Assembly (NCBI GenBank): GCA_963847605.1 | Contig: CAWKAM010000001.1 | Span: 78,351-142,350, forward strand | Direction: 5' to 3' | Length of the DNA stretch: 64,000 bases | Source of the DNA: an uncultured delta proteobacterium | Lineage (GTDB): Bacteria; Desulfobacterota; Desulfomonilia; UBA1062 | Shown: positions 1-64,000 of the stretch, one piece after another | How positions within the stretch are numbered: the stretch's first letter is position 1 | How the letters are laid out: each line of letters starts with the position of its first letter | Made by a program: the position numbers and the translations under genes | Notes under the pieces: model-generated | Databases searched by the model: none | What the model saw: the letters and a program-made list of their open reading frames with translations, nothing else | Told to the model about the DNA's origin: nothing

Positions 1-2
1 AA

Positions 3-164
3 GTGGATGACAACGACAAATGGCAGGCCGCAACCTTAGGCATAACACTCGTGAGCAATGATGCAGGATTCGTCAATTCAGTGATCGACAAGATCATTCA
101 AGGCATTGAAGATAACGGCGAAGTAGAGATGCTCTCCAGCAGGATAGAGATTATACACATATGA
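3..164 (+). CDS. C-terminal fragment of a DUF503 (YlxP-like) protein, truncated at the window start
   Basis: Frame-3 ORF ending ...NSVIDKIIQGIEDNGEVEMLSSRIEIIHI*. Resembles the C-terminus of YlxP/DUF503, which typically precedes rbfA. Overlaps the rbfA start by 4 nt. Confidence 0.5.
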   Translation: MDDNDKWQAATLGITLVSNDAGFVNSVIDKIIQGIEDNGEVEMLSSRIEIIHI

Positions 165-523
165 AGATCTTAAGTGTACGGCAAGCCCGGGTGGGCGATC
201 TCCTCAAGCAGACCATCGCAGAAATGATCCACCGCAAGGTCAAGGATCCACGGGTGGAAGGGATCACCATTACGGGAGTTGATGTGAGTGTGGATCTGAA
301 GAACGCTCGCATCTTTTTTTGTTTGATAGACACATCGAGGAAAGACGAGGCCTTGGATGGGCTCAAGAGCGCAGCAGGGTTCTTGCGGCATGAACTCAAG
401 AAGGAACTGAGCCTGAGGGCCGTGCCGAGCCTGTTCTTTTCCTTTGATGAATCCTTCGATTATGGCTCCAAGATAGATGGTATCCTCGAGACCATTGGCA
501 AACATGAAGACCAGGATAGCTGA
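161..523 (+). CDS. rbfA: ribosome-binding factor A
   Basis: 120 aa. MKILSVRQARVGDLLKQTIAEMI...GITITGVDVSVDLKNARIFF is the typical RbfA KH fold. Sits in the conserved rbfA-truB-rpsO-pnp context. Confidence 0.9.
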   Translation: MKILSVRQARVGDLLKQTIAEMIHRKVKDPRVEGITITGVDVSVDLKNARIFFCLIDTSRKDEALDGLKSAAGFLRHELKKELSLRAVPSLFFSFDESFDYGSKIDGILETIGKHEDQDS

Positions 524-1424
524 GATCATACAAGAGCACCTCTCCTTCGAGATTATCACGCATGAGAGCCCGGACGAGGACGCCGTTGGCGCGGCAAGGG
601 CTTTGGGTCTCGCGCTTGTTGCCTTGGGGAAATCTGTCTGTCTTATCTATCCTACCCCCATTCCCGCTGCACTCACCTTTACCGATACGCCGGTAGAACA
701 AGACATTGATGCGCCTGAGATCTCCATCATGGTGGATGTCTCGGATATGGCTATGATCAAGAAGGTTAAGCCCAGGGGCAAGCTCGTGGTGATCGATCAT
801 CACAGGACAACAGGAGATATAGGATATGCCTCCTGGATCGATCCCGAGAGATCCTCGACCTGTGAGATGGTGTATGCTCTTCTGGGCGAGCTGAAGGCAT
901 CGATCACACCTTCGATTGCCTCGAACCTCTATATGGGACTCTTCGGAGACACTGGGGGGTTCATCCATGCAAACACAAACGCATACATCTTTCAAATAGC
1001 GCACGAGCTGACCGTTTCGGGAGCAGAACCGCACAAAATTGCCTACCGGCTTAAAAAGACCAAAGCCATTGCCTTCTATCGCATCCTCTGCACGGTGATG
1101 AATCGCATGGTCATTCGTGGCGGCCTCTTTGCCAGCTATATATCTTTCGAAGAGGTCAAGGAGTTTAACGCCCGGCCTGAGGATGCATCCGGGATCGTGG
1201 AGGAGATGGCGTCCATAGCAGGCTCCAACCTTATTATTTTTATTAAAGAGCTGCAAGAAGGCTCTGTCCACTGCTCCATCAGGAGCAAGGTCGCGGACGC
1301 CGCCCTGAAGACCGCCAGCGCCTTCGGAGGCGGAGGGCATGGCCTGGCGGCAGGCTTCACAGTGAAAGGCAAACCGGCAGACCTCATTCATGAAGTCATC
1401 AAGGAAGGTCTCAAGTGGCTTTAG
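504..1424 (+). CDS. nrnA: DHH-family phosphoesterase (NrnA-like oligoribonuclease/pAp phosphatase)
   Basis: DHH motif (VVIDHHRTTGD) and a C-terminal DHHA1 GGGH motif (FGGGGHGLAAGF). The ORF-track start at 477 overlaps rbfA. The internal ATG at 504 (MKTRIAEII...) is the more likely start. Confidence 0.8.
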   Translation: MKTRIAEIIQEHLSFEIITHESPDEDAVGAARALGLALVALGKSVCLIYPTPIPAALTFTDTPVEQDIDAPEISIMVDVSDMAMIKKVKPRGKLVVIDHHRTTGDIGYASWIDPERSSTCEMVYALLGELKASITPSIASNLYMGLFGDTGGFIHANTNAYIFQIAHELTVSGAEPHKIAYRLKKTKAIAFYRILCTVMNRMVIRGGLFASYISFEEVKEFNARPEDASGIVEEMASIAGSNLIIFIKELQEGSVHCSIRSKVADAALKTASAFGGGGHGLAAGFTVKGKPADLIHEVIKEGLKWL

Positions 1425-2308
1425 ACGGCATCGTGCTTATTGACAAGCCCAAGGACATCACCTCTCGCAAGGCTGTGGATAAGGTAATGGACATCCTGAA
1501 GGTAAAGAGGGCGGGCCATTTCGGTTCTCTTGATCCATTCGCCACAGGTCTGCTCTGTCTCGGCATTGGTCAAGGCACGAAGCTCCTGCCTTTCATGCAG
1601 ACCCATCAGAAGGAATATATCGCGCTGATCGGATTTGAGATGTCCACAGATACGGATGATGTAACCGGCAAAGTTACAAAGCGGTTTGACTCTGTATCTA
1701 TTGATCTGGGCAAGCTGACGGCATGGTTCGATGAAAATAGGGGGTGGATCAATCAGCTCCCGCCGGACTATTGTGCCCAGAAGCTCAACGGTAAACCCCT
1801 CTATAAGCTTAAAAGGGCCAACAAGGAAGTGAATCCCAGACCCAAGCAGGTCAACCTCGAAGATGCCGAGATTCTCCAAACGGGTCCTGACTGGGCCAGT
1901 GTCCGTATCATTTGCTCAAGGGGCACCTACATCAGGTCAATAGCCAGGGACCTTGGCTTGCATCTTGGATACGGGGGATACCTGCGGGAACTCAAGAGGA
2001 TACGAAGCGAGGGGTTCAGCATTGAGCATGCAACCAGTCTCGACGAGCTGGTAAGGCTCGGGGAGCAGGCCGTTATCCCTCTTATAGATGCGCTTAACAT
2101 CCCCAAGGCACGTGTGACGGAAATGGGCGAGCGGGGGGTCAGGGATGGACAGTCCATCCAGTTGTCTTGGGTCATCGATGATGTGGCGGCGCCCGAGGGC
2201 ACATACGTGGCAGTGCTGAACATGCACGGGATCCTCCTCTGTATAGCAAGGGTGAACCGAGAGGGAGGCATCTGGGGACATATCTCCAGGGGTTTCAAGC
2301 CCTATTAG
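1415..2308 (+). CDS. truB: tRNA pseudouridine(55) synthase
   Basis: GHFGSLDPFATGLL catalytic motif plus a PUA-like C-terminus. 10-nt overlap with the upstream gene. Confidence 0.9.
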   Translation: MALDGIVLIDKPKDITSRKAVDKVMDILKVKRAGHFGSLDPFATGLLCLGIGQGTKLLPFMQTHQKEYIALIGFEMSTDTDDVTGKVTKRFDSVSIDLGKLTAWFDENRGWINQLPPDYCAQKLNGKPLYKLKRANKEVNPRPKQVNLEDAEILQTGPDWASVRIICSRGTYIRSIARDLGLHLGYGGYLRELKRIRSEGFSIEHATSLDELVRLGEQAVIPLIDALNIPKARVTEMGERGVRDGQSIQLSWVIDDVAAPEGTYVAVLNMHGILLCIARVNREGGIWGHISRGFKPY

Positions 2309-2427
2309 CTATTTACAGCAGAAATTAAGGTGTGGTAAGCTCCTGATCTTATTTTGACGGGAAACGTGTGTGAAGAGACAGTGAAATAGAAAAAATAGGA
2401 CGCATATATACCCAGGAGGATTACGAA

Positions 2428-2697
2428 GTGGCTTTACATGCAGAGGAAAAAAAGCAGATTATCGATCAGTACAAGAGAAATGAGAATGATACCGGCTCCC
2501 CCGATGTCCAAGTGGCGATCCTTACCAAGAGGATCAATGATCTCACCGAGCATTTTAAGATTCACAAGAAGGATCATCACTCCCGCCGCGGCCTCCTCAT
2601 GCTCGTCGGGCAGAGGAGAAGGCTTTTAAATTACCTTCGTGATCATGATATCAAACGTTACCGCGAGCTTGTTCAGACATTGAACCTCCGGAAATAA
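2428..2697 (+). CDS. rpsO: 30S ribosomal protein S15
   Basis: 89 aa with a GTG start. [57 protein letters not shown] is the canonical S15 sequence. Confidence 0.95.
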
Positions 2698-2720
2698 TGA
2701 CATAGGAAGCCAGAGAGAAC

Positions 2721-4808
2721 ATGAAAATACAGGCAAAAGGGACAGGGCTCCCTCTCATATTTGAAGTCGGAACGGTAGCCAGACAGGCAGATGGCGCAGT
2801 CCTTGTTCATCAAGGAGACAGTGTGGTTCTCGTCACAGCTACTGTAGCTAAGGAAGAACGTAAGGGTGTGGATTTTCTGCCACTCGTGGTCGAGTACCAG
2901 GAGATGAGCTATGCAGCAGGCAGGATCAAGGGCGGATTTATCAAGCGGGACGGCAGGCCGGGTGCCCAGGAGATATTAACGGCACGGTGTATCGACAGGC
3001 CTATCCGCCCCCTCTTCCCATCCAACTTCCATAATGAATTACAGATCATCGCAATGGTGCTCTCCGCCGACCCGGCATGTACCCCGGATGTCATGGCGGT
3101 CAATGGGGCTTCTGCCGCGCTGCATATATCAAGCATACCATTTTTAGAGCCTGTGGGAGGTGCTCGTGTCGGCCTGATCAATGGTGAATTCATCATCGAC
3201 CCCTCAGTGGCACAGCTGGAAAGCAGTTCCTTGGATCTGCTGGTAGTAGGCACAAGGAACGCCATTGTAATGGTGGAGGGCGAGGCGAATGAACTCTCCG
3301 AAAGCACAATAATTGATGCGATCTCATTTGCCCACAAGAGGATCATAGAGGTAGTAGAGGCAATTGAGGAGCTTGGAAGGGCCGTCGGCAAGGAAAAGAT
3401 AAAGATTGCCTCCCCACAGGAGAACCCGGTGCTCTTCGATGAGATCATGAAAATGGCATCTCCCCGTTTCGAGCAGATCATCGCAGGGGCCAACTCAAAA
3501 CAGGCCCGACAGGCCCTTATTGAACAACTGAAAGAGGATGTGCTGAAGGCCTTTGCCGATGACACCGAAGACCGCCAGTCTTTTGTGAAAGAGGCCTTTT
3601 CCGAGGTGGAAAAGAAAACCATTCGTTCTTTGATGAAGGCCAGGCGCAGTCGCATCGACGGCAGGGGATTTGACGATATCCGCACTATCGATTGCATGGT
3701 TGGGATCCTTCCTCGTACCCACGGCTCGGCGCTTTTTACCCGCGGCGAAACCCAGGCACTCGCCACCACGACGCTTGGAACACCAAGGGATGAACAGAGG
3801 GTGGAGACATTACTCGGTGAGACAACGAAATCCTTCATGCTCCATTACTCCTTCCCTCCCTTTTCCGTGGGAGAGGTGAGGATGCTCAGAGGACCCAGCA
3901 GGCGGGAGATCGGGCATGGAAACCTTGCGGAGAGGGCACTGAGCAAGGTCCTTCCAGAGGAAGGCGTTTTCCCCTATACTATCCGTCTTGTCTCGGAGAT
4001 CCTCGAATCCAATGGCTCATCCTCAATGGCTACGGTTTGCGGCGGGTCCATGTCTTTGATGGATGCCGGGGTACCGGTAAAAAAGCCTGTTGCCGGCATT
4101 GCCATGGGGCTTCTGAAGGAGGGCGACGAATATATGGTCCTCTCCGACATCTTGGGTGATGAAGATCATATCGGTGACATGGATTTCAAAGTCGCCGGCA
4201 CTACTGACGGTATAACCGCACTACAGATGGACATCAAGATATCCGGCATCCCGGAGGTAGTGTTACGCGATGCCCTTGAAAAGGCCCGCATAGGAAGACT
4301 CTCTATCTTAGAGAAGATGGGCATGGCCATTGCCGCACCTAAATCGGTAATATCTCCTTATGCCCCCAGGATCTATACCTTGCACATCAATCCGGAAAAG
4401 ATTCGCGATATCATCGGCCCAGGCGGCAAGGTAATCAAAGACATCACCGCCAGGACGGACACCAAGATCGAGATCGATGATTCCGGCAGGGTGGACATCT
4501 TCTCTCCGGACGAGGATCACGCTAAGATGGCTGTCGACATGATCCAAGCACTCACCAAGGAACTTGAGATCGGCCGTGTATACAGCGGCAAGGTAGTGAA
4601 GATCATGGATTTCGGGGCATTTGTTGATTTCCCCTCCGGAGAGTCAGGCCTCGTTCATATCTCTCAGCTCTCCAACGAGCGTGTCAAGAATGTTCGGGAC
4701 GTGGTCAAGGAGGGGGATGAAATCCTTGTCAAGGTCATCGGAATTGATTCTAAGACAGGGAAGATTCGTTTATCACGCAAGGAAGCCCTGAGCGAAACCA
4801 GCCACTGA
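2721..4808 (+). CDS. pnp: polynucleotide phosphorylase / polyadenylase
   Basis: 695 aa with two RNase PH domains plus KH and S1 domains (…GRVYSGKVVKIMDFGAFVDF…). Lies immediately downstream of rpsO. Confidence 0.95.
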   Translation: MKIQAKGTGLPLIFEVGTVARQADGAVLVHQGDSVVLVTATVAKEERKGVDFLPLVVEYQEMSYAAGRIKGGFIKRDGRPGAQEILTARCIDRPIRPLFPSNFHNELQIIAMVLSADPACTPDVMAVNGASAALHISSIPFLEPVGGARVGLINGEFIIDPSVAQLESSSLDLLVVGTRNAIVMVEGEANELSESTIIDAISFAHKRIIEVVEAIEELGRAVGKEKIKIASPQENPVLFDEIMKMASPRFEQIIAGANSKQARQALIEQLKEDVLKAFADDTEDRQSFVKEAFSEVEKKTIRSLMKARRSRIDGRGFDDIRTIDCMVGILPRTHGSALFTRGETQALATTTLGTPRDEQRVETLLGETTKSFMLHYSFPPFSVGEVRMLRGPSRREIGHGNLAERALSKVLPEEGVFPYTIRLVSEILESNGSSSMATVCGGSMSLMDAGVPVKKPVAGIAMGLLKEGDEYMVLSDILGDEDHIGDMDFKVAGTTDGITALQMDIKISGIPEVVLRDALEKARIGRLSILEKMGMAIAAPKSVISPYAPRIYTLHINPEKIRDIIGPGGKVIKDITARTDTKIEIDDSGRVDIFSPDEDHAKMAVDMIQALTKELEIGRVYSGKVVKIMDFGAFVDFPSGESGLVHISQLSNERVKNVRDVVKEGDEILVKVIGIDSKTGKIRLSRKEALSETSH

Positions 4809-4815
4809 CGCTTAA

Positions 4816-6075
4816 ATGATCAACTCCACGCTCCTTCCCAACGGTGTCAGAATCCTGACCGAGTATATGCCTGGTATCCGATCGGTTTCCTTAGGCGTAT
4901 GGGTGAATGTGGGCTCTCGCAATGATCCTCCGAAGGATCGCGGGATCGCCCATTTCACCGAGCATATGTTATTCAAGGGGACAAAGCGTCGCTCCGCCAT
5001 TCAGATAGCCAAAGAGATCGATGCCCTGGGCGGACACTTGAACGCACAGACTGCGAAAGAGTATACCGTATACTACACCAAGGTGCTTGATGAACATCTC
5101 TTCAAGGCTGCAGACATCCTCTATGATCTTTTTCTCAATGCAGAGATCAACCCTGATGAACTGGAAAAGGAAAAAAAGGTCGTGCTCCAGGAGATCAGGA
5201 TGACTGAAGACACGCCGGACGATTACATCACAGATCTCTTTGCCGAGGCCTTTTTCCATGACACGACGCTGGGGATCTCTATCCTCGGGACCATTGAGCA
5301 TGTGGGATTTTTCGGTAGGCAGAGCATCATTGAATTCTTAAACACCTCATATGCACCGGATTCCATCATTGTTGCCGGGGCCGGCAACCTCGATCACCAT
5401 GAATTGGTGAATTTCACCACGCCCCTGTTCGAAGGGATGAATCAAAGGCAAGGCCGCTATGACGAACAGATCCCGGACTCCTTAAGTGGAGTGAGGAAGA
5501 TGTACTATAAAGATATCGAGCAGGTCCACTTCACCTTGGGGACTACCGGCTCCGCCATGAACGACGAGAGGCGCTGGGCCTACATTGTGCTCAACACCAT
5601 GCTCGGCGGGAGCATGAGCTCAATGCTCTTTCAGGAGGCCAGGGAAGAGTTGGGTCTTGTATATTCCATTTATTCATTTCTCAACGCATACCGCGACTGT
5701 GGGGTTTTGGCCATCTATGCAGCATGCACGCCAGAGAACGTAAACAAGACCCTGGAAGTGATCAGTACCCAGATGAAGAGGATCAAATCCGGGGATCTTA
5801 AAGACATGAAGCTTGAGGACATCAAGGCGCAGATCAAAGGAAATCTGCTCCTTGCCAGAGAAAGCTCGGTGAACAGGATGTCGTCGATGGCAAAGAATGA
5901 GGTCTACTACGGGCGCGAGATAACTGTGGAAGAGGTCATGGAAAAGCTCCAGGCAGTCAGTCTCGATGATATCGTGGCCTTGGCCAACGATATTTTCATT
6001 GAGGACAAGCTCACGTTTGTCTCTTTGGGCAGAATCGATCAGAATACGATTCAGTGGACTCCGGTCTCTTCATAA
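4816..6075 (+). CDS. M16-family zinc peptidase (pitrilysin-like)
   Basis: Inverted zinc-binding motif HFTEHMLFKGT (HxxEH). 419 aa. Common downstream of pnp. Confidence 0.85.
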   Translation: MINSTLLPNGVRILTEYMPGIRSVSLGVWVNVGSRNDPPKDRGIAHFTEHMLFKGTKRRSAIQIAKEIDALGGHLNAQTAKEYTVYYTKVLDEHLFKAADILYDLFLNAEINPDELEKEKKVVLQEIRMTEDTPDDYITDLFAEAFFHDTTLGISILGTIEHVGFFGRQSIIEFLNTSYAPDSIIVAGAGNLDHHELVNFTTPLFEGMNQRQGRYDEQIPDSLSGVRKMYYKDIEQVHFTLGTTGSAMNDERRWAYIVLNTMLGGSMSSMLFQEAREELGLVYSIYSFLNAYRDCGVLAIYAACTPENVNKTLEVISTQMKRIKSGDLKDMKLEDIKAQIKGNLLLARESSVNRMSSMAKNEVYYGREITVEEVMEKLQAVSLDDIVALANDIFIEDKLTFVSLGRIDQNTIQWTPVSS

Positions 6076-6078
6076 GGC

Positions 6079-6435
6079 TTATACAGAGGCTTGCCTGGTG
6101 GAGGTGTGCATCACCCCCCTGCACCTGGAATCGATAATCTTTCGCCATGCAGATCGATCTTTATTCTCAATGGTGATCCCGATCCGGTAAGTCGATTCTT
6201 CTATAGTATACCAAGCGAGGGTCCCTTCCATGAGCTTATTGTCGATGCTGATCGATATGGCTTTATCGAGCATATCCATCAGGCTTACCTGTATACGGCT
6301 CGTCGGGAAAGCACATGTCAAGCCGCTACCTGACACTTCGCCCACAGAGCACTGGATATAGCCGTCGCCTATCTTGCAGCCTGCTGTCATGGATTCAACT
6401 TGAAAGTGCCTGGGGCTCCATCCGAAGAGATTCAT
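6079..6435 (-). CDS. hypothetical protein (possible small beta-barrel; weak MOSC-like IGDG...PC pattern)
   Basis: 118-aa ORF. Competes with an equally unconvincing 80-aa plus-strand ORF at 6091..6333. No recognisable catalytic motif. Confidence 0.3.
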   Translation of the reverse strand: MNLFGWSPRHFQVESMTAGCKIGDGYIQCSVGEVSGSGLTCAFPTSRIQVSLMDMLDKAISISIDNKLMEGTLAWYTIEESTYRIGITIENKDRSAWRKIIDSRCRGVMHTSTRQASV

Positions 6436-6482
6436 GTTAATCCTTGCCTCTCTGGTGTGTTTTTATATATCTTTCGGCAGGA

Positions 6483-7229
6483 ATGGTGCATGACATGAGG
6501 AATATCAAATGTGTAATCGCATATGATGGAGCAGGCTTCTTTGGATGGCAGATTCAGGACGGGGCCAGGACCGTTCAGGAGACCATAGAAGGGGCGCTTC
6601 ACGTGATCTTAAGCCATCCTGTCCGTGTTGCAGCCTCCGGCCGTACCGATACGGGCGTTCATGCCTTTGCACAGGTGATCAATTTCCCGACCCAATCCAC
6701 TATACCGACAGATGGACTTGTCCGCGGGCTGAACTCGATATTACCCGGTGATATTGCAATCCTTTCTGCCGAGGATGCCGCCCCGGAGTTTCATGCGCAA
6801 TACATGGCCAAATCCAAGACGTATGTTTATGTCATGGATACCTCACCGGTGAGGAACCCTTTCTTGGAGCGATATGCCTTGCACGTGGAGGGACCGCTTG
6901 ACAGTGTCTCCATGCAGGAAGCGGCCGGTTTCTTACTCGGCGAGCATGATTTTGCATCCTTTAAGGCTGCAGGCTCTCCTGTAAAGACCACCACCCGCAT
7001 CATCACTACATCCGAGGTTATAAAAACGGGGAACAAGGTGTTTTTCTGGATGCAAGGTAGCGGATTTTTACGGCATATGGTAAGAAACATTGTTGGCACA
7101 TTGCTGCTGGTGGGCAAGGAAAAGCTTGTACCGGAAGACTTACAACGGATCATGGCGCTCAAGGATAGGGCCTTTGCCGGACCCACAGCCCCACCCCAGG
7201 GCCTGTATCTCGTGAGCGTGGAGTATTAA
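6483..7229 (+). CDS. truA: tRNA pseudouridine(38-40) synthase
   Basis: MRNIKCVIAYDGAGFFGWQIQ...RTDTGVHA carries the catalytic Asp motif. The ORF-track start at 6444 is probably too long. ATG candidates at 6483 and 6495. Confidence 0.88.
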   Translation: MVHDMRNIKCVIAYDGAGFFGWQIQDGARTVQETIEGALHVILSHPVRVAASGRTDTGVHAFAQVINFPTQSTIPTDGLVRGLNSILPGDIAILSAEDAAPEFHAQYMAKSKTYVYVMDTSPVRNPFLERYALHVEGPLDSVSMQEAAGFLLGEHDFASFKAAGSPVKTTTRIITTSEVIKTGNKVFFWMQGSGFLRHMVRNIVGTLLLVGKEKLVPEDLQRIMALKDRAFAGPTAPPQGLYLVSVEY

Positions 7230-7343
7230 AAAGCCGGTTCATGAAAGGTTGTTTTGGTCAGATGTCTAGACCGAGAGCATGTTCAGGCTCACAAAGATGA
7301 TGAACAAACAGGATAAGTAATAGGCATCATAGGGAGGAGATTC

Positions 7344-8363
7344 ATGACAAAGGTCCTCATTACTGGTGGTTGTGGCTTTATAGGAACGAACCTTATTAAG
7401 TATATCTTGAATGATAGACCCCAGTGGAAGGTGGTCAATCTTGATCTGTTGACCTATGCGGGAAACCTGGAAAATACGGCCGGCCTAGAGAAGGACTATC
7501 CATCCAGATATTCATTTATCAGAGGAGACATTGCCGAGCCCGGGTTTGTGGAGGATCTTTTCAAGCAAAACAAATTTGACTTGGTACTGAATCTCGCGGC
7601 TGAGAGCCATGTGGATAGGAGTATCGAAGGGGCCGGGGTATTCGTTCGGACCAACGTAGTCGGTGTCCAGGTTTTGCTGGATGCCGCCCTCAAGCATGGG
7701 GTAAAGCGATTTTTACAGGTCTCCACCGATGAGGTTTATGGGAGCCTTGGAAGCCAGGGCAGTTTTAGAGAAGATCTACCCATGGCACCCAACAGCCCTT
7801 ACTCCGCCTCCAAGGCGGCTGCCGACCTCTTGGTGAGGGCCTATATCAAGACCCACGGCATGGATGCTGTGATCACACGGTGTTCTAATAACTACGGTCC
7901 TTATCAGTTTCCTGAAAAGCTTATCCCGTTGATGGTGGTGAATGCACTGAATAATAAAGAGCTGCCTGTTTACGGGAAAGGTAAAAACGTGAGGGATTGG
8001 ATCTATGTGGAGGATCACTGCAGAGGTATCGTCACCGTGGCGGAAAAGGGTATGAAGGGAGAGGTATATAATCTTGGAGGCGGATCGGAGAAGGAGAACA
8101 TCGAGATTGTGCAAACCATCTTGGGGCATCTGGACAAGCCCGAAACATTGATCCGCTTCGTGAAGGACAGGCCAGGTCATGACTTTCGGTATTCCATGGA
8201 TTATTCGAAGATCGCCCGCGAGCTCGGGTGGGGGCCTTCCATAGATTTCGCCCATGGGCTTTCCTCCACGATAGACTGGTACCTCGCTAATAAGCCTTGG
8301 TGGGAAAGGATCATGTCCGGTGACTACATAAGCTATTATGAAAGGATGTACGGCAACCGATGA
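7344..8363 (+). CDS. rfbB: dTDP-glucose 4,6-dehydratase
   Basis: MTKVLITGGCGFIGTN Rossmann motif and a YxxxK SDR motif (YSASKAAAD). 339 aa. Confidence 0.9.
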   Translation: MTKVLITGGCGFIGTNLIKYILNDRPQWKVVNLDLLTYAGNLENTAGLEKDYPSRYSFIRGDIAEPGFVEDLFKQNKFDLVLNLAAESHVDRSIEGAGVFVRTNVVGVQVLLDAALKHGVKRFLQVSTDEVYGSLGSQGSFREDLPMAPNSPYSASKAAADLLVRAYIKTHGMDAVITRCSNNYGPYQFPEKLIPLMVVNALNNKELPVYGKGKNVRDWIYVEDHCRGIVTVAEKGMKGEVYNLGGGSEKENIEIVQTILGHLDKPETLIRFVKDRPGHDFRYSMDYSKIARELGWGPSIDFAHGLSSTIDWYLANKPWWERIMSGDYISYYERMYGNR

Positions 8364-9235
8364 GAGTGCTTGTGACCGGAGCCAGGGGCATGCTGGGAAG
8401 AGATGTCGTGAAGGACTTGGAGATACACGGACATGAGGTCTGGGGAACGGATATCACATCAAATGATAACCGGCTTGACATCACCCGGCAGGATCAGATC
8501 AGGTATGCCATTACCTCCTTCCGTCCCGCATGGGTAATCAATTGTTCAGCGTATACGAATGTCGATGGCGCTGAGAAACACGAGGAAGAAGCGCTTACGC
8601 TCAATGCAAAAGGCCCGGAACTTCTGGCGCTTGCTTGCAGGAAGATTAAAGTAAAACTTCTTCATATCAGCACCGACTATGTCTTCGATGGGACCAAGGG
8701 GTCACCATATATCGAAGAGGACCTTCCGAACCCTATAAATGCCTACGGCGTGAGCAAGCTCGCAGGCGAGAATGCCATCAGGCATCAGATGGATGATTAC
8801 GTCATCATCAGGACACAATGGCTCATAGGACTTTATGGGAGGAACTTCGTATCGACGATTATTTCTGCCGCTCAGATCAATGAAAGTATCCGTGTCGTGA
8901 ACGATCAATGGGGCTCACCAACGTTTGCCTTCGACTTGGCAAAGGCGATAACCCAGCTTATGGAAATCGATGCGCGGGGAATATTCCATGTGTGCAATAG
9001 AGGCAAGGCCACATGGTACGATCTGGCAAGCAGAACAATAGAGTTTGTAGGCTTGGGCACAAAGGTGATACCGATAAGCACGAAAGAATATCCCCTGCCG
9101 GCAATAAGGCCTGCCTATTCGATCCTTTCAACGAAAAAGTTCACTACAAAAACCGGCAAGCTCATGCCCATATGGCAGACATCCTTAGAAAACTTTGTGC
9201 ATGAGTATCTGCAGCATGCAAAAGGAGCGGCATAA
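8360..9235 (+). CDS. rfbD: dTDP-4-dehydrorhamnose reductase
   Basis: MRVLVTGARGMLGRDV N-terminus and a YGVSKLAGE motif. ATGA overlap with rfbB. Confidence 0.85.
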   Translation: MRVLVTGARGMLGRDVVKDLEIHGHEVWGTDITSNDNRLDITRQDQIRYAITSFRPAWVINCSAYTNVDGAEKHEEEALTLNAKGPELLALACRKIKVKLLHISTDYVFDGTKGSPYIEEDLPNPINAYGVSKLAGENAIRHQMDDYVIIRTQWLIGLYGRNFVSTIISAAQINESIRVVNDQWGSPTFAFDLAKAITQLMEIDARGIFHVCNRGKATWYDLASRTIEFVGLGTKVIPISTKEYPLPAIRPAYSILSTKKFTTKTGKLMPIWQTSLENFVHEYLQHAKGAA

Positions 9236-9452
9236 GGGTTTAAGCGTATTCTCCTTTGTTTTGACGAATGGCTTAAGGGATGCGGCATAGAGGCACTCCT
9301 CCTCCAAGCATCCATGGTATTCAAAGATGATGAGAATCATCTTTAGGAAAACGTGCAATTCTGTTAAACAGTGCATGGGCAGCTTAATTAATTAAGAAAA
9401 CTTTTAAGGGTCCTTAGAAACAGCAACTATAGTGTCACAAAGGAGGAGAATT

Positions 9453-10076
9453 TTGAGTAAGGACAAGAATAAGAGTGCTGCAAGGGATTGGGCAGAGGCC
9501 CTCGTAGTCGCCTTTGTGATAGCTATGTTTATCCGGGCCTTCATTCTCCAGGCCTACAGGATACCCTCCTCCTCCATGGAAGATACCCTGCTGAAAGGTG
9601 ATCATATCCTTGCCACCAAGTTCACTTATGGACTCACTATGCCGTTTACAACCAAGAAGATATGGGGATCCGACAAGATTCCGGCCAGAGGAGACGTCAT
9701 CATCTTTACCTTCCCGGTGAACCATGACATGGATTTTGTAAAAAGGGTGATCGGCCTGCCAGGTGATGTGATTGAGATCAAAGATAAGAAGGTGTTCCTC
9801 AATGGAAAGCGCTTTGAGATCCCGAATGAAAAATACACAGACCCCTTTTCCATCAATATCGGAACTAACAAGGTAAGGGATTTCTTTGGCCCGATAACGG
9901 TAAGTCCCTGGCATGTCTTTGTGATGGGAGACAACAGAGATCAAAGCTATGACAGCCGTTTTTGGGGACAAGTCCCCATAGAGAACATCAAAGGCAGGGC
10001 ATTCATCATCTATTTCTCATGGACAAGTGAAAATCCTTGGATACGTTACTGGCGCATAGGTCATCTCGTGCACTAG
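9453..10076 (+). CDS. lepB: signal peptidase I
   Basis: SSSMEDTLLKGDHILATKF (catalytic Ser box), VKRVIGLPGD and GDNRDQSYDSR motifs. Probable TTG start at 9453, 6 nt after AGGAGG (9441-9446). The ORF track reports 9432 in the same frame. Confidence 0.85.
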   Translation: MSKDKNKSAARDWAEALVVAFVIAMFIRAFILQAYRIPSSSMEDTLLKGDHILATKFTYGLTMPFTTKKIWGSDKIPARGDVIIFTFPVNHDMDFVKRVIGLPGDVIEIKDKKVFLNGKRFEIPNEKYTDPFSINIGTNKVRDFFGPITVSPWHVFVMGDNRDQSYDSRFWGQVPIENIKGRAFIIYFSWTSENPWIRYWRIGHLVH

Positions 10077-10085
10077 GAGTCGGAT

Positions 10086-10625
10086 ATGGCAGAGATACCA
10101 AGAGGTCCCAAAGAGATACACTCAATGCTCGTCAGGCTCACCGAGGAGCTCATGAACTCCATCAGCGCATGGGACAATGTGGCTTTTATCGGGGTAAGAA
10201 ACGGAGGCGAGCTGATTGCGAGAGGATTGGTGAAACTCCTTGAGGAAAAGATTGCAAAACAGATCCCCTTGGGGGTTTTGGATATCGCCCTGTACCGGGA
10301 TGACCTTACGAGGAGAAAGTTCTATCCTGAGGTCAGGAGTACGGACATCCCCTTTGTCATTGACCACAAAGATATCATACTTGTGGATGATGTTCTCTAT
10401 ACAGGACGGTCTGTACGGGCTGCCATAGATCACATAGTAGACTTGGGCCGACCGGGCAGGATTTACCTGCTGGTGCTGTTTGATAGGGGTGGAAGGGAAC
10501 TGCCCATCCAGGCTGATTTTGTTGGCATGAAGATAAATCTGCCTGATGAGCAGGTCATCAAGCTCGAGGCTTCCGCTGATAAGGAGAACATACCCGGGGT
10601 TATCATCAGCGAGGTGAAAAGATGA
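10086..10625 (+). CDS. pyrR: bifunctional pyrimidine operon regulator / uracil phosphoribosyltransferase PyrR
   Basis: PRTase motif VILVDDVLYTGRSVRAA. 179 aa. Directly upstream of pyrB. Confidence 0.9.
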   Translation: MAEIPRGPKEIHSMLVRLTEELMNSISAWDNVAFIGVRNGGELIARGLVKLLEEKIAKQIPLGVLDIALYRDDLTRRKFYPEVRSTDIPFVIDHKDIILVDDVLYTGRSVRAAIDHIVDLGRPGRIYLLVLFDRGGRELPIQADFVGMKINLPDEQVIKLEASADKENIPGVIISEVKR

Positions 10626-11554
10626 ACTGGCCTCACAAGGACCTTATTGCCATACAGGACCTGACGAGTGAGGAAATCCACACCATTTTAGACATGAGCA
10701 AGTCTTTCAAGGAGATCAGCAAGCGGGACATCAAAAAGGTCCCGGCACTGAGGGGCAAGACCGTTGTGCTGCTCTTCTATGAGGCATCGACCAGGACACG
10801 ACTGTCCTTCGAACTTGCAGCAAAACGCCTGAGTGCGGATACCATGGCCTTGTCCGCATCAGGGTCCTCTTTTGCAAAAGGCGAGACCATAATGGATGCC
10901 GCGCTCAATGTCATGGCCATGTCGCCCGACTGCATCGTGATCCGTTACCCCTATGCAGGGCTCCCCAAGAAACTTGCCCAGGAACTGCCCTGCTCCATTA
11001 TCAATGCAGGAGACGGAACACATGAACATCCATCACAGGCCCTGCTGGACATGTATTCAATGCGGGAACACTTCGGCAAGCTCGATGGTCTGCATGTAGC
11101 TATTGTTGGAGATATTCTGCATTCTCGGGTCGCCCGGTCAAATATCTACGGACTCAAAAAGGTCGGTGCCCATGTCACCGTCGTAGCGCCGAAGACGTTT
11201 CTTCCTGTAGGTGTGGAAACCTGGGGTGTGAATATTGCGACGGCATTTGATCCCGTCGTGAGCGAAGCGGATGCAATCATGATGCTCAGGGTACAAAAAG
11301 AGCGGATCCACGAACAATACTTCTCAGGCGAACGGGAATATGCGTACTTCTACGGCCTCAACAAGAAGCGGGTGGATAAGATGAAACCAGATGCAATCAT
11401 TATGCACCCGGGGCCTATGAACAGGGGGGTGGAGATCACCCATGACGCCGCAGACGGAAGCCGCTCGATTATCCTCAATCAGGTGGAAAACGGGGTTGCC
11501 GTCAGGATGACCCTCCTGTACCTGTCGCTAGGAGGAAATGTCAATGTGGATTAA
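10622..11554 (+). CDS. pyrB: aspartate carbamoyltransferase catalytic subunit
   Basis: STRTR carbamoyl-phosphate-binding motif and an HPxQ motif (HEHPSQALLD). 4-nt overlap with pyrR. Confidence 0.9.
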   Translation: MNWPHKDLIAIQDLTSEEIHTILDMSKSFKEISKRDIKKVPALRGKTVVLLFYEASTRTRLSFELAAKRLSADTMALSASGSSFAKGETIMDAALNVMAMSPDCIVIRYPYAGLPKKLAQELPCSIINAGDGTHEHPSQALLDMYSMREHFGKLDGLHVAIVGDILHSRVARSNIYGLKKVGAHVTVVAPKTFLPVGVETWGVNIATAFDPVVSEADAIMMLRVQKERIHEQYFSGEREYAYFYGLNKKRVDKMKPDAIIMHPGPMNRGVEITHDAADGSRSIILNQVENGVAVRMTLLYLSLGGNVNVD

Positions 11555-12818
11555 GGGTGGCCGCCTTATAGACCCAGCGAATAACCGTGACGAGCAGGTG
11601 GATATTCTCATATGGGATGGGAGAATTAAGGATATCCGGCCGGCAGGGGGACTAACACCATCCGGGGAAGATATCATCGATGCTAAGGGGTTGTGGGTGC
11701 TTCCAGGGCTCATCGACATGCACGCCCACCTCAGAGAGCCCGGGTACGAATACAAGGAAGATATCGCAAGCGGAAGTCAGGCTGCTGCAGCAGGGGGCAT
11801 CACCACCGTGGTCTGCATGGCCAATACAGATCCGGTCAATGATAACCCGTCCGTGACCCAGTATATTTTAAAGAAGGCATCAAGCATAGGTATGGTGAGG
11901 GTGCTCCCGGTGGGGGCCATCACCAAGGGGCAGCAAGGCAAAGAGCTCGCAGAGATGGGCCTTATGAAGGAGGCAGGAGTCATAGCCGTTTCGGATGACG
12001 GCAGGCCCGTAGAGAGTGCATCCATAATGAGAAGGGCGCTTGAGTATGCCTCCACCTTTTCGCTTCCGGTGATCACTCATTGTGAGGATAAAAACCTCGC
12101 CGGCTCAGGTGTGATGAACGAAGGTGCGCTGTCGTCTCAACTCGGTCTTGCAGGGATCCCTTCTCTGACAGAGGAGATCATGGTATCCCGAGATGTGCTG
12201 CTGTCACAGTACACCGGAGTCCCTGTCCACATCACCCATATTTCCACCAAAGGGAGTCTGGAGATCATCAGGGCAGCCAAGCTGCAGGGTGTAAAGGTTA
12301 CTTGTGATACAACACCACACCATCTCCTGCTTACCGAGGAGGGTGTGCGGACATACAATGCGAATTACAAGATGAATCCGCCCCTAAGGAATGAAGCAGA
12401 CAGGCACGCGTTGATTGAAGGGATCAGGATGAACCTGATCGATTGCATTGCCACCGACCATGCACCGCATGTGAGGGATGAGAAAGACCTGGACTTTGAC
12501 CTGGCCCCCTTCGGCATCATTGGGTTTCAGACATTGCTGCCCGCACTCATGAAACTTCACCTCGACTTTGATATAGATTTTTCCCAGCTCCTGGCCTGTG
12601 TGACAAAAAATCCTGCCAAGGTCTTAGGCATTGAGGGAGGCAAGCTGAGTCCGGGTTCACATGCTGATGTTACTATCTTTGATCCGGATGCCGTCTGGAC
12701 CCTTACCGAGGAGATGATCTTCTCCAAGTCGCGAAACACACCTTTTATCGGATGGACCTTTACCGGAAAAGTGGTGCGTACCCTCGTCGAGGGTCGAACA
12801 GTCTATAGCACGGATTAG
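11538..12818 (+). CDS. pyrC: dihydroorotase (multifunctional-type, ~426 aa)
   Basis: DMHAHLREPG metal-binding motif and a DHAPH motif. Overlaps the pyrB end. Confidence 0.9.
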   Translation: MSMWIKGGRLIDPANNRDEQVDILIWDGRIKDIRPAGGLTPSGEDIIDAKGLWVLPGLIDMHAHLREPGYEYKEDIASGSQAAAAGGITTVVCMANTDPVNDNPSVTQYILKKASSIGMVRVLPVGAITKGQQGKELAEMGLMKEAGVIAVSDDGRPVESASIMRRALEYASTFSLPVITHCEDKNLAGSGVMNEGALSSQLGLAGIPSLTEEIMVSRDVLLSQYTGVPVHITHISTKGSLEIIRAAKLQGVKVTCDTTPHHLLLTEEGVRTYNANYKMNPPLRNEADRHALIEGIRMNLIDCIATDHAPHVRDEKDLDFDLAPFGIIGFQTLLPALMKLHLDFDIDFSQLLACVTKNPAKVLGIEGGKLSPGSHADVTIFDPDAVWTLTEEMIFSKSRNTPFIGWTFTGKVVRTLVEGRTVYSTD

Positions 12819-13948
12819 AGCAGGCCCGCTTCTTTCAGCATTCCTCTCACCATTTCGCCGATGGCAAGGCAGCCGGTCAGCCCCGGCGACTCAATCCCGA
12901 TCAGATTGATGAGACCGAACAGGCCCCGATCCGCTTCATGGCGGATCACGAAGTCCCGCACCGCACTATCAGGTGGCTGTATCTTAGGTCGTATGCCGGC
13001 CATATCGGGCATGATATCGTCATCATCCAAGAAGGGCAACAGCCTGCGGGCACTCTGAAGGAATTCACCGGCATGGGCAGGGTTCACATCATAGTTGATC
13101 TCATCCACATACCGGGCATCGGGACCAAGCCTGACCGAACCTGAGAGGTCCTTGGTCACGTGGATACCAAGGCCGGTAAGGCTCTTTTCCGGGCTTGGGT
13201 ATACAAGCCCGTTTACAAGCCCCTGTTTCTTCCCGCGCACGCGGAAATACTGGCCTTTGACCGGATAGATGCGATACCCTGCACTCTCAACATCGATGCC
13301 GGCCATGGTGGCTATGGTATCGGAATGGAGACCTGCTGAGTTGATGAGTGCCGTTGAATTAAAGGTATAGCTATCTGCAGGCCTTGACTCCACAGAGCAC
13401 ATAAACCCGTCAGATAATGCATGGATGGAAGACAGAGGTGAGTTGTACAAGATGATACACCCTTGGCTCAAAGCAAGGGCCTCGAGTATTTTTACGAGCC
13501 GGTGCGAATCGAGGATCCCGGTGCGGGGAGAATAAAGGGCGCTCACACCGCTGATACGAGGCTCCTTCTTGTTCAACTCGGTCCTCGTGAGCATGGTGAG
13601 CCCCTCTGCACCATTTTCTGTCCCCTGTCTCAAAAGACCCTCGATGGCAGGCTCTTCCCCTTCTGATGCCGCTACAATAACCTTTCCCAATGGACGGAAA
13701 GGGATAGCATGCCTCTCGCAAAAGGTATAGAGCAGGCGGGATCCCTCGACACAGAGCCTGGCCTTTAGAGATCCCGTGGGATAGTAGATCCCGGCGTGGA
13801 TCACCTCGGAGTTGCGTGAGCTTGTCTCCTTGCCGGGTCCGGATTCCTTTTCCAATACGACAATGGACCTGCCTTTTTCTGCGAGCGCACAGGCTACGGC
13901 CAGGCCCACAACACCTGCTCCGACAATGGTGATATCAACGTGAATCAT
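12815..13948 (-). CDS. FAD-dependent oxidoreductase (L-2-hydroxyglutarate oxidase / glycerol-3-P dehydrogenase-like)
   Basis: N-terminal DITIVGAGVVGLAVA dinucleotide fold. The ORF track extends to 14113, but the Rossmann start and the GC-rich body support a start at the ATG at 13948. Convergent 4-nt overlap with pyrC. Confidence 0.75.
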   Translation of the reverse strand: MIHVDITIVGAGVVGLAVACALAEKGRSIVVLEKESGPGKETSSRNSEVIHAGIYYPTGSLKARLCVEGSRLLYTFCERHAIPFRPLGKVIVAASEGEEPAIEGLLRQGTENGAEGLTMLTRTELNKKEPRISGVSALYSPRTGILDSHRLVKILEALALSQGCIILYNSPLSSIHALSDGFMCSVESRPADSYTFNSTALINSAGLHSDTIATMAGIDVESAGYRIYPVKGQYFRVRGKKQGLVNGLVYPSPEKSLTGLGIHVTKDLSGSVRLGPDARYVDEINYDVNPAHAGEFLQSARRLLPFLDDDDIMPDMAGIRPKIQPPDSAVRDFVIRHEADRGLFGLINLIGIESPGLTGCLAIGEMVRGMLKEAGLL

Positions 13949-14159
13949 AGAGCCCTTATACCAGCAAAGAGAACGAGGAAAAAGTAAAACGGAAATGAAT
14001 GAGTCCTTTGCCGCAGCATGAATATAAACACTCCTAAGGAGAGGTGTCTTAAAAAACAGTAAAATTCCACTGACCGCCTTGCCTGTATCCCTGTGATCTG
14101 GTATACCTTTCATGGTTTACTCAAGCGCCAGCATAACAACACAATTCTTGGAGGAGGCC

Positions 14160-15926
14160 ATGGATATCAGGGATAAGATTCCGGTGATCAGGGTTGCTAT
14201 CAGGGGTGCCAATGGAAGGATGGGTCTTCAGGCTATCTATGCTTCGATGGAGAATAACGAAGATATCCTTGCCAGGGCAAAAACCAAGGAGCTTACCGAT
14301 AAGGATGTCTGGATAGATATAGTTTTCGGGGCCTTTACCGCAGACATCCCTACGGTGCAGCAGATTCTTGCCGGGATCATGCGTTCGGAAAAATCCAAGA
14401 TCCTGGAAGGTTATGACAAGATGGGGAGTCCCATCTTCCGCCTGAAGGCTGACGGCAAGCACGAGCTGAGGACCAAGTATCTGGAGCAGACCCTTGATGA
14501 AGAGCCACAGCGCGATCATGTCATTCCCTTTGACCGCCAGGAGCTCATAGACTCGCCCGAGGGCCTGCCGGCCATCAAGATTCTGTCCCATGACAAGCAG
14601 GAGGTGCTCTCGGTTATCCGCCACGCCAATGTCCGTCTCGGCGAGCTCTCTTCAGAGGCCATCATGGACCGGGTGCTGGACACTGCGTATGACCTGGGTG
14701 CGAACGTCTTGCTGTCATGTGTGGGAGACACGGCAAAAAAGGCGGACCGGATGCAGAAGTGGCTCGACAAGATCCACGAGAAGAAATACCCGATGGGGTT
14801 TTTAGAGTCTGCGCCGGCCAAGGGCTGGGAGAAAAGGATGCTCTCCCGTCAGGATGAGATCAGCATGCTCTGTTCAAGGAACAACAGCCCCACAGGGACG
14901 CTCTTCAGGACAGGGATCGCGCTGAAGCAGCCCTTGTTCACGTATAATAACTTTGAGTTCGGCAAGGTAGCACAAAGGTTTAAAAAGGTATTCGGCAGGA
15001 TCATAGCGCAGATTACACAAAACGATGTCTTCAAGAATTATGCACAGATCCTTAAGAAACAGCCCACCACAATCCGGGAGATCGATGGTGAGGAGATCCT
15101 GGTGAACTACCCTCCCAACTTCCTTACCGTGACATCGCCCGACTACATCATTTTCAGCTTCTATGAAGACAACGAATATGGCTTCATCTGCGCGTCACTC
15201 ATCCCCAATCTCAAGGCACTGGGCCTGATTTATCGTGACAGTGCCCTGGTCGAGAAGGTCAGGGCGGATGGTCTGAAGTATGAAGCCGTCACCAATGTCC
15301 CCGGACTCTTCGGGACCGACTGGATCGTGAAGGCACCCCAGGAGATCATTAAAAGGGGAGGCGCCATGTCCACGAGCTCCTGCACCACAAATGGCAATAT
15401 TGTGGGAGACATCAGCATGTTTCTGGCCCTGCACAGCTATTTTGACTTCTTCGCTGATACTACAAAAGATTACTATACGTGCACCGACACGGGGAAAAGG
15501 AGTAAGATCGAGGAGAAGATCGAAAAGAAGTTCTCCGAATTTAAGGGTTACCTCGAAGGAATACTCTCCAACAGGGCCCGCATGATCAAGACGATCTTCA
15601 ATTTCTATTACGACCAGGTATCCTTCATCAACACCGATATGCAGCACGGGCTTACCCGAGCAGAATCCCCTGAGGACCTGGAGTACCTGAGAGAGACATC
15701 TTCCGGTTCCCAGACCGAGGTCCCCAAGCTGCTTTCTCTGCCAAGCCGGGAGCTGGATTATCTCAAAGGACTCAAGGCCATGGTGGCCGATCAGCTTGCA
15801 ATCGAAAAGGACGAGCAGGAAAAGGCAGGCCTGGCCGATCAGCTGGAAAAAATCGAATCAAGCATTAAAACCATTAATGAAAGTATTAACATTGTATCCA
15901 TACTTGAACACGTAGAGGGCAAATAG
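14160..15926 (+). CDS. hypothetical 588-aa protein with a DapB-like N-terminal NAD(P)-binding fold and a long unassigned C-terminal region
   Basis: Strong RBS GGAGGAGG 3 nt before the ATG at 14160. N-terminus MDIRDKIPVIRVAIRGANGRMG resembles the DapB/GFO Rossmann fingerprint. The remaining ~480 aa carry no motif I recognise. Coiled-coil-like tail (…DEQEKAGLADQLEKIESSIKTINESINIV). Confidence 0.7.
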   Translation: MDIRDKIPVIRVAIRGANGRMGLQAIYASMENNEDILARAKTKELTDKDVWIDIVFGAFTADIPTVQQILAGIMRSEKSKILEGYDKMGSPIFRLKADGKHELRTKYLEQTLDEEPQRDHVIPFDRQELIDSPEGLPAIKILSHDKQEVLSVIRHANVRLGELSSEAIMDRVLDTAYDLGANVLLSCVGDTAKKADRMQKWLDKIHEKKYPMGFLESAPAKGWEKRMLSRQDEISMLCSRNNSPTGTLFRTGIALKQPLFTYNNFEFGKVAQRFKKVFGRIIAQITQNDVFKNYAQILKKQPTTIREIDGEEILVNYPPNFLTVTSPDYIIFSFYEDNEYGFICASLIPNLKALGLIYRDSALVEKVRADGLKYEAVTNVPGLFGTDWIVKAPQEIIKRGGAMSTSSCTTNGNIVGDISMFLALHSYFDFFADTTKDYYTCTDTGKRSKIEEKIEKKFSEFKGYLEGILSNRARMIKTIFNFYYDQVSFINTDMQHGLTRAESPEDLEYLRETSSGSQTEVPKLLSLPSRELDYLKGLKAMVADQLAIEKDEQEKAGLADQLEKIESSIKTINESINIVSILEHVEGK

Positions 15927-15969
15927 GTGCTTGACACCCCAAATTCGTTTGGACTATGAACCCTCAGAA

Positions 15970-16042
15970 GGGCCCATAGCTCAATTGGTAGAGCCACCGG
16001 CTCATAACCGGTAGGTCCCTGGTTCGATTCCAGGTGGGCCCA
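15970..16042 (+). tRNA. tRNA-Met (anticodon CAU; G1-C72 paired, so elongator-type or tRNA-Ile2/lysidine)
   Basis: Cloverleaf is readable: acceptor GGGCCCA/TGGGCCC, D-arm GCTC..GAGC, anticodon stem ACCGG/CCGGT with loop CTCATAA, T-arm CCTGG-TTCGATT-CCAGG. No encoded CCA. Confidence 0.85.
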
Positions 16043-16162
16043 TTATCGGGCTAAGGAAGTAAGGGTGAGAACGGGTTTTATACATGATCACTGTTTGAAA
16101 ACGATACGCGGCAAAGGCCATACAAAAGGGGTGCTATCAAAGCATCCCTTTTTTATTCATTC

Positions 16163-16912
16163 ATGATGATGCTCAAAGACGTGATGACAGTGCTTGATAC
16201 GATAGCACCCTTCGATGCCGCGGAGGAGTGGGACAATGTGGGCCTCATGGTCGGGGACCCATGCAGCGAGATCAAATCAGTACTTGTAGCCCTGGACCCG
16301 ACTCTAGAGGTTATCGAGGCTGCCAGGGAAACGGGTATGGATCTCATCCTCACACACCATCCCCTCATTTTTAAGCCCATCTCCCGCATAGATCTCAAGG
16401 ATATGATCGCAAAGAAGATTGCGATGCTTCTTGAGGCACGGATCAACCTGGTCAGCATGCACACCAATCTTGATAAAGCACCGGGGGGTGTTGCTGATGA
16501 GCTTGCTAAAATGCTTGGGCTACATGACATAAGTAACTACGGGGCCTTGCGCGTAGGGTCCATTAAGATGCCGACACCACTTGGTGGTTGGGTTCATACA
16601 TTGCCTGTTAAGAGTGCGCGTCTCATCGATGCGGGTAGGGATGTGCTTAAGGTCGGCGTTTGCCCGGGGAGCGGCATGGATTACTGGCAACAGGCCCGGG
16701 AAATGGGGTGCGACACGTTTGTAACCGGGGATGTTCGCCACCATGCTGGGCTCGATGCAAGAGAGTCGAGCATGAATGTGCTGGACCTCGGTCACTTCGG
16801 ATCAGAGGAGATTATTATTAAGCCCCTTACAGAAAGGCTCAAACAAGAGCTGAAGGGAATAGCAGTCCATGCCTACCAGGGCAGGGATATTTTTTCCCTC
16901 TATAACAACTAA
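16163..16912 (+). CDS. Nif3-family dinuclear metal-centre protein (YqfO/YbgI-like)
   Basis: Conserved HHPLIFKP and GHFGSE motifs. 249 aa. Confidence 0.85.
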   Translation: MMMLKDVMTVLDTIAPFDAAEEWDNVGLMVGDPCSEIKSVLVALDPTLEVIEAARETGMDLILTHHPLIFKPISRIDLKDMIAKKIAMLLEARINLVSMHTNLDKAPGGVADELAKMLGLHDISNYGALRVGSIKMPTPLGGWVHTLPVKSARLIDAGRDVLKVGVCPGSGMDYWQQAREMGCDTFVTGDVRHHAGLDARESSMNVLDLGHFGSEEIIIKPLTERLKQELKGIAVHAYQGRDIFSLYNN

Positions 16913-16924
16913 GGAGAGTAAAGG

Positions 16925-17644
16925 TTGAAGGATTTACTGGAAGATCTGATCGCACTACAGAATGTGGAACTTGAGATATTCAAGGCTGAAGAAGGTTTAC
17001 GGGAACTCCCCAAGGAGGTCTCCGAGATCGAGAGCATTATAAGCGCCCGGAAGAAATCCTTGGATGCAGTGGATGATGAGATTGCATCCTATGAGGAGAG
17101 AAAGACACCGCTTGAAGCGGAGCTGAAGGAAAACCAGGCTCTCCTTGATGCGGCGGATGCCAGGATTAAGAGGATCAAGACCAACAAAGAATATCTTGCC
17201 CTGCAGCGGGAAATAGACCTTGCCAAGAAGAGGAAGGCCGATATTGAGGAGCAGGTCCTTGCCATCATGGAAAAGATAGAAAAGAAGGCAGCCGACCGGG
17301 AGAGGATAAGGAACTCATTTGAGACCGACAAGGTGATCCTTGATGTGAAGAAGAACAAGATCACTGCCCAGATGAAAGAGCTTGAGGCCATACTGGCCGA
17401 ATACAAGGGAAAGGACGGCCGCCTACGCAAGATCGTGGACAAATCGCTGCTTATAAAGTACGACCGCATAAAGCAGAGCAAGAAGGGCCTTGCCGTGGTG
17501 GAGTGTTTTGAAGGGGTTTGCAGGGGCTGCCATATGCACATCCAGCCTCAGCTCTTCAACGAGCTCATCCGCGGCGACAGATTGATTACCTGCCCCGCAT
17601 GCCAGAGGATCCTCTATGTGAAGGTCCAGGAGGAGCCGGACTAA
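16925..17644 (+). CDS. C4-type zinc-ribbon / coiled-coil protein (DUF164-like, commonly paired with Nif3)
   Basis: Long coiled-coil, then CRGCHMHI...CPACQRILY zinc ribbon. Probable TTG start at 16925, 6 nt after AAGGAGAG. Confidence 0.8.
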   Translation: MKDLLEDLIALQNVELEIFKAEEGLRELPKEVSEIESIISARKKSLDAVDDEIASYEERKTPLEAELKENQALLDAADARIKRIKTNKEYLALQREIDLAKKRKADIEEQVLAIMEKIEKKAADRERIRNSFETDKVILDVKKNKITAQMKELEAILAEYKGKDGRLRKIVDKSLLIKYDRIKQSKKGLAVVECFEGVCRGCHMHIQPQLFNELIRGDRLITCPACQRILYVKVQEEPD

Positions 17645-18001
17645 GCAGTATGTTGGTGTCTTAAAGAGCTACAAGCCGCAAATGAGTATTGTGTACAACC
17701 GAAGTATAGAGTATATAGGCAGCATAAATTTTCACTCTTATAATTGATAATTATGTAATGATATTGCTCTAGGAAGGAGGTATCCATGGTGGTTCTCCTC
17801 TTTCATCACGAACCCGCCTGAACCTCGGATGATTACAAATTCACATGCAAAAAATACCCTTAAAGTATTTTAAAAATTATCCGTATATATATTGTGACAA
17901 TGAATATTGATGAATTATATGCTTTTTTCGATCAGAACGCAGGGCGCCAAGGCTTATTTTATACATTAAGCAATTCCACAAAACCAAGGAGGAATGAAGC
18001 A

Positions 18002-18469
18002 ATGTTAAAAATGTTCAGGTCAAACAAAAAAGGTTTTACATTGATCGAGTTGATGATCGTCGTGGCGATCATCGGTATCCTGGCGGCCATCGCAATCCCG
18101 GCGTATGCCAACTACACGAAAAAGGCGAGGCTGACAGAGGTGTCGCATTCTATGGGAGCCTTAGGTAATGCTCAAATAGATTACTACAACAACCAGAGTA
18201 TATATCCAACATCATGCGCGAACATAGCAGCGGTACAGAACACCTTTGGTGTAAATATCATCCCTCAGACCTATATTACTGATGTATCAATAACCGCGCA
18301 TAACGCTGCGAACCCGGCCAACGCAGATATTACAGTTACATTTAATGGCACGATAGACAATACTTGGGCCGGCAAAACACTCACCTTAAGGGTGGCACAG
18401 GGGGTCCGTGGTTTATGGAATCCGAATAATAACGATACGCTCCCCCCAGCGTTTATTCCAAAACAGTAG
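18002..18469 (+). CDS. pilA: type IV pilin (type IVa major pilin-like)
   Basis: Leader [11 protein letters not shown] followed by [24 protein letters not shown] (prepilin peptidase site G/F, Glu5). RBS AAGGAGG at 17986-17992. The ORF-track start at 17894 is an upstream extension. The C-terminal two-thirds is AT-rich and variable. Confidence 0.85.
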
Positions 18470-18496
18470 TAACACAGCAGGATCATGAAGAAGAAA

Positions 18497-18526
18497 AAGC
18501 CCGGCTTAATGCCGGGCTTTCTTTAT
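18497..18526 (+). terminator. Rho-independent terminator downstream of the pilin gene
   Basis: AAAAAGCCCGGC-ttaat-GCCGGGCTTTCTTT is a perfect 7-8 bp GC stem followed by a T-run. Confidence 0.7.
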
Positions 18527-18568
18527 TGAAGATCAATTGCCATAAGCGATTGATCGTATTAAACTGAT

Positions 18569-19420
18569 ATGGTGCCTGATATAACTCGTTGTTCCTTATC
18601 CCAGACGAACAAAAAGAGCCTTAACAGGGTATTCAGAAAAACCATTTATGATCATCATCATGAACATGCGAGAATATTCCCTTGGAGGAACACGATAGAT
18701 CCTTACCTTATCCTTGTTTCCGAGTTCATGCTTCAACAAACTCAGACGGAACGGGTATTGAGTTATTATGATCCTTTCGCCAGGCAGTTTCCCAACTTCC
18801 AAACGCTTGCAGGAGCGCAGCTCAAGGATGTATTGGAGCTCTGGCAGGGGCTTGGCTACAACCAGAGGGCCATTAATCTCAGGCTTACAGCACAGATAGT
18901 TGTATCGGAGTATAATAGTATACTCCCTGAGACCCGAGGGCAACTAGTCGGGTTACCTGGGATTGGTCAGTCTACGGCAGGGGCAATCATGGCTTTTAGC
19001 TTCAACAAGCCAGTTGTATTCATTGAGACCAATATCAGGTGTGTCTTCATCTACTATTTCTTCAAAGACAGGATTAATATCAGGGATAGCGAGATACTGC
19101 CTCTTGTTGAGGAGACAATAGATCATGGCAACCCCAGGCACTGGTACTATGCCCTCATGGACTATGGAGCAATGCTCAAGAAACAGGGCGCAAACGCCAA
19201 CAGGAAGAGTGCCCACTATGCCCGGCAGGCATCTTTTGAGGGATCGGACCGGCAGGTCAGGGGAGCCGTCATTAAAAAGCTCCTTGCACAAGGGACCATG
19301 GAAGAACAGGATCTCATTTCCATTATGGGTATCGAGCCTGGGCACGCTGGAAAGATCTTTTCAAACCTCGAGAAAGACGGCTTCATTGAGCGTTTGGAAT
19401 CCAAGATACTCCTTAAATGA
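18569..19420 (+). CDS. HhH-GPD superfamily DNA glycosylase-like protein (MutY/Nth-related, no Fe-S cluster) with a C-terminal winged-helix-like tail
   Basis: LQQTQTERV...LELWQGLGYNQRAINL and the HhH motif LVGLPGIGQSTAGAIMAF. No Cx6Cx2Cx5C cluster. The C-terminal ~70 aa look wHTH-like. Confidence 0.7.
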   Translation: MVPDITRCSLSQTNKKSLNRVFRKTIYDHHHEHARIFPWRNTIDPYLILVSEFMLQQTQTERVLSYYDPFARQFPNFQTLAGAQLKDVLELWQGLGYNQRAINLRLTAQIVVSEYNSILPETRGQLVGLPGIGQSTAGAIMAFSFNKPVVFIETNIRCVFIYYFFKDRINIRDSEILPLVEETIDHGNPRHWYYALMDYGAMLKKQGANANRKSAHYARQASFEGSDRQVRGAVIKKLLAQGTMEEQDLISIMGIEPGHAGKIFSNLEKDGFIERLESKILLK

Positions 19421-19524
19421 AGACGTTGTCATCCTGTCGTCGTCACAGGGACATATGTCTTTTAAAAAGGCCCCTTTCTTTCATTCGCACCATTCCATTT
19501 GATATATTACATCAACACGAAGAA

Positions 19525-19597
19525 TGCCCCCGGCAAGGATTGAACTTGCGACACCAGGATTAGGAATCCTGTGCTCTATCCACTGAGCTACGGGGGC
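19525..19597 (-). tRNA. tRNA-Arg (anticodon CCU)
   Basis: Reverse complement reads GCCCCCGTAGCTCAGTGGATAGAGCACAGGATTCCTAATCCTGGTGTCGCAAGTTCAATCCTTGCCGGGGGCA. Anticodon loop TTCCTAA. No encoded CCA. Confidence 0.85.
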
Positions 19598-19679
19598 ATT
19601 GGGCCTTAATTAACCGCCCGGCCATCTCTAGTCAAGGAGAAAATGGCAAGGTAAAATCAGCCTTGGCAGGCCTCCGGAG

Positions 19680-20975
19680 GTGTTTGAAGCCTTGTATAAG
19701 AGGCCCTGTTGCGCTATAGCCTTTTATGCCGTGAATAGACCCGAGATCCTTGCCCCTGCGGGCAGCATGGAGACCCTTAAGACTGCCTGTATCTATGGCG
19801 CCGATGCCGTATATCTGGGACTTCACGGACCAACAAACCTGAGGGCCTATGCCAAGAATTTCTCCCAAGAGGAGCTTATAGAGGCTGTCTCCTTTGCACA
19901 TGCAAAAGGGGTGAAGGTCTATCTGGCTATTAACACCTATCCCCATGACGACCAGTATGAAGATCTCCCGGATCTGATTCGTTTTGCCACGTATGAGGCC
20001 CTTATCGATGCAGTTATCGTCTCGGATATCGGGGTGTTGTCGTTGGTTAAACGAACGGCCCCTGCACTTCCCATCCATCTGAGCACCCAGGCCAATACCG
20101 TGAGCTCGCGGACTGTCAATGCCTGGGCGGCCCTTGGGGTGAGCAGGATAATCCTGGCCCGAGAGCTCTCTATGAAAGAGATTGCATTTATCAGGGCAAA
20201 GTCAAACATTGAACTCGAGATCTTCATCCATGGCAGTGTGTGCATATCCATCTCCGGAAGATGCCTTATCAGCGACTATCTGTGCGGTCGCGGCGCTAAC
20301 CAGGGCCAGTGCACCCAACCATGCAGATGGGACTATGCCCTTTTGGAGCGAACTCGAAAAGACCACTACATGCGGGTCATAGAAGATGACGGGTTCACCT
20401 CTCTCTACAACTCCAAAGACCTTTGCCTGTTACCTGTATTCGATAGGGTGATGGCCCTGGGTCTGGACGGACTCAAGATCGAGGGCAGGAACAAGGCGCC
20501 CATGTATGTTGCAACAATAGTATCCGTTTATAAAATAGCCAGGGATGAATACCTGATGGACCCTCATGGTTACTCTGTAAAACAAGAATGGATCGAGGAG
20601 ATCGGAAAGGTCAGCAACCGGGAGTACTTTACCGGGTTCTTTACAGGCTTCCCGGACCATAACGGCATCAAGTATGACTTTAAGGGTTACGATCAGACTC
20701 ACCATCTTGCAGCAAAAGTGATCGGCATACAGGGCGGCATGACCCTCATGGAGGCCCGCAATCCGCTGATTGCAGGGATGGAGCTCGAATGGATTGCAGC
20801 GTCCGGTGATAGGCAGACCTTCACGCTGCAGGGCGCCTTCAGTGAGGGACTCCCCGTTGATCGCATCAGGCCGAACCAGGTATTTTCCCTGAAGACCTCC
20901 TTCGTCCCCGTCCCGGGGGAACTCATCCGCAAGCCCTTCAGCGAGGGTGACAAGATAACCTTCGAGGGGACCTGA
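19680..20975 (+). CDS. U32-family peptidase (collagenase-like / YegQ-type)
   Basis: PEILAPAGS, ADAVYLG and the E..C.C..C region typical of U32. 431 aa. The true start may lie slightly downstream, near VNRPEILAPAG. Confidence 0.85.
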   Translation: MFEALYKRPCCAIAFYAVNRPEILAPAGSMETLKTACIYGADAVYLGLHGPTNLRAYAKNFSQEELIEAVSFAHAKGVKVYLAINTYPHDDQYEDLPDLIRFATYEALIDAVIVSDIGVLSLVKRTAPALPIHLSTQANTVSSRTVNAWAALGVSRIILARELSMKEIAFIRAKSNIELEIFIHGSVCISISGRCLISDYLCGRGANQGQCTQPCRWDYALLERTRKDHYMRVIEDDGFTSLYNSKDLCLLPVFDRVMALGLDGLKIEGRNKAPMYVATIVSVYKIARDEYLMDPHGYSVKQEWIEEIGKVSNREYFTGFFTGFPDHNGIKYDFKGYDQTHHLAAKVIGIQGGMTLMEARNPLIAGMELEWIAASGDRQTFTLQGAFSEGLPVDRIRPNQVFSLKTSFVPVPGELIRKPFSEGDKITFEGT

Positions 20976-22840
20976 TGCCGGCGCGCCTTCTCGACGGCCT
21001 AAACCCCGAGCAGGCACGTGCCGTCCGACATGAGGACGGGCCGCTGCTCATCTTTGCAGGTGCCGGTTCCGGCAAGACAAGGGTTATTGTCCACCGGGTT
21101 GCACACCTTATCTCACAAGGTGTGGATGCAAACCAGATCCTCTGTCTTACCTTTACCAACAAGGCTGCAGGCGAGATGAAGGAACGGTTGCGGTTCCTTC
21201 TGGGGAAGCATGACATTGCGGTCTGGGCAGGGACATTCCATGCCTTCGGCGCATGGATGCTGCGCCGCGAAGCACACCGCATCGGGTATCCGGCCACGTT
21301 TGTCATATACGACGAGGCTGACCAGCGCTCGCTCATCAGCAGGTGTCTCAAGGAATTGAACATCGAGCGAGAAAGGGGATGGGATGCACGCATTGCCTGG
21401 CTCATCAATATGAGCAAGGACACGCTGAGGCGCATTGATGAGATCCCCTTTGATCTACATCTGGACCCTGGGGAGGTGATAAACCTCTATGAGCAGAAAA
21501 AACAGGCATCCGGTGCCTTCGATTTCGCCGACCTCATCTTTCTCCCGGGCCGGATGCTTTCCTCCATGCCGGACCTTGAGGAGCGCTATCATAAGCGCTT
21601 CACCCATATCTTGGTAGATGAGTACCAGGACACCAACATGGCCCAATATAAGCTCCTCATGCATCTGGTAGGACCGGGCAGGAATATATGCGTAGTGGGT
21701 GATGATGACCAGTCCATTTACGGCTGGAGGGGAGCGGATGTCGGGAACATCCTGCGCTTCAAGGACGACTTCCCAGATACTGATGTCGTGACGCTTGAGC
21801 AGAACTACCGATCCACTGAAGATATCCTGAAAGCGGCTTCTTCACTTATTGCCAACAACCGCTACCGGGCACCCAAGACATTACGGTCTGCCTGCGGACC
21901 AGGCAGTGATGTGAGCATAATGGAATATAGTGATGATACCGAAGAGGCGCTCCACACGGCATACAACATCTCACGCCTTATCGATCAAGGGATTAATCCT
22001 TCCGAGATCGGGGTGTTCTACCGGGTCAATGCTCTCTCCAGGGTGCTGGAAGAGTCCTTTGTAAGGCGCTCCATCCCCTATGCCGTCTATGGAGGAATAA
22101 GGTTCTACGAACGTAGAGAGATCAAAGACCTGCTTGCCTATTTGCGCCTCATCGCAAACCCGGCTGATGGAGAGGCCTTTGCAAGAATCATCAACGTTCC
22201 GGCGAGGGGAATGGGAGACAAGAGTCTAGAGTCTGTATTCGGCCTTTCCCGGAAGAGGGGAATCCCGGCCTATAATGCCCTGGAGCAGGCTGTATCAGGA
22301 AAGGTGCTTAAAGGTTCTGCAACCAGGGGCGCCCGGGCCTTCCTTGACATGATAGAAGATATCAAAAGCCAGATTACTGATGTTGATGTGGCGGAGCTGC
22401 TGCATAGGATCGTGGAGGATACGGGATATAAGGAGTACCTTTCTCAGGAATTGGATGGCCAGGACAGGCTCATGAACGTCCGGGAGCTCATTGCAAGCGC
22501 CGCAGATTCAAAAGACTTGAGCTCATATCTCCAGGAAAAGGCCCTGATGACAACCATGGACGCAGCGGGAGGTGAAACGGTCAGTGTCATGACATTGCAT
22601 ATGTCCAAGGGTCTTGAGTTTGACTATGTCTTCATCGTCGGGTGTGAAGAGGGGTTGCTGCCCCATTCAAGGTCTTTTGACACTTCAGAGAATATCGAAG
22701 AAGAGAGGCGTCTCCTGTATGTGGGCATCACCAGGGCCCGCAGGCATGTTGTCCTATCATGGTCACGCGTGAGGGCGCTCTACGGTAGGGAAACATATCA
22801 GATGCCGTCGGGGTTTTTACGCGAGATCTCAACCCCTTAG
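20975..22840 (+). CDS. ATP-dependent DNA helicase, UvrD/PcrA/Rep family
   Basis: Walker A GAGSGKT, helicase motifs (LVDEYQDTN, VVGDDDQSIYGWRGA) and a C-terminal VGITRAR motif. Start overlaps the upstream stop (TGATG). Confidence 0.9.
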   Translation: MPARLLDGLNPEQARAVRHEDGPLLIFAGAGSGKTRVIVHRVAHLISQGVDANQILCLTFTNKAAGEMKERLRFLLGKHDIAVWAGTFHAFGAWMLRREAHRIGYPATFVIYDEADQRSLISRCLKELNIERERGWDARIAWLINMSKDTLRRIDEIPFDLHLDPGEVINLYEQKKQASGAFDFADLIFLPGRMLSSMPDLEERYHKRFTHILVDEYQDTNMAQYKLLMHLVGPGRNICVVGDDDQSIYGWRGADVGNILRFKDDFPDTDVVTLEQNYRSTEDILKAASSLIANNRYRAPKTLRSACGPGSDVSIMEYSDDTEEALHTAYNISRLIDQGINPSEIGVFYRVNALSRVLEESFVRRSIPYAVYGGIRFYERREIKDLLAYLRLIANPADGEAFARIINVPARGMGDKSLESVFGLSRKRGIPAYNALEQAVSGKVLKGSATRGARAFLDMIEDIKSQITDVDVAELLHRIVEDTGYKEYLSQELDGQDRLMNVRELIASAADSKDLSSYLQEKALMTTMDAAGGETVSVMTLHMSKGLEFDYVFIVGCEEGLLPHSRSFDTSENIEEERRLLYVGITRARRHVVLSWSRVRALYGRETYQMPSGFLREISTP

Positions 22841-23400
22841 AACTTCACTTGAGGGGTTTGCTTCTCCTTTTCCGGCACGTTGAAGTACTGGGCCTCTTTC
22901 ACACCGGCCAATGAAGCGAAGAATATTCCAGGGAAAGTCTTTACATAGGAATTGAGCTCACGGACCAGGTCATTGTAGCGTTTGCGTTCTACGGAGATGC
23001 GGTTCTCTGTCCCCTCGAGAGAGTCTTGGAGCTTCATGAAGTTCTCATTGGATTTGAGCTCCGGGTAACGCTCCTGAAGCAGCAGCAGCCGGGAGAGTGC
23101 CTGCTCTACATCACCTGCAGCCTTGGCCTTTCCTGCCACATCCTGGGCGGAAAAATAGGCCTTCCTTGCCTCAGCGATCCCTAAGAATATAGTTTTTTCC
23201 TGAGTGGCAAAACCCTTGACCGTTTCCACCAGGTTCGGGATGAGGTCAAAACGGCGCTTAAGCTGGTTTTCCACCTGTGCCCACTGCGCAGTTACCGCCT
23301 CATTCATGCGGCGGGCCTTGTTGAACCCTGATATGGAAAAACCTGCGATAAGGATGAGAATGACAACGATCCCGATGATCACCTGAGCGGTCTTGCCCAT
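22837..23400 (-). CDS. lemA: LemA-family membrane protein
   Basis: N-terminal TM segment, then the NEAVTAQWAQVENQLKRRFDLIPNLVETVKG LemA signature. Confidence 0.85.
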   Translation of the reverse strand: MGKTAQVIIGIVVILILIAGFSISGFNKARRMNEAVTAQWAQVENQLKRRFDLIPNLVETVKGFATQEKTIFLGIAEARKAYFSAQDVAGKAKAAGDVEQALSRLLLLQERYPELKSNENFMKLQDSLEGTENRISVERKRYNDLVRELNSYVKTFPGIFFASLAGVKEAQYFNVPEKEKQTPQVKF

Positions 23401-23503
23401 ATAACCTCCTATTTGTTCACGCGCTTGATGCGTTTATACACGAAACGGTTGATAAAGAGTAGCAGCCACATGAAATCTTCCCTGCTGATTGGAATACGAT
23501 GAT

Positions 23504-24256
23504 TCACCACCCGCCTGATGCCCCTCCTCCGCCGAACCCACCGCCTCCCCCGCCGCCGAACGAGCCGAACCCTCCCCCGCCGAAGCCGCCGCCTGATCCC
23601 CCGCGGCCGCCTAAGAGTGTACCGAGGAGAATCGCCTGCATGAGGCCCCCGGAACGGGAACGAGATAATAATGAGAGGATCGTAACGAAGAGGATAAACC
23701 CGAGTAACGCCCCTCCAGGCAGGCCTCTGGCGCGCCTTGCCGGCTGCTTTACCTCAGGCAGTCCGCTGAGTTTCACGCCTTGGGCATCGGCAATGGTGCG
23801 TGCGATAACGGATGTAGTATCTATGACACCTTTTGAATAATCACCGGCCTTGAATGCCGGGACGAGATACGTTCTCCCGATGCTCCCCAGCAGGCTGTCG
23901 GGCAAAATTTGCTCCAAACCGTACCCTGTTTCGAACCGGTATTTCCTGTCATTCACGGCAATGACCATGAGCAGGCCGTTGTCCTTTCCTTTCTGACCCA
24001 AACCCCACATCTGAGCCTGTTGGATGGTGAATTGCTCTATAGGAATGCCTTCCGTGCTGGGGACCGTAAGGACAATCATCTGGACAGTCGTCTTCTGCTC
24101 CAATTCCTGGAGTACCCCGGCCAGCCTTGTTCTGGCGCCCTCCTCAATAATACCGGCATTATCGACCACGTATGATGCAGGCTGCTCAATTGCCGCATCG
24201 GCAACGAAGGGAAAGAGTATGCATGCAAGAAGGAAGAACTTAAACAGCCAGTTCAT
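23504..24256 (-). CDS. TPM-domain (YgcG-like) protein with a TM segment and a Gly-rich C-terminal tail
   Basis: Signal peptide MNWLFKFFLLACILFPFVADA, a TPM phosphatase-like core, then a TM segment and a GGRGGSGGGFGGGGFGSFGGGGGGGFGGGG tail. The ORF-track start at 24277 is an upstream extension. Classic partner of LemA. Confidence 0.8.
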   Translation of the reverse strand: MNWLFKFFLLACILFPFVADAAIEQPASYVVDNAGIIEEGARTRLAGVLQELEQKTTVQMIVLTVPSTEGIPIEQFTIQQAQMWGLGQKGKDNGLLMVIAVNDRKYRFETGYGLEQILPDSLLGSIGRTYLVPAFKAGDYSKGVIDTTSVIARTIADAQGVKLSGLPEVKQPARRARGLPGGALLGFILFVTILSLLSRSRSGGLMQAILLGTLLGGRGGSGGGFGGGGFGSFGGGGGGGFGGGGASGGW

Positions 24257-24989
24257 CTGTTGCCATAGAGAGATCATAGGTGATCCTGTAGATTTCTTTA
24301 AAGAGGCTCGATATTTGGTCGCGATCGAGAAAAAATCCCCTGCTCGTCTTCAAGGTGATAATCTCGCGAAGGCCTGATAAGGCTACATGGAAGGCCTCTT
24401 CCGCCTGTGTTAATACGTCCGCCTTCCGGACTGGAGGTTCCTGGCTCTGGACAAGGTACAGCATGGCCCTCAGCAGAGGGAAAAATCCGGGCAATGCCTC
24501 AAAGAGCAGGGCCTTGAGCATTTTTGTCTTACCCTCGCAGGCCACGTAGCCCCGCTGCAGATTAATGAGCTTGCCCTTGAGATCGTGCTCGCACTGCAGA
24601 CGTAGTTGAGCCTTGTCTATTGTGAGGTCGGCAAAGTGGTCCCGACCATGAACCGTCTTGTGAAAATGCTTGATGTCCAGAAATTCAATGGGAAAGACGT
24701 CGAGTGAGCGGGTGATGTAATCTTCGGTCAGAATGAGAGGGCTCCTGATGTGCTTCTTTTTATAGTACGACAGAGATGCGAGGATTTCGAGTTCGGGAAC
24801 GTCGGTCCTGGTGAGCACAAGCACGGAATTGATGTCTGATATTCCGTGGATGTAGTCGCCTGTCAGGCAGCTGCCAACGACAGAGATCGACAGGAGGCTG
24901 GTGGAGAATTTTGCAATAAGTGCTTCCGTAAAAGGCCGAAAGACAGAAGCAGCTTCATGGGGGATACCATTCAGATCTGGATCAGGCAT
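24240..24989 (-). CDS. nucleotidyltransferase-domain protein (Pol-beta superfamily) with a C-terminal helical domain
   Basis: GSCLTGDYIHGISDINSVLVL matches the GS...D.D minimal NTase motif. 249 aa. Overlaps the TPM gene start by ~17 nt. Confidence 0.6.
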   Translation of the reverse strand: MPDPDLNGIPHEAASVFRPFTEALIAKFSTSLLSISVVGSCLTGDYIHGISDINSVLVLTRTDVPELEILASLSYYKKKHIRSPLILTEDYITRSLDVFPIEFLDIKHFHKTVHGRDHFADLTIDKAQLRLQCEHDLKGKLINLQRGYVACEGKTKMLKALLFEALPGFFPLLRAMLYLVQSQEPPVRKADVLTQAEEAFHVALSGLREIITLKTSRGFFLDRDQISSLFKEIYRITYDLSMATDELAV

Positions 24990-25240
24990 TGATAACTCCT
25001 TTGCACGATCATTGTAGCATGCAGGTGTATTCCATCCAAGTATTAAGTCTCCACAGGTTAAATAACTTCTTTGCTTTATATCAACTGGTGATGCTTTATT
25101 TTAAAAAAGCCCATCTAGTAAAATGATATTGTTAGATCGAAGGTAGGTACTCAAAGTCACGCATGGGCTGCCCCATACACAACCTATGCAAAGCGGACGT
25201 ATCTTTGTTGGATATATAATTTCATCCGATGCCTGATTTT

Positions 25241-25311
25241 AAACAAAAAAATAGCCAGAAGAAGTTTAGGTCTTAGGACAAAGCACGAGAGGACTTGTCC
25301 CCTCTTCTGGC
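25241..25311 (-). terminator. terminator-like hairpin plus U-run on the minus strand, ~210 nt downstream of the copA stop
   Basis: Plus-strand GCCAGAAGAAG...CCTCTTCTGGC (11-bp arms, 1 mismatch) preceded by AAACAAAAAAATA. On the minus strand this reads stem-loop then UAUUUUUUUGUUU. Confidence 0.5.
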
Positions 25312-25520
25312 GTAAAGGAGGTCAGAACAACACTTGTTGTGATTTTGTATATGACACAAGTAAAATGATAGGTCAATAAAAAAATGATTTTTGGATCAAA
25401 CATACTATATATTGTAAGCCTTAAACATGTCTTACAGTAAGACATAGCTTTGCCGCGGTTTATTTGCCTGATTATATGAGACTCCTCCCCCCGCAGCCAA
25501 ATACGTGTGAATGGTGTGTG

Positions 25521-27944
25521 CTAGATATTTGCGTTTCTTAGCCGCATGGCATTGGTGATGACGGAGACGGAGCTTAAGCTCATGGCGGCAGCCGCGATCA
25601 TGGGTGACAGGATGATCCCGAAGAAGGGATACAGTATCCCTGCTGCAATGGGCACACAGGCGATGTTGTAGAAAAACGCGAAAAAGAGGTTCTGTTTGAT
25701 ATTGCGCATTGTCGCCTTGCTCAGGAGCCGCGCCCTGGCAATGGCCCTTAAATCACCCTTGATGAGCGTGACATGTGCGCTCTGGATGGCAATATCCGTC
25801 CCTCCTCCCATAGCAATCCCCACGTTCGCCTGTGCAAGGGCCGGGGCGTCATTGATACCGTCTCCGGCCATGGCGACTAGGCGGCCTTGTTCTTGAAAAT
25901 CTTTGATCATGGCCGCCTTTTCTGTTGGTGACACCTCCGGAATGACATGGTGGATGCCTAGTTTCTTGGCGATTACTTCTGCAGAGGTTTTTCTATCGCC
26001 CGTGAGCATGACCAGGTGAAGGCCATCCTGGACAAGCATATGTACTGCAGACGTAGATGTTTCCTTTATGGTATCAGAGACCGCAATGACCCCTTGCGCC
26101 TTGAGATCAACGGCAATGTACATCACGGTAGCACCCTGGCTTGAAAGCTGCTCTGCCTGGGGATGTAACCATCCGGGCTCTATGTGGAGGTCTTCTAACA
26201 GGCGCTCGTTTCCTAATGCAACCCTATAACCATCCACAATACCGGTAATACCTTTACCGATATGGGCGGTGAATTCCGTATGGGAAGTCGGTTGGATCCC
26301 ACGCAAAATGGCAGCCTGTACGATGGCCTGAGACAAGGGATGCTCACTGCCCTTTTCGATGCTTGAGGCCAGATAGAGGAGCTTGTTCTCGTCAAATGTA
26401 CCACTTGGAATAATCGTTTGAAGTGTAGGTTTGCCTTCGGTGAGCGTCCCGGTCTTGTCTATTACCATGGTGTCGACTTTTTCAAGGGACTGGATGGCCT
26501 CGGCATCACGGAAAAGAACACCGAGACGCGCCCCCATGCCTGTGGCTACGAGGATGGACATGGGTGTAGCGAGGCCTAAAGCGCATGGGCAGGCTATGAT
26601 AAGGACCGATACTGCTGATACGATGGCATAGGGTAGCCTGGGCTCCGGCCCTATAATCATCCATAATATAAAAGAGATAAGAGAGACGGCAAAAACCGCA
26701 GGGACAAAATACGAAGCCGCCGTATCGGCAAGTTGTTGGATAGGTGCCCTGCTCCTGCTTGCCTCGATGGTGAGGCGAACGATCTGTGAAAGAAGCGTCT
26801 CGCTGCCAACCTTCTCGGCTTTCATAATAAAAGAGCCGTTCCCATTCACCGTGGCCCCCACAACCTTGTCACCCTTTGATTTTTCCACGGGTATGGGTTC
26901 GCCCGTGATCATGGATTCATCAAGAGCGCTTGCGCCCTCCAGGATAATTCCGTCTACGGGGACCTTTTCACCGGGCCTCACCCTCAACCGGTCACCGTGA
27001 CGGATCATATCAAGTGCGATATCTTCTTCGCTCCCGTCTTCCCTGATGATCCGGGCCGTCTTTGGCGCAAGCCTCAAGAGGGACCTGATAGCCTCACCTG
27101 TGCGGGCTCTCGCTTTGAGCTCAAGTACCTGGCCCAAAAGGACAAGGGTGACGATCATGGCAGAAGCCTCGAAATAAACACCCACAGTCCCCTCTTTGCC
27201 CTTCAGCGTTGCCGGAAAGATATCCGGGAGAAGACTTGCGACAAGGCTGTAGCCAAAAGACACGGCTACGCCGATGCCGATGAGGGTAAACATGTTGAGG
27301 TTCCTTGTTTTCAAAGATACCCAGGAACGAACAAAGAAAGGCCATCCTGCCCAGAGGACCACGGGTGTTGCCATGAGAAGCTCCGTCCATACAAAGGTCT
27401 TTTCGGATGCGATGCCTTCAAAAGGATGGCCCGGCAGCATATGACGCATTGCAATAACTATAAGAGGGATGGTCAATACGAGCCCAAAGAAGAACCGCCT
27501 CTTCATGTCGATATATTCAGGGTTTTCCGTTTCTTCCAAAGAAGGGGCCATAGGCTCGAGAGCCATGCCGCACTTGGGGCAGATGCCCGGTCCGTCGGTG
27601 ATGACCTCCGGGTCCATCGGGCAGGTGTATTTCCCTGGGGCACCTCCCTGCATTATGGTTGGCGGTTGTGTCATAGAGAGGTTCGGACCAGAGAGCTTGG
27701 CAATATATGTTTGAGGGTCATTCTTGAACTTCTCCAGGCATTTGGGATTGCAGAAGTAATATGTTGCCCCCTTATATTCATAGGGAATGTAAGCATCTTT
27801 GTCTGTTGTGCTCATCATGCATACAGGATCAATGAACTCAAGTTGTCCTGATGCGGGGGAGCAATGAGGGCAGCCCTTGAGAGAAGTCTGAATCTGAATT
27901 CCTTTTTCCATGATACCTATGGGCTTGTCTGACGGATTATCCAC
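25521..27944 (-). CDS. copA: copper-translocating P1B-type ATPase with N-terminal YHS/TRASH-like and HMA metal-binding domains
   Basis: CPC transmembrane motif ([13 protein letters not shown]), DKTGTLT phosphorylation site, [10 protein letters not shown] and HP motifs. N-terminus has a YHS-like domain (DPVCMM...[19 protein letters not shown]) and a Cys-rich segment (YTCPMDPEV...CPKCGM). Confidence 0.9.
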
Positions 27945-28012
27945 TTCATGCCTCCTGACCGGTCTTACACATAAGGCTTGTCGATCTTAGATAAGGCCCG
28001 AGATAAAGGATA

Positions 28013-30367
28013 TCAAGGCCTTATAGAAGACCTTTCCCTGGCCTTATCCTCAACAAACTGGGTCTCGGTTTTGATGATCTCTTCCAGCCTGAGCTTGTCT
28101 TGTGAATAGGTTTCCAGGAGCAGTACTGGTGAAATAGTCCTGCCCTTTCTAAATGCGATTCTCAGGGTATGGGGGCCTGAGTATTCGAGATAATCTGCCA
28201 CAAGCAAAGACTTGCCTTCCTTGATAACACAAGCATCGGAAGGGAGTGTGAGAGAAAAGGGTCTGAGGGTCTTGTAGGTATAGGCTTGTACCTGTTTCAG
28301 GCGGCCCTCAGTGCAGGAGATGACAGATGCGCCCGGCGGCAGGTGGGCATTGATGCGTGAGGAGATCTCCTGGGGTATCAGTGGATGCCTGATTTCTATC
28401 TGGATATATTCGCATTTGGAGGTGATACCATAGGAGGTGGGAGGGATGGTACTTATCTTCATGACAGGGCTGAAGCCCTGGGAGTAGATTGCTTCCAGTC
28501 CGGCTCTCCTGATAGCCCTTCTGACCATCTCCTGGAAATCCCTTGGGGATAAGAACCTCAAACCCTGCTCCTTGGTGATGCCGATTACATAAGGATATAC
28601 ACCATGAGCCGATGGCTCCTGAAAAAGGTGAATGGGTTCCTGCTTTGGGCGAATGATATTGATAAGCTCTTCAGAGCAAACGCCGCAGCCGCTGCATTCC
28701 CCATCCCTACAGTCAACGGTCGGCTTTGCACCATGGGCGCGCATACGCTCAGCGAGTAGGAAGCCCTTTTTAATGCCCATATCTATGAAGTCCCAGGGAA
28801 GCACCTGCTCCCTTCTCCTTTGTGCAAGATATGATGCAGGATCGATCCCCGTTGCCTCAAAGGCCTCGTCCCAGGCATTCTCATGGAGGGTATCACTCCA
28901 TCCGTCCAGATAGGCCCCACGGCGATGTGCTTCCATAAGGACGTGTGAGAGCCGCTCATCGCCACGTGCGAAAACCCCTTCCAAGAAAGACAGCCTCGGG
29001 TCGTGCCATTTGAGGGTGATGCTCCGGTGGCGCAGTTGTTTCTGGAGGCGGTTCAACAACTCTTGGTAGTGGTTGGCGGAGGCCTGTTCTTCCCACTGGA
29101 ACGGGGTAAATGCCTTGGGGATGAAGCAGGAGATGCTGATGGTGAGATTGCCCCGAAAGGCCTTAGAGAGCTTACGGGACAGCGTGCAGATGGCTTCGAT
29201 ATCCGCATCTTCCTCTGAGGGGAGTCCTACCATGAAGTAGAGCTTCAATGATCGCCATCCAAGTTCCCTGATCAGCGATGCGCTCCTGAATAGGTCGTCT
29301 TCGGTGTTGCCTTTGTTGATCACGGCCCTCAACCTCTCTGTGGCAGCCTCGGGTGCCATGGTGAATCCAGGTTTCTTGACCGAGGCAATGAGGTCGGCCA
29401 CCCTGCGGGTGATACCTTCCACCCGCAACGATGGGATACTCACCGAGATCTCTCGGGACGGGCAATGGACCGATTCAATGAGTTCGTTTATATAACTCAA
29501 GTCGGTCATGGAAAGGGCCATCATGGCAACGGTGTCATAACCTGTTGCAGCGAGACCCTGCCGGTAGGACTCCATCACCGATTGGTATGAACGCTCACGA
29601 TAGGGACGGTAGATCATGCCTGCCTGGCAAAAACGGCACCCTCGCGTGCATCCCCTGGCCACCTCCACGCCGATGCGGTCGTGGACGATTCCTATATGGG
29701 GTAAGACAGGAGAACCAGGGAAAGGGAAGAGGTCAAGGTCAGGCAGCACCCTCCTTTTGGGTTTTTCAGTATCACCAGGACGGTATACCCCCTGAATTTC
29801 TGAAAAGGCCTTGACACGCTCCCCCCTGTCTTTCGTTGCCAGACATATCTTTGCCATTTCCTGTACAATCTCCTCGCCGTCGCCGATCACCACAAGGTCA
29901 AGGAAACCCATTACCGGGGCGGGGTTCGCGCAGAATGTGCCGCCGGCGATTACAATGGGATCAATATCGGTTCGTTGTGCTGCTAAAAGAGGGATGCCGG
30001 ACATCTTCAACATGCCGAGCATACTGGTATAGGAGAGTTCATACAGGAGCGAAAATCCTACGATATCAAACTGTGAGAGGGGTCGGCCTTCTTCGAGGCT
30101 CGTAAGGGTGATGTTCTTGCGGAAAAGTTGTTCCGCCAAGTCAGGCCAAGGCGCAAAGACTCTCTGTGCCCAGACGCCGGGCATGCAATTGAGGATGTTA
30201 TAGAGGATCTTGATGCCTGCATGAGACATCCCGATCTCATAGATATCAGGAAAGGCGAGTGCAAAACGCACCTTCACCTCATCATCCGGTTTGATTATCT
30301 GGTTTACTTCGCCTCCTATGTACCGGGAAGGTTTGGTGATGGATTCAAGCAGATCGTGAATGTTCAT
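28013..30367 (-). CDS. large B12-binding-domain radical SAM protein fused to a DUF2344-like C-terminal domain (TIGR03960/TIGR03936-type)
   Basis: 784 aa. Canonical CX3CX2C (ARGCTRGCRFCQAG). N-terminal B12-like Rossmann region. The C-terminal ~200 aa resemble DUF2344. Confidence 0.75.
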   Translation of the reverse strand: MNIHDLLESITKPSRYIGGEVNQIIKPDDEVKVRFALAFPDIYEIGMSHAGIKILYNILNCMPGVWAQRVFAPWPDLAEQLFRKNITLTSLEEGRPLSQFDIVGFSLLYELSYTSMLGMLKMSGIPLLAAQRTDIDPIVIAGGTFCANPAPVMGFLDLVVIGDGEEIVQEMAKICLATKDRGERVKAFSEIQGVYRPGDTEKPKRRVLPDLDLFPFPGSPVLPHIGIVHDRIGVEVARGCTRGCRFCQAGMIYRPYRERSYQSVMESYRQGLAATGYDTVAMMALSMTDLSYINELIESVHCPSREISVSIPSLRVEGITRRVADLIASVKKPGFTMAPEAATERLRAVINKGNTEDDLFRSASLIRELGWRSLKLYFMVGLPSEEDADIEAICTLSRKLSKAFRGNLTISISCFIPKAFTPFQWEEQASANHYQELLNRLQKQLRHRSITLKWHDPRLSFLEGVFARGDERLSHVLMEAHRRGAYLDGWSDTLHENAWDEAFEATGIDPASYLAQRRREQVLPWDFIDMGIKKGFLLAERMRAHGAKPTVDCRDGECSGCGVCSEELINIIRPKQEPIHLFQEPSAHGVYPYVIGITKEQGLRFLSPRDFQEMVRRAIRRAGLEAIYSQGFSPVMKISTIPPTSYGITSKCEYIQIEIRHPLIPQEISSRINAHLPPGASVISCTEGRLKQVQAYTYKTLRPFSLTLPSDACVIKEGKSLLVADYLEYSGPHTLRIAFRKGRTISPVLLLETYSQDKLRLEEIIKTETQFVEDKARERSSIRP

Positions 30368-30494
30368 GTTCCCCCATTTTTAAGTTTCCTAGGGTAGACA
30401 CAGATGTTCTCAAGAGTCAATCCTGCATCAGGACCGCGCATTCATCCTTGCCTGGTCGGACAGGTCGTGATATTGGGGGATACAGGAGAAGGTT

Positions 30495-30962
30495 ATGTCG
30501 GAAGAGAAGCTTACCTTGGGAGAATATTTCAAAAGGGAGAGGGAAAGAAAAGGAATCGATCTCAAAGAGATCGAGGAGAGGACCAAGATCTCGGCCCAGA
30601 CCCTCATATTTCTTGAGGAAGACCAGCTTGACATGCTCCCGCCCAGGACGTTTCTGAGAGGGTTCCTCCGCGTTATCAGCAAGGAATTTCATTTTGATGA
30701 AGAGGAACTCCTGGCGCATCTGGAAGAGACCCTGGCATCACATGAGCAAAAGAACAAGCAGGCAAAGGTTGAGTCCTATCGCAACAAACCGGCAATGCCC
30801 CTGATGCTGATCATTATTGCAGCCGTCCTGATCGCCATTGTCATCTTCGCCGTCTCGTTAAGGAGGTGCGGACAGGCGCCTCAGGGAGACCTGAAGACCA
30901 GTAATCTGTCTCAGGTCTATGCCTCCACGTGCCTGGAGGAAGCCTACATCTCCCCTTCATGA
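30495..30962 (+). CDS. RodZ-like HTH (XRE-type) membrane protein
   Basis: N-terminal HTH (LTLGEYFKRERERKGIDLKEIEERTKISAQTLIFLEED) plus a single TM segment (PLMLIIIAAVLIAIVIFAV). Confidence 0.6.
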   Translation: MSEEKLTLGEYFKRERERKGIDLKEIEERTKISAQTLIFLEEDQLDMLPPRTFLRGFLRVISKEFHFDEEELLAHLEETLASHEQKNKQAKVESYRNKPAMPLMLIIIAAVLIAIVIFAVSLRRCGQAPQGDLKTSNLSQVYASTCLEEAYISPS

Positions 30963-31004
30963 AGCGCTGTAAACCTTACTGATATTCTCTAAAGCAGGCC
31001 ATAA

Positions 31005-31715
31005 ATGCCGCGTTACTCTACTGAGGCTATCATACTGCATACCAATGATTTCCTTGAGTCGGATAAGATCGTTCATGCCCTGACCAGGGACCAGGGGCTC
31101 ATTACCGCCATCGCCAAAGGGGCACACCGGAGCAAGAAGAGATTTCCGGGGACACTGGAACCCTTCTGCGAGGTGACATTACAGGTCCACCGCGGGCGCG
31201 GCTCTGATTTGCAGCGTATTGAGTCGGCGGTGCTGATCAATGCGAATCTTGGTATACGCGAGGACCTCTCGCTGCTGGGCCATTCGGCGGTGCTTCTGGA
31301 GGTGGTCAAGGAGAACCTCGGGCCCTATGACCCAGCGCCTACTACCTATGAATGCCTGCGTAACGCCCTTTCGGGCATGGACCCCAGCAGGCAGTGGTTT
31401 CCGTTGTGGAGCATCTCCATGGTGAATATTCTGCGTTCCCTTGGTTACGGCATTGATTTTGATTCCTTGGCACAGGGCATGGACCGCTCTAGCAATGGCA
31501 CACGGCGAATACGCCTTTCTCCAGAGGCCTGCATGTTCCTTGAGAAGGGATCCTGTTTGGATAAGGATGTCCTTTCCAGAGTAAGTGTGAGCTCACAGGC
31601 CAGGAGGGAAATCACCTCATACCTGCTGCGCCTGTGCTCAAAGGTATCCGAGAGGCCGCTTAAGGCCGCAATGTTCCTGGCAAAGCTGCTTGACCTGGAT
31701 ATGAACCAATGCTAG
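31005..31715 (+). CDS. recO: DNA repair protein RecO
   Basis: N-terminal OB-fold sequence [47 protein letters not shown]. 236 aa. Confidence 0.85.
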
Positions 31716-31726
31716 ATGAGGTGAGC

Positions 31727-32583
<857 letters not shown>

Positions 32584-32587
<4 letters not shown>

Positions 32588-34659
32588 TGGCGAGGACACT
32601 CCTTTTTGAGATCGGCACCGAAGAGATTCCCTCGGGTTTTATTGTCCCTGCATTGAACTTCATGAAGGCCTCCATTACGGAGAAGTTCTCTGCCCTCAAG
32701 CTTGGACATGATACGGTACAGATGTTCTCTACACCCAGGCGGCTGGCCATGAGGATATCGGGTCTGGTTGAGACCCTGCCTGATGCAGTGGAAACCAAGA
32801 TGGGCCCGCCCAAGGGCATTGCATATGACAAGGATGGCAACCCCACCAAGGCAGGCCTCGGATTTGCGCAGACCTGCGGGGTGGACATCTCTGAGGTCAG
32901 CATTGCCAAGACACCCAAGGGAGAGTACCTTTCAGTCACCAAGACCATACCCGGGAAACCCATGATTGAGGTACTGCCGGGGATATTTGAAGAAATGATC
33001 GGGAAGATCCCGTTTACCAAAACCATGCGCTGGTCGAATCCGGATGTAAGGTTTGCCCGGCCTGTACACTGGATCCTCTCTCTGTTCGGCAAGGATGTCC
33101 TGAGCGTGAAGTTCGGCAACATAAATGCAGGCAGGTTCACCTATGGCAACAGGTTTATGGCCAAGGGACCAATCGAAGTCAAAGATCCTTCTGACTACGA
33201 GCAGCTCCTGGAGAAGGACTATGTCATCCCTGACCTGGAAAAGCGAAAAACAGCCATCTGGAAGGCCGTGGGTGACCAGGCCAAAAAGATCGACGCCGAG
33301 GTCCTGGACAAGGACCTGCTCGATGAGGTGGTGAACCTGCTGGAATACCCCCACCCCATCATCGGCACCTTTGATGAGGCATTCCTCAACCTTCCCATAG
33401 AGGTCTTGGTTACGGTGATGAAGCACCACCAGAGATACTTCCCCATGTATGCGGCCGGCGACGGCTCCAAACTCAAGGCCTCGTTCGGCGCCTTCAGCAA
33501 TATCGTGCCCAAGGACGACTCAGTGGTGAGGACCGGCAATGAGAGGGTCCTCAAGGCTCGACTGGATGATGCGAAATACTTCTTCGATGAGGACCTCAAG
33601 GTGCCCTTGAAGGTCTATGCCGACAGACTCAAGGACGTGATCTTCCATAAAGACCTGGGGACCTCCTATGAAAAGGTAGAGCGATTCAGCCAGGTAGCAC
33701 TTTCACTGGCTGACAGGCTCGCACCGGACAAGAAGGATAAGGTTAAAGAGGCGGCATATCTTTGCAAGGGAGACCTCAACAGCCTCATGGTGGGCGAGCT
33801 GCCCGAGCTCCAGGGGATCATGGGAAGGGAATACGCCCTCCGGCAGGGCATCGATCCAGAGGTTGCCTGTGCCATCCGGGAGCACTATCTGCCCGCATCC
33901 GCTGAAGACAAACTGCCTTCGGATGTAGTGGGAGACATAATCGGCATTGCCGACCGGATCGATACTATCTGCGGCTGCTTCGGCATCGGTATGGTCCCTT
34001 CCGGCACCTCTGACCCATATGCTCTGCGCAGGCAGACTATTGCCATTGAGAACATCGTGCTGGGTAAGGGCTACCGCATTTCCATTTCGTGGCTTGTTGA
34101 GGAGTCGCTTAAGCAGCTCAATGCCAAACTGAAAAGGCCGGTCCAAGAGGCAAGGAATGATACAATCGCATTTTTTGCAAACCGCTTTGTATCTCTTCTT
34201 CAGGGAAAGGGCATCCCCGGTGATGTAATCGAGTCCGTTATCGGGACCTTTGATGACCCGGTGGACACCTTTCAGCGGGCGCAGGCCTTGGCAACCATGC
34301 GCAAGGAACCGTGGTTCGAGTCCATCTGCGCGGCAAGCAAGCGGGTGGAGAATATCCTCAAGAAGGCAGCCACACATGCAAAGGTAAATCCTGACCTCTT
34401 TGCCCAGGACGAAGAGAAGGCCCTCCATAAGGCCTTCCAGACCATGGAGGGTGCATTTACCGCCCATACGCAGAAGGGCGAGTACACAGATGCCTTGAAG
34501 CTGCTTGCAGGCCTCAAAGAGCCCATTGACAGCTTCTTCGAGAAGGTGCTCGTCATGAGCGAAGATGTGGCGGTCCGTGAGAACCGCATTGCATTACTGA
34601 AGGGACTTGTCTTGCTGTTCGATAAGGTGGCAAAGTTCTCAAAGATTTCTACGCAGTAG
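32584..34659 (+). CDS. glyS: glycine--tRNA ligase beta subunit
   Basis: 691 aa. Overlaps glyQ by 4 nt. Has the typical GlyS N-terminal domain and anticodon-binding C-terminus. Confidence 0.9.
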
Positions 34660-34664
34660 TAATC

Positions 34665-35744
34665 ATGAAAAAGTCCCATCCCGCAGAGGGTATCAGGAGG
34701 CGGCCTGAGGCATCGAGCAAGGCCGATATGAGGGATGCCTTCTCCATTGATGTAGATCGCATTCTTCACTCCCAGGCCTATACATCCTACATCGACAAGA
34801 CCCAAGTGTTCTATCTTGTGGGGCACCAGGGTATATCCCACCGGGTAATTCATGTGCAGCTGCTGTCCCGCATCGCCAGGACGATCGGCAGAAAGCTGGG
34901 GCTCAATGATGATCTCATCGAGGCCGTCGCCATCGGCCATGACATCGGACACCCGCCCTTCGGCCATGACGGCGAGCATTACTTAGACGAACTCTGCATA
35001 GATGCCGGCATCGGGCCATTCCGCCACAATCTCCAGGCTATCCAAGCCCTTGAGCGCATCGAGAAGGCGGGCTTAGGCCTGAATCTTTCATTACAGGTTC
35101 TTGATGGTATCCTCTGCCACAACGGCGAGATGACCGAGCAGTCCGTCTCACCCGTGAAAGGGGTGACCTTCGAGGCTTTGGACCGGAAGATGCACGCTGC
35201 ACTCAAGGGAGAAAGCCCTTTGCCCATGACAATGGAAGGTTGCCTGGTAAGAGTTGCCGACACGGTGAGCTACATCGGAAGAGACATCGAAGACGCCATA
35301 TCGCTCGGCATCATCTCAAGAAATGAGCTCCCGAATGCTGTGGTACGCGTGCTAGGCGATACCAATGGCAAGATCGTCTATACCCTGGTGGAAGACCTTG
35401 CCCGGCATTCTACAGGAGAGGTTATTGTATATTCCCCACGGATCTTCAAGGCACTTATGGCCTTGAAGGAATTCAACTACGTGAAGATCTACACCAACCC
35501 TTTGGTCAAGGTGGAGTCGACTAAGATCAAGGCCATGTATTCGCTTGTATTCTTCCGCCTCGTGGAAGACGTTGTAGAAAAAGATCAATCTTCACCGGTC
35601 TTCATAAACTTCCTGAACAGGCTTGGCGAGCGGTACCTCCACACCCATAATCCTTTCGAGATGGTGAGGGATTTCATCGCAGGGTTGACCGATTCCGCTT
35701 TCCTGCGACTCTTCACAGAACTGTTTGTGCCAAGGGTGTTATAA
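34665..35744 (+). CDS. dGTP triphosphohydrolase-like HD-domain protein
   Basis: HD motif region ...HVQLLSRIARTIGRKLGLNDDLIEAVAIGHDIGHPPFGH. 359 aa. Confidence 0.85.
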   Translation: MKKSHPAEGIRRRPEASSKADMRDAFSIDVDRILHSQAYTSYIDKTQVFYLVGHQGISHRVIHVQLLSRIARTIGRKLGLNDDLIEAVAIGHDIGHPPFGHDGEHYLDELCIDAGIGPFRHNLQAIQALERIEKAGLGLNLSLQVLDGILCHNGEMTEQSVSPVKGVTFEALDRKMHAALKGESPLPMTMEGCLVRVADTVSYIGRDIEDAISLGIISRNELPNAVVRVLGDTNGKIVYTLVEDLARHSTGEVIVYSPRIFKALMALKEFNYVKIYTNPLVKVESTKIKAMYSLVFFRLVEDVVEKDQSSPVFINFLNRLGERYLHTHNPFEMVRDFIAGLTDSAFLRLFTELFVPRVL

Positions 35745-35950
35745 AAAAGGAGTTTAGATATAAAAAGAAACCAATATTTTTGATGATCCTGAAGAAAATA
35801 ACTTGCTGTATATTGAATTCAAGTATATTTAGGCATAATATGTGAAAATAAGGATTAGTTATAGTAGAAAAACTCTGGAACAAATATGTTTATGTTAATA
35901 AATTGATATAGTTTAGATGATCAAACCGATTGAAAATATCCAGGAAGAAG

Positions 35951-36010
35951 AACAATCATAATAGAAATGAATACACAAATTAAATAGTGAGGGAAATATG
36001 AGTGTAAGAG
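35951..36010 (+). repeat. left copy of an imperfect ~50-bp direct repeat (promoter/RBS/start-codon region of the RHH gene)
   Basis: Core 35961-36008 is ~80% identical to 36861-36908. Both copies end in ...GGAAA-ATGAGT..AAG. Confidence 0.6.
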
Positions 36011-36237
36011 GAAGGAAACCGCTAGAACTGAGAAGTGGTGATAAAAATGTTAAGCTCATTAAGAGAAACTACTACATCGAGGAGCGATACGCAAAGGCCC
36101 TTACAGTACTTTCTGCTTTGACGGGAAAAGAGCTGTCACTCCTTGTGAATGAGGCAATCGGCGGCTTAATTAAAAAGTATCAACCCATGACGGATATCGA
36201 CCTTCTCAAATTGAAAGCGATTAAGAAAGAGGATTAA
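35998..36237 (+). CDS. small ribbon-helix-helix (CopG/Arc-like) putative DNA-binding protein
   Basis: 79 aa. The pattern VKLIKRNYYIEERYAKALTVLSALTGKELSLLVNEAIGGLIKKY fits beta-strand-helix-helix. RBS GAGGG upstream. Sits in the AT-rich islet. Confidence 0.45.
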   Translation: MSVRGRKPLELRSGDKNVKLIKRNYYIEERYAKALTVLSALTGKELSLLVNEAIGGLIKKYQPMTDIDLLKLKAIKKED

Positions 36238-36273
36238 CTTGCATAGTCCAGAAGCAAGCCCTGATACAATTAA

Positions 36274-36549
36274 GTGGTGGATATCACTTCACCATTCATT
36301 CGAAAAGTCTCATCGGAATACCTCGGGTTTACCCCTCATGAGATCCTGGTTGCATCCTTGATTAAAGAAGGAAAAAGCTCAAAGGAAATTGCAGAACTCT
36401 TGAATATATCACTTAATACCGTCCATACTTACCGGTATAAGATTCGCATAAAAACAGGCTTGAAAAACAATAAGGTAAATCTGAGGTCTTATTTACAGAC
36501 TTTTAGGATAGGAGAGGCCTTCTCAATATTAGTGACAATCGATCACTAA
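36274..36549 (+). CDS. stand-alone LuxR/GerE-type HTH transcription regulator
   Basis: FTPHEILVASLIKEGKSSKEIAELLNISLNTVHTYRYKIRIKTGL matches the LuxR C-terminal HTH consensus. Has a GTG start and no receiver or ligand domain. Confidence 0.6.
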   Translation: MVDITSPFIRKVSSEYLGFTPHEILVASLIKEGKSSKEIAELLNISLNTVHTYRYKIRIKTGLKNNKVNLRSYLQTFRIGEAFSILVTIDH

Positions 36550-36629
36550 TATATAACCTATCTTTCATTATCGACAGTTGTTTCCTTCTATTACATAATT
36601 ATCTTTAATTGCATAGCCAAGGATGCATT

Positions 36630-36890
36630 ATGAAAGAGAAAAAATTCTGGGACAGATTATGTGAATATCAGGAAATAACCATCCTTGAGATGATGGAATT
36701 GATTGCTGATTTCCGAGAAGAAGCGAAACAGGCAGGGAAAAAGATGTCTGTGCTGATCATGGACGAGTTATATAATAAATGTAATTTGATCCTCCTGCAA
36801 AATAGCGTCCTTCATTACTACTCAATATCAAAGGATTTTCATCTCACTAGTCCAACAACAATGGAAATGAATGCACAAATTAAACAATGA
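36630..36890 (+). CDS. hypothetical small protein (86 aa)
   Basis: ATG at 36630 is 6 nt after AAGGA. No recognisable motif. Its 3' end overlaps the right repeat copy. Confidence 0.35.
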   Translation: MKEKKFWDRLCEYQEITILEMMELIADFREEAKQAGKKMSVLIMDELYNKCNLILLQNSVLHYYSISKDFHLTSPTTMEMNAQIKQ

Positions 36891-36910
36891 TAGGAAAATG
36901 AGTACAAGCT
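36851..36910 (+). repeat. right copy of the imperfect direct repeat, carrying a truncated start (ATGAGTACAAGCTGA, MSTS*)
   Basis: See the left copy. Aligned by eye. Confidence 0.6.
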
Positions 36911-36942
36911 GAACAAGATATTAGTATCCCTCGTACAATAGA

Positions 36943-38280
36943 TTAGTTCCACGTCCTCTCATCAACCAACAGTTTGGCGTCATCCTTAAGGCTTCTTGGT
37001 TCAAGGAACTCAACAGCATCGACCTTGACAGTGCAGATTTCCTGAAAGACCTTTTCGAACTGCAACTGGAGTGCCGGGCGGTCTATGTCAACACCCCTGT
37101 TGTCGAGCCTAGCGGTCAGGATGTCCCGGTGGCCGGAGCGGGTGATGACGAGTTGGACACCAATCCCTTCGAAGCCCGCACAGACCCTTTTCACCTGGCT
37201 TGGGGCGACGAACATGCCCCGCACCTTAACGGCATCGCCCACCCTTCCTGCAATACCTGCGAGCCGTAATGATGTCCTGCCGCAGGGGCAGGGCTCTTCG
37301 ATGATGCTTGAAAGGTCGCCAGTGCCGAAGCGCAACAAGAAAAAGATGTGATTCAGACGTGTTACAACAACTTCGCCCAGTTCACCAGGATTTACATGCA
37401 TACCCGTTGCAGGGTCCACGATCTCAACAATCACTTCCTCGCACAGGTGCCAGCCCTTTTTCGCAGGGCACTCATACGCCACATCACCGACCTCTGTGGC
37501 GCCGTACATCTGGAAGGTGTCAATGCCAAATTCGGTCTCGAACCGCTGCCTTAGGGACGGCTGGAGCGGTTCGGCAGCAAAGCTGGCACGCTTGACTTTG
37601 AAATCTTTTGAGAAATCAAACCCCATTTCTCGCGCTTTGTCGATGATGGACATGAGGAAGCTCGGCGTTCCGGTATAACCGGTGATATTCAAATCTTTGA
37701 TGAGCTGCACCTGCTGCTGGGAGGTTGAGGTGCCTGAGGGGACCACTGTTGCGCCCACCATGTTGAGTCCTCCATGAAATGTGAGCCCGGCTGCCACCAT
37801 ATGGTAAGAGAAGGCGTTCAGAACAGTGTCGCCTTTAGTAAATCCGGCTGCCTTGTAAGCCCTGGCCCACAGCGGGTCATCAGAGCCAAGATGAGGTTCA
37901 TAGACCGGCCCAGGGGAGATGAAGATACGCTCGATGTGCGCATCAGGATCAGCAAGACCGCCATAGGGAGGATTCTGGGCCTCGATACCTACAATCTGTT
38001 CCCGCGAAACAATGGGGAGCTTCTCTAGGTCCTGTACAGTCTGGATATCTACAGGTTTCAAACCGCGATCCTGTAAGACGGACCTGAGCTTGGGAGACCT
38101 CTCAAAGCCGGTACGTACCATTTCGGCCAGCCGCTTGTCCTGATATGACTGACGCTCTGAGCGGGACATGGTTTCGAGATCATCAAGATACGTGCTCACA
38201 ACATCCTCCTTAAAAAATAGGCATGGTGCTATTGGCGTTAGGTGCGAGGTTAAGAGAATATATCTCTCTTCCTTAACCAA
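36943..38280 (-). CDS. phenylacetate--CoA ligase family protein (PaaK-like / F390-synthetase-like adenylate-forming enzyme)
   Basis: 445 aa. PaaK-type core (…TGYTGTPSF…, …YGATEVG…). Last gene of the Liv-type ABC operon. Confidence 0.85.
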   Translation of the reverse strand: MVKEERYILLTSHLTPIAPCLFFKEDVVSTYLDDLETMSRSERQSYQDKRLAEMVRTGFERSPKLRSVLQDRGLKPVDIQTVQDLEKLPIVSREQIVGIEAQNPPYGGLADPDAHIERIFISPGPVYEPHLGSDDPLWARAYKAAGFTKGDTVLNAFSYHMVAAGLTFHGGLNMVGATVVPSGTSTSQQQVQLIKDLNITGYTGTPSFLMSIIDKAREMGFDFSKDFKVKRASFAAEPLQPSLRQRFETEFGIDTFQMYGATEVGDVAYECPAKKGWHLCEEVIVEIVDPATGMHVNPGELGEVVVTRLNHIFFLLRFGTGDLSSIIEEPCPCGRTSLRLAGIAGRVGDAVKVRGMFVAPSQVKRVCAGFEGIGVQLVITRSGHRDILTARLDNRGVDIDRPALQLQFEKVFQEICTVKVDAVEFLEPRSLKDDAKLLVDERTWN

Positions 38281-38302
38281 CAGGCCAGCGCCCAGCCCCT
38301 TT

Positions 38303-39115
38303 TTACAACCACCTCTTCCTTCGCTTGTATGACTTTACGTCCCGATACGACCGTGCTGCACCGCCTGCGCTCACACCCAGGTAGAACTCCTTTACATCCG
38401 GGTTTTCCTTCAGCTGCCCCGCTTCGCCCTCCATCACGACACGGCCGTTTTCCAGGACGTATCCGAAATGGGCGATCTGCAGGGCCATATTGGCATTCTG
38501 CTCTACCAGGATAATGGTGGTCCCCTGCTCCTCGTTGATCCGCTTGATGATCCGGAAGATCTCTTTCACAATAAGCGGTGCAAGACCGAGTGACGGCTCA
38601 TCCAGCAGGAGAAGCTTGGGGTGGGCCATGAGCGCCCTGCCCATGACAACCATTTGGAGCTCGCCGCCGCTGCAGTATCCGGCCAAAGTCTTCCTGCGCT
38701 TCACCAGGGTTGGGAAGTAATTGTAGACCATTTCTAGGTCCTTTTTATAAGGCTTGGTCCAACGCGTGGCCGTACCGACCCTCAGGTTTTCTTCGATAGT
38801 GAGGTATTTGAAGGGCTGCCTGCCCTCGAGGACCTGGATGATGCCGAGCCTGGTGATCTCTTCGGGTGAGAGATTCTGGACATGTTTGCCATTATAGATA
38901 ATATTGCCGTCCGTGACCTTGCCGTTTTCCGGTTTGAGTAGACCTGAGATGGCCTTGAGCGTCGTGGTCTTGCCTGCGCCGTTGCTGCCCAGGAGAGAGA
39001 TGATGCGGCTCCTCGGCACCTTCAGGGATACACCCTTGAGGACCTGGATGACATCTGAATAGACTACACTGATGTTGTTGAGCTGGAGCAGGGTGTCGGC
39101 GTTTAGGGCTTCCAA
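38303..39115 (-). CDS. livF: branched-chain amino acid-type ABC transporter ATP-binding protein (LivF-like)
   Basis: Walker A GSNGAGKTT, the ABC signature CSGGELQ and Walker B LLLDEP. Confidence 0.9.
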   Translation of the reverse strand: MEALNADTLLQLNNISVVYSDVIQVLKGVSLKVPRSRIISLLGSNGAGKTTTLKAISGLLKPENGKVTDGNIIYNGKHVQNLSPEEITRLGIIQVLEGRQPFKYLTIEENLRVGTATRWTKPYKKDLEMVYNYFPTLVKRRKTLAGYCSGGELQMVVMGRALMAHPKLLLLDEPSLGLAPLIVKEIFRIIKRINEEQGTTIILVEQNANMALQIAHFGYVLENGRVVMEGEAGQLKENPDVKEFYLGVSAGGAARSYRDVKSYKRRKRWL

Positions 39116-39124
39116 GTCGTCACC

Positions 39125-40195
39125 TCAGTATGAGAACGGCCATAATCTGAAGGAGGAACGCACGATTCTCCACAGTTCGGCAAGCCCCTTGGGCTCGAAG
39201 AGGATGAACAAAACAATGGCCAGCCCGAAGGCGAATTCGCGCAATGATGCTATGTTTAGTCCGAAGCCGTGGAAAGCCCCGATGTTCATCATGGCATCCG
39301 TGGCAAAGCGCAGGATCTCATTGAGGCCTGTGATGAACACCGCACCGAAGATGGAGCCGGGAATGCTGCCCAGCCCCCCGATGATGACCATGGCAATGTA
39401 TTCGACAGACAACCCCAGCGTGAAGGGTTCGGTGGAGATACTCTTCATGTAGAATGCCCAAAGGGCGCCTGCAAAACCTGCATAGAATGAGCTGACGGCA
39501 AAGGAGAGGAGCTTGTAGAAAAAAATGGGGATACCCATGCCCTCGGCCGCCCGGTCATTGTCCCTAATGGCAATGAAGGCCCTGCCGTACCGTGTGCGCA
39601 TGAAGTTTGATGCAACCAGGGTGGTACACACCAGGCATACGAAAATCACATAGAAAAATCGCATGTCCGAGTCAATGGCAAGGCCGAACAACGAGGCTGT
39701 AGGCAGCATGATGCCCATGGTCCCTTTGGTGAGGCTGTCCCAGTGCACCAGGATATATTCGATGATGAACTGGCCCGCCAGGGTTGCGATGGTAAGGTAT
39801 AGACCCTTGAGCCTGCCTGATGGGATGCCGAAGATCATGCCAACAAATGCCGTGACCAGGCCGGCAGCCGGCACGGCCACCCAGAAAGGCAGCCCCACGG
39901 TGGTGGCCAGGATGGCGCCGGCATATGCACCGACACCGAAGAATGCCCCGTGGCCCAGCGATATCTGGCCGGTAAACCCGACGAGGATGTTCAGGCCCAG
40001 TGCGGCGATGGCCGTGATGCCGGTGATGTTCAGGACATAGAGGAGGTATGGGCTGCAGATGAAGGGGACCACAGCAAAGAGGAACACCAGAGAGATGCAG
40101 GCCCACATCCTTCCGAAGTCGGTCTCAAAGATGGTGAGTTCCGCTCCGTAGTGTTCCTTGTAGTTCCCGCAGGGGTGGAATTGCAGCCGTTTCAT
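39125..40195 (-). CDS. livM: branched-chain amino acid-type ABC transporter permease (LivM-like)
   Basis: 356-aa polytopic membrane protein of the LivM permease family. Confidence 0.85.
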   Translation of the reverse strand: MKRLQFHPCGNYKEHYGAELTIFETDFGRMWACISLVFLFAVVPFICSPYLLYVLNITGITAIAALGLNILVGFTGQISLGHGAFFGVGAYAGAILATTVGLPFWVAVPAAGLVTAFVGMIFGIPSGRLKGLYLTIATLAGQFIIEYILVHWDSLTKGTMGIMLPTASLFGLAIDSDMRFFYVIFVCLVCTTLVASNFMRTRYGRAFIAIRDNDRAAEGMGIPIFFYKLLSFAVSSFYAGFAGALWAFYMKSISTEPFTLGLSVEYIAMVIIGGLGSIPGSIFGAVFITGLNEILRFATDAMMNIGAFHGFGLNIASLREFAFGLAIVLFILFEPKGLAELWRIVRSSFRLWPFSY

Positions 40196-40226
40196 GATGG
40201 AATTACCTCCGGCTGCGGGGATATTG

Positions 40227-40280
40227 CCCCCTCACCCTGTCCCTCTCCCCCTATCCGGGCGAGAGGGATGGGTGAGGGGG
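40227..40280. repeat. intra-operon ~20-bp GC-rich hairpin (REP-like) between livH and livM
   Basis: CCCCCTCACCCTGTCCCTCTC-ccccctatccgggc-GAGAGGGATGGGTGAGGGGG gives near-perfect inverted arms. Confidence 0.6.
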
Positions 40281-40329
40281 ACATGATCGCAGGGATGATT
40301 ATTCTCATAATTTCCATATCGGAATCTTC

Positions 40330-41208
40330 CTAGACCCTCTCGATCTCAACAAGCCCGAAGAGGCCGTACGGCTTCACGAGCAGGATGAACACCAGGATGA
40401 TATATGGGATCACATCGCGCAGCGATGGAGAGATGTATCCGGAGGTGAAGGTCTCCAGCAGTCCGATGATGATGCCGCCGATAATGGCCCCACCGATGCT
40501 GTCCAGCCCGCCCAGGATCACCACCGGGAAGACCTTCAGGCCGATCGAGCTTATTTCGTGAACATTTATGCCGTTGATGATCCCCAGCACGATACCGCTC
40601 ATGCCTGCCACCATTGCGGCAATGGCCCAGGAAAGGGCAAAGACCTTTTTCACGTGGACCCCCAGCGACAGGGCTGCCGTCTGATTATCGGCCACCGAGC
40701 GCATGTAGATGCCCTGGGAAGAGTACTTGAAGAAGAGCCCGAAGAGCAACAGGAAGACACCCCCCAGGAGCGAGGATGCCACATATACCGGCGGGATATA
40801 GATGTTGCCTATGGTAATGGCAAGGCCCTGCGGCAGGAAGTCGGGGTATGTCTGGAGGTTGCCGCCGAAGAAGAACAGGAGCAGGCCCTTGAACATGGAT
40901 GCCAGGCCTACGGTGAGCATGATGACAAAGATGAGAGACTCGCCGATTAGAGGCCTAAGGAAGATACGCTCCACTACAAAACCGAGCACAAAGCTGAAAG
41001 CCAGAGTGATGAGGAAGGCAAGGATCACCGGGACCTTGGCCCAGGATACCAGAACCAGGAACACGAAGGCCCCTATGGCAAGCAGTTGGCCATGGGCAAA
41101 GTTCAGCACGGATGACGACTTGAAGATCATGACAAAGCCCAGGGCGGACAGCCCATAGAGAAGACCGATGCTTAAGCCGTTGATGAGAAGCTGAAAGAAA
41201 AATTCCAT
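40330..41208 (-). CDS. livH: branched-chain amino acid-type ABC transporter permease (LivH-like)
   Basis: 292-aa membrane protein of the LivH permease family. Confidence 0.85.
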   Translation of the reverse strand: MEFFFQLLINGLSIGLLYGLSALGFVMIFKSSSVLNFAHGQLLAIGAFVFLVLVSWAKVPVILAFLITLAFSFVLGFVVERIFLRPLIGESLIFVIMLTVGLASMFKGLLLFFFGGNLQTYPDFLPQGLAITIGNIYIPPVYVASSLLGGVFLLLFGLFFKYSSQGIYMRSVADNQTAALSLGVHVKKVFALSWAIAAMVAGMSGIVLGIINGINVHEISSIGLKVFPVVILGGLDSIGGAIIGGIIIGLLETFTSGYISPSLRDVIPYIILVFILLVKPYGLFGLVEIERV

Positions 41209-41225
41209 GCCGTATCTCCAATACC

Positions 41226-43175
41226 TCAGCTTAGAGTAATCACGTGGGCTATAGTTTCGATCATGCCCACCTGGCCGTCACGGTAGCGGACCTTGCCCTT
41301 TACCGGAAGATTCTTGAGCCCCGAGTACATGGCCTCGATCATGGGCAGATAAAGGCCATAGACGAAACGCCTCCTCACCTTGCCTGTTCGGGTGAGCTCC
41401 TCATCGTCTGCATCCAGCAGCTTGTAGAGCAGGATGAACCGCTTGATCTTCATAGGCCCCGGCAGCTCGGTGTTGACCTTTTTCACCTCTTCAAGGATCA
41501 GTTGTTCCACCTCGGGCCTTTGAGAGAGATCGGTATACGTCGTATAGGGGATCATGCGGTCCTCGGCCCAGTTGCCCACATTACCCATATCGATGTTGAT
41601 GAGCGCCGTAATGAAGGGGCGGCCTTCACCGAAGATGACCGCTTCCTTTATATATAAAGAGAATTTGAGCCTGGTTTCAATGAAGTCAGGGGAGAATGCG
41701 TTGCCTTCCTTGTCGCGGATGATGTCCTGCTTTCTCCCGATGATGATGAGGTGTCCATCATCGTCGAAGTAGCCTGCATCGCCGGTCAAAAACCATCCAT
41801 CTTCAAAGGCCTTTTCCGTGGATTCATAGTCATTGTAGTATCCTTCAAAGATCGAGCCGGAGAGAACCATGACCTCCTGGTCCTTGGACAACTTCACTTG
41901 GGTGCCGGGCAGCGGCTTGCCCACGGTCTCGGGCTTCACCTCGTCATCGGGCTGCACCTGGAAGATCCCGCAGGTCTCGGTAAGGCCGTAGCATTGCTTG
42001 AGGTTCAATCCGCAGGCCCTGAAAAAACGGATTACATCCGGACTGATGGGGTGGCCCCCGGTGTATGCGCTGATGAACTGTGAACAGCCCACGCGGTCCA
42101 TCAGGTGATTGAATACCAGGGCCTTGGCCAGACCATGCAGGAGCCGTAGGCCAAAAGAGATGGGTTTTTTAGATGATTTCCGGTCGATAGAGGCAAAGCC
42201 GATACGCTCGGCAAAAGCAAAGAAGGCCCGGTTGATGGGCCCCGCATCATCTATCTTGACCCTGATCTTAGAGGCCAGATCCTCCCAGAAGCGTGATGAA
42301 GAAATGAGCAGACCCGGGCCGATCTCGCGGAAGTCGGCGGTCACGGTCTCGAGCGTCTCAGGGAAGTTCATGGTCATGCCACCGAAGAGGGCCACGCCGA
42401 AACCCCACATCTGGTCCACGATCCAGGCAGGAGGGGTCATGGAGAGCCAGTTGGCCCCGATATGGACCGGAGAAGACAAGGTCCACTTCTTTCCCATGTC
42501 CGCATAGTTCTTGTGGCTGAGCATGGCGAGCTTGGAAATGCCCGTGGTGCCCGATGTCAGGATCATATGGGCAACATCTCCCGCCTTGCCCTTGGAAAGT
42601 TCCTCAGCAAACAGACCCGGGTGCCTGGCCTCATGCTTCCTGCCGAGGTCCAGCAGGTCTTTATAGCTCATGAGGATCTTGTTGCTCTCATAACCCCTCA
42701 TACCCGTTGGGTCCACGTAGATGATGAACTTAAGGTGCGTGAGTTTGCCCATCTGCTCCAGGAGCTTATCCACCTGTTCCTGGTCCTGTACGATGACGAA
42801 GCTTGCCTGGATGCGGTTTAGGGCAGAGGCCAATTCGTTTGCAATGGCAGAGGTAAAGAGGTTTAATGTAACAGCGCCGAAGGCCTGGGAGCCAAGCTGG
42901 GTGAACAGCCACTCGGGGTGGTTGTTCATGATGATGCCCACGTGGTCGTGACGGCCAAGCCCCAGGGCCTTGAGCCCAAGCCCGGTATATTTCACATACG
43001 AAAGGTAGTCTTCCCACGTGTAGGTCTGCCAGATGCCATAGGCCTTTTCGCGGATGGCAAGATGCTTGTTACCAAAGAGCTCGGCCTGCTTTGCAAGGGC
43101 CTGAGGCAGTGTGCAGGCGGTCAATTCTTCGAGATGCTCGGTGCTGACCTTCCTGAAAGAGTTTCCTTTGCCCAT
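41226..43175 (-). CDS. AMP-dependent synthetase/ligase (long-chain acyl-CoA synthetase-like) embedded in the ABC operon
   Basis: AMP-binding motif ILTSGTTGISK. 649 aa. Confidence 0.85.
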   Translation of the reverse strand: MGKGNSFRKVSTEHLEELTACTLPQALAKQAELFGNKHLAIREKAYGIWQTYTWEDYLSYVKYTGLGLKALGLGRHDHVGIIMNNHPEWLFTQLGSQAFGAVTLNLFTSAIANELASALNRIQASFVIVQDQEQVDKLLEQMGKLTHLKFIIYVDPTGMRGYESNKILMSYKDLLDLGRKHEARHPGLFAEELSKGKAGDVAHMILTSGTTGISKLAMLSHKNYADMGKKWTLSSPVHIGANWLSMTPPAWIVDQMWGFGVALFGGMTMNFPETLETVTADFREIGPGLLISSSRFWEDLASKIRVKIDDAGPINRAFFAFAERIGFASIDRKSSKKPISFGLRLLHGLAKALVFNHLMDRVGCSQFISAYTGGHPISPDVIRFFRACGLNLKQCYGLTETCGIFQVQPDDEVKPETVGKPLPGTQVKLSKDQEVMVLSGSIFEGYYNDYESTEKAFEDGWFLTGDAGYFDDDGHLIIIGRKQDIIRDKEGNAFSPDFIETRLKFSLYIKEAVIFGEGRPFITALINIDMGNVGNWAEDRMIPYTTYTDLSQRPEVEQLILEEVKKVNTELPGPMKIKRFILLYKLLDADDEELTRTGKVRRRFVYGLYLPMIEAMYSGLKNLPVKGKVRYRDGQVGMIETIAHVITLS

Positions 43176-43184
43176 GCTCTGGCC

Positions 43185-43991
43185 CTATGCCCTTTCCTGT
43201 ATGCTCAAGCCAAGGTCCGTGGTGTCTCCGAGGTAGGCCTTGATGACATCGGGGTGGTCCTGGATTTCCTCTGGCAGGCCCTCTGCAATCTTCTCCCCGA
43301 AGTTGAGCACAATGACACGCTCGGATATGCTCATGACAATGGACATGTCGTGCTCCACCAGGATCATGGTCTGGCCCCAGCCGTCGTGCAGTTCCAGCAG
43401 GAAGCGCACCATGTCTTCTTTTTCTTCCAGGGTCATGCCGGCAAAGGGCTCGTCCAGCACGAGCAGGCTGGGCTCAGAGGCAAGGGCCCTGCCGAGCTCC
43501 ACCCGCTTGCGAAGGCCATAGGGCAGTGATCCCACGAGCTCCTTGCGGATGGATTGCATCTCGAGGAAATCGATGATCTCTTCCAATATCTCATGGTGAG
43601 CGATCTCTTCTTTTTTGACAGAAGGAGAATACAGGCACGCCAGGCCGAAGTTATAGGAGGAGCGGGTGTGGCGGGCCAACAGCATGTTCTGGAGAACGGT
43701 CATGCCCGGGAAGAGCTCGATGTTCTGGAAGGTCCTGCCGATTCCCAGCGAGGTGAGCTTATGTGTGCGCATGCGCACGATGCTTCGGCCGTTGAAGATG
43801 ATATCACCTGAGGTTGCCTTGTAGAACCCGGTGACGCAGTTAAGAAGGCTGGTCTTACCTGCGCCGTTGGGCCCGATGACGGCCACGAGTTCGCCGGTGT
43901 GGACGGACAGGTCCACATTCTTGACGGCCTGGATGCCGCCGAAGGCGAGAGACAGGCCTTTGACTTCCAGCTCGGCCTGCCTGAGCGCCAT
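43185..43991 (-). CDS. livG: branched-chain amino acid-type ABC transporter ATP-binding protein (LivG-like)
   Basis: From the ATG at 43991, MALRQAELEVKGLSLAFGGIQAVKNVDL...GPNGAGKTS aligns with LivG N-termini. The ORF track extends to a GTG at 44036. Confidence 0.88.
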   Translation of the reverse strand: MALRQAELEVKGLSLAFGGIQAVKNVDLSVHTGELVAVIGPNGAGKTSLLNCVTGFYKATSGDIIFNGRSIVRMRTHKLTSLGIGRTFQNIELFPGMTVLQNMLLARHTRSSYNFGLACLYSPSVKKEEIAHHEILEEIIDFLEMQSIRKELVGSLPYGLRKRVELGRALASEPSLLVLDEPFAGMTLEEKEDMVRFLLELHDGWGQTMILVEHDMSIVMSISERVIVLNFGEKIAEGLPEEIQDHPDVIKAYLGDTTDLGLSIQERA

Positions 43992-44049
43992 CTTTTCGGC
44001 TGAGAATATTCGTGGATGCCCTCGAAATGCCCTCACTCGTTATCCTTTG

Positions 44050-45258
44050 CTACTTCAGTATCTGGATCTTGTCCTTGCCGGGGGTGAAGAAGTTGGTCAA
44101 CGGGGTAAAGGTCTCGTTCTCATGGATCTGGACGATACGGCCCTTGAAGGATGCACCATGGTCTTCCTTGGTATAGGTAATGTTGGGGACCAGACCGCCG
44201 AAGTCCTCGTTATTGAATGTCTCGAGGGCCTTGTTGATGTTCTCGGGTGTGATTTGTCCGAAATTCTCCTGGGCCCTGATGAAGGCCTTCTCCATGATCA
44301 TGCCCACAACCACGCCCTCCCAGTAGGCGGTATCGAAGGAGTCGACGGTCTTATATCGCTTCCAGAGTTCCTCCATGATCTTCATGCCCGGGGCTTTGTC
44401 CGATGGCAGGCCGCCGCAGAACTGCATCTTCACGCGGTCGCGGATGAGGCCTTTGCCGTTTTTAAAAAAATCGGGATCGGTTGAAGTCCAGGTGCCGATG
44501 AAGACCGGGTTGTAACCGATGCGGTCTGCGCTCTTGAGCGTGCTGATGATGGCAGCAGGCAGCATCTGTATGAACACATACTGGGCGCCTTTCTGCTTGA
44601 GCCGCAAGAGCTCGGTGGTAAGGTCCACCGTCTGTGGCGGGAACTCCTCGATGGAGACTAAGTCTATGTTCTTACCCTTGGCGTATTCCTTACTCGGTTC
44701 GTGAATGGAGCGGCCGTAGGGGTTGTTGTATGTAAGCAGGCCGACCTTCGGCACACCGGGGCCTTTATGCACGGCAGCGATATACTCCATGACCACCTGG
44801 CAGTCGAGCTTGTAGTTGCCGAAAGGCAGGTACATATAGTCAACAGGCGGCTGGAGGATCTCCCAGGCCGTGGAGTAGTTGATGGCCGGGATCTTGAACT
44901 GCTGGAGCAGAGGCTTCGCCTGGATGCCTTCTCCTGCACTCCAGGTGGCGATCATGTCAACCTTGTCCTGCATGGCGAACTTTCTTACCGCAGCTACGGC
45001 CTCGGGCGCCTTATATGCGGTATCAACCGTGATCATCTGGATCTTGTTGCCCTTGACCCCACCCTTGACCTCGTTGACATACTTGAAGTAGTCCTGCTGG
45101 CCCTTGGCATGGTATTGGCCCCAGGTGGATGCCGGGCCGGTGAGGTTGATGGCAGCGCCCACCTTGATGTCCTTTGCATAGACCGCCGGCGCAGCAAGCA
45201 TGCAGGCAACAAGCAGCATACCTCCCATGATCAGTGCATTTCTCATTCTCCTCTTCAT
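44050..45258 (-). CDS. ABC transporter periplasmic substrate-binding protein (LivK / Leu-Ile-Val-binding family)
   Basis: Signal peptide MKRRMRNALIMGGMLLVACMLAAPAVYA. 402 aa. Type-I periplasmic binding fold. First gene of the minus-strand operon. Confidence 0.85.
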   Translation of the reverse strand: MKRRMRNALIMGGMLLVACMLAAPAVYAKDIKVGAAINLTGPASTWGQYHAKGQQDYFKYVNEVKGGVKGNKIQMITVDTAYKAPEAVAAVRKFAMQDKVDMIATWSAGEGIQAKPLLQQFKIPAINYSTAWEILQPPVDYMYLPFGNYKLDCQVVMEYIAAVHKGPGVPKVGLLTYNNPYGRSIHEPSKEYAKGKNIDLVSIEEFPPQTVDLTTELLRLKQKGAQYVFIQMLPAAIISTLKSADRIGYNPVFIGTWTSTDPDFFKNGKGLIRDRVKMQFCGGLPSDKAPGMKIMEELWKRYKTVDSFDTAYWEGVVVGMIMEKAFIRAQENFGQITPENINKALETFNNEDFGGLVPNITYTKEDHGASFKGRIVQIHENETFTPLTNFFTPGKDKIQILK

Positions 45259-45325
45259 TTCAATTCCTCCCTTATCTTTATTTTACTGTCCACCACACCT
45301 GTGATGGGATCTTCACATCCCTAAA

Positions 45326-45374
45326 ATAAAAAAAGCCGCAGGTAGACAAAACCGGTCTACCTACGGCTTTTTTT
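45326..45374. terminator. bidirectional Rho-independent terminator
   Basis: AAAAAAA-GCCGCAGGTAGAC-aaaaccg-GTCTACCTACGGC-TTTTTTT. 13-bp stem with 1 mismatch, A-run on one side and T-run on the other. Separates the radical-SAM-like gene from the downstream liv-type operon. Confidence 0.8.
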
Positions 45375-45547
45375 GACTAGATCTAAAAAAGCTTAAACGC
45401 AGGCAGACCTAATCAAAAAAGAAGAACCCGAATGAAGTATTTGTCAGAAGTCTAGATGCCATAGACTAGGGGCTTTAAAGAAAACGCACCGAGAAGTCAA
45501 GGAAAAACTGGAAAGAGATGTGTGGAGTACAGGCTTAATAGCTCATA

Positions 45548-46441
45548 TTAAATAACCGACGGTATCGAACGGTAATGGTTCTGCCGCTGTTGTACAGGTA
45601 GTTCGAGGAACGTGTTGATGAGGCGCAGCATCTCTTGCTTGTCCTCATCAAGCCTGCCGAAGACCTGGATGTAGTTGTTCGCATGATCGCAGGCGAGCAC
45701 GGTAGGCGAGGGGTCGAGGGCCTCAACGAGATCCCTTAACTCTATCACCGTGCCTTCCGGGGTCTGCTCCATGAACTCTTCGGCATCGATCTTCTCCATC
45801 AGCCGCGACATGGGGTGGATCCACAGCCGACGCACGCGGACGAAATGGGGCTTCACCTCATTAATCACAAAAGCGGTACCCTTCACATGGTCCTCCCACA
45901 GTGCAAGTCCCCCCAGCCCCAAAAGGAAGTAATAGGACAACTCCATACCCGATTCGACAGTCTTTTTCCCGGCATCGATAAGCTGGACCTGGCTCGTACC
46001 CTTTTTCTGGAGCTTGAGTACCGCATCCGACCCGCTCTCCATGCCTACATGAGCCCGGTCGAGGCCGGCATCATGGATGGCCCTGAGCTCTTCGGCTGAC
46101 TTCTTAGCTAGGCTCGATGCCCTTGCGTATGAGGTGACCCGCGTTAGGGAAGGGAACTTTTTCCGAAGGTGCGTCAGCACCTCAACCAGGAAGTCCGTGG
46201 GCAGGGCAAGGGGGTTCGCATCACCCAAAAATGCGGTCTTGAATATGTCACCGTACATGTCTGAGAGCGTGTCGATGTCCTTGATAACCTCATCGAGGCC
46301 GCGCTCAGAATAGGAGGTGTCGAAATAGTCATAGATGCCGCAGAACATACACCTGTTCCAGTTGCAACCTCTTACGGTCCTTATCAGAAGGCTCTTGGCC
46401 TCGCTGGGAGGTCGGATGACGAGATGTTCGGGGACATGCAT
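45548..46441 (-). CDS. radical-SAM-like protein with a non-canonical CX4CX2C motif (paralog A)
   Basis: 297 aa. IRPPSEAKSLLIRTVRGCNWNRCMFCGIYD. Paralogous to 48715..49593 (FRPPSEARSLIFQVTLGCSWNRCLFCAMYK). The Cys spacing resembles Elp3-type clusters rather than CX3CX2C. Confidence 0.7.
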   Translation of the reverse strand: MHVPEHLVIRPPSEAKSLLIRTVRGCNWNRCMFCGIYDYFDTSYSERGLDEVIKDIDTLSDMYGDIFKTAFLGDANPLALPTDFLVEVLTHLRKKFPSLTRVTSYARASSLAKKSAEELRAIHDAGLDRAHVGMESGSDAVLKLQKKGTSQVQLIDAGKKTVESGMELSYYFLLGLGGLALWEDHVKGTAFVINEVKPHFVRVRRLWIHPMSRLMEKIDAEEFMEQTPEGTVIELRDLVEALDPSPTVLACDHANNYIQVFGRLDEDKQEMLRLINTFLELPVQQRQNHYRSIPSVI

Positions 46442-46678
46442 GAGACTGTTATAGGGCGGGAAATTAGGTTGGTCAAGGATGAGAGGAACCGGAAATCAAA
46501 AGCCGGCACTTAAGCAGGGGAAATGGCAATCAACCGGTGCACCTCCTTATATGGGAGTTCACAGGAATCTTGTTATGGGAAGCACAGTTTAGTGTTTTCT
46601 CAAGGGAGACATATGTATATGATGAAATGCATAAATTTGTTCTTTCACGAACTCATCTTTACAAGAGAAGGAGATTCT

Positions 46679-47950
46679 ATGTGCGATACTATTGGAATTG
46701 GACCAAAATTTACCAGTTCCGGTATAAGCACCTTCGGAAAGAACTCGGACAGGGAGGCCGACGAAGCGCAGCTTGTCCTTTCGGTTCCTCGGGAAAGCCA
46801 TCCTGAAAGGGAAGTCCTTAAATGCACCCATATTGCGATTCCCCAGGTAAGTTATACCCACGCCATTGTAATAAGTAAGCCCTTCTGGATCTGGGGAGCG
46901 GAGATGGGTGTAAATGAGAAGGGCGTAGTCATTGGGAATGAGGCCCTATTCACAAAGATCAAACCCGAGAAGGAGCAGGGGCTCATCGGGATGGATCTCT
47001 TGCGGCTTGCGCTTGAAAGGTCGGGCACGGCCGAAGAGGCGGCGGGTGTCATTATCGATCTCTTAAGTAAATATGGACAGGCCGGTCCATGCGGTTACCG
47101 CGACAAGAAGTTCAGTTATATGAACTCATTTATTATTATGGATCGGGACCGCATCATGATTCTAGAGACTGCCGGCAGGGACTATGCCGTCAAACTCCAT
47201 AACGATTTTGCCGTTATCTCAAATGGGATTACCATCACTTCAGATTGGGACCGGTCTTCATTTGCCAAGGGCACCGATTTGAGTATCTTAACCGACCCCA
47301 TTACTACTTATTTTGCCGGCAGTGTTTTCAGGAAAAGGCAAAATGATGCCGCCATACTGAAGGGAAAAGGCAGTATCGGAATAACCGATGTGTTTAGCAT
47401 GCTGAGAAGCCACTATGGTCCTACACCATCCGAAGGCTTCAACCGTGATGTTTGTATGCATGTATCAGATCCATTGATCAGGAGGTCCCAGACAACAGGT
47501 TCCATGGTAGTAGAACTACACCCGGACGATAAGATCAGGATATTTGTTACTGCGGGTTCCGCCCCGTGCCTTACACCATTTAAACCGTTCATGCCTGCAG
47601 CACCTTTCACGGATACGTCCAAGGGGGGCAGTGTTTATTCCGAAGATTCATTCTGGTGGCGGCATGAGGCGTATCATATCAATGCCGTCCTCCGGTATGA
47701 TTCCGTGAAACCCCTGGTTCAGGGAAGCATCATGGATCTTGAGGCACAATGGTCTGAATACGTACCGGCCCATGTGTGGGATAGCAGTGAAGATTCATAT
47801 AGAGAGACCTCCCACAAGGCATTTATACAGTCGGATAGAATGGAAAGGGCTATAATGGAGCACATGAGAGAGATGAAAAGGCCTGCAACCAGACTGTCTT
47901 ATTTTTACCTGAAGCATATTGCACGACGTACAGGGATTCCCATCGTATAA
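46679..47950 (+). CDS. peptidase family C69-like (Ntn-hydrolase dipeptidase / secernin-like) with Cys2 nucleophile
   Basis: From the ATG at 46679 (RBS AGAAGGAGA) the protein begins MCDTIGIG...GKNSDRE. This fits the C69 pattern C[ST]T.[IL]..G....DGS...RNED, with Cys directly after the initiator Met. The ORF-track start at 46523 is an upstream extension. Confidence 0.7.
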   Translation: MCDTIGIGPKFTSSGISTFGKNSDREADEAQLVLSVPRESHPEREVLKCTHIAIPQVSYTHAIVISKPFWIWGAEMGVNEKGVVIGNEALFTKIKPEKEQGLIGMDLLRLALERSGTAEEAAGVIIDLLSKYGQAGPCGYRDKKFSYMNSFIIMDRDRIMILETAGRDYAVKLHNDFAVISNGITITSDWDRSSFAKGTDLSILTDPITTYFAGSVFRKRQNDAAILKGKGSIGITDVFSMLRSHYGPTPSEGFNRDVCMHVSDPLIRRSQTTGSMVVELHPDDKIRIFVTAGSAPCLTPFKPFMPAAPFTDTSKGGSVYSEDSFWWRHEAYHINAVLRYDSVKPLVQGSIMDLEAQWSEYVPAHVWDSSEDSYRETSHKAFIQSDRMERAIMEHMREMKRPATRLSYFYLKHIARRTGIPIV

Positions 47951-47980
47951 AACAGTGACAGGTCTTTTGCTCGATGAAGG

Positions 47981-48436
47981 ATGGCTTCCTTTGTTCCCAT
48001 CGTTGCCGGAATGAGGTACAAGATCTTTATGGATCTCTGCTACAGGCCAATCGGCTTCATGCACTGCGAGCTTGTTAATTCTGATATGGCACCCAAGTTC
48101 TATACCGCCTCAGAAATCAGAGGTACCATCGAGATATTAGAGCCGTATGTGGAAGGCCTTGCAGGGTTAAATGAGTATGATCGCATAGTAGTCCTCTTCC
48201 ACTTCCATCGCTCGGAAGGCTTCACACTTAAGCAGAAACGCAGGGGGGAGGGAGAGCTTAAGGGGGTGTTCAGCCTGTGCTCGCCGAACCGGCCCAATGC
48301 CATCGGCATGTCGATCCTGCGGCTGATAAGGGTTGAGGGCAATACACTCTTTGTGGATAATGTAGACCTGCTGGACGGCACACCCATTTTGGACATCAAG
48401 CCCTATAAATCACAGGATTACCCGAAGGGGGAATAA
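47981..48436 (+). CDS. TrmO/TsaA (YaeB-like, UPF0066) N-terminal-domain protein
   Basis: KGVFSLCSPNRPNAIGMSILRLIRVEGNTLFVDNVDLLDGTPILDIKPY aligns with the TrmO core (…RPNPIGMS…LDLVDGTPVVDIKPY). Only the N-terminal beta-barrel domain is present. The start codon is ambiguous (47981, 48011 or 48029). Confidence 0.7.
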   Translation: MASFVPIVAGMRYKIFMDLCYRPIGFMHCELVNSDMAPKFYTASEIRGTIEILEPYVEGLAGLNEYDRIVVLFHFHRSEGFTLKQKRRGEGELKGVFSLCSPNRPNAIGMSILRLIRVEGNTLFVDNVDLLDGTPILDIKPYKSQDYPKGE

Positions 48437-48714
48437 CAGAGGCTCATCTTGGACGCCATGGTCGGGAAGCCCTTCTCCCTCTTTATAAAATGGGGTGTCG
48501 TGGCAGGCATATTGAACGGCAACATAGCTTGGGATTGAATTTTTTCCCCTGTTATGGTTTTGTATTACACTTGGAGATGGAAACGAGGAGAGAGGTGCGC
48601 TCATTAAAAGCACATCCGAAGTAGTACACAGGACGGATAGCTTTCTGACAGGGCCCACGCACCATCCGGTAACGAAAAACATACATCATGAGAAGAGTAT
48701 CAAGGAGACAGCCG

Positions 48715-49593
48715 ATGGAATACGATATGCCCCTATTCAGGCCGCCCTCGGAGGCGAGGTCGCTCATCTTCCAGGTAACTTTGGGCTGCTCGTGGAACAG
48801 GTGTCTGTTCTGCGCCATGTACAAGACCAAGAAATTCCTGGTGCGTCCTTTTGAAGAGGTTGAAAAGGATGTCATCGAGATGTCGTGGCGATACCCGAAC
48901 ACCCGTAAGATCTTTCTGGCCGATGGAGATCCCCTGGCAGCACCCGCGGACTTTATCATCAAGGTCCTTACCCTCATGAATCAGAGGTTCCCCAAGCTGG
49001 AACGCATCAGCACCTATGCGGGGCCCACCAACCTGAAAGCCAAGACAAAAGAAGAGCTCAAGGAGTTCAAGGCGCGCAAGCTCGATGTCCTTTATCTCGG
49101 CATCGAAACGGGCAACGACGCACTCCTGAAAAAGATCAAGAAGGGTGCGACCTCAAAGCAGATCATCGAGGTGAGCAGAAAGGCAATTGATGCGGGCCTG
49201 CGCATGTCCACCTTCATCATCCTGGGCCTCGGCGGCGTGGACGGCAGCCATGCCCATGCCAAGGACTCGGCCCGTGTTGCCAATGCCATCGACCCGCACT
49301 TCCTGGCCACGCTCACTCTCATGCTGGGACCCTACGAGAAGGTCTATGAAGAGGAGCTCATGGGCGACGGGTTCAAGCTGATCGACAAGAAGCAGTCTCT
49401 TCAGGAGCTCAGGTGGTTTGTAGAGGACCTCACGCTCACAAACTGCAAGTTCGGCTCGGAACACGCATCCAACTACCTGCCCATCAGCGGGACCCTGCCC
49501 CGGGACAAGGAGGAGATCCTGTGGCTCATCGACCAGGCCCTTGCCGACACCTCCTCGAATATGATTCGGCCCGAATGGGAGCGCGGTCTCTGA
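48715..49593 (+). CDS. radical-SAM-like protein with a non-canonical CX4CX2C motif (paralog B)
   Basis: ATG at 48715 is 5 nt after AAGGAGA (MEYDMPLFRPPSEARSLIFQVTLGCSWNRCLFC...). 292 aa. The ORF track starts at 48688. Confidence 0.7.
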   Translation: MEYDMPLFRPPSEARSLIFQVTLGCSWNRCLFCAMYKTKKFLVRPFEEVEKDVIEMSWRYPNTRKIFLADGDPLAAPADFIIKVLTLMNQRFPKLERISTYAGPTNLKAKTKEELKEFKARKLDVLYLGIETGNDALLKKIKKGATSKQIIEVSRKAIDAGLRMSTFIILGLGGVDGSHAHAKDSARVANAIDPHFLATLTLMLGPYEKVYEEELMGDGFKLIDKKQSLQELRWFVEDLTLTNCKFGSEHASNYLPISGTLPRDKEEILWLIDQALADTSSNMIRPEWERGL

Positions 49594-49636
49594 TGCTCCA
49601 AAGTCTGAACACTTCACGAGCTTAAGGAGAATATGT

Positions 49637-50905
49637 GTGATCAATGCAATACGCGGCATGAACGACATCTTGCCCGACGAAGCTGCCAAGTGGCGCTTCG
49701 TTGAGGATACTACACGCAGGATTTTCTCGCTCTACGGCTTCTCCGAGCTGCGTCCGCCCGTAATGGAGCGGACCGAGCTCTTCCTGCGGGGCATAGGCTA
49801 TGACACCGATGTGGTGGAAAAACAGATGTACACCTTCACGGACAAGTCCGGCGACTCGGTCAGCTTAAGGCCCGAGGCCACGGCATGCGTGCTCCGCGCG
49901 GTCATCGAGCACGGCCTGCTGAACAAGGACCCCATTGTCAAGCTTTACAGCATCGGCCCTATGTTCCGTTATGAGCGGCCCCAGAAGGGGAGATACCGCC
50001 AGTTCCACCAGATCAATGCAGAGCGCCTTGGCGAGGACGGCCCCCTGGCCGACGCTGAGACCCTTGCCATGGCCTATGACCTGGCGAGCTCACTATTGGG
50101 CAAAGAAGCGCTGCTCATGGAGGTAAACTCTCTGGGCTGCAAGGCCTGCAGGCCTGCATTCAAAGAGGCATTGCAGCAGTTCCTGGCTTCACGGCAGGAC
50201 AGCCTCTGCGAAGATTGCAGGAGGCGGATGCATACGAACCCTCTACGGGTCCTGGATTGCAAGGTGCCGACCTGCAAGGAGGCTGTGGAGGGGGCACCCT
50301 TCATTGAAGATCATCTCTGCGATGACTGCAGGACCCACTATGGGACGGTCCTTACCGGACTGAGCACCCTTGGCGTGCGGTATGAGAAAAACCCCAGGCT
50401 GGTCCGCGGGCTTGACTACTACACCAGGACCACCTTCGAGATTACGGCCACGGGCTTGGGCTCCCAGAATGCGATAGTAGGCGGCGGCAGGTATGACGAC
50501 CTCCTGAGCACCCTGGACGGGCCGGCAGTGGGGGGTATCGGCTTCGCCTTCGGCATGGAGCGTATGATCATGCTCATGGGTGAACCCCGGGAGCAGCTCG
50601 CGGGGTGCTTTGTGGTGAGCCAGGCCGAGCCACGGGTAGAGCAGGAGGCCTTAGGCCTTATCTCCGAGCTCAGGTCTGCAGGCATCCGGGCCGAGGCCGC
50701 CTTCGGCAAGAGCTTCAAGGCACAGATGCGCCGCGCCGACAAGGCGGGCTACCCCATCTGTGTCATCATGGGCGAGAATGAGATAAATTCCTCCACCCTG
50801 AGCGTCAAGGACATGTCGGGCCATGTGCCTCAGCGTACTATCGAGCGAACGGCTGTCCTTAATGAAATCAAATCCATGCTTGTGAATAAAGGAGAGAATG
50901 CGTGA
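49637..50905 (+). CDS. hisS: histidine--tRNA ligase
   Basis: GTG start 6 nt after [22 protein letters not shown] is the HisRS motif 1 region. 422 aa. Confidence 0.9.
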
Positions 50906-52689
50906 CGAGCGGTAAGCAAGGACTGAAACGCACACACTACTGTGGCGAGATCAACCATATCCCTGAGGGGACATCAGTGACGCTCTTCGGCTGGGTCCAG
51001 CGCAGGAGGGACCTTGGCGGGCTCATATTCATCGATATACGCGACCGCACCGGCATTGCCCAGGTGGTTTGCAACCCTGAATCCCAGCCCAAGGCCCATG
51101 CAGTGGCCCATACTTTAAGGCCCGAGTACTGCATCGCCATCACGGGCGAGCTGCTGAAACGGCCGGAAGAGATGCGAAATCCTTCCATGGCAACAGGCGA
51201 CATCGAGGTTACAGCCCATGAGGTGGTGGTGTTCAACGAGGCCTTAACCCCGCCCTTTGTCATTGAAGACGGTGCAGACATCAACGACACCTTAAGGCTC
51301 AAGTATCGGTACCTCGATCTGAGGAGGCCAAGCCTCCAGAGGAACATACTCCTGAGGCATAAGGCAGCGCAGAGCATTAGAAAGTACTATGACGCAAACC
51401 GCTTCATCGAAGTGGAGACCCCTGTGTTGGCCAAGAGCACACCTGAAGGGGCCCGCGACTACCTGGTCCCGAGCAGGATCTTCCCGGGGAAATTTTATGC
51501 CCTGCCACAGTCGCCCCAGCTCTTCAAGCAGCTCCTCATGGTCTCGGGCCTCGACCGCTACTACCAGATCGTGAAGTGCTTCCGCGATGAAGACTTAAGG
51601 GCCGACCGCCAACCGGAATTCACACAGATCGATATCGAGATGTCGTTCGTGACTATGGACGACGTCCTCAAGATCAACGAAGGGGCCATTGCCGATCTCT
51701 TCCGGGAGACTATCGGTGTGGAGCTTCCTCAACCCTTCCCGAAGATGAGCTACGAACAGGCCATGTCCGAGTATGGCAATGACAGGCCTGACACCCGCTT
51801 CGGTATGAAGCTTGTCGATGTATCCGATATCGCCGCCACATCTGACTTCCGTGTTTTTACCGCCGCGGTTTCCGAGGGCGGCGCGGTCAAGGCCATTGCC
51901 GTCAAGGCCCCGCACAACCTCAGCAGGAAGGACCTGGACTCTTTGCAGTCAATCATTGCGGATTATGGAGCCAAGGGCGTGCTCTGGGCCCGTCTCGATG
52001 AGGACGGGTGGAAGTCTACGCTTACAAAATTCTTCAAGGAAAGCCAGTTTGCCGGCATTTCCCAGCGGCTTGATATGGTGCCGGGAGATGTAGCGTTGTT
52101 TATTGCTGACAAGAAGAGTGTAGTGAATGCAAGCCTTTCAGCCCTGAGACTTCACTTGGCAGAGCGGTTGAAGCTGATACCGGAAGGTTCCTTCGGAGCC
52201 CTATGGGTCACGGACTTCCCACTGCTCGAATGGAGCCAGGAGCAAGACAGGCTGGTCTCGGTCCATCATCCCTTCACCGCCCCGGTCCCGGAAGACATAG
52301 CCCTGTTGGATTCTGATCCTGCCAAGGTCAAGAGCCAGGCCTACGATATGGTGATCAACGGCAGCGAGGTGGGCGGAGGCAGTATAAGAATCCACACGCA
52401 AGATATCCAGCAAAAGGTCTTCAAGGTCATCGGGTTGACCGAAGAGCAGGCCAAGGTCAAATTCGGGTATCTGCTGGAGGCCCTCAGGTATGGGGCACCG
52501 CCGCATGGCGGGATTGCCTTTGGGTTCGACAGGCTCATCATGCTGCTCGCAGGCACCACGAGCATCCGCGATGTCATTGCCTTCCCCAAGACCCAGAAGG
52601 CGTTCTGCACCATGACCGAGGCCCCTTCTGATGTCGACCCCAAGCAGCTTGCCGAACTCGGCCTGAAGATGATAGAGGACGAGAGATGA
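50902..52689 (+). CDS. aspS: aspartate--tRNA ligase
   Basis: 595 aa. Class-II motifs ([18 protein letters not shown]; GGGSIRIH; [15 protein letters not shown]). 4-nt overlap with hisS. Confidence 0.9.
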
Positions 52690-53486
52690 GGCAATTTTTT
52701 TACTACCTTTTCATGGTGCTGTTGCTTTTCGGTTGTGCAACGACAAAGACTGCGCAGGAAGGCGCCCAGACGGACCCCAGGAAAGAGGCCATGAAGGTGT
52801 TCGCTCAGAGCATAAGGCAGGGCATGAATGCCCTTGACCATAAGGATGATGTGAAGGCTGCAGAGGAATTCGTCCAGGCGTTCAGGCAGCTTAGGACTGC
52901 TGACGAGGAAGACAGGGCACTCATGTCCGCAGCCGCGGACCAGCTCAAGGAGGTTGTTGAGATCTCGGGCTTTGAATATGCAAAGAAGGAATCCTTCTCA
53001 CTGCTCATGCTTTACCTCGATATGCTCAAGGCATACACGGATAATGATGCACGCACCCTGCAATCGATGGCCGTTACATTCAAAACCACCTATCAGGATG
53101 TCCAGCAGAAGACGGCGGAAGAAAAGCAGAAGCACCTCGAAGAGCTTGGGACTGAAATAACCCAGAAGCGTGAGGAAATACAGAAGAGTTCCGAACCGGC
53201 GCTTCTTGAAGCCTACCCGACCATCTATGTAGTGAAAAAGGGGGACACCCTACCGAGTATTGCCGCGCGCCATGAGATATATAACGATTCCTTCATGTGG
53301 CCGCTCATCTACAAGGCGAACCGCGACCAGATCAAGGACCCCAAGGTACTCTATGCAGGCCAGGATCTGAAGGTCCCCAGGGATATGACCACCGAGGAGA
53401 TCATCGAGGCCCGCCGCGAGGCCGGCGCACCGGAGCCGGAAAAGATACCCAAGGACGCATACATACCGAAAGGGAAGAAGAAATAA
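52686..53486 (+). CDS. LysM-domain lipoprotein
   Basis: Lipobox LLLFGC. C-terminal LysM ([51 protein letters not shown]). Confidence 0.75.
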
Positions 53487-53487
53487 T

Positions 53488-55401
53488 ATGGCCAGATGGG
53501 ACCCTGAAAAGAAGGTGTTCTATTATACGCCGGGCAAGAATTTTGAATCCGGTATCCAGGAGATCGAGCGCGGGAACTACTACCGCTCCATATTCAACTA
53601 TGACGAGGTTCCGAAAGTGGACTTCGATATGCGGATGATCCCCATTCAGCCCCCGGAAGACATCTTTATCACCGACACGACCTTCCGTGACGGGCAGCAG
53701 TCCATGACCCCGTTCTCTGTTGATCAGATAGAACGCATCTACGATTTTCTTCACCGCATCAGCGGAGACACTGGTCTCATCAGGGAGAGTGAGTTCTTCC
53801 TCTACTCGAAAAAGGACAAGTCCGCCGTGGAGTCCTGCCTTGCCAAGGGATATAACTTCCCCAAGGTGACCTCCTGGATCCGCGCCCACAAGGATGACCT
53901 GAAGCTGGTCCGTGAATTCGGCATCGACGAGACCGGCATTCTCACCTCCGTGTCCGACTACCACATCTATCTCAAGCTCGGATGGTCCCGACGCAAGGCC
54001 TTGAACGACTACCTCGGGATCGTCAGGGAGGCATTGGGCCAGGGCATCATTCCCAGGTGCCACTTCGAGGATGTAACAAGAGCCGACATCTATGGATTCT
54101 GCATCCCCTTTGCCCGGGAGCTCATGAAGCTCAGGGAAGAATCGGGTGTCGACGTGAAGATCAGGCTCTGCGACACTATGGGCTACGGCGTGTCATTCCC
54201 CGGGGCTGCGCTGCCCAGGGCCGTGGACAAACTGGTTCGAGCCTTCATCGACGATGCCGGTGTCCCCGGGCACCTGCTGGAATGGCACGGGCACAATGAT
54301 TTTCATAAGGTGGTGGTAAACGCCACTACGGCCTGGCTATACGGGTGCAGTGCGGTCAACTGTGCCATCTTCGGGTTCGGGGAGCGCACCGGCAATACAC
54401 CCATCGAGGCCATGGTCTTTGAGTATCTGTCGCTGAGAGGCCACGACGAGAGCATCGACACAAGAGCCATCACCGAGTTGGCCGAATATGTGAACACGGA
54501 GATCAACTACCACATCCCCGGCAATTACCCCTTTGTGGGCAGGAACTTCAATGTGACCAGGGCGGGCATCCACGCAGACGGCCTGGTGAAGAACGAGGAG
54601 ATCTACAATATCTTCAACACGGGTAAGTTCCTGAACCGGCCCATCGAGATCGCCATCACGGACAAGTCCGGCAAGGCCGGCATCGCGCACTGGGTCAACT
54701 CCCACTTCAAGATCGAGGATTCCAATAAGATCGACAAGCGCCATCCGGGCATTACCAGGATGTACCAGCAGATCGTCAAGGATTTCGAGGACGGTCGCAA
54801 CACCTCCATGACGGATGAGGAGCTGGAAAAGCTCACCTTGCGTTTCATTCCCCACATCTTCCTGTCGGGCTTCGACCTTATCAAGTATGAGGCCCAGGAG
54901 TATGCAAGCCAGCTCATCGAGAAGCTTCTTGAGAATGAAGACATGAAGAGCATGAAACCCAAGAAGCAGGAACCGGTCATCACCGAGTTCATCAAGGAGT
55001 ATCCGTTCATCCAGTTCGCCTATATCACGGGCATGGACGGGATAAAGATCACCAAGAACATCACCCAGCCCGAGTACCGCGGACAGTTCATGCATAAGAT
55101 GAAAGAAGATGAGGACTGCTCCGATCGGGAGTGGTTCATCAAGGCCGTGGAGACCGGCAAGCTCCATGTGAGCGGGGTTGCAACCTCCCGCATCACCGGC
55201 GCATTGATCATTACGGTCTCCGCACCTGTCCTGAATGAAAAGGAAGACATGGTGGGCGTGCTGGGCCTGGACATCAGGTTTGAGGATGTGGTCAAGGCCA
55301 TACAGAGCATGTACGAGGCCTGGGGCATGAGCATGAGCCCCAAGGATGTCCAGCGCTACCAGCGGCTGCTCTGGGATGAGCTCCACCGGGACTTGGTCTA
55401 A
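53488..55401 (+). CDS. HMGL-like acyltransferase of the isopropylmalate/homocitrate/Re-citrate synthase family fused to a C-terminal Cache-like domain
   Basis: N-terminal TIM-barrel motifs DTTFRDGQQS and EWHGHNDF. The C-terminal ~150 aa (…DREWFIKAVETGKLHVSGVATSRITGALIITVSAPVLNEKEDMVGVLGLDIRFEDV) match the Cache/PAS-like consensus. Immediately upstream of icd. Confidence 0.75.
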   Translation: MARWDPEKKVFYYTPGKNFESGIQEIERGNYYRSIFNYDEVPKVDFDMRMIPIQPPEDIFITDTTFRDGQQSMTPFSVDQIERIYDFLHRISGDTGLIRESEFFLYSKKDKSAVESCLAKGYNFPKVTSWIRAHKDDLKLVREFGIDETGILTSVSDYHIYLKLGWSRRKALNDYLGIVREALGQGIIPRCHFEDVTRADIYGFCIPFARELMKLREESGVDVKIRLCDTMGYGVSFPGAALPRAVDKLVRAFIDDAGVPGHLLEWHGHNDFHKVVVNATTAWLYGCSAVNCAIFGFGERTGNTPIEAMVFEYLSLRGHDESIDTRAITELAEYVNTEINYHIPGNYPFVGRNFNVTRAGIHADGLVKNEEIYNIFNTGKFLNRPIEIAITDKSGKAGIAHWVNSHFKIEDSNKIDKRHPGITRMYQQIVKDFEDGRNTSMTDEELEKLTLRFIPHIFLSGFDLIKYEAQEYASQLIEKLLENEDMKSMKPKKQEPVITEFIKEYPFIQFAYITGMDGIKITKNITQPEYRGQFMHKMKEDEDCSDREWFIKAVETGKLHVSGVATSRITGALIITVSAPVLNEKEDMVGVLGLDIRFEDVVKAIQSMYEAWGMSMSPKDVQRYQRLLWDELHRDLV

Positions 55402-55552
55402 GGTGAGGAGCACCTCGCAAGGGGTGATGCTCGCTGTTATCTATGGAAGAAACTTGTAAGATCGTGAATAGGCCCCATGCCTTGGTTAGCTAGTTCCCCT
55501 CCTTTCTAAGGAGGGTGACAGGGAAGATTTGTTTCTATGGAGAATAGGAAAA

Positions 55553-56767
55553 ATGGAAGGGACCAAGATAACATTTGAAGGCGGCAAGCTGGATGTCCCC
55601 GATGACCCCGTCATCCCATTCATCGAGGGGGACGGCGTAGGGCCCGATATCTGGGCCGCCTCGCAGGCGGTCTTTGATGCGGCGGTGAAGAAGGCATACG
55701 GCGGGAAACGCCGGATCATATGGAAAGAGATCTATGCGGGCGAAAAGGCCAATACGAAGTTCGGCGCCTACCTGCCCGGAGAGACCATCGCGGCCTTGAA
55801 GGAATACCTCGTGGGCATAAAGGGCCCGCTTACCACGCCTGTGGGCGGCGGCATCCGCAGCCTGAATGTGGCCTTGCGCCAAATCCTGGACCTTTTTGCG
55901 TGCATCAGGCCCGTGAAGTACTACCAGGGGACGCCTGCCCCGGTGAAGCAGCCCGAGCTCGTAGATATCACGGTATTCCGCGAGAACACCGAGGACCTCT
56001 ATGCAGGCATCGAGTGGTGCAAGGGCAGTGTTGACGCGACCAAGGTAATCAATTTCCTCAACGAGCAGATGGGCACCCACATCAGGGAGGATTCCGGCAT
56101 CGGCATCAAGCCCATATCCGTCCATGGTACCAAGCGTCTGGTGCGCATGGCCATCGAGTATGCCGTCAAACATCACAAGAAGACCGTGACACTCGTGCAC
56201 AAGGGCAACATCATGAAGTTCACCGAAGGGGCCTTCAGGGACTGGGGCTATGAGCTCGCCCGCGATGAGTTCAATGATGTCGCTATTGCTGAAGCAGATC
56301 TCTCAAAGAAGTACGGAGGAATGCTCCCCGAGGGAATGATTCTCATCAACGACCGCATTGCCGACTCCATGTTCCAGCAGGTGCTGCTGCGGCCTGCGGA
56401 ATACGAGGTTCTCGCCGTGCCCAACCTTATCGGTGACTTTATATCGGACGCCCTTGCGGCCCAGGTGGGCGGGCTCGGCATGGCGCCCGGCGCCAACATC
56501 GGTATCCCTGTGGCCGTGTTCGAGGCCACCCACGGCACTGCGCCAAAGTATGCAGGTCAGGACAAGATCAACCCCGGCTCGCTTATCTTATCGGGCGCCA
56601 TGATGCTCGACCACATAGGCTGGACTGAGGCAGGTGATCTTATTCGCAAGGGTATCGCCAAGGCCATATCGGACAAGCAGGTCACCTACGACCTGGAGCG
56701 CCAGATGCAAGGCGCCACCCTGCTCAAGTGCTCCGAGTTCGGGAAAGCCATAATTGAGCGGATGTAA
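55553..56767 (+). CDS. icd: NADP-dependent isocitrate dehydrogenase (homodimeric type)
   Basis: [34 protein letters not shown] parallels the E. coli Icd N-terminus. The ORF-track start is an upstream TTG at 55529. Confidence 0.9.
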
Positions 56768-56835
56768 TATGCGGCAGCGGCTCTATCGGAAGAATTACTC
56801 TTGAAAAGAACTCAATGAACCTTCACCCTGGCCCA

Positions 56836-56877
56836 AATTTCTGCAGGAAAGCAGAAATTGACGCACTTTACGTGCGC
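56836..56877. terminator. convergent-terminator-like hairpins between icd (+) and the acyl-CoA ligase gene (-)
   Basis: AATTTCTGC-aggaaa-GCAGAAATT (9-bp arms) followed by CGCAC-tttac-GTGCG. Neither has a strong U-run. Confidence 0.35.
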
Positions 56878-56948
56878 CTGAAAGGCGAAGGCCAAGGATG
56901 GCCTGAGTCACTCCCCACACGGCGGGGAGAGGGGATGAAGGGTGTAAT

Positions 56949-58628
56949 TCATCGAGGTCGAGACATCTTTGCCTTTTCCGCCTCCTCCTGCTTGAGGATC
57001 TTGCGAAGGATCTTGCCTACAGTGGATTTGGGAAGCGAGTCTCTGAACTCCACCTGTTTCGGCACCTTGTAGGCCGTGAGCTTGGTCTTGCAGAAGTCTA
57101 TGATCTCCTTATCCGTGGCTTTCTGGCCGGGTTTGAGGACGACAAAGGCCTTCACCGTCTCACCACGGTACTCATCCGGTATGCCGACCGTTACAGCCTC
57201 GGCGACCTTGGGGTGCTGGTAGAGGATCTCGTCGATCTCGCGTGGGTAGATATTGAACCCGCCTGCAATGATCATGTCCTTTTTCCGGTCTACGATGAAG
57301 AGGTAGCCGTCCTCGTCCATCTGGGCAATATCGCCGGTGTGCAGCCAGCCATCAACAAGCTGGCCCTTGGTCTCTTCGGGGTTGTTCCAATACCCCTGCA
57401 TGATGAGCGGGCCCTTCATGATGATCTCCCCCGGGTCGCCCGGTTTCACATCCTCGGTCCCGGTTTCCACGTCCACCAGGCGGACATCATTGTCCGGGAA
57501 GGGGATGCCGATGCTGCCCACCTTCTTCATGCCCAGGATGGGGTTGCTGATGCCAAGGGATGTAGATTCGCTCAATCCGTATCCCTCGCTGAAATAAATG
57601 CCCATATCCTGTACCTTCTCGATGAGCTCGACCGGCATGGGCGCGGCCCCTGAATTGAGCAGGCCGAGGCGCTTGGCAAGGTTCAGGTCTGCGGCCTTGG
57701 GGTGGTTGATGACTGCGGTGATCATGGTGGGAACGGCAGGGAAAAAGGTTATCTTATCGAAATTGCCGATGATGCCCAGGATCTCCTCGATATCGAAACG
57801 CGGCACCAGGATCTGGGTGGCGCAGCTGAAGAACGACCAGTTCATGGCCACGATGTTGCCGTAAACATGAAAGTACGGGATCACGCTCAGGACATTGCGC
57901 TTCTCAAGAGGGACAATGGTTATGGTGGGGTTGCCCCACATGGCTGCCTGGAAGGTTGCCGCAACGACATTCGCATGGGTCAACAATGCCCCTTTGGGTA
58001 CGCCCGTGGTGCCGCCGGTGAACTGGATCATGGCCGGATCATCGGGGCTGAACGGGAAGCGGGGCAGCCGCGTTTCTATTGTGCCGTCGATGAGTTCGGA
58101 GAAGTGGTAGAATCCCTCATCCTTGTTCAAGTCCAGGTCTTTGGCCGTACTTACGCCGAAACCATTGATACAGTCCGTCACCCTGGTCACCACGATCCTC
58201 TTCAGCCCGACCTCCTTGGCCAGCAGACGGATATTGGGCAACACCGTGTCGAAGGTGATCAGTGTCTCCATCCCGGTGATCTCCATGATGTGCTTGAGCT
58301 CACTTGTCGTATAGAGCGGGTTCATATTCACCACAATAGCGCCTAAAGATAGTGTAGCTAGGTACGAAATAGGGAACTGGGGGCAGTTGGGCAGATGGAT
58401 GCCCACCCGGTCTCCCTTCTTCACGCCGAGCTTGCCGAGCGCATTCGCCAAGCGGAGCATCTGCCCCCGCATCTGCCAGAAGGTCAGCTCTGTGCCGTAG
58501 AAATTTACACAGGGCTTGTCCGGAAATGCCCCTACAGGCAACTGGAAGAGTATCTGGGCAGGGATCCTTGGATAGCGGATGCTGGTGGGGACGTTGTAGT
58601 CATAGTGCCTGTGCCAGGGTTTTTCCAT
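56949..58628 (-). CDS. long-chain-fatty-acid--CoA ligase / AMP-dependent synthetase
   Basis: AMP-binding motif FTGGTTGVPKGA. 559 aa. Confidence 0.85.
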   Translation of the reverse strand: MEKPWHRHYDYNVPTSIRYPRIPAQILFQLPVGAFPDKPCVNFYGTELTFWQMRGQMLRLANALGKLGVKKGDRVGIHLPNCPQFPISYLATLSLGAIVVNMNPLYTTSELKHIMEITGMETLITFDTVLPNIRLLAKEVGLKRIVVTRVTDCINGFGVSTAKDLDLNKDEGFYHFSELIDGTIETRLPRFPFSPDDPAMIQFTGGTTGVPKGALLTHANVVAATFQAAMWGNPTITIVPLEKRNVLSVIPYFHVYGNIVAMNWSFFSCATQILVPRFDIEEILGIIGNFDKITFFPAVPTMITAVINHPKAADLNLAKRLGLLNSGAAPMPVELIEKVQDMGIYFSEGYGLSESTSLGISNPILGMKKVGSIGIPFPDNDVRLVDVETGTEDVKPGDPGEIIMKGPLIMQGYWNNPEETKGQLVDGWLHTGDIAQMDEDGYLFIVDRKKDMIIAGGFNIYPREIDEILYQHPKVAEAVTVGIPDEYRGETVKAFVVLKPGQKATDKEIIDFCKTKLTAYKVPKQVEFRDSLPKSTVGKILRKILKQEEAEKAKMSRPR

Positions 58629-58843
58629 AGAAGCAGGTTCCTCCTCTTTGTATTATTGTATTATTTTAATAGTTACTACATGAAGTATATTATCATAAAA
58701 GGTTATCCGAAGAGTATGATAATCAATAGAAGTATTGCAAGTTTAGGGTAAACTCCCAGCAATACATTCCTTGTGATCCATGCCACCCTGACAATAAAAG
58801 GCATTTTCACATGCTAAAAACCCCGGCTATGTGCGGCAGGAGT

Positions 58844-60334
58844 CTATAGTTTTGGTCTCCTGTCGAACCAGGGCTGGGCCTTTTCGAGCTGGGCTGCGAG
58901 TCTGAAGAGTGTTGCCTCATCCCCGAAGCGTGCTATGAACTGCACCCCGCAGGGCAGGCCGTCCGCGGTCCAGTGCAGCGGCACCGACATGGCAGGCAGG
59001 CCGGTAAGATTAGCAAGCTGTGTGTATGGCGTCTTGGCCAGGCTTTCAATGGCGAGCTTGTCGGCAATACCTGAAAGGCGTATCAGTTTGCCCAGGTTCA
59101 GCGAATTGGTGATTTTCATAAGCCATTCTTCTATGGGTTTTGGTTTCAGTTCCCCGATCCTCACCGGGGGGTAAGCCGTGGTAGGAGTGAGATAGAGATC
59201 ATATTTCTGATGGAAGAGGCCCATCTGCCGGGAAAAGGTATTCCACTGCCTTATTGCATACACGAACTCCCCCGCTGTGAATGCATCCCCGAGTAGCTTG
59301 AGCGCCCAGGTGGGACCTTCCACATCCGAAGGTTTCGCCTTTCTCCCCAGCACCGTTTTGAGGTCTTTAATATCGGCCGCAATCTCCCCGAAGTACATGG
59401 TAAAATAACTCTTCGCCAGGGCGATACCGTCGATATCCGGTTCTGCTTCCTCCACCCGATGCCCCAGACTTGCCAGGAGGGCTGCAGCATTTTCCACCGC
59501 CTTTTGACATTCAGGATGTACCCATGTATTCAGGGGTGATTTCTTTGTGAAGGCGATTTTCAAGGGGCCTGGTTCGCGGTTTAATTCATCGAGATACGGC
59601 CTCTCAGGGTTCGGTATGATATACGGGGCACCGGCATCGGGCCCGTTTACGGCATCCATCATGGCTGCGCTGTCCCTCACTGAGCGTGTGATCACATGCT
59701 CCACTGCAGCACCCTGCCATATCTGGCCGTACTCCGGACCTGTAGGATTCCGTCCCCTTGTGGGCTTCATCCCGAAGAGTCCGCAGTAAGAAGAAGGAAT
59801 ACGTATGGAGCCACCGCCATCGCCGCCGGAGGCAAAGGGTACCATGCCGCTTGCAACAGCCGCACCTGATCCGCCGCTCGATCCGCCCGGCGTGTGTTCC
59901 GGATTCCATGGGTTGCGGGTCGGGCCATGCAGTTCCGGCTCGGTGATACCCATGAGGCCGAACTCAGGGGTGTTGGTCTTGCCGAGGATCACCACGCCGG
60001 TAGCCTTGTAGCGCTTCATCAACTCGCTGTCCTGGGTGGGAATGTAGTTTTTGTAGGCCTTGCTCCCCATGGTCAGAGGGACGCCTGCATAGGAGGCGAT
60101 CAGGTCTTTAATGAGGAACGGCACGCCGGTAAACGGCCCTTGATGCAGCTTGCCCTTGACAGTATTCCGGGCTATGTCGAACATATTGTAGATTACTGCG
60201 TTGATCTTCGGGTTGATTCTCTCTATGCGGCTGATGGCCTCTTCGCAGAGTTCTTCTGGTGTAACTTCTTTCCTCCTGATAAGCTCGGCCAGGCCGAGTG
60301 CGTCATACCGGTCATATTCCGGGAAAGTCCCCAT
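58844..60334 (-). CDS. amidase-signature (AS) family amidase
   Basis: GGSSGGSGAAVASGMVPFASGGDGGGSIRIPSSYCGLFGMKPTRG (AS motif with Ser-cisSer-Lys triad elements). 496 aa. Confidence 0.85.
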   Translation of the reverse strand: MGTFPEYDRYDALGLAELIRRKEVTPEELCEEAISRIERINPKINAVIYNMFDIARNTVKGKLHQGPFTGVPFLIKDLIASYAGVPLTMGSKAYKNYIPTQDSELMKRYKATGVVILGKTNTPEFGLMGITEPELHGPTRNPWNPEHTPGGSSGGSGAAVASGMVPFASGGDGGGSIRIPSSYCGLFGMKPTRGRNPTGPEYGQIWQGAAVEHVITRSVRDSAAMMDAVNGPDAGAPYIIPNPERPYLDELNREPGPLKIAFTKKSPLNTWVHPECQKAVENAAALLASLGHRVEEAEPDIDGIALAKSYFTMYFGEIAADIKDLKTVLGRKAKPSDVEGPTWALKLLGDAFTAGEFVYAIRQWNTFSRQMGLFHQKYDLYLTPTTAYPPVRIGELKPKPIEEWLMKITNSLNLGKLIRLSGIADKLAIESLAKTPYTQLANLTGLPAMSVPLHWTADGLPCGVQFIARFGDEATLFRLAAQLEKAQPWFDRRPKL

Positions 60335-60544
60335 GCAGTTTCTCCCTTCACTTGATTACAACATGTAGTACTCTTTAATAATATATTCCATGAGTTGAAA
60401 AGATCAAGAGAGAAGAAGCTTCTTCTCTTACTTAAAGGGGTGATTCAAACCAATGGTGAAAACAGATGTCTATTTTTCGTAGTAAGGACTTTTAGAATCC
60501 GCTATGATCCATGTTAAATCTTAAGACACGAGGATCATGCAGTC

Positions 60545-61606
60545 ATGCCCGATGTATATGAGAGATTGCGCGGCAGACTCGATGAAATGGCAACCGGTTA
60601 CCCGGCCACCCAGGGCGGGGTGGAGATAAGGATCTTGAAACAGCTCTTCAGCGAAGAAGATGCCGAACTGTTCCTGGCCATGAATCCGCAGCCTCAAACC
60701 GCCCAAGAAGTGGCCTCTCATGTCCGGTCAGAACCTGCTGCCATGGTGACGCAGCTGGAAGAGATGGCCGGGAAGGGCCTCATCTTCCGGCTGAGAGAAG
60801 GTGAAACCACCCGATACTTCCCTATCCCCTTCATTGTAGGCATCTATGAGTTTCAGTTGAACAATTTGAGCCCCCAACTTTTAAAGGATATCTCCGAGTA
60901 CTACCTTACCGGTCTGGGCGCCACATTCCATGGGCTGAAGACGCCTCACCTGAGATCCATCCCCATCAACGCCCGGATAATCCCGGATGGTCCCATTGCC
61001 CCCTACGACGATGCCGCTGCCATCATCAAGGACAAGTCCCGTATTGCCGTTGCCGATTGCTTTTGCCGCAAGGCGGTGCGCATGTACGGCAAGGGTTGCT
61101 CGCACCCGTTAGAGACCTGTATCCAGTTTGATTCCTTTGCAGACTACTACGTGGACAACGGCATGGCCCGTTACATCAGTATGGACGAGGCGTTAACGAT
61201 ATTGAAGCGCAATGAAGCCGAAGGCCTGATCATCCATATCCTGAATTCAGTCAATGTTGAGGCTATGTGCGCCTGCTGTTCCTGCTGCTGCGGCATGCTC
61301 ATCTCGCTCAAGCTCTTCCCTGCACCGGCCCGAGAAGCAAAGAGCAACTATGTCTGCTCCTTGGATGAATCACTCTGCACAGCCTGTGGCATATGCTTGA
61401 AACGCTGTCCTGTCGGCGCATTGAAACTCAAGGAAGATAAGATCCAATTCAGGGATGAGCGTTGCATCGGCTGCGGCCTGTGTGTCACCACCTGCCCCAC
61501 CGAGGCCCTAAGCCTCATAAAAAAGCCTGATGAAAAACTCTATACCCCGCCGGAGACGGTCTTTGAGACATTTCACCTCATGAGCACCGAGAAGATTCGG
61601 CCATGA
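60545..61606 (+). CDS. Cys-rich ferredoxin-like protein (C-terminal 2x[4Fe-4S] domain plus unusual CACCSCCCG cluster)
   Basis: CTACGICLKRCP and CIGCGLCVTTCP dicluster motifs. Upstream there are CFCRKAV...GCSHPLETC and MCACCSCCCG motifs. The N-terminal ~80 aa are wHTH-like. Confidence 0.6.
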   Translation: MPDVYERLRGRLDEMATGYPATQGGVEIRILKQLFSEEDAELFLAMNPQPQTAQEVASHVRSEPAAMVTQLEEMAGKGLIFRLREGETTRYFPIPFIVGIYEFQLNNLSPQLLKDISEYYLTGLGATFHGLKTPHLRSIPINARIIPDGPIAPYDDAAAIIKDKSRIAVADCFCRKAVRMYGKGCSHPLETCIQFDSFADYYVDNGMARYISMDEALTILKRNEAEGLIIHILNSVNVEAMCACCSCCCGMLISLKLFPAPAREAKSNYVCSLDESLCTACGICLKRCPVGALKLKEDKIQFRDERCIGCGLCVTTCPTEALSLIKKPDEKLYTPPETVFETFHLMSTEKIRP

Positions 61607-61894
61607 AGAGGTGAACGACAAAAAATGAACAAATAGGATACGTATTCGCATTTCTCCCTTATTTTTAATACATAATCACCTGATTTAATCCTTGACACCG
61701 GCTTTGTTGTGCACTACGTGTAACTTACATCTGAAAAAGAATATATCCGACTTGAGTTTTGACCTGCGAAGAACACCTTCTGTACGGCTCCCCCAAGTCA
61801 ACATTTCATCGACGATATCTTCAGATTTCAGAAATTCATCCGCAGTGTCTCCTGCCATGCAAGGCAGGGGAAGAATGCAAGAAAGGTATTGAAC

Positions 61895-62095
61895 ATGGCA
61901 CAAGGAACAGTAAAGTGGTTCAACAGAGAAAAAGGGTATGGTTTCATCACTGCTGACGACGGCCAGGATGTATTCGTGCACCATACGTCCATCAACCAGC
62001 AGGGGTTCAGGGCACTCGAAGAGGGCCAGAGGGTTACCTTTGAGATCGTCAAAGGTCAGAAGGGGATGCAGGCATCCAACGTAACAACATCCTAA
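61895..62095 (+). CDS. cspA: cold-shock protein (CspA family)
   Basis: [33 protein letters not shown] carries the RNP1/RNP2 motifs. Preceded by a ~290-nt leader. Confidence 0.9.
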
Positions 62096-62231
62096 AATAA
62101 TGAAAAAACGGGCGGGGCATGACCCGCCCTTGAATCCATCTGGGAATCAGAGGAATTTGTTCCCAGCAACAAGCCTCGTCAGCATTGTTCGACCTTAAAA
62201 GGTCTCGCAGGCTTCAAGCCGGGAGGTGAAT

Positions 62232-62432
62232 ATGGCTAACAGATCAACGAATACCTTTAAAAAGAAGGAACGTGAAGAGGCAAAGAGGCGCAAAAGACTC
62301 GCCAAGGAGGCCAAGAAGCTCGAACGGAAGGACCTGAAGGAAAACAAGGATCCTCTGTTAAACGATGAAGACCCTGATATTGCGGGTATCATCCCTGGTC
62401 CCCAGCCACGGACCGAAGAGTCGGGAGTATAG
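62232..62432 (+). CDS. small hypothetical protein with a basic N-terminus and acidic C-terminus (66 aa)
   Basis: ATG at 62232 after GGGAGGTG. MANRSTNTFKKKEREEAKRRKRLAKEAKKLERK... Followed by a weak hairpin plus U-run at ~62470-62495. Confidence 0.4.
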   Translation: MANRSTNTFKKKEREEAKRRKRLAKEAKKLERKDLKENKDPLLNDEDPDIAGIIPGPQPRTEESGV

Positions 62433-62808
62433 TGGTCAGGTCAGTGCGTGTCCTCCATGAAACCATGCCCCAGCCGGGCATTTTCCCCTGAACAAGTAAT
62501 GCCCCTTCCCACGGGGCACGTTAATTTTAGGTTAAGAGTTCATAATCTACCGTTCGAATTTAACCGGTACTCAATAAGATTTCTATTTATTATAGTGAAT
62601 AGCGAGAGTATTAATTAATTCATAATGAATTGCATGTTGAGATGATCCTGTTTGTGGACCTCTCCACACCTGTGTGTTGAGGGAGAAATCATCAAGCTCT
62701 TAGATACATCTCTGCTGTAGGAAGTGTGATTCCACAACAGGAACGATATTGCCGGGCTATAATAAGTTAAGTATTGAAGCGGTCCTATATTTCTGAGGGG
62801 AGGTTTCT

Positions 62809-63843
62809 ATGGCAGAGTCAAAGAAAAAGAAACTCGGGGTCAATCAGGTTCTTGCAGTCCAGGTAGTGGTGAGCTTCGTTGTCATCGCCGTTTTGATCGT
62901 GGTAGGGGGATTACTTATCTTCCGTGTCATGGGGGCTGAATACACTCAGTTCACCGTGGCAGGGTTCATTGCGACGGTATACATGGCATTCATTACGTTC
63001 CAGCCCGCAGGCACCCTGTTTGCGGCACGCAAGGAACTCATCGAGGAAAAGGTGGAGCTTCCAACAGGGGGAGATGCAGGGGCGGATAGGCCTGTGGGGA
63101 ACCCCTGGCTCATGACTCTTCCTGTATCGTTTCCCATCGCCTTGTTCTGCACGGCGATCATCATGGGTATCATCTATGGAACCGGGTGGACACCGCGCCC
63201 CCGCATAACCTTAGTGCTCTCGTTGCTCTATGTCATACCGCACTACCTCATTACCCGCCGATTCATCGGACGTGACCTCAATAGCCTCGCAGCCAAAGGA
63301 CTAGGTGCCTATGCCGGGGTCATATCGAAGAAGGAGTATTTCTGGAAAACATACATACTGCCCAACTTCATATTCCAACTCATCATAAACTGTCCGATCG
63401 CGAACAGGGGGTTCCATCAGGAAATGCTCAAACTCTCCCGGGAATTCTCCAATCTGCAAGGTCTTCTCCCGGTCAAGGCGGTCGTGGTTGACCATGTCAT
63501 CACCTTTATGTTCGTGTGCAACTTCACCTTCCTGGCTGCCATCATGTATACCATTTCGGGCTTTTACCTGGGCATAATAACCCTGGATGGTTTAGGCAAG
63601 GGAAAGGGCATCCATGGATTTCTTTACTTCCTCATCATGCTCTTTATGGGGATAGTAGTGGGTATTCTGTATGGACTTGCTCTTGGTGTAGCCGGATTTG
63701 AAAACATCCCGTTTGCAGCTGCCATGATATCCAAGGTCGTGTGTGTTTTCATCGCAGTGTACCTTGGCTCTTACATGGCCATGGGATGGACGGCCAAAAA
63801 GATTAGGGCGCATATGGAAGCGCAGGCAGCCTCTGCCGGGTAA
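62809..63843 (+). CDS. hypothetical polytopic membrane protein
   Basis: 344 aa with ≥7 hydrophobic segments. RBS GGGGAGG before the ATG. Confidence 0.6.
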   Translation: MAESKKKKLGVNQVLAVQVVVSFVVIAVLIVVGGLLIFRVMGAEYTQFTVAGFIATVYMAFITFQPAGTLFAARKELIEEKVELPTGGDAGADRPVGNPWLMTLPVSFPIALFCTAIIMGIIYGTGWTPRPRITLVLSLLYVIPHYLITRRFIGRDLNSLAAKGLGAYAGVISKKEYFWKTYILPNFIFQLIINCPIANRGFHQEMLKLSREFSNLQGLLPVKAVVVDHVITFMFVCNFTFLAAIMYTISGFYLGIITLDGLGKGKGIHGFLYFLIMLFMGIVVGILYGLALGVAGFENIPFAAAMISKVVCVFIAVYLGSYMAMGWTAKKIRAHMEAQAASAG

Positions 63844-63949
63844 TATTCGCACCGTCACCAGAGCAAGCATATCTTTAAGGTATCGGGCCAAGACCATGGA
63901 TATGGCCTACCAGATTTGACATATTAACCATACATGAGAGGAGATATCC

Positions 63950-64000
63950 ATGAAGGAGCTAAGAGACAAGGTCGCGGCCATAACCGGCGCCGCGTCCGGT
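63950..64000 (+). CDS. SDR-family oxidoreductase, N-terminal fragment (window end)
   Basis: MKELRDKVAAITGAASG is the start of the TGxxxGxG SDR cofactor motif. RBS GAGGAG upstream. Confidence 0.5.
   Translation, partial: MKELRDKVAAITGAASG

Follow-up and report, generated by a model that had tools for sequence, protein, structure and literature searches.

PAS-LuxR one-component regulators are known from Streptomyces, with PimM, PteF and CfaR as described examples (review PMC9774167). The ancestral gene of the locus analysed here was of this type, with N-terminal PAS and a C-terminal LuxR/GerE helix-turn-helix (HTH) domain in one polypeptide. Unlike the single-PAS Streptomyces regulators, the Desulfomonilia proteins are 710-1165 aa long and combine several PAS domains with a coiled-coil linker, and their genes are flanked by small ribbon-helix-helix (RHH) genes and by a gene referred to below as ORF3. 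In the window, by which we mean the whole 64-kb stretch of DNA that was analysed, this architecture is missing and an HTH stump is all that is kept, while the ortholog in the close relative L029 still has it. A literature search yielded no description of an RHH/multi-PAS-LuxR gene cluster. Based on the comparisons presented here, the AT-rich islet at positions 35745-36942 is very probably the eroded remainder of a vertically inherited, lineage-specific regulatory cluster of Desulfomonilia, which resides in a fixed slot and was hollowed out by deletions.

The preliminary description of this DNA reported an AT-rich segment with three small ORFs, and both statements were borne out. What it stated as fact proved correct throughout, except that the words "stand-alone" for the LuxR ORF and "orphan" for ORF3 need qualification. 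The GC content is 0.28-0.43 across positions 35600-37100 (300-nt windows), compared to 0.52 for the whole window and 0.53-0.57 for the flanks. The individual pieces range from 0.25 to 0.41: 0.249 in the spacer upstream of ORF1a (35745-35997), 0.412 in ORF1a (35998-36237), 0.380 in the LuxR ORF (36274-36549) and 0.352 in ORF3 (36630-36890), the three ORFs all being on the plus strand. On the left, the islet is flanked by a gene for a dGTPase-like HD-domain phosphohydrolase (HD; 34665-35744, plus strand; Pfam HD E=2.2e-10, HD_assoc E=2e-5), and on the right by a gene for a PaaK-like AMP-binding ligase (36943-38280, minus strand; Pfam AMP-binding E=6.8e-17), the last gene of a liv-type ABC operon. 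Both flanking genes have a GC content of 0.53. At third codon positions (GC3) the islet genes have values of 0.41-0.46 versus 0.66 for HD, and across the window's clade the cluster has values of 0.41-0.47. The low GC content seems to be a property of the cluster itself and not a sign of recent import, and the GC3 difference to the flanks would also be compatible with the cluster as a whole having been acquired horizontally long ago. An explanation of the islet by a riboswitch or an sRNA was rejected, because Rfam scans (of the islet at E<=1, and of the whole window) gave no match there.

The slot is shared by the relatives, in the order glyQS, HD phosphohydrolase, cluster, PaaK-like gene and liv ABC genes, and it was conserved in all the related genomes that we found, even where identity falls to about 71% for ORF3 and 77-87% for HD. 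ORF3, with or without ORF1a, is located between HD and PaaK in L001-L007, L008-L018 and L028-L033, the last group consisting of species-representative MAGs named Desulfomonilia, "delta proteobacterium" or "Bacteriovoracaceae". The HD protein (77-100% aa identity in L001-L010 and L028-L033) is always encoded upstream of the cluster, and downstream of it there is always the gene for the PaaK-like protein, which has 76-100% aa identity across all relatives. In its fuller form the cluster comprises the 79-aa ORF1a, a multi-PAS-LuxR regulator of 767-1165 aa and the 86-aa ORF3; some genomes additionally have a diverged second RHH gene (ORF1b). A full-length PAS-GerE gene is present between ORF1a and ORF3 in L008/L032, L009/L010, L029, L031 and L033. 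In L011-L013 it is found directly upstream of ORF3, and neither ORF1a nor HD has a match in these loci. Elsewhere in the 64-kb window we detected no paralogs of the three ORFs; a weak tblastn match at 1622-1738 lies inside a TruB-like gene. An extra segment in L005 was considered as a remnant of the LuxR 3' end, which would speak for a tandem array of whole cassettes, and this was discarded, since the alignment revealed a 78%-similar copy of the segment from the ORF3 tail to the PaaK end. The L005 contig is full of split genes and was not relied upon.

The preliminary description took the second ORF for a stand-alone GerE/LuxR-type HTH protein. This view did not hold: 36274-36549 is the 3' stump of a multi-PAS-LuxR regulator gene, containing its last approximately 76 codons. 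Read from a GTG, the stump has 91 aa and matches the GerE model (PF00196) at residues 19-66 (E=1.1e-10), with 41.4 bits where the cut-off is 23.5. Positions 36280-36504 correspond to the last 75 codons of the regulator, which encode the GerE HTH; 14 unrelated codons follow, owing to a +1 insertion ahead of the former stop. The stump aligns with the C-termini of the regulators of L029, L011, L031, L033 and L025; its identity to the L011 protein (936 aa) is 89% over residues 861-935. It is not an independent gene: relatives have the homologous sequence as the C-terminus of 767-1165-aa proteins, or do not have it at all.

The extent of the loss is evident from L029, which retains the full 767-aa regulator with four PAS stretches (PAS_9 E=8.4e-51) and GerE (E=7.1e-10). 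According to our BLASTN analysis, two blocks are collinear, window 35600-36270 with L029 3722-4333 (87% identity) and window 36279-37000 with L029 6465-7185 (94.9% identity). The 2131 bp at L029 4334-6464 are missing from the window; they include the regulator's ribosome-binding site and start codon as well as codons 1-691. The deletion junction lies between 36270 and 36279, at the end of what remains of the spacer between ORF1a and the regulator gene (36238-36273). An in-frame TAA (36271-36273) directly precedes the GTG, and neither a Met start nor a Shine-Dalgarno sequence nor a promoter of its own was found for the stump. Since these start signals are lacking and codons 1-691 are gone, the supposed stand-alone LuxR protein is the regulator's 3' end. 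The dS of HD to L029 is 0.109, which indicates that the deletion is recent. The decay went further in other strains: the stump is wholly deleted in all 21 long conspecific contigs read that carry an identical ORF1a protein, and it is missing in L001-L006 and L028. The contigs read covered 23 of the 106 index blocks with ORF1a. We also considered that the L029 regulator was acquired by recombination with an unlinked paralogous cluster. This was rejected, because it resembles the syntenic orthologs (50-65%) more than the L025 paralog (43%).

Probably the HTH stump is silent, i.e. not translated. One could nevertheless imagine that after loss of the sensor it works as a stand-alone, GerE-like constitutive DNA-binding module, which is transcribed by read-through from ORF1a. 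The 74-aa GerE protein of Bacillus subtilis has no domain besides GerE, which means that the stump would be large enough, and in size and domain content it does resemble GerE and other LuxR-type HTH-only proteins. Its 91-codon frame is open, its HTH is complete, and it agrees with L029 in the encoded residue at 72 of the 75 homologous codons. Moreover, it starts 36 nt downstream of ORF1a and no terminator is predicted between them, so that transcription and a weak translation from the GTG could still occur. We regard such a function as rather improbable. In contrast to GerE and the HTH-only proteins, the stump arose from a recent deletion that also took the translation signals, and it is polymorphic and mostly lost. 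It begins without ATG and Shine-Dalgarno sequence directly behind a stop codon, its own stop is frameshifted, and it carries a Q to L exchange at a Gln common to all seven full-length proteins compared (L008, L009, L011, L022, L025, L029 and L031). Its conservation is not meaningful given the recent deletion (dS about 0.1), and the differences to L029 (five synonymous, three nonsynonymous) are too few to judge selection.

The two other ORFs of the islet are intact. ORF1a (35998-36237, plus strand) encodes a 79-aa RHH-type protein, which barely passes the threshold of the Pfam model RHH_3 (PF12651; 21.8 bits with a cut-off of 21.6, E=1.9e-4). It has 220 homologous clusters, some of them named "ribbon-helix-helix domain-containing protein" by NCBI. 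When compared to L001, L002 and L006, it shows no nonsynonymous and two to five synonymous differences, and to the outgroups dN is 0.06-0.09 with dS saturated. As judged from these substitutions, the intact ORF1a is under strong purifying selection. The AlphaFold2 monomer model is poor (pLDDT 60.5), with helices at 27-40 and 43-61 and no strand. Similarly to the RHH repressors (CopG/Arc/MetJ; RHH_3), the two predicted helices are properly placed after a conserved KRNYYIEE segment. However, the marginal RHH_3 match, an extra C-terminal helix and the lack of a relative in PDB by sequence (searched with the family profile) set ORF1a apart from these repressors, and so does the distribution of its family, an unusually conserved multi-copy set limited to Desulfomonilia and related MAGs. 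The AT-rich spacer upstream, which is kept in L001-L007 and L029, contains a promoter-like site at 35930-35959 (TTGAAA-18-AATCAT, 9 of 12 consensus positions) that may serve ORF1a.

ORF3 (36630-36890, plus strand) had been called an orphan, a label which needs qualification: it belongs to a lineage-restricted family of 21 homologous clusters with 71-100% identity, 18 of them exactly 86 aa long and the others 83, 85 and 71 aa. Only three representatives exist in 1.84 billion clustered proteins, and we found no Pfam or NCBIfam match. With a dN/dS of about 0.07 to the outgroups, ORF3 is under purifying selection according to the coding sequences. The AlphaFold2 model (pLDDT 84; helices 2-35 and 38-66) predicts a helical hairpin with a disordered tail. 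A fold search with this model against PDB gave generic helical hairpins only (ROP, CHMP3, designed bundles; E>0.3), and the family profile had no sequence match in PDB. The preceding spacer (36550-36629), which is kept in all relatives including the stump-less ones, harbours the Shine-Dalgarno sequence AAGGA and a putative promoter of ORF3 (TCGACA-17-CATAAT, 36571-36599; 10 of 12 matches).

Small proteins, the RHH type of the second gene and a distance of only 7 nt between ORF3 and ORF1b in L008 and L009 bring to mind a toxin-antitoxin-like pair with the toxin gene first, as in BrnT/BrnA, and thus a decayed addiction module. We consider this very unlikely, because ORF3 has no toxin-family match in Pfam, NCBIfam, PADLOC or PHROGs and is predicted to be a plain two-helix hairpin. 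Further, most genomes have retained ORF3 in the absence of ORF1b, the a-type RHH gene frequently stands alone, and the locus is chromosomally fixed. Type II systems have a toxin-family partner tightly coupled to the RHH gene; no such partner is present here, and the gap between ORF1a and ORF3 amounts to 392 nt in the window and 129 nt in L001.

The islet also contains the pair of direct repeats noted earlier as similar at about 80% over about 50 bp, and this similarity is statistically significant. Positions 35953-36013 and 36853-36913 (61 nt each, plus strand) align without gaps at 75% identity with a start-to-start spacing of exactly 900 nt. BLASTN of the two copies gives 81.8% over 44 nt (35960-36003/36860-36903; E=2.9e-6), and the Smith-Waterman score is 31, compared to a mean of 12.9 (sd 1.6, maximum 19) for shuffled sequences. 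In a second test the z-scores were 11.8 for the window, 11.6 for L029 and 8.5 for L001. In L029 the copies are 2965 nt apart, with the intact regulator between them. No further copies were found elsewhere in the 64-kb window. A template/variable repeat pair of a diversity-generating system was dismissed, since the mismatches show no restriction to adenines and a reverse transcriptase is lacking.

The left copy comprises the leader, the Shine-Dalgarno sequence GTGAGGG and the first five codons of ORF1a. The right copy takes in the final 12 codons of ORF3 together with a decayed Shine-Dalgarno sequence (ATGATAGG) and a dead four-codon ORF, MSTS* (36898-36912, plus strand; ATG AGT ACA AGC TGA), whose sequence, given already in the preliminary description, we confirmed. 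Its position and its four codons suggest that it is a stub of ORF1b: it starts 7 nt after the ORF3 stop, with the same spacing as the intact ORF1b in L008 and L009, and its MST start matches that of ORF1b in L009 (MSTKGK...). L001-L007 and L029 have this stub as well. ORF1b and ORF1a share 35-44% identity, and the order a-type RHH, PAS-GerE, b-type RHH recurs at the unlinked locus L022.

The two repeats are best explained as the leaders, Shine-Dalgarno sequences and starts of two paralogous genes, ORF1a and ORF1b, and the extension of the right copy into the ORF3 tail would come from the former coupling of ORF1b to ORF3. The proposal of a promoter duplication came near to this but was not quite right, as it is the leader, the Shine-Dalgarno sequence and the start of two paralogous RHH genes that are duplicated. 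Ahead of the start codons the two copies are about 80% similar, far more than the ORF1a and ORF1b coding sequences in the outgroups. The repeat is statistically detectable only in the window's clade, so plain old paralogy is not sufficient and gene conversion or later local copying must be assumed. We infer that the likeness reflects old paralogy which gene conversion maintained or renewed in this clade. The upstream part of the left copy reads ..IEMNTQIK* and resembles the ORF3 C-terminal tail. For an ORF3-like remnant upstream of the left copy, only an eight-residue match was obtained (E=9), which is not usable.

RHH proteins commonly autoregulate via repeated operator sites. Both copies are well kept in the clade (94-98% between the window, L029 and L001) and their similarity peaks in the non-coding leader, as would be expected of a functional cis element present twice on purpose, for example an RHH operator or a shared leader for translation control. 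However, the conservation of the repeat within the clade is no higher than that of the neighbouring sequence (94.9% over 36279-37000), and upstream of the a-type RHH genes at the unlinked loci L019, L022 and L025 the Shine-Dalgarno sequence is the sole shared motif. In addition, the right copy belongs to a dead gene with a degraded Shine-Dalgarno sequence, and the outgroups L008 and L009 have both RHH genes intact without the repeat. A purposeful cis element is therefore improbable, and we prefer the explanation by paralogous gene starts.

The AT-richness relative to the flanks and the direct repeats had also led to the proposal of an acquired or decaying mobile module with att-like or duplicated ends. 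In line with this, IS elements adjoin related clusters elsewhere (DDE_Tnp_1 in L011, IS110 in L025 and L034). The decay part of the proposal stands, while its mobile or acquired part with att-like ends is not supported, and we consider it extremely unlikely that the repeats are att sites or target duplications of an element that moved. The position of the islet is the same in all relatives and no empty site was seen. The repeats are internal, the left copy beginning 208 nt inside the AT-rich segment (35953 versus 35745) and the right copy ending 29 nt before the PaaK stop (36913 versus 36942), and neither copy is found at any edge of the observed indels (2131 bp and about 264 bp). Moreover, the more distant carriers L031, L008, L009 and L033 have the cluster with syntenic flanks and no significant repeat (z<=2.4), an outcome that the preliminary description had itself named as refuting its reading. 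As stated in the preliminary description, no integrase or transposase is encoded (ORFs of 33500-39000), and the Pfam matches of the islet proteins are limited to RHH and GerE. There is no tRNA gene in or beside the islet, the nearest being at 15970-16042 and 19524-19598. ORF1a has no match in phages or plasmids and ORF3 none in plasmids, and both are without PADLOC or PHROG match.

We propose the following course of events for the decay of the cluster in its slot. The ancestral cluster would have had the order ORF1a, multi-PAS LuxR/GerE regulator, ORF3 and ORF1b, with 7 nt from ORF3 to the start of ORF1b. The older of two deletions, which L029 already has, would have cut ORF1b to the four-codon stub. 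A deletion of about 2.13 kb then took the ribosome-binding site, start and codons 1-691 of the regulator, leaving the 76-codon HTH stump, which most conspecific strains have since lost too. ORF1a and ORF3, each with its own promoter-like region, remain intact and under selection. With its nested deletions, lost start signals, frameshifted stop and presence/absence polymorphism between strains, the locus resembles other pseudogene remnants and cases of reductive decay. Compared to these there is nothing unusual about it; it is a clean, small example, in which the intact, the stump and the null states are all sampled.

The main value of this analysis is a correction: an AT-rich patch with repeats, which looks mobile, is a case of in-place decay according to the comparison with relatives. 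This is ordinary gene decay and no long-standing open question is affected by it. The locus provides a population series, from intact through stump to null, of how peat-bog Desulfomonilia lost a large PAS-LuxR sensor-regulator. Further, two uncharacterised small families, the conserved multi-copy RHH proteins and the 86-aa predicted helical hairpins, travel with such regulators. It is tempting to speculate, though we consider it unlikely, that the 79-aa RHH family (conserved at 75-100% across unlinked loci) and ORF3 form an undescribed accessory layer partnering the multi-PAS-LuxR regulators, or that the deletion made a new constitutive HTH-only regulator. If the former were true, the window would represent a natural experiment, in which the sensor was deleted and its partners were kept.

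The AT-rich islet is limited by the stop of the gene encoding an HD-domain phosphohydrolase (34665-35744, plus strand) on the left and by the stop of a PaaK-like ligase gene (36943-38280, minus strand) on the right. Its GC content in 300-nt windows is 0.28-0.43 vs 0.52 window-wide, and its three small ORFs have the coordinates and lengths first described, which bears out both observations of the preliminary description. ORF1a (35998-36237, +; 79 aa) is barely over the threshold of the Pfam family RHH_3, ORF2 (36274-36549, +; 91 aa counted from GTG) matches GerE (E=1.1e-10), and ORF3 (36630-36890, +; 86 aa) has no family match. The upstream spacer has a GC content of 0.249, ORF1a of 0.412, ORF2 of 0.380 and ORF3 of 0.352; GC3 of the three ORFs is 0.41-0.46 vs 0.66 for the HD gene. 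Promoter-like hexamers, which are consensus matches only, are located 5' of ORF1a (35930-35959) and of ORF3 (36571-36599), and no terminator was predicted on the plus strand of the islet. An 18-nt similarity of 78% (TTAACTTGCATAGTCCAG / TTTAATTGCATAGCCAAG) between the sites directly 5' of the ORF3 start (36604-36621) and directly 3' of the ORF1a stop (36234-36251) is probably due to chance. The remaining clearly AT-rich spots of the window, with GC 0.34-0.38, are both plain intergenic: 17645-17893 precedes a type IV pilin-like gene bearing a 12-residue motif (17894-18469), and 24990-25520 is upstream of a heavy-metal P-type ATPase gene (25521-27944, minus strand).

The exact ORF1a protein is present on many metagenomic contigs. 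In 21 of the 21 long contigs read, recO, glyQ, glyS and the HD gene lie on one side and the PaaK-like gene and a liv-type ABC operon on the other, and ORF1a is followed by ORF3 without the LuxR ORF. Aligned with the window, these contigs show a clean gap of approximately 264 bp (window ~36240-36503), while L007, a short contig, is identical to the window. Further related loci (L008-L018 and L028-L033) were obtained via divergent ORF3 family members and a scan of species-representative genomes. In all of them ORF3 is directly upstream of the PaaK-like gene, and the HD gene and ORF1a are on the opposite side wherever the contig extends far enough and ORF1a persists. Between ORF1a and ORF3 the relatives harbour a large gene, whose product has several PAS domains and a C-terminal GerE domain and is 1024 aa (L008/L032), 891 aa (L009/L010), 936 aa (L011-13), 853 aa (L031), 1165 aa (L033) or 767 aa (L029) long. 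L029 originates from a MAG named Desulfomonilia bacterium SPRUCE 367 and is a close relative (HD identity to the window 96.7%, dS 0.109). IS elements (DDE_Tnp_1, IS110) adjoin related clusters or solitary RHH genes elsewhere (L011 1245-2900, L025 7404-8429, L034 823-4302), and the one in L011 occupies the place expected for the HD gene and ORF1a.

ORF2, which had been described as a stand-alone LuxR-type gene, proved to be the 3' stump of this large regulator gene. The final 75 residues of the large regulators align over their whole length with residues 3-77 of ORF2 (DITSPFIRKVSSEYLGFTPHEILVASLIKEGKSSKEIAELLNISLNTVHTYRYKIRIKTGLKNNKVNLRSYLQTF), which shows 89% identity to L011 and has 72 of 75 residues the same as in L029. 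Comparison of the window with L029 by blastn revealed two collinear blocks, window 35600-36270 corresponding to L029 3722-4333 and window 36279-37000 to L029 6465-7185 (94.9% identity), and the 2131 bp at L029 4334-6464 are absent from the window. They comprise the final 59 nt of the spacer (ribosome-binding site, ATG) and codons 1-691 of the 767-codon gene. What remains starts with a GTG right behind an in-frame TAA, has neither a Met nor a Shine-Dalgarno sequence, lacks the PAS domains that define PAS-LuxR proteins, and is not conserved as an independent HTH-only regulator gene. In addition, a Q to L exchange (EIQVASL) is found where all seven full-length proteins compared (L008, L009, L011, L022, L025, L029, L031) have Gln, and a one-base insertion ahead of the old stop (..ACC TTG GGA TAG in outgroups vs ..ACT TTT AGG ATA GGA.. 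in the window) adds 14 unrelated codons; both are further marks of decay. The five synonymous and three nonsynonymous differences between the stump and L029 are too few to gauge selection. In the common allele (L001 type) the stump is gone, too. The TTAGGATAG variant is common to this allele and the window and is not found in L029. A second, nested deletion would agree with this, but an independent larger deletion could also have produced the L001-type allele. With intact, stump and null alleles all documented, the islet is a case of ordinary gene decay.

The direct repeat noted in the islet was confirmed. The regions 35953-36013 and 36853-36913, spaced by exactly 900 nt, align without gaps over 61 nt with 75% identity (81.8% across the central 44 nt by blastn), and the local alignment score of 31 is far above that of shuffled sequences (12.9 +/- 1.6, maximum 19). 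The right copy indeed terminates in the dead 4-codon ORF ATG AGT ACA AGC TGA (36898-36912). Four observations speak against the proposed att-like or element-end nature of the repeats. Both copies are inside the AT-rich segment, away from its edges; in L029 they are 2965 nt apart with the intact regulator between them; and they are found at none of three gap boundaries (2131 bp, ~264 bp, and 83 bp in the upstream spacer of L005, a conspecific contig). Furthermore, the similarity between left and right copies is high in the window (z = 11.8), L029 (11.6) and L001 (8.5), but not significant in the more distant carriers L031 (1.2), L008 (2.4), L009 (1.0) and L033 (0).

The right copy overlaps the final 12 codons of ORF3 (..MEMNAQIKQ*), and the left copy in the matching register reads ..IEMNTQIK*. 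Since both share this ORF3-tail-like reading, the repeated unit can be described as ORF3 tail, Shine-Dalgarno sequence and start of an RHH gene. The ORF3 stop in L008 and L009 is followed, 7 nt on, by the start of a small gene, ORF1b, whose product has diverged from its paralog ORF1a (35-44% identity). The window ATG at 36898 has the same spacing, its mini-ORF begins with MST like ORF1b of L009 (MSTKGK...), and its Shine-Dalgarno sequence, which is GTGAGG(G/A)G where b-type genes are intact, has degraded to ATGATAGG. Based on this position and the four codons, we infer that MSTS* is a stub of ORF1b, and thus the repeats would be the leader-and-start regions of two RHH paralogs. The same stub is already present in L029, which places this loss before the regulator deletion. 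L031 keeps a weak resemblance between the copies, an exact 11-mer (TAGAAATAAAT) in unchanged register. An unlinked cluster (L022 7001-11154) contains, in the same order, genes for an a-type RHH protein (82 aa), a 1164-aa PAS-GerE protein and a b-type RHH protein (77 aa); the 165-nt spacer 5' of the b-type gene, which may be an eroded ORF3, closes with ..GAACAGTGAGGGG, the ORF3-tail-plus-Shine-Dalgarno string of L008 and L009. The 11-mer and this string point to an old junction of ORF3 end and RHH start, copied together with the RHH gene. The high likeness of the two copies in one clade is most simply accounted for by assuming gene conversion. No shared motif beyond the Shine-Dalgarno sequence was found 5' of three unlinked a-type RHH genes, and this makes a dedicated operator less likely.

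The proposal of an acquired mobile module failed the defining tests of a mobile islet. There is no recombinase in or beside the islet and no tRNA near it, ORF1a and ORF3 have no match in PADLOC and PHROG, and no relatives were found among 72,556 plasmid records for either protein or among 50,697 phage records for ORF1a. Moreover, synteny of the cluster extends over genomes with differences of 13-23% between their HD proteins. The intact regulator of L029 has a GC content of 0.447 (GC3 0.474), and the cluster in L009 equals its genome (0.546 vs 0.545); low GC thus belongs to the cluster in the clade of the window, which is especially AT-rich because the bulk of the coding sequence, richer in GC, was deleted, and spacers and small genes stayed behind. 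Recent acquisition is not supported, while the whole cluster could be of ancient horizontal origin. A toxin-antitoxin reading was rejected on its defining tests.

Both small genes are under constraint. ORF1a has no nonsynonymous and two to five synonymous differences to L001, L002 and L006, and dN to outgroups is 0.06-0.09 with saturated dS, indicating strong constraint. Its family comprises 220 clusters (75-100% identity among the best 120) and is multi-copy, with several paralogs from the same samples. It is unusually conserved and restricted to Desulfomonilia-type MAGs. A multi-PAS-GerE gene adjoins the family member at three of seven distinct loci (window locus, L022, L025), and the gene is solitary at the other four (L019, L034, L036, L038). 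The monomer model of ORF1a is poor (pLDDT 60.5), with two helices at the positions expected for RHH. In L029 (4118-4300), ORF1a has a 57-bp in-frame deletion of codons 7-25 (basic N-terminal arm); a damaged ORF1a beside a full regulator is the reverse of the pattern in the window.

For ORF3, dN/dS to outgroups of about 0.07 indicates constraint. Its family comprises 21 clusters (71-100% identity; 18 of exactly 86 aa; one labelled Desulfomonilia), with only three representatives in a library of 1.84 billion proteins. In the AlphaFold2 model (pLDDT 84), helices at 2-35 and 38-66 form a hairpin, and the tail is disordered. Fold and sequence searches of the PDB gave no informative match for ORF3. 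Residues 73-86 (36846-36890) are predicted to be disordered, yet T73, S74, E79, N81 and A82 are invariant across 19 aligned family members, genomes without ORF1b included; a short linear motif, or constraint at the nucleotide level, could be the reason. L005 carries an extra 307-bp segment 3' of ORF3 (10576-10882), with a second partial ORF3, a 78%-similar copy of the stretch from the ORF3 tail to the PaaK end and short patches similar to the 3' end of the LuxR gene. Since this contig has many split genes, the segment and the 83-bp spacer gap (9880-9960) are likely assembly noise.

The ancestral regulator belongs among the PAS-LuxR one-component regulators, but is much larger than the Streptomyces PimM-type proteins (PMC9774167) and has several PAS domains. 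In the literature searched, we found no description of PAS-LuxR proteins paired with small RHH genes and ORF3. ORF1a would act as a small repressor or co-regulator of the RHH type, and ORF3, small and helical, as a partner protein; each is presumably expressed from its own promoter, and both would have outlived the sensor-regulator they formerly accompanied. Its loss may be covered by other PAS-LuxR paralogs of the genome; such loci (L025-27) were recovered from samples that also yielded L002, L005 and L006. What is modestly novel is limited to the possibility that the conserved, multi-copy RHH family and ORF3 serve these regulators as accessory partners.

Follow-up and report, generated by a model that had tools for sequence, protein, structure and literature searches.

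A Re-citrate synthase with a conserved cytoplasmic Cache-type C-terminal module, a candidate ligand sensor, in an uncultured delta proteobacterium

Introduction

Re-citrate synthase opens the TCA cycle's oxidative branch, and hence the route to glutamate, in many strict anaerobes. These include syntrophs, sulfate reducers such as gut Desulfovibrio, Bilophila and Mailhella, and Nitrospirota. Two characterised Re-citrate synthases, SYN_02536 from Syntrophus aciditrophicus (Kim et al. 2013, J Bacteriol 195:1689) and CKL_0973 from Clostridium kluyveri (Li et al. 2007, J Bacteriol 189:4299), serve as reference here, with sequences taken from Table S1 of PMC12016533. The protein described in this study is of the same length class as SYN_02536 and shares with it an N-terminal extension, an HMGL barrel, a post-barrel subdomain and a C-terminal PDC module, while CKL_0973 has the same catalytic core, ends at the equivalent of about residue 457 and is active without a PDC module. 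Exchange of the C-terminal regulatory module has precedent in this superfamily, namely in the LeuA domain and in the RAM domain, the latter deleted from the Sulfolobus homocitrate synthase construct 6KTQ.

In this study, we analysed a Re-citrate synthase gene in a 64-kb stretch of DNA from an uncultured delta proteobacterium, in the following called the window. Enzyme and domain architecture are both already known, and the 637-aa protein is one more member of a known enzyme family, whose putative regulatory module is uncharacterised.

Results and discussion

Gene, catalytic core and relation to characterised enzymes

The gene and the domains of its product are located as follows.

53488..55401, + strand: Re-citrate synthase gene, Syntrophus-type long form, 637 aa plus stop (ORF list)
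53665..54492, + strand: HMGL-like (DRE-TIM) catalytic barrel, residues 60-335 (Pfam PF00682, 102 bits)
54493..54858, + strand: helical subdomain following the barrel, residues 336-457 (HCS_D2 matches weakly at 351-404)
54859..55398, + strand: single, cytoplasmic PDC/Cache module (residues ~458-600) and two-helix tail (~600-637) (PF22673, AF2, Foldseek)

The reading frame and the motifs quoted in a preliminary description of this DNA were all recovered, with DTTFRDGQQS at residues 63-72, HGHNDF at residues 267-272 and SGVATSRITGALIITVSAPV...DMVGVLGLDI at residues 562-596. The start codon at 53488 is confirmed by a conserved N-terminus, in which M1 and W4 are invariant over 31 orthologues. R67, D68, E194, H267 and H269 are invariant across the family as well (alignment of 31 orthologues), and R67-D68 together with H267 and H269 presumably constitute the metal and substrate site of the barrel, which Foldseek matched to structures of homocitrate synthase and isopropylmalate synthase with E 1e-16. 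The subdomain at residues 336-457 is common to the short C. kluyveri enzyme, with the BLAST alignment to CKL_0973 running to residue 457. The full-length AlphaFold model is mediocre (pLDDT 68, pTM 0.50), so that interdomain contacts and a signalling path are not readable from it.

From BLAST we obtained 54% identity to SYN_02536 over residues 1-629, module included, and 49% identity to CKL_0973 over residues 30-457. In a neighbour-joining tree the 637-aa protein groups with SYN_02536 inside the long-form clade, while CKL_0973 branches at the base with other short forms. The protein is orthologous to the characterised enzymes and its catalytic motifs are intact. Judged by its sequence, the gene codes for the long, Syntrophus-type form of Re-face citrate synthase (EC 2.3.3.3) within the C. 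kluyveri/Syntrophus clade, an enzyme predicted to form citrate from acetyl-CoA and oxaloacetate. A Re-citrate synthase role as in C. kluyveri, Syntrophus and Dehalococcoides had initially been proposed; the Re-citrate synthase of Dehalococcoides belongs with that of Heliomicrobium to a separate, distant short clade (27-30% identity).

Fold and location of the C-terminal module

Residues 497-600 match the Cache-clan family MCP-like_PDC_1 (PF22673) with 46.9 bits at a cutoff of 27 (E 4e-12). The dCache_1 model reached 30 bits and stayed under its cutoff of 45, because the module is a single PDC and only the distal half of the double model is matched (profile positions 57-155 of 240). The AlphaFold2 model of residues 455-637 (pLDDT 85.5, pTM 0.77) shows H7-27, E54-61, E119-128 and E134-143, which fits the PDC fold, where an antiparallel sheet with flanking helices comes after a long N-terminal helix. 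When this model was compared to the PDB by Foldseek, the best 50 matches were all Cache/PDC domains, with a best E of 4e-9 and a probability of 1.00 to KinD, Tlp3, WalK, PctA and YkuI. The Cache/PDC match of the C-terminus is well beyond chance.

Two other domain types were ruled out: PAS, since none of the PAS models matched the 637-aa protein in the Pfam scan at E<=1, and a LeuA/CimA-type regulatory domain, since LeuA_dimer was equally absent from that scan and Foldseek gave no such match for the C-terminal model. The preliminary description, which had assigned a Cache-like domain to the site where LeuA-type enzymes carry their regulatory domain, was therefore correct in both the nature and the position of the module. 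Its estimate of the last ~150 aa was too short: the module comprises ~180 aa, because it starts at about residue 458, where the C. kluyveri Re-citrate synthase ends, and begins with a long helix (461-481).

No transmembrane or signal-like segment was found, the maximum 19-residue Kyte-Doolittle mean being 1.52. A periplasmic or membrane-anchored Cache domain was ruled out on this basis, and the module is cytoplasmic. Cache domains usually reside outside the cytoplasm between two transmembrane helices and are connected to a signal-transduction output; here, the partner is an enzyme, and the module is an atypical cytoplasmic member, homologous to Cache. Upadhyay et al. (2016) named only YkuI_C and Diacid_rec as principally intracellular Cache domains. 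A literature search on cytoplasmic, intracellular or cytosolic Cache domains returned nothing relevant, and none of the papers searched, outside of which Kim 2013 and Li 2007 lay, linked a Cache domain to isopropylmalate synthase or Re-citrate synthase enzymes.

Distribution of the fusion

The fusion is old and widespread, since the module is carried by SYN_02536, by all of the best 120 protein clusters and, across at least eight phyla, by 76 of 80 genome loci. This rules out a novel architecture. All long forms fall into one clade in the tree; an apparent short form nested among them, L078, is an artefact of a contig that ends 7 nt past the match. The preliminary description had left open whether characterised Re-citrate synthases possess the domain, and the answer is divided: SYN_02536 does (PF22673, 37.8 bits), whereas CKL_0973 does not.

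Pocket residues and candidate ligands

Residues of the module could be mapped onto ligand pockets of solved relatives.

55126..55137, + strand: R547-E548-W549-F550 pocket motif, equivalent to PctA R126-x-W128-Y129 and KinD R131 (HMMER alignments to 5LTX and 4JGO)
55270..55272, + strand: D595, equivalent to PctA D173 (alignment)

PctA D173 contacts the ligand's amino group (PMC8915833). Among 196 sequences, R547 is conserved in 192 and W549, F550 and D595 in all 196; together with S567, these residues are kept in 98-100%. Position 565 is Tyr in most of the family, including SYN_02536 and a clade of 609-aa proteins, and Ala, Cys or Thr in the subclade to which the 637-aa protein belongs. The AA_motif of Gumerov et al. 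(2022) is defined for double Cache domains, where Y121, R126, W128, Y144 and D173 make it up in the distal module. Three of these five positions agree in the 637-aa protein (R126 = R547, W128 = W549, D173 = D595), with E542 in place of Y121 and A565 in place of Y144, while most of the family reaches four of five owing to Tyr565 and has Glu at the Y121 position. With three matching positions, and a single instead of a double module, the protein was not counted in the dCache_1AA amino-acid sensor class.

Conservation of the pocket suggests that an amino-acid-like ligand, perhaps glutamate or aspartate, controls the enzyme allosterically. We propose that the module acts as an allosteric ligand sensor and structurally replaces the regulatory domain of LeuA/CimA. 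Its ligand would be a small molecule with a carboxylate, held by R547 and W549, and probably with an amino group, held by D595 and in most of the family additionally by Tyr565. Candidates are glutamate, as the end product of the pathway, or aspartate, as a proxy for oxaloacetate. The signal could be passed from the long N-terminal helix 461-481 to the post-barrel subdomain, which would cap the active site. In the subclade of the 637-aa protein the ligand may differ, because position 565 is Ala, Cys or Thr. It should be noted that R-x-W-[FY] and G-x-D are frequent in Cache domains, and their conservation may be structural.

Taken as a whole, a Re-citrate synthase whose PDC module serves as an allosteric ligand sensor is the best explanation of the data and a likely one. 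A more far-reaching version, for which we see slightly less than an even chance, holds that the module is a true allosteric metabolite sensor, with an amino acid such as glutamate or aspartate as the most plausible ligand, and controls a central-carbon enzyme directly. It would then be the first Cache domain shown to regulate a metabolic enzyme and not a signalling output, and the third independently recruited C-terminal module of the DRE-TIM enzymes after the LeuA-type and RAM domains, sharing its ancestry with the C-terminal sensor of chemoreceptors.

The nature of the ligand could be seen differently. KinD, which was crystallised with pyruvate (4JGP), is the closest solved relative in both sequence and fold, and its R131 aligns with R547; in addition, the amine-contacting Tyr is missing from the subclade of the 637-aa protein (A565) and Glu replaces Y121 in most of the family. 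These observations fit a module whose ligand is a carboxylate without an amino group, for instance pyruvate, oxaloacetate, 2-oxoglutarate or citrate, and whose response is feed-forward activation or product inhibition and not amino-acid feedback. However, D595 is invariant, whereas the pyruvate-binding KinD has Ala at this position in the alignment, and an acidic pocket residue disfavours polycarboxylates, which renders this type of ligand somewhat unlikely.

A role without any ligand, in which the module serves chiefly for oligomerisation or stability and could build the quaternary structure, is quite unlikely. The pocket-mapped R547, W549, S567 and D595 are kept at 98-100% across phyla and recur in chemoreceptor relatives, for which structure alone is an improbable reason, and the short enzyme needs no such module for its activity. 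On the other hand, PDC domains dimerise via their N-terminal helices and the C-terminal domain of LeuA contributes to dimerisation. In the AF2 model the module opens with a long helix and bears helical extensions; its motif residues could be structural, and position 565 varies within Re-citrate synthases. The Syntrophus enzyme is also reported to be a homotetramer of 73-kDa subunits, which we count in favour of such a role.

Genomic neighbourhood and enzyme identity

The Re-citrate synthase gene is flanked by the following genes.

49637-50905, + strand: hisS (ORF list, Pfam)
50902-52689, + strand: aspS (ORF list, Pfam)
52686-53486, + strand: LysM protein gene (ORF list, Pfam)
55553..56767, + strand: icd, NADP-dependent isocitrate dehydrogenase, 151 nt downstream (TIGR00183, 660 bits, cutoff 567)

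The three upstream genes form a same-strand string (49637..53486), overlapping or abutting one another and the Re-citrate synthase start. For icd, the ATG at 55553 is preceded by GGAGAATAGGAAAA and is a likelier start than the TTG listed at 55529. The adjacency to icd, emphasised in the preliminary description, is real at this locus, where a true NADP-dependent isocitrate dehydrogenase adjoins, but as a family feature it is confined to a minority (17 of 80 loci have IDH within 6 kb). Much more conserved is aspS, which lies directly upstream of the Re-citrate synthase gene in 38 of the 80 loci. In L037 and L049 the gene is part of ReCS-aconitase-IDH and ReCS-IDH-aconitase clusters, whose dehydrogenases pass the NCBIfam cutoffs for IDH and not those for LeuB; a leu- or lys-type cluster was ruled out by these scores. 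Re-citrate synthase and the adjoining isocitrate dehydrogenase would together supply the oxidative TCA branch leading to 2-oxoglutarate and glutamate in anaerobes. A terminator and promoter scan around the genes gave nothing above shuffled expectation, and an Rfam scan of the window detected two tRNAs only, without a riboswitch near the gene.

Misannotation of the family is still widespread, with NCBI records reading "histone-lysine N-methyltransferase" or "2-isopropylmalate synthase". It is very improbable that the protein is another 2-oxoacid:acetyl-CoA condensing enzyme (isopropylmalate, citramalate or homocitrate synthase), with the neighbouring dehydrogenase engaged in leucine- or lysine-type chain elongation: although members are routinely annotated as such synthases and LeuC/LeuD-like split aconitase-family subunits neighbour the gene in L037, the identity to SYN_02536 stands at 54%, the NCBIfam models for IPMS, HCS and CimA gave 60-140 bits against cutoffs of 410-950, and adjoining dehydrogenases pass the IDH cutoffs and fail that of LeuB (105-137 bits against 353). 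The initial assignment as Re-citrate synthase is thus borne out. The Syntrophus enzyme reportedly accepts acetyl-CoA and oxaloacetate as its only substrates.

Most members of the family carry the conserved cytoplasmic Cache-type module with an intact pocket signature, which provides a handle on the gating of carbon into the TCA branch. If the sensor role is true, the roles of Cache domains extend beyond signalling proteins.

Comparison with known systems

The 637-aa protein differs from SYN_02536 in that it belongs to another subclade, has Ala instead of Tyr at position 565, possesses its own two-helix C-terminal tail (~600-637), which is specific to its subclade, and has icd beside its gene. 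The fold of its module is that of KinD (4JGO/4JGP), Tlp3 (4XMR), PctA (5LTX) and the YkuI C-terminal domain (2BAS), with Foldseek E of 4e-9 to 4e-6, and the R-x-W-[FY] and G-x-D pocket residues are common to the module and this group. However, KinD, Tlp3 and PctA stand for a group that is mostly extracellular, double or single, flanked by transmembrane helices and wired to kinases or chemoreceptors, whereas the module described here is single, fused to an enzyme and cytoplasmic. Likewise intracellular are only YkuI_C and the C-terminal PDC domains of MCPs.

The latter, arranged as MCPsignal followed by PDC, come closest to the module in sequence when Re-citrate synthases are set aside (25-35% identical). 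They share its placement at the extreme C-terminus and its pocket signature, with the Tyr565 equivalent present in 57 and the Asp in 56 of 60 chemoreceptor relatives, but their partner is a signalling module and not an enzyme; presumably, the PDC domain of these relatives senses a ligand. Several chemoreceptors with a C-terminal PDC domain appear soluble.

With respect to position, the LeuA_dimer domain of LeuA and CimA occupies the same site, C-terminal to a DRE-TIM Claisen-condensing core, and so does the RAM domain in homocitrate synthase from Sulfolobus. Their presumed logic, feedback by an amino-acid end product, is alike, while their fold is unrelated to PDC/Cache, as neither Pfam nor Foldseek indicates similarity.

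Enzyme identity and domain layout

By its sequence, the 637-aa window protein is assigned to the known Syntrophus-type Re-citrate synthase (Re-CS) family as a further member. Among the characterised Re-CS sequences of Table S1 in Layton et al. 2025 (PMC12016533), it shares 54% identity with SYN_02536 of Syntrophus aciditrophicus (residues 1-629, i.e. end to end), 49% with CKL_0973 of Clostridium kluyveri (residues 30-457) and only 27-30% with the Dehalococcoides/Heliomicrobium type, all slightly underestimated since the table was machine-read and a few letters were dropped. R67, D68, E194, H267 and H269, which should be catalytic by comparison with the DRE-TIM family, are invariant in 31 orthologues. 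A full-length AlphaFold model was only moderately good (pLDDT 68), and Foldseek matched its catalytic part to homocitrate and isopropylmalate synthase structures (E 1e-16); no solved Re-CS structure was found. None of the NCBIfam models for isopropylmalate, homocitrate or citramalate synthase came near its cutoff (top: nifV, 138 bits vs 463), and no NCBIfam model attains its cutoff for the Re-CS family. NCBI names for the family are often 'histone-lysine N-methyltransferase' (protein clusters P0005, P0010, P0013, P0014, P0018, P0026 and others), otherwise 'triose-phosphate isomerase' (one record) or 'cache domain-containing protein'; the odd names look like propagated misannotations.

Features of the Re-CS locus
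53488-55401, + strand: intact Re-CS ORF, 637 aa
residues 60-335: HMGL-like barrel (Pfam, 102 bits)
residues 351-404: homocitrate-synthase post-barrel domain (weak Pfam match)
residues 497-600: MCP-like_PDC_1, PF22673 (Pfam, 46.9 bits vs curated cutoff 27)
55553 (ATG) to 56767: icd, the next gene, after a 151-nt gap (TIGR00183, 660 bits vs cutoff 567)

The motifs quoted in the preliminary description are contained in this ORF, and its proposal of a Cache-like C-terminus is borne out by PF22673 and by the structural matches of the module. The opposing outcome named there, alignment to the LeuA/CimA regulatory domain, was not obtained with Pfam or Foldseek. In the Pfam search of the window protein no PAS or LeuA_dimer model matched, and dCache_1 stayed under its cutoff and aligned with its distal half only, which is what a single PDC module should give.

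Fold, relatives and age of the C-terminal module

Residues 455-637 were also modelled on their own in AlphaFold, with an input alignment of 23 sequences. This model was confident (pLDDT 85.5, pTM 0.77) and has a long N-terminal helix, after which come one strand, two helices, more strands and then another two helices. Its Foldseek matches in the PDB are exclusively Cache/PDC sensors, namely KinD (4JGO/4JGP, E 4e-9), Tlp3, WalK, PctA/B/C, Mlp24/37 and the intracellular YkuI C-terminal domain, and sequence searches with the module concur. CKL_0973 stops exactly where the extension of the window protein starts, at about residue 457, and shows nothing besides HMGL in Pfam, whereas SYN_02536 runs on through the extension as the window protein does and carries PF22673 at 37.8 bits. 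In the window's subclade, the PDC module is followed by ~35 additional aa that make up two helices (…YEAWGMSMSPKDVQRYQRLLWDELHRDLV; window 55396-55401 region, alignment columns 601-644). The 609-aa clade has no such tail, and that of the Syntrophus clade differs.

With residues 455-637 alone as query, only 297 proteins among 1.84 billion representatives were matched at E<=1e-3, which delimits the module, at the level of sequence, as a discrete subfamily. Among the 150 matches listed, 16 contain the Re-CS catalytic part and 59 an MCP signalling domain, the remainder being mostly short fragments. In the chemoreceptor relatives, the module lies at the extreme C-terminus after the MCPsignal domain, with secondary matches to YkuI_C. 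Several of them have no TM-like segment, and where TM segments occur they are N-terminal to the signalling domain, so that the module is cytoplasmic there too. No TM-like segment was found in the window Re-CS, and its module is a cytoplasmic PDC domain. Cache families are principally extracellular, YkuI_C and Diacid_rec excepted, and are partnered with signalling outputs (Upadhyay et al. 2016); a metabolic enzyme is therefore an unusual fusion partner for a member of this superfamily.

Each of the 120 top-ranked protein clusters (608-642 aa) is annotated with both HMGL and Cache/PDC. Scanning one genome per species, we found the module encoded at 76 of the 80 best loci, in Syntrophales, Syntrophobacterales, Syntrophorhabdales and Desulfovibrionaceae (Desulfovibrio, Bilophila, Mailhella) and further in Nitrospirota, Omnitrophota, Spirochaetales, Elusimicrobia, Lentisphaerae, Armatimonadota and Termititenax. 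Genuinely short forms, which do not carry the module, are those of C. kluyveri, one Oscillospiraceae MAG and one MAG from Armatimonadota; a fourth candidate (locus L078) was rejected as a contig-end artefact. In a neighbour-joining tree of the catalytic core, which is indicative as it has no support values, short forms stand at the base and long forms constitute a single clade. The fusion therefore dates far back and has been retained, and SYN_02536 is an already characterised enzyme that has it.

Pocket residues

PctA ligand contacts and neighbouring residue, with counterparts in the window protein (HMMER alignments)
Y121: E542
R126: R547
W128: W549
Y129: F550
Y144: A565
D173: D595

In PctA, the ligand carboxylate is held by Y121, R126 and W128 and the amino group by Y144 and D173; R126A weakens binding 61-fold, while D173A or D173N abolishes it (Gumerov et al. 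2022). R547 is also the counterpart of KinD R131, the residue altered in the R131A structures 4JGQ/4JGR. Among 196 Re-CS family members with the module, W549, F550, S567 and D595 are found in all and R547 in 192, and position 542 is Glu in most. At position 565, Tyr (130 members) prevails over Cys (34) and Ala (5, among them the window protein). The chemoreceptor relatives (n=60) keep R, W, F and S567, with Tyr565 in 57 and Asp in 56. The module is under strong purifying selection, and in the alignments its most conserved features are the residues homologous to ligand contacts. The window's subclade reads G563-V564-A565 where others have D-F-Y, and its specificity may be shifted. PDC-tailed chemoreceptors (P0153, P0166, P0171, P0192, P0236 and others) carry a single module whose pocket signature, R-W-F...Y...S...D, is conserved; the accessible literature yielded no account of what ligand they bind.

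Genomic context

As the preliminary description stated, icd follows directly downstream, and the TIGR00183 score identifies its product as a bona fide NADP-isocitrate dehydrogenase. Upstream, hisS, aspS and a LysM gene lie on the same strand as Re-CS, overlapping or abutting (window 49637-53486, then Re-CS); no terminator or promoter signals stood out in a scan around the genes. The LysM-domain protein (52686-53486, + strand, 266 aa) has a lipoprotein-like N-terminus, and its stop codon lies 2 nt ahead of the Re-CS start. At this position, a full-length homologue is confined to the closest relative (L001); L031 shows a partial match.

The aspS gene lies immediately upstream of long-form Re-CS on the same strand in 38/80 loci (within L001-L069), with hisS-aspS-ReCS in 28. 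This linkage is far more conserved than that of icd, located within 6 kb downstream in 17/80 and directly adjacent in 12. Co-transcription might account for it, or a link between aspartate and oxaloacetate. Complete oxidative-branch clusters occur, with aspS, ReCS, split aconitase-family subunits and IDH in a Syntrophorhabdales locus (L037) and ReCS, IDH and an aconitase-family hydratase in a Desulfovibrio locus (L049); both dehydrogenases score above IDH and below LeuB cutoffs. The split LeuC/LeuD-like pair of L037 (7754-9510, between Re-CS and IDH; 419 + 165 aa) scores best on generic 'aconitase/3-isopropylmalate dehydratase' subfamily models and so may act in the citrate branch as a small aconitase of two subunits.

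Elsewhere in the window, Pfam assigned nothing at E<=1e-5 to two sizeable ORFs (46523-47947, + strand, 475 aa; 62809-63840, + strand, 344 aa). Next to a large radical-SAM protein with DUF2344 (28013-30367, - strand) lies a P-type ATPase (25521-27944, - strand) whose metal-binding domains are YHS and HMBD; neither bears on the Re-CS finding.

Proposed regulation and comparison with known systems

We propose a model in which the module would bind a carboxylate-bearing, probably amino-bearing metabolite, and binding would modulate catalysis allosterically via helix 461-481 and the post-barrel subdomain. The obvious candidates would be glutamate, the pathway end product, and aspartate as a proxy for oxaloacetate. 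Alternatively, the ligand could be a non-amino carboxylate; against this, D595, the counterpart of the amino-contacting PctA D173, is invariant, whereas pyruvate-binding KinD has Ala at that position. The module could also serve a structural or oligomerisation role. We give about even chances to its being a true allosteric sensor. The Re-CS/PDC finding results in a clean, testable hypothesis.

The window Re-CS does not represent a novel type of system, the HMGL-PDC fusion being already recorded in domain databases (precomputed Pfam annotations) and present in a characterised enzyme. We found no literature discussing a Cache/PDC fusion in Re-CS in the accessible library, whose coverage did not extend to the primary Re-CS enzyme papers. 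LeuA and CimA are subject to leucine or isoleucine feedback through their C-terminal domain, and the proposed control would be analogous, although that domain is unrelated to the module. It would likewise resemble lysine feedback through the RAM domain of Sulfolobus homocitrate synthase, a domain implied by the "dRAM" construct 6KTQ.
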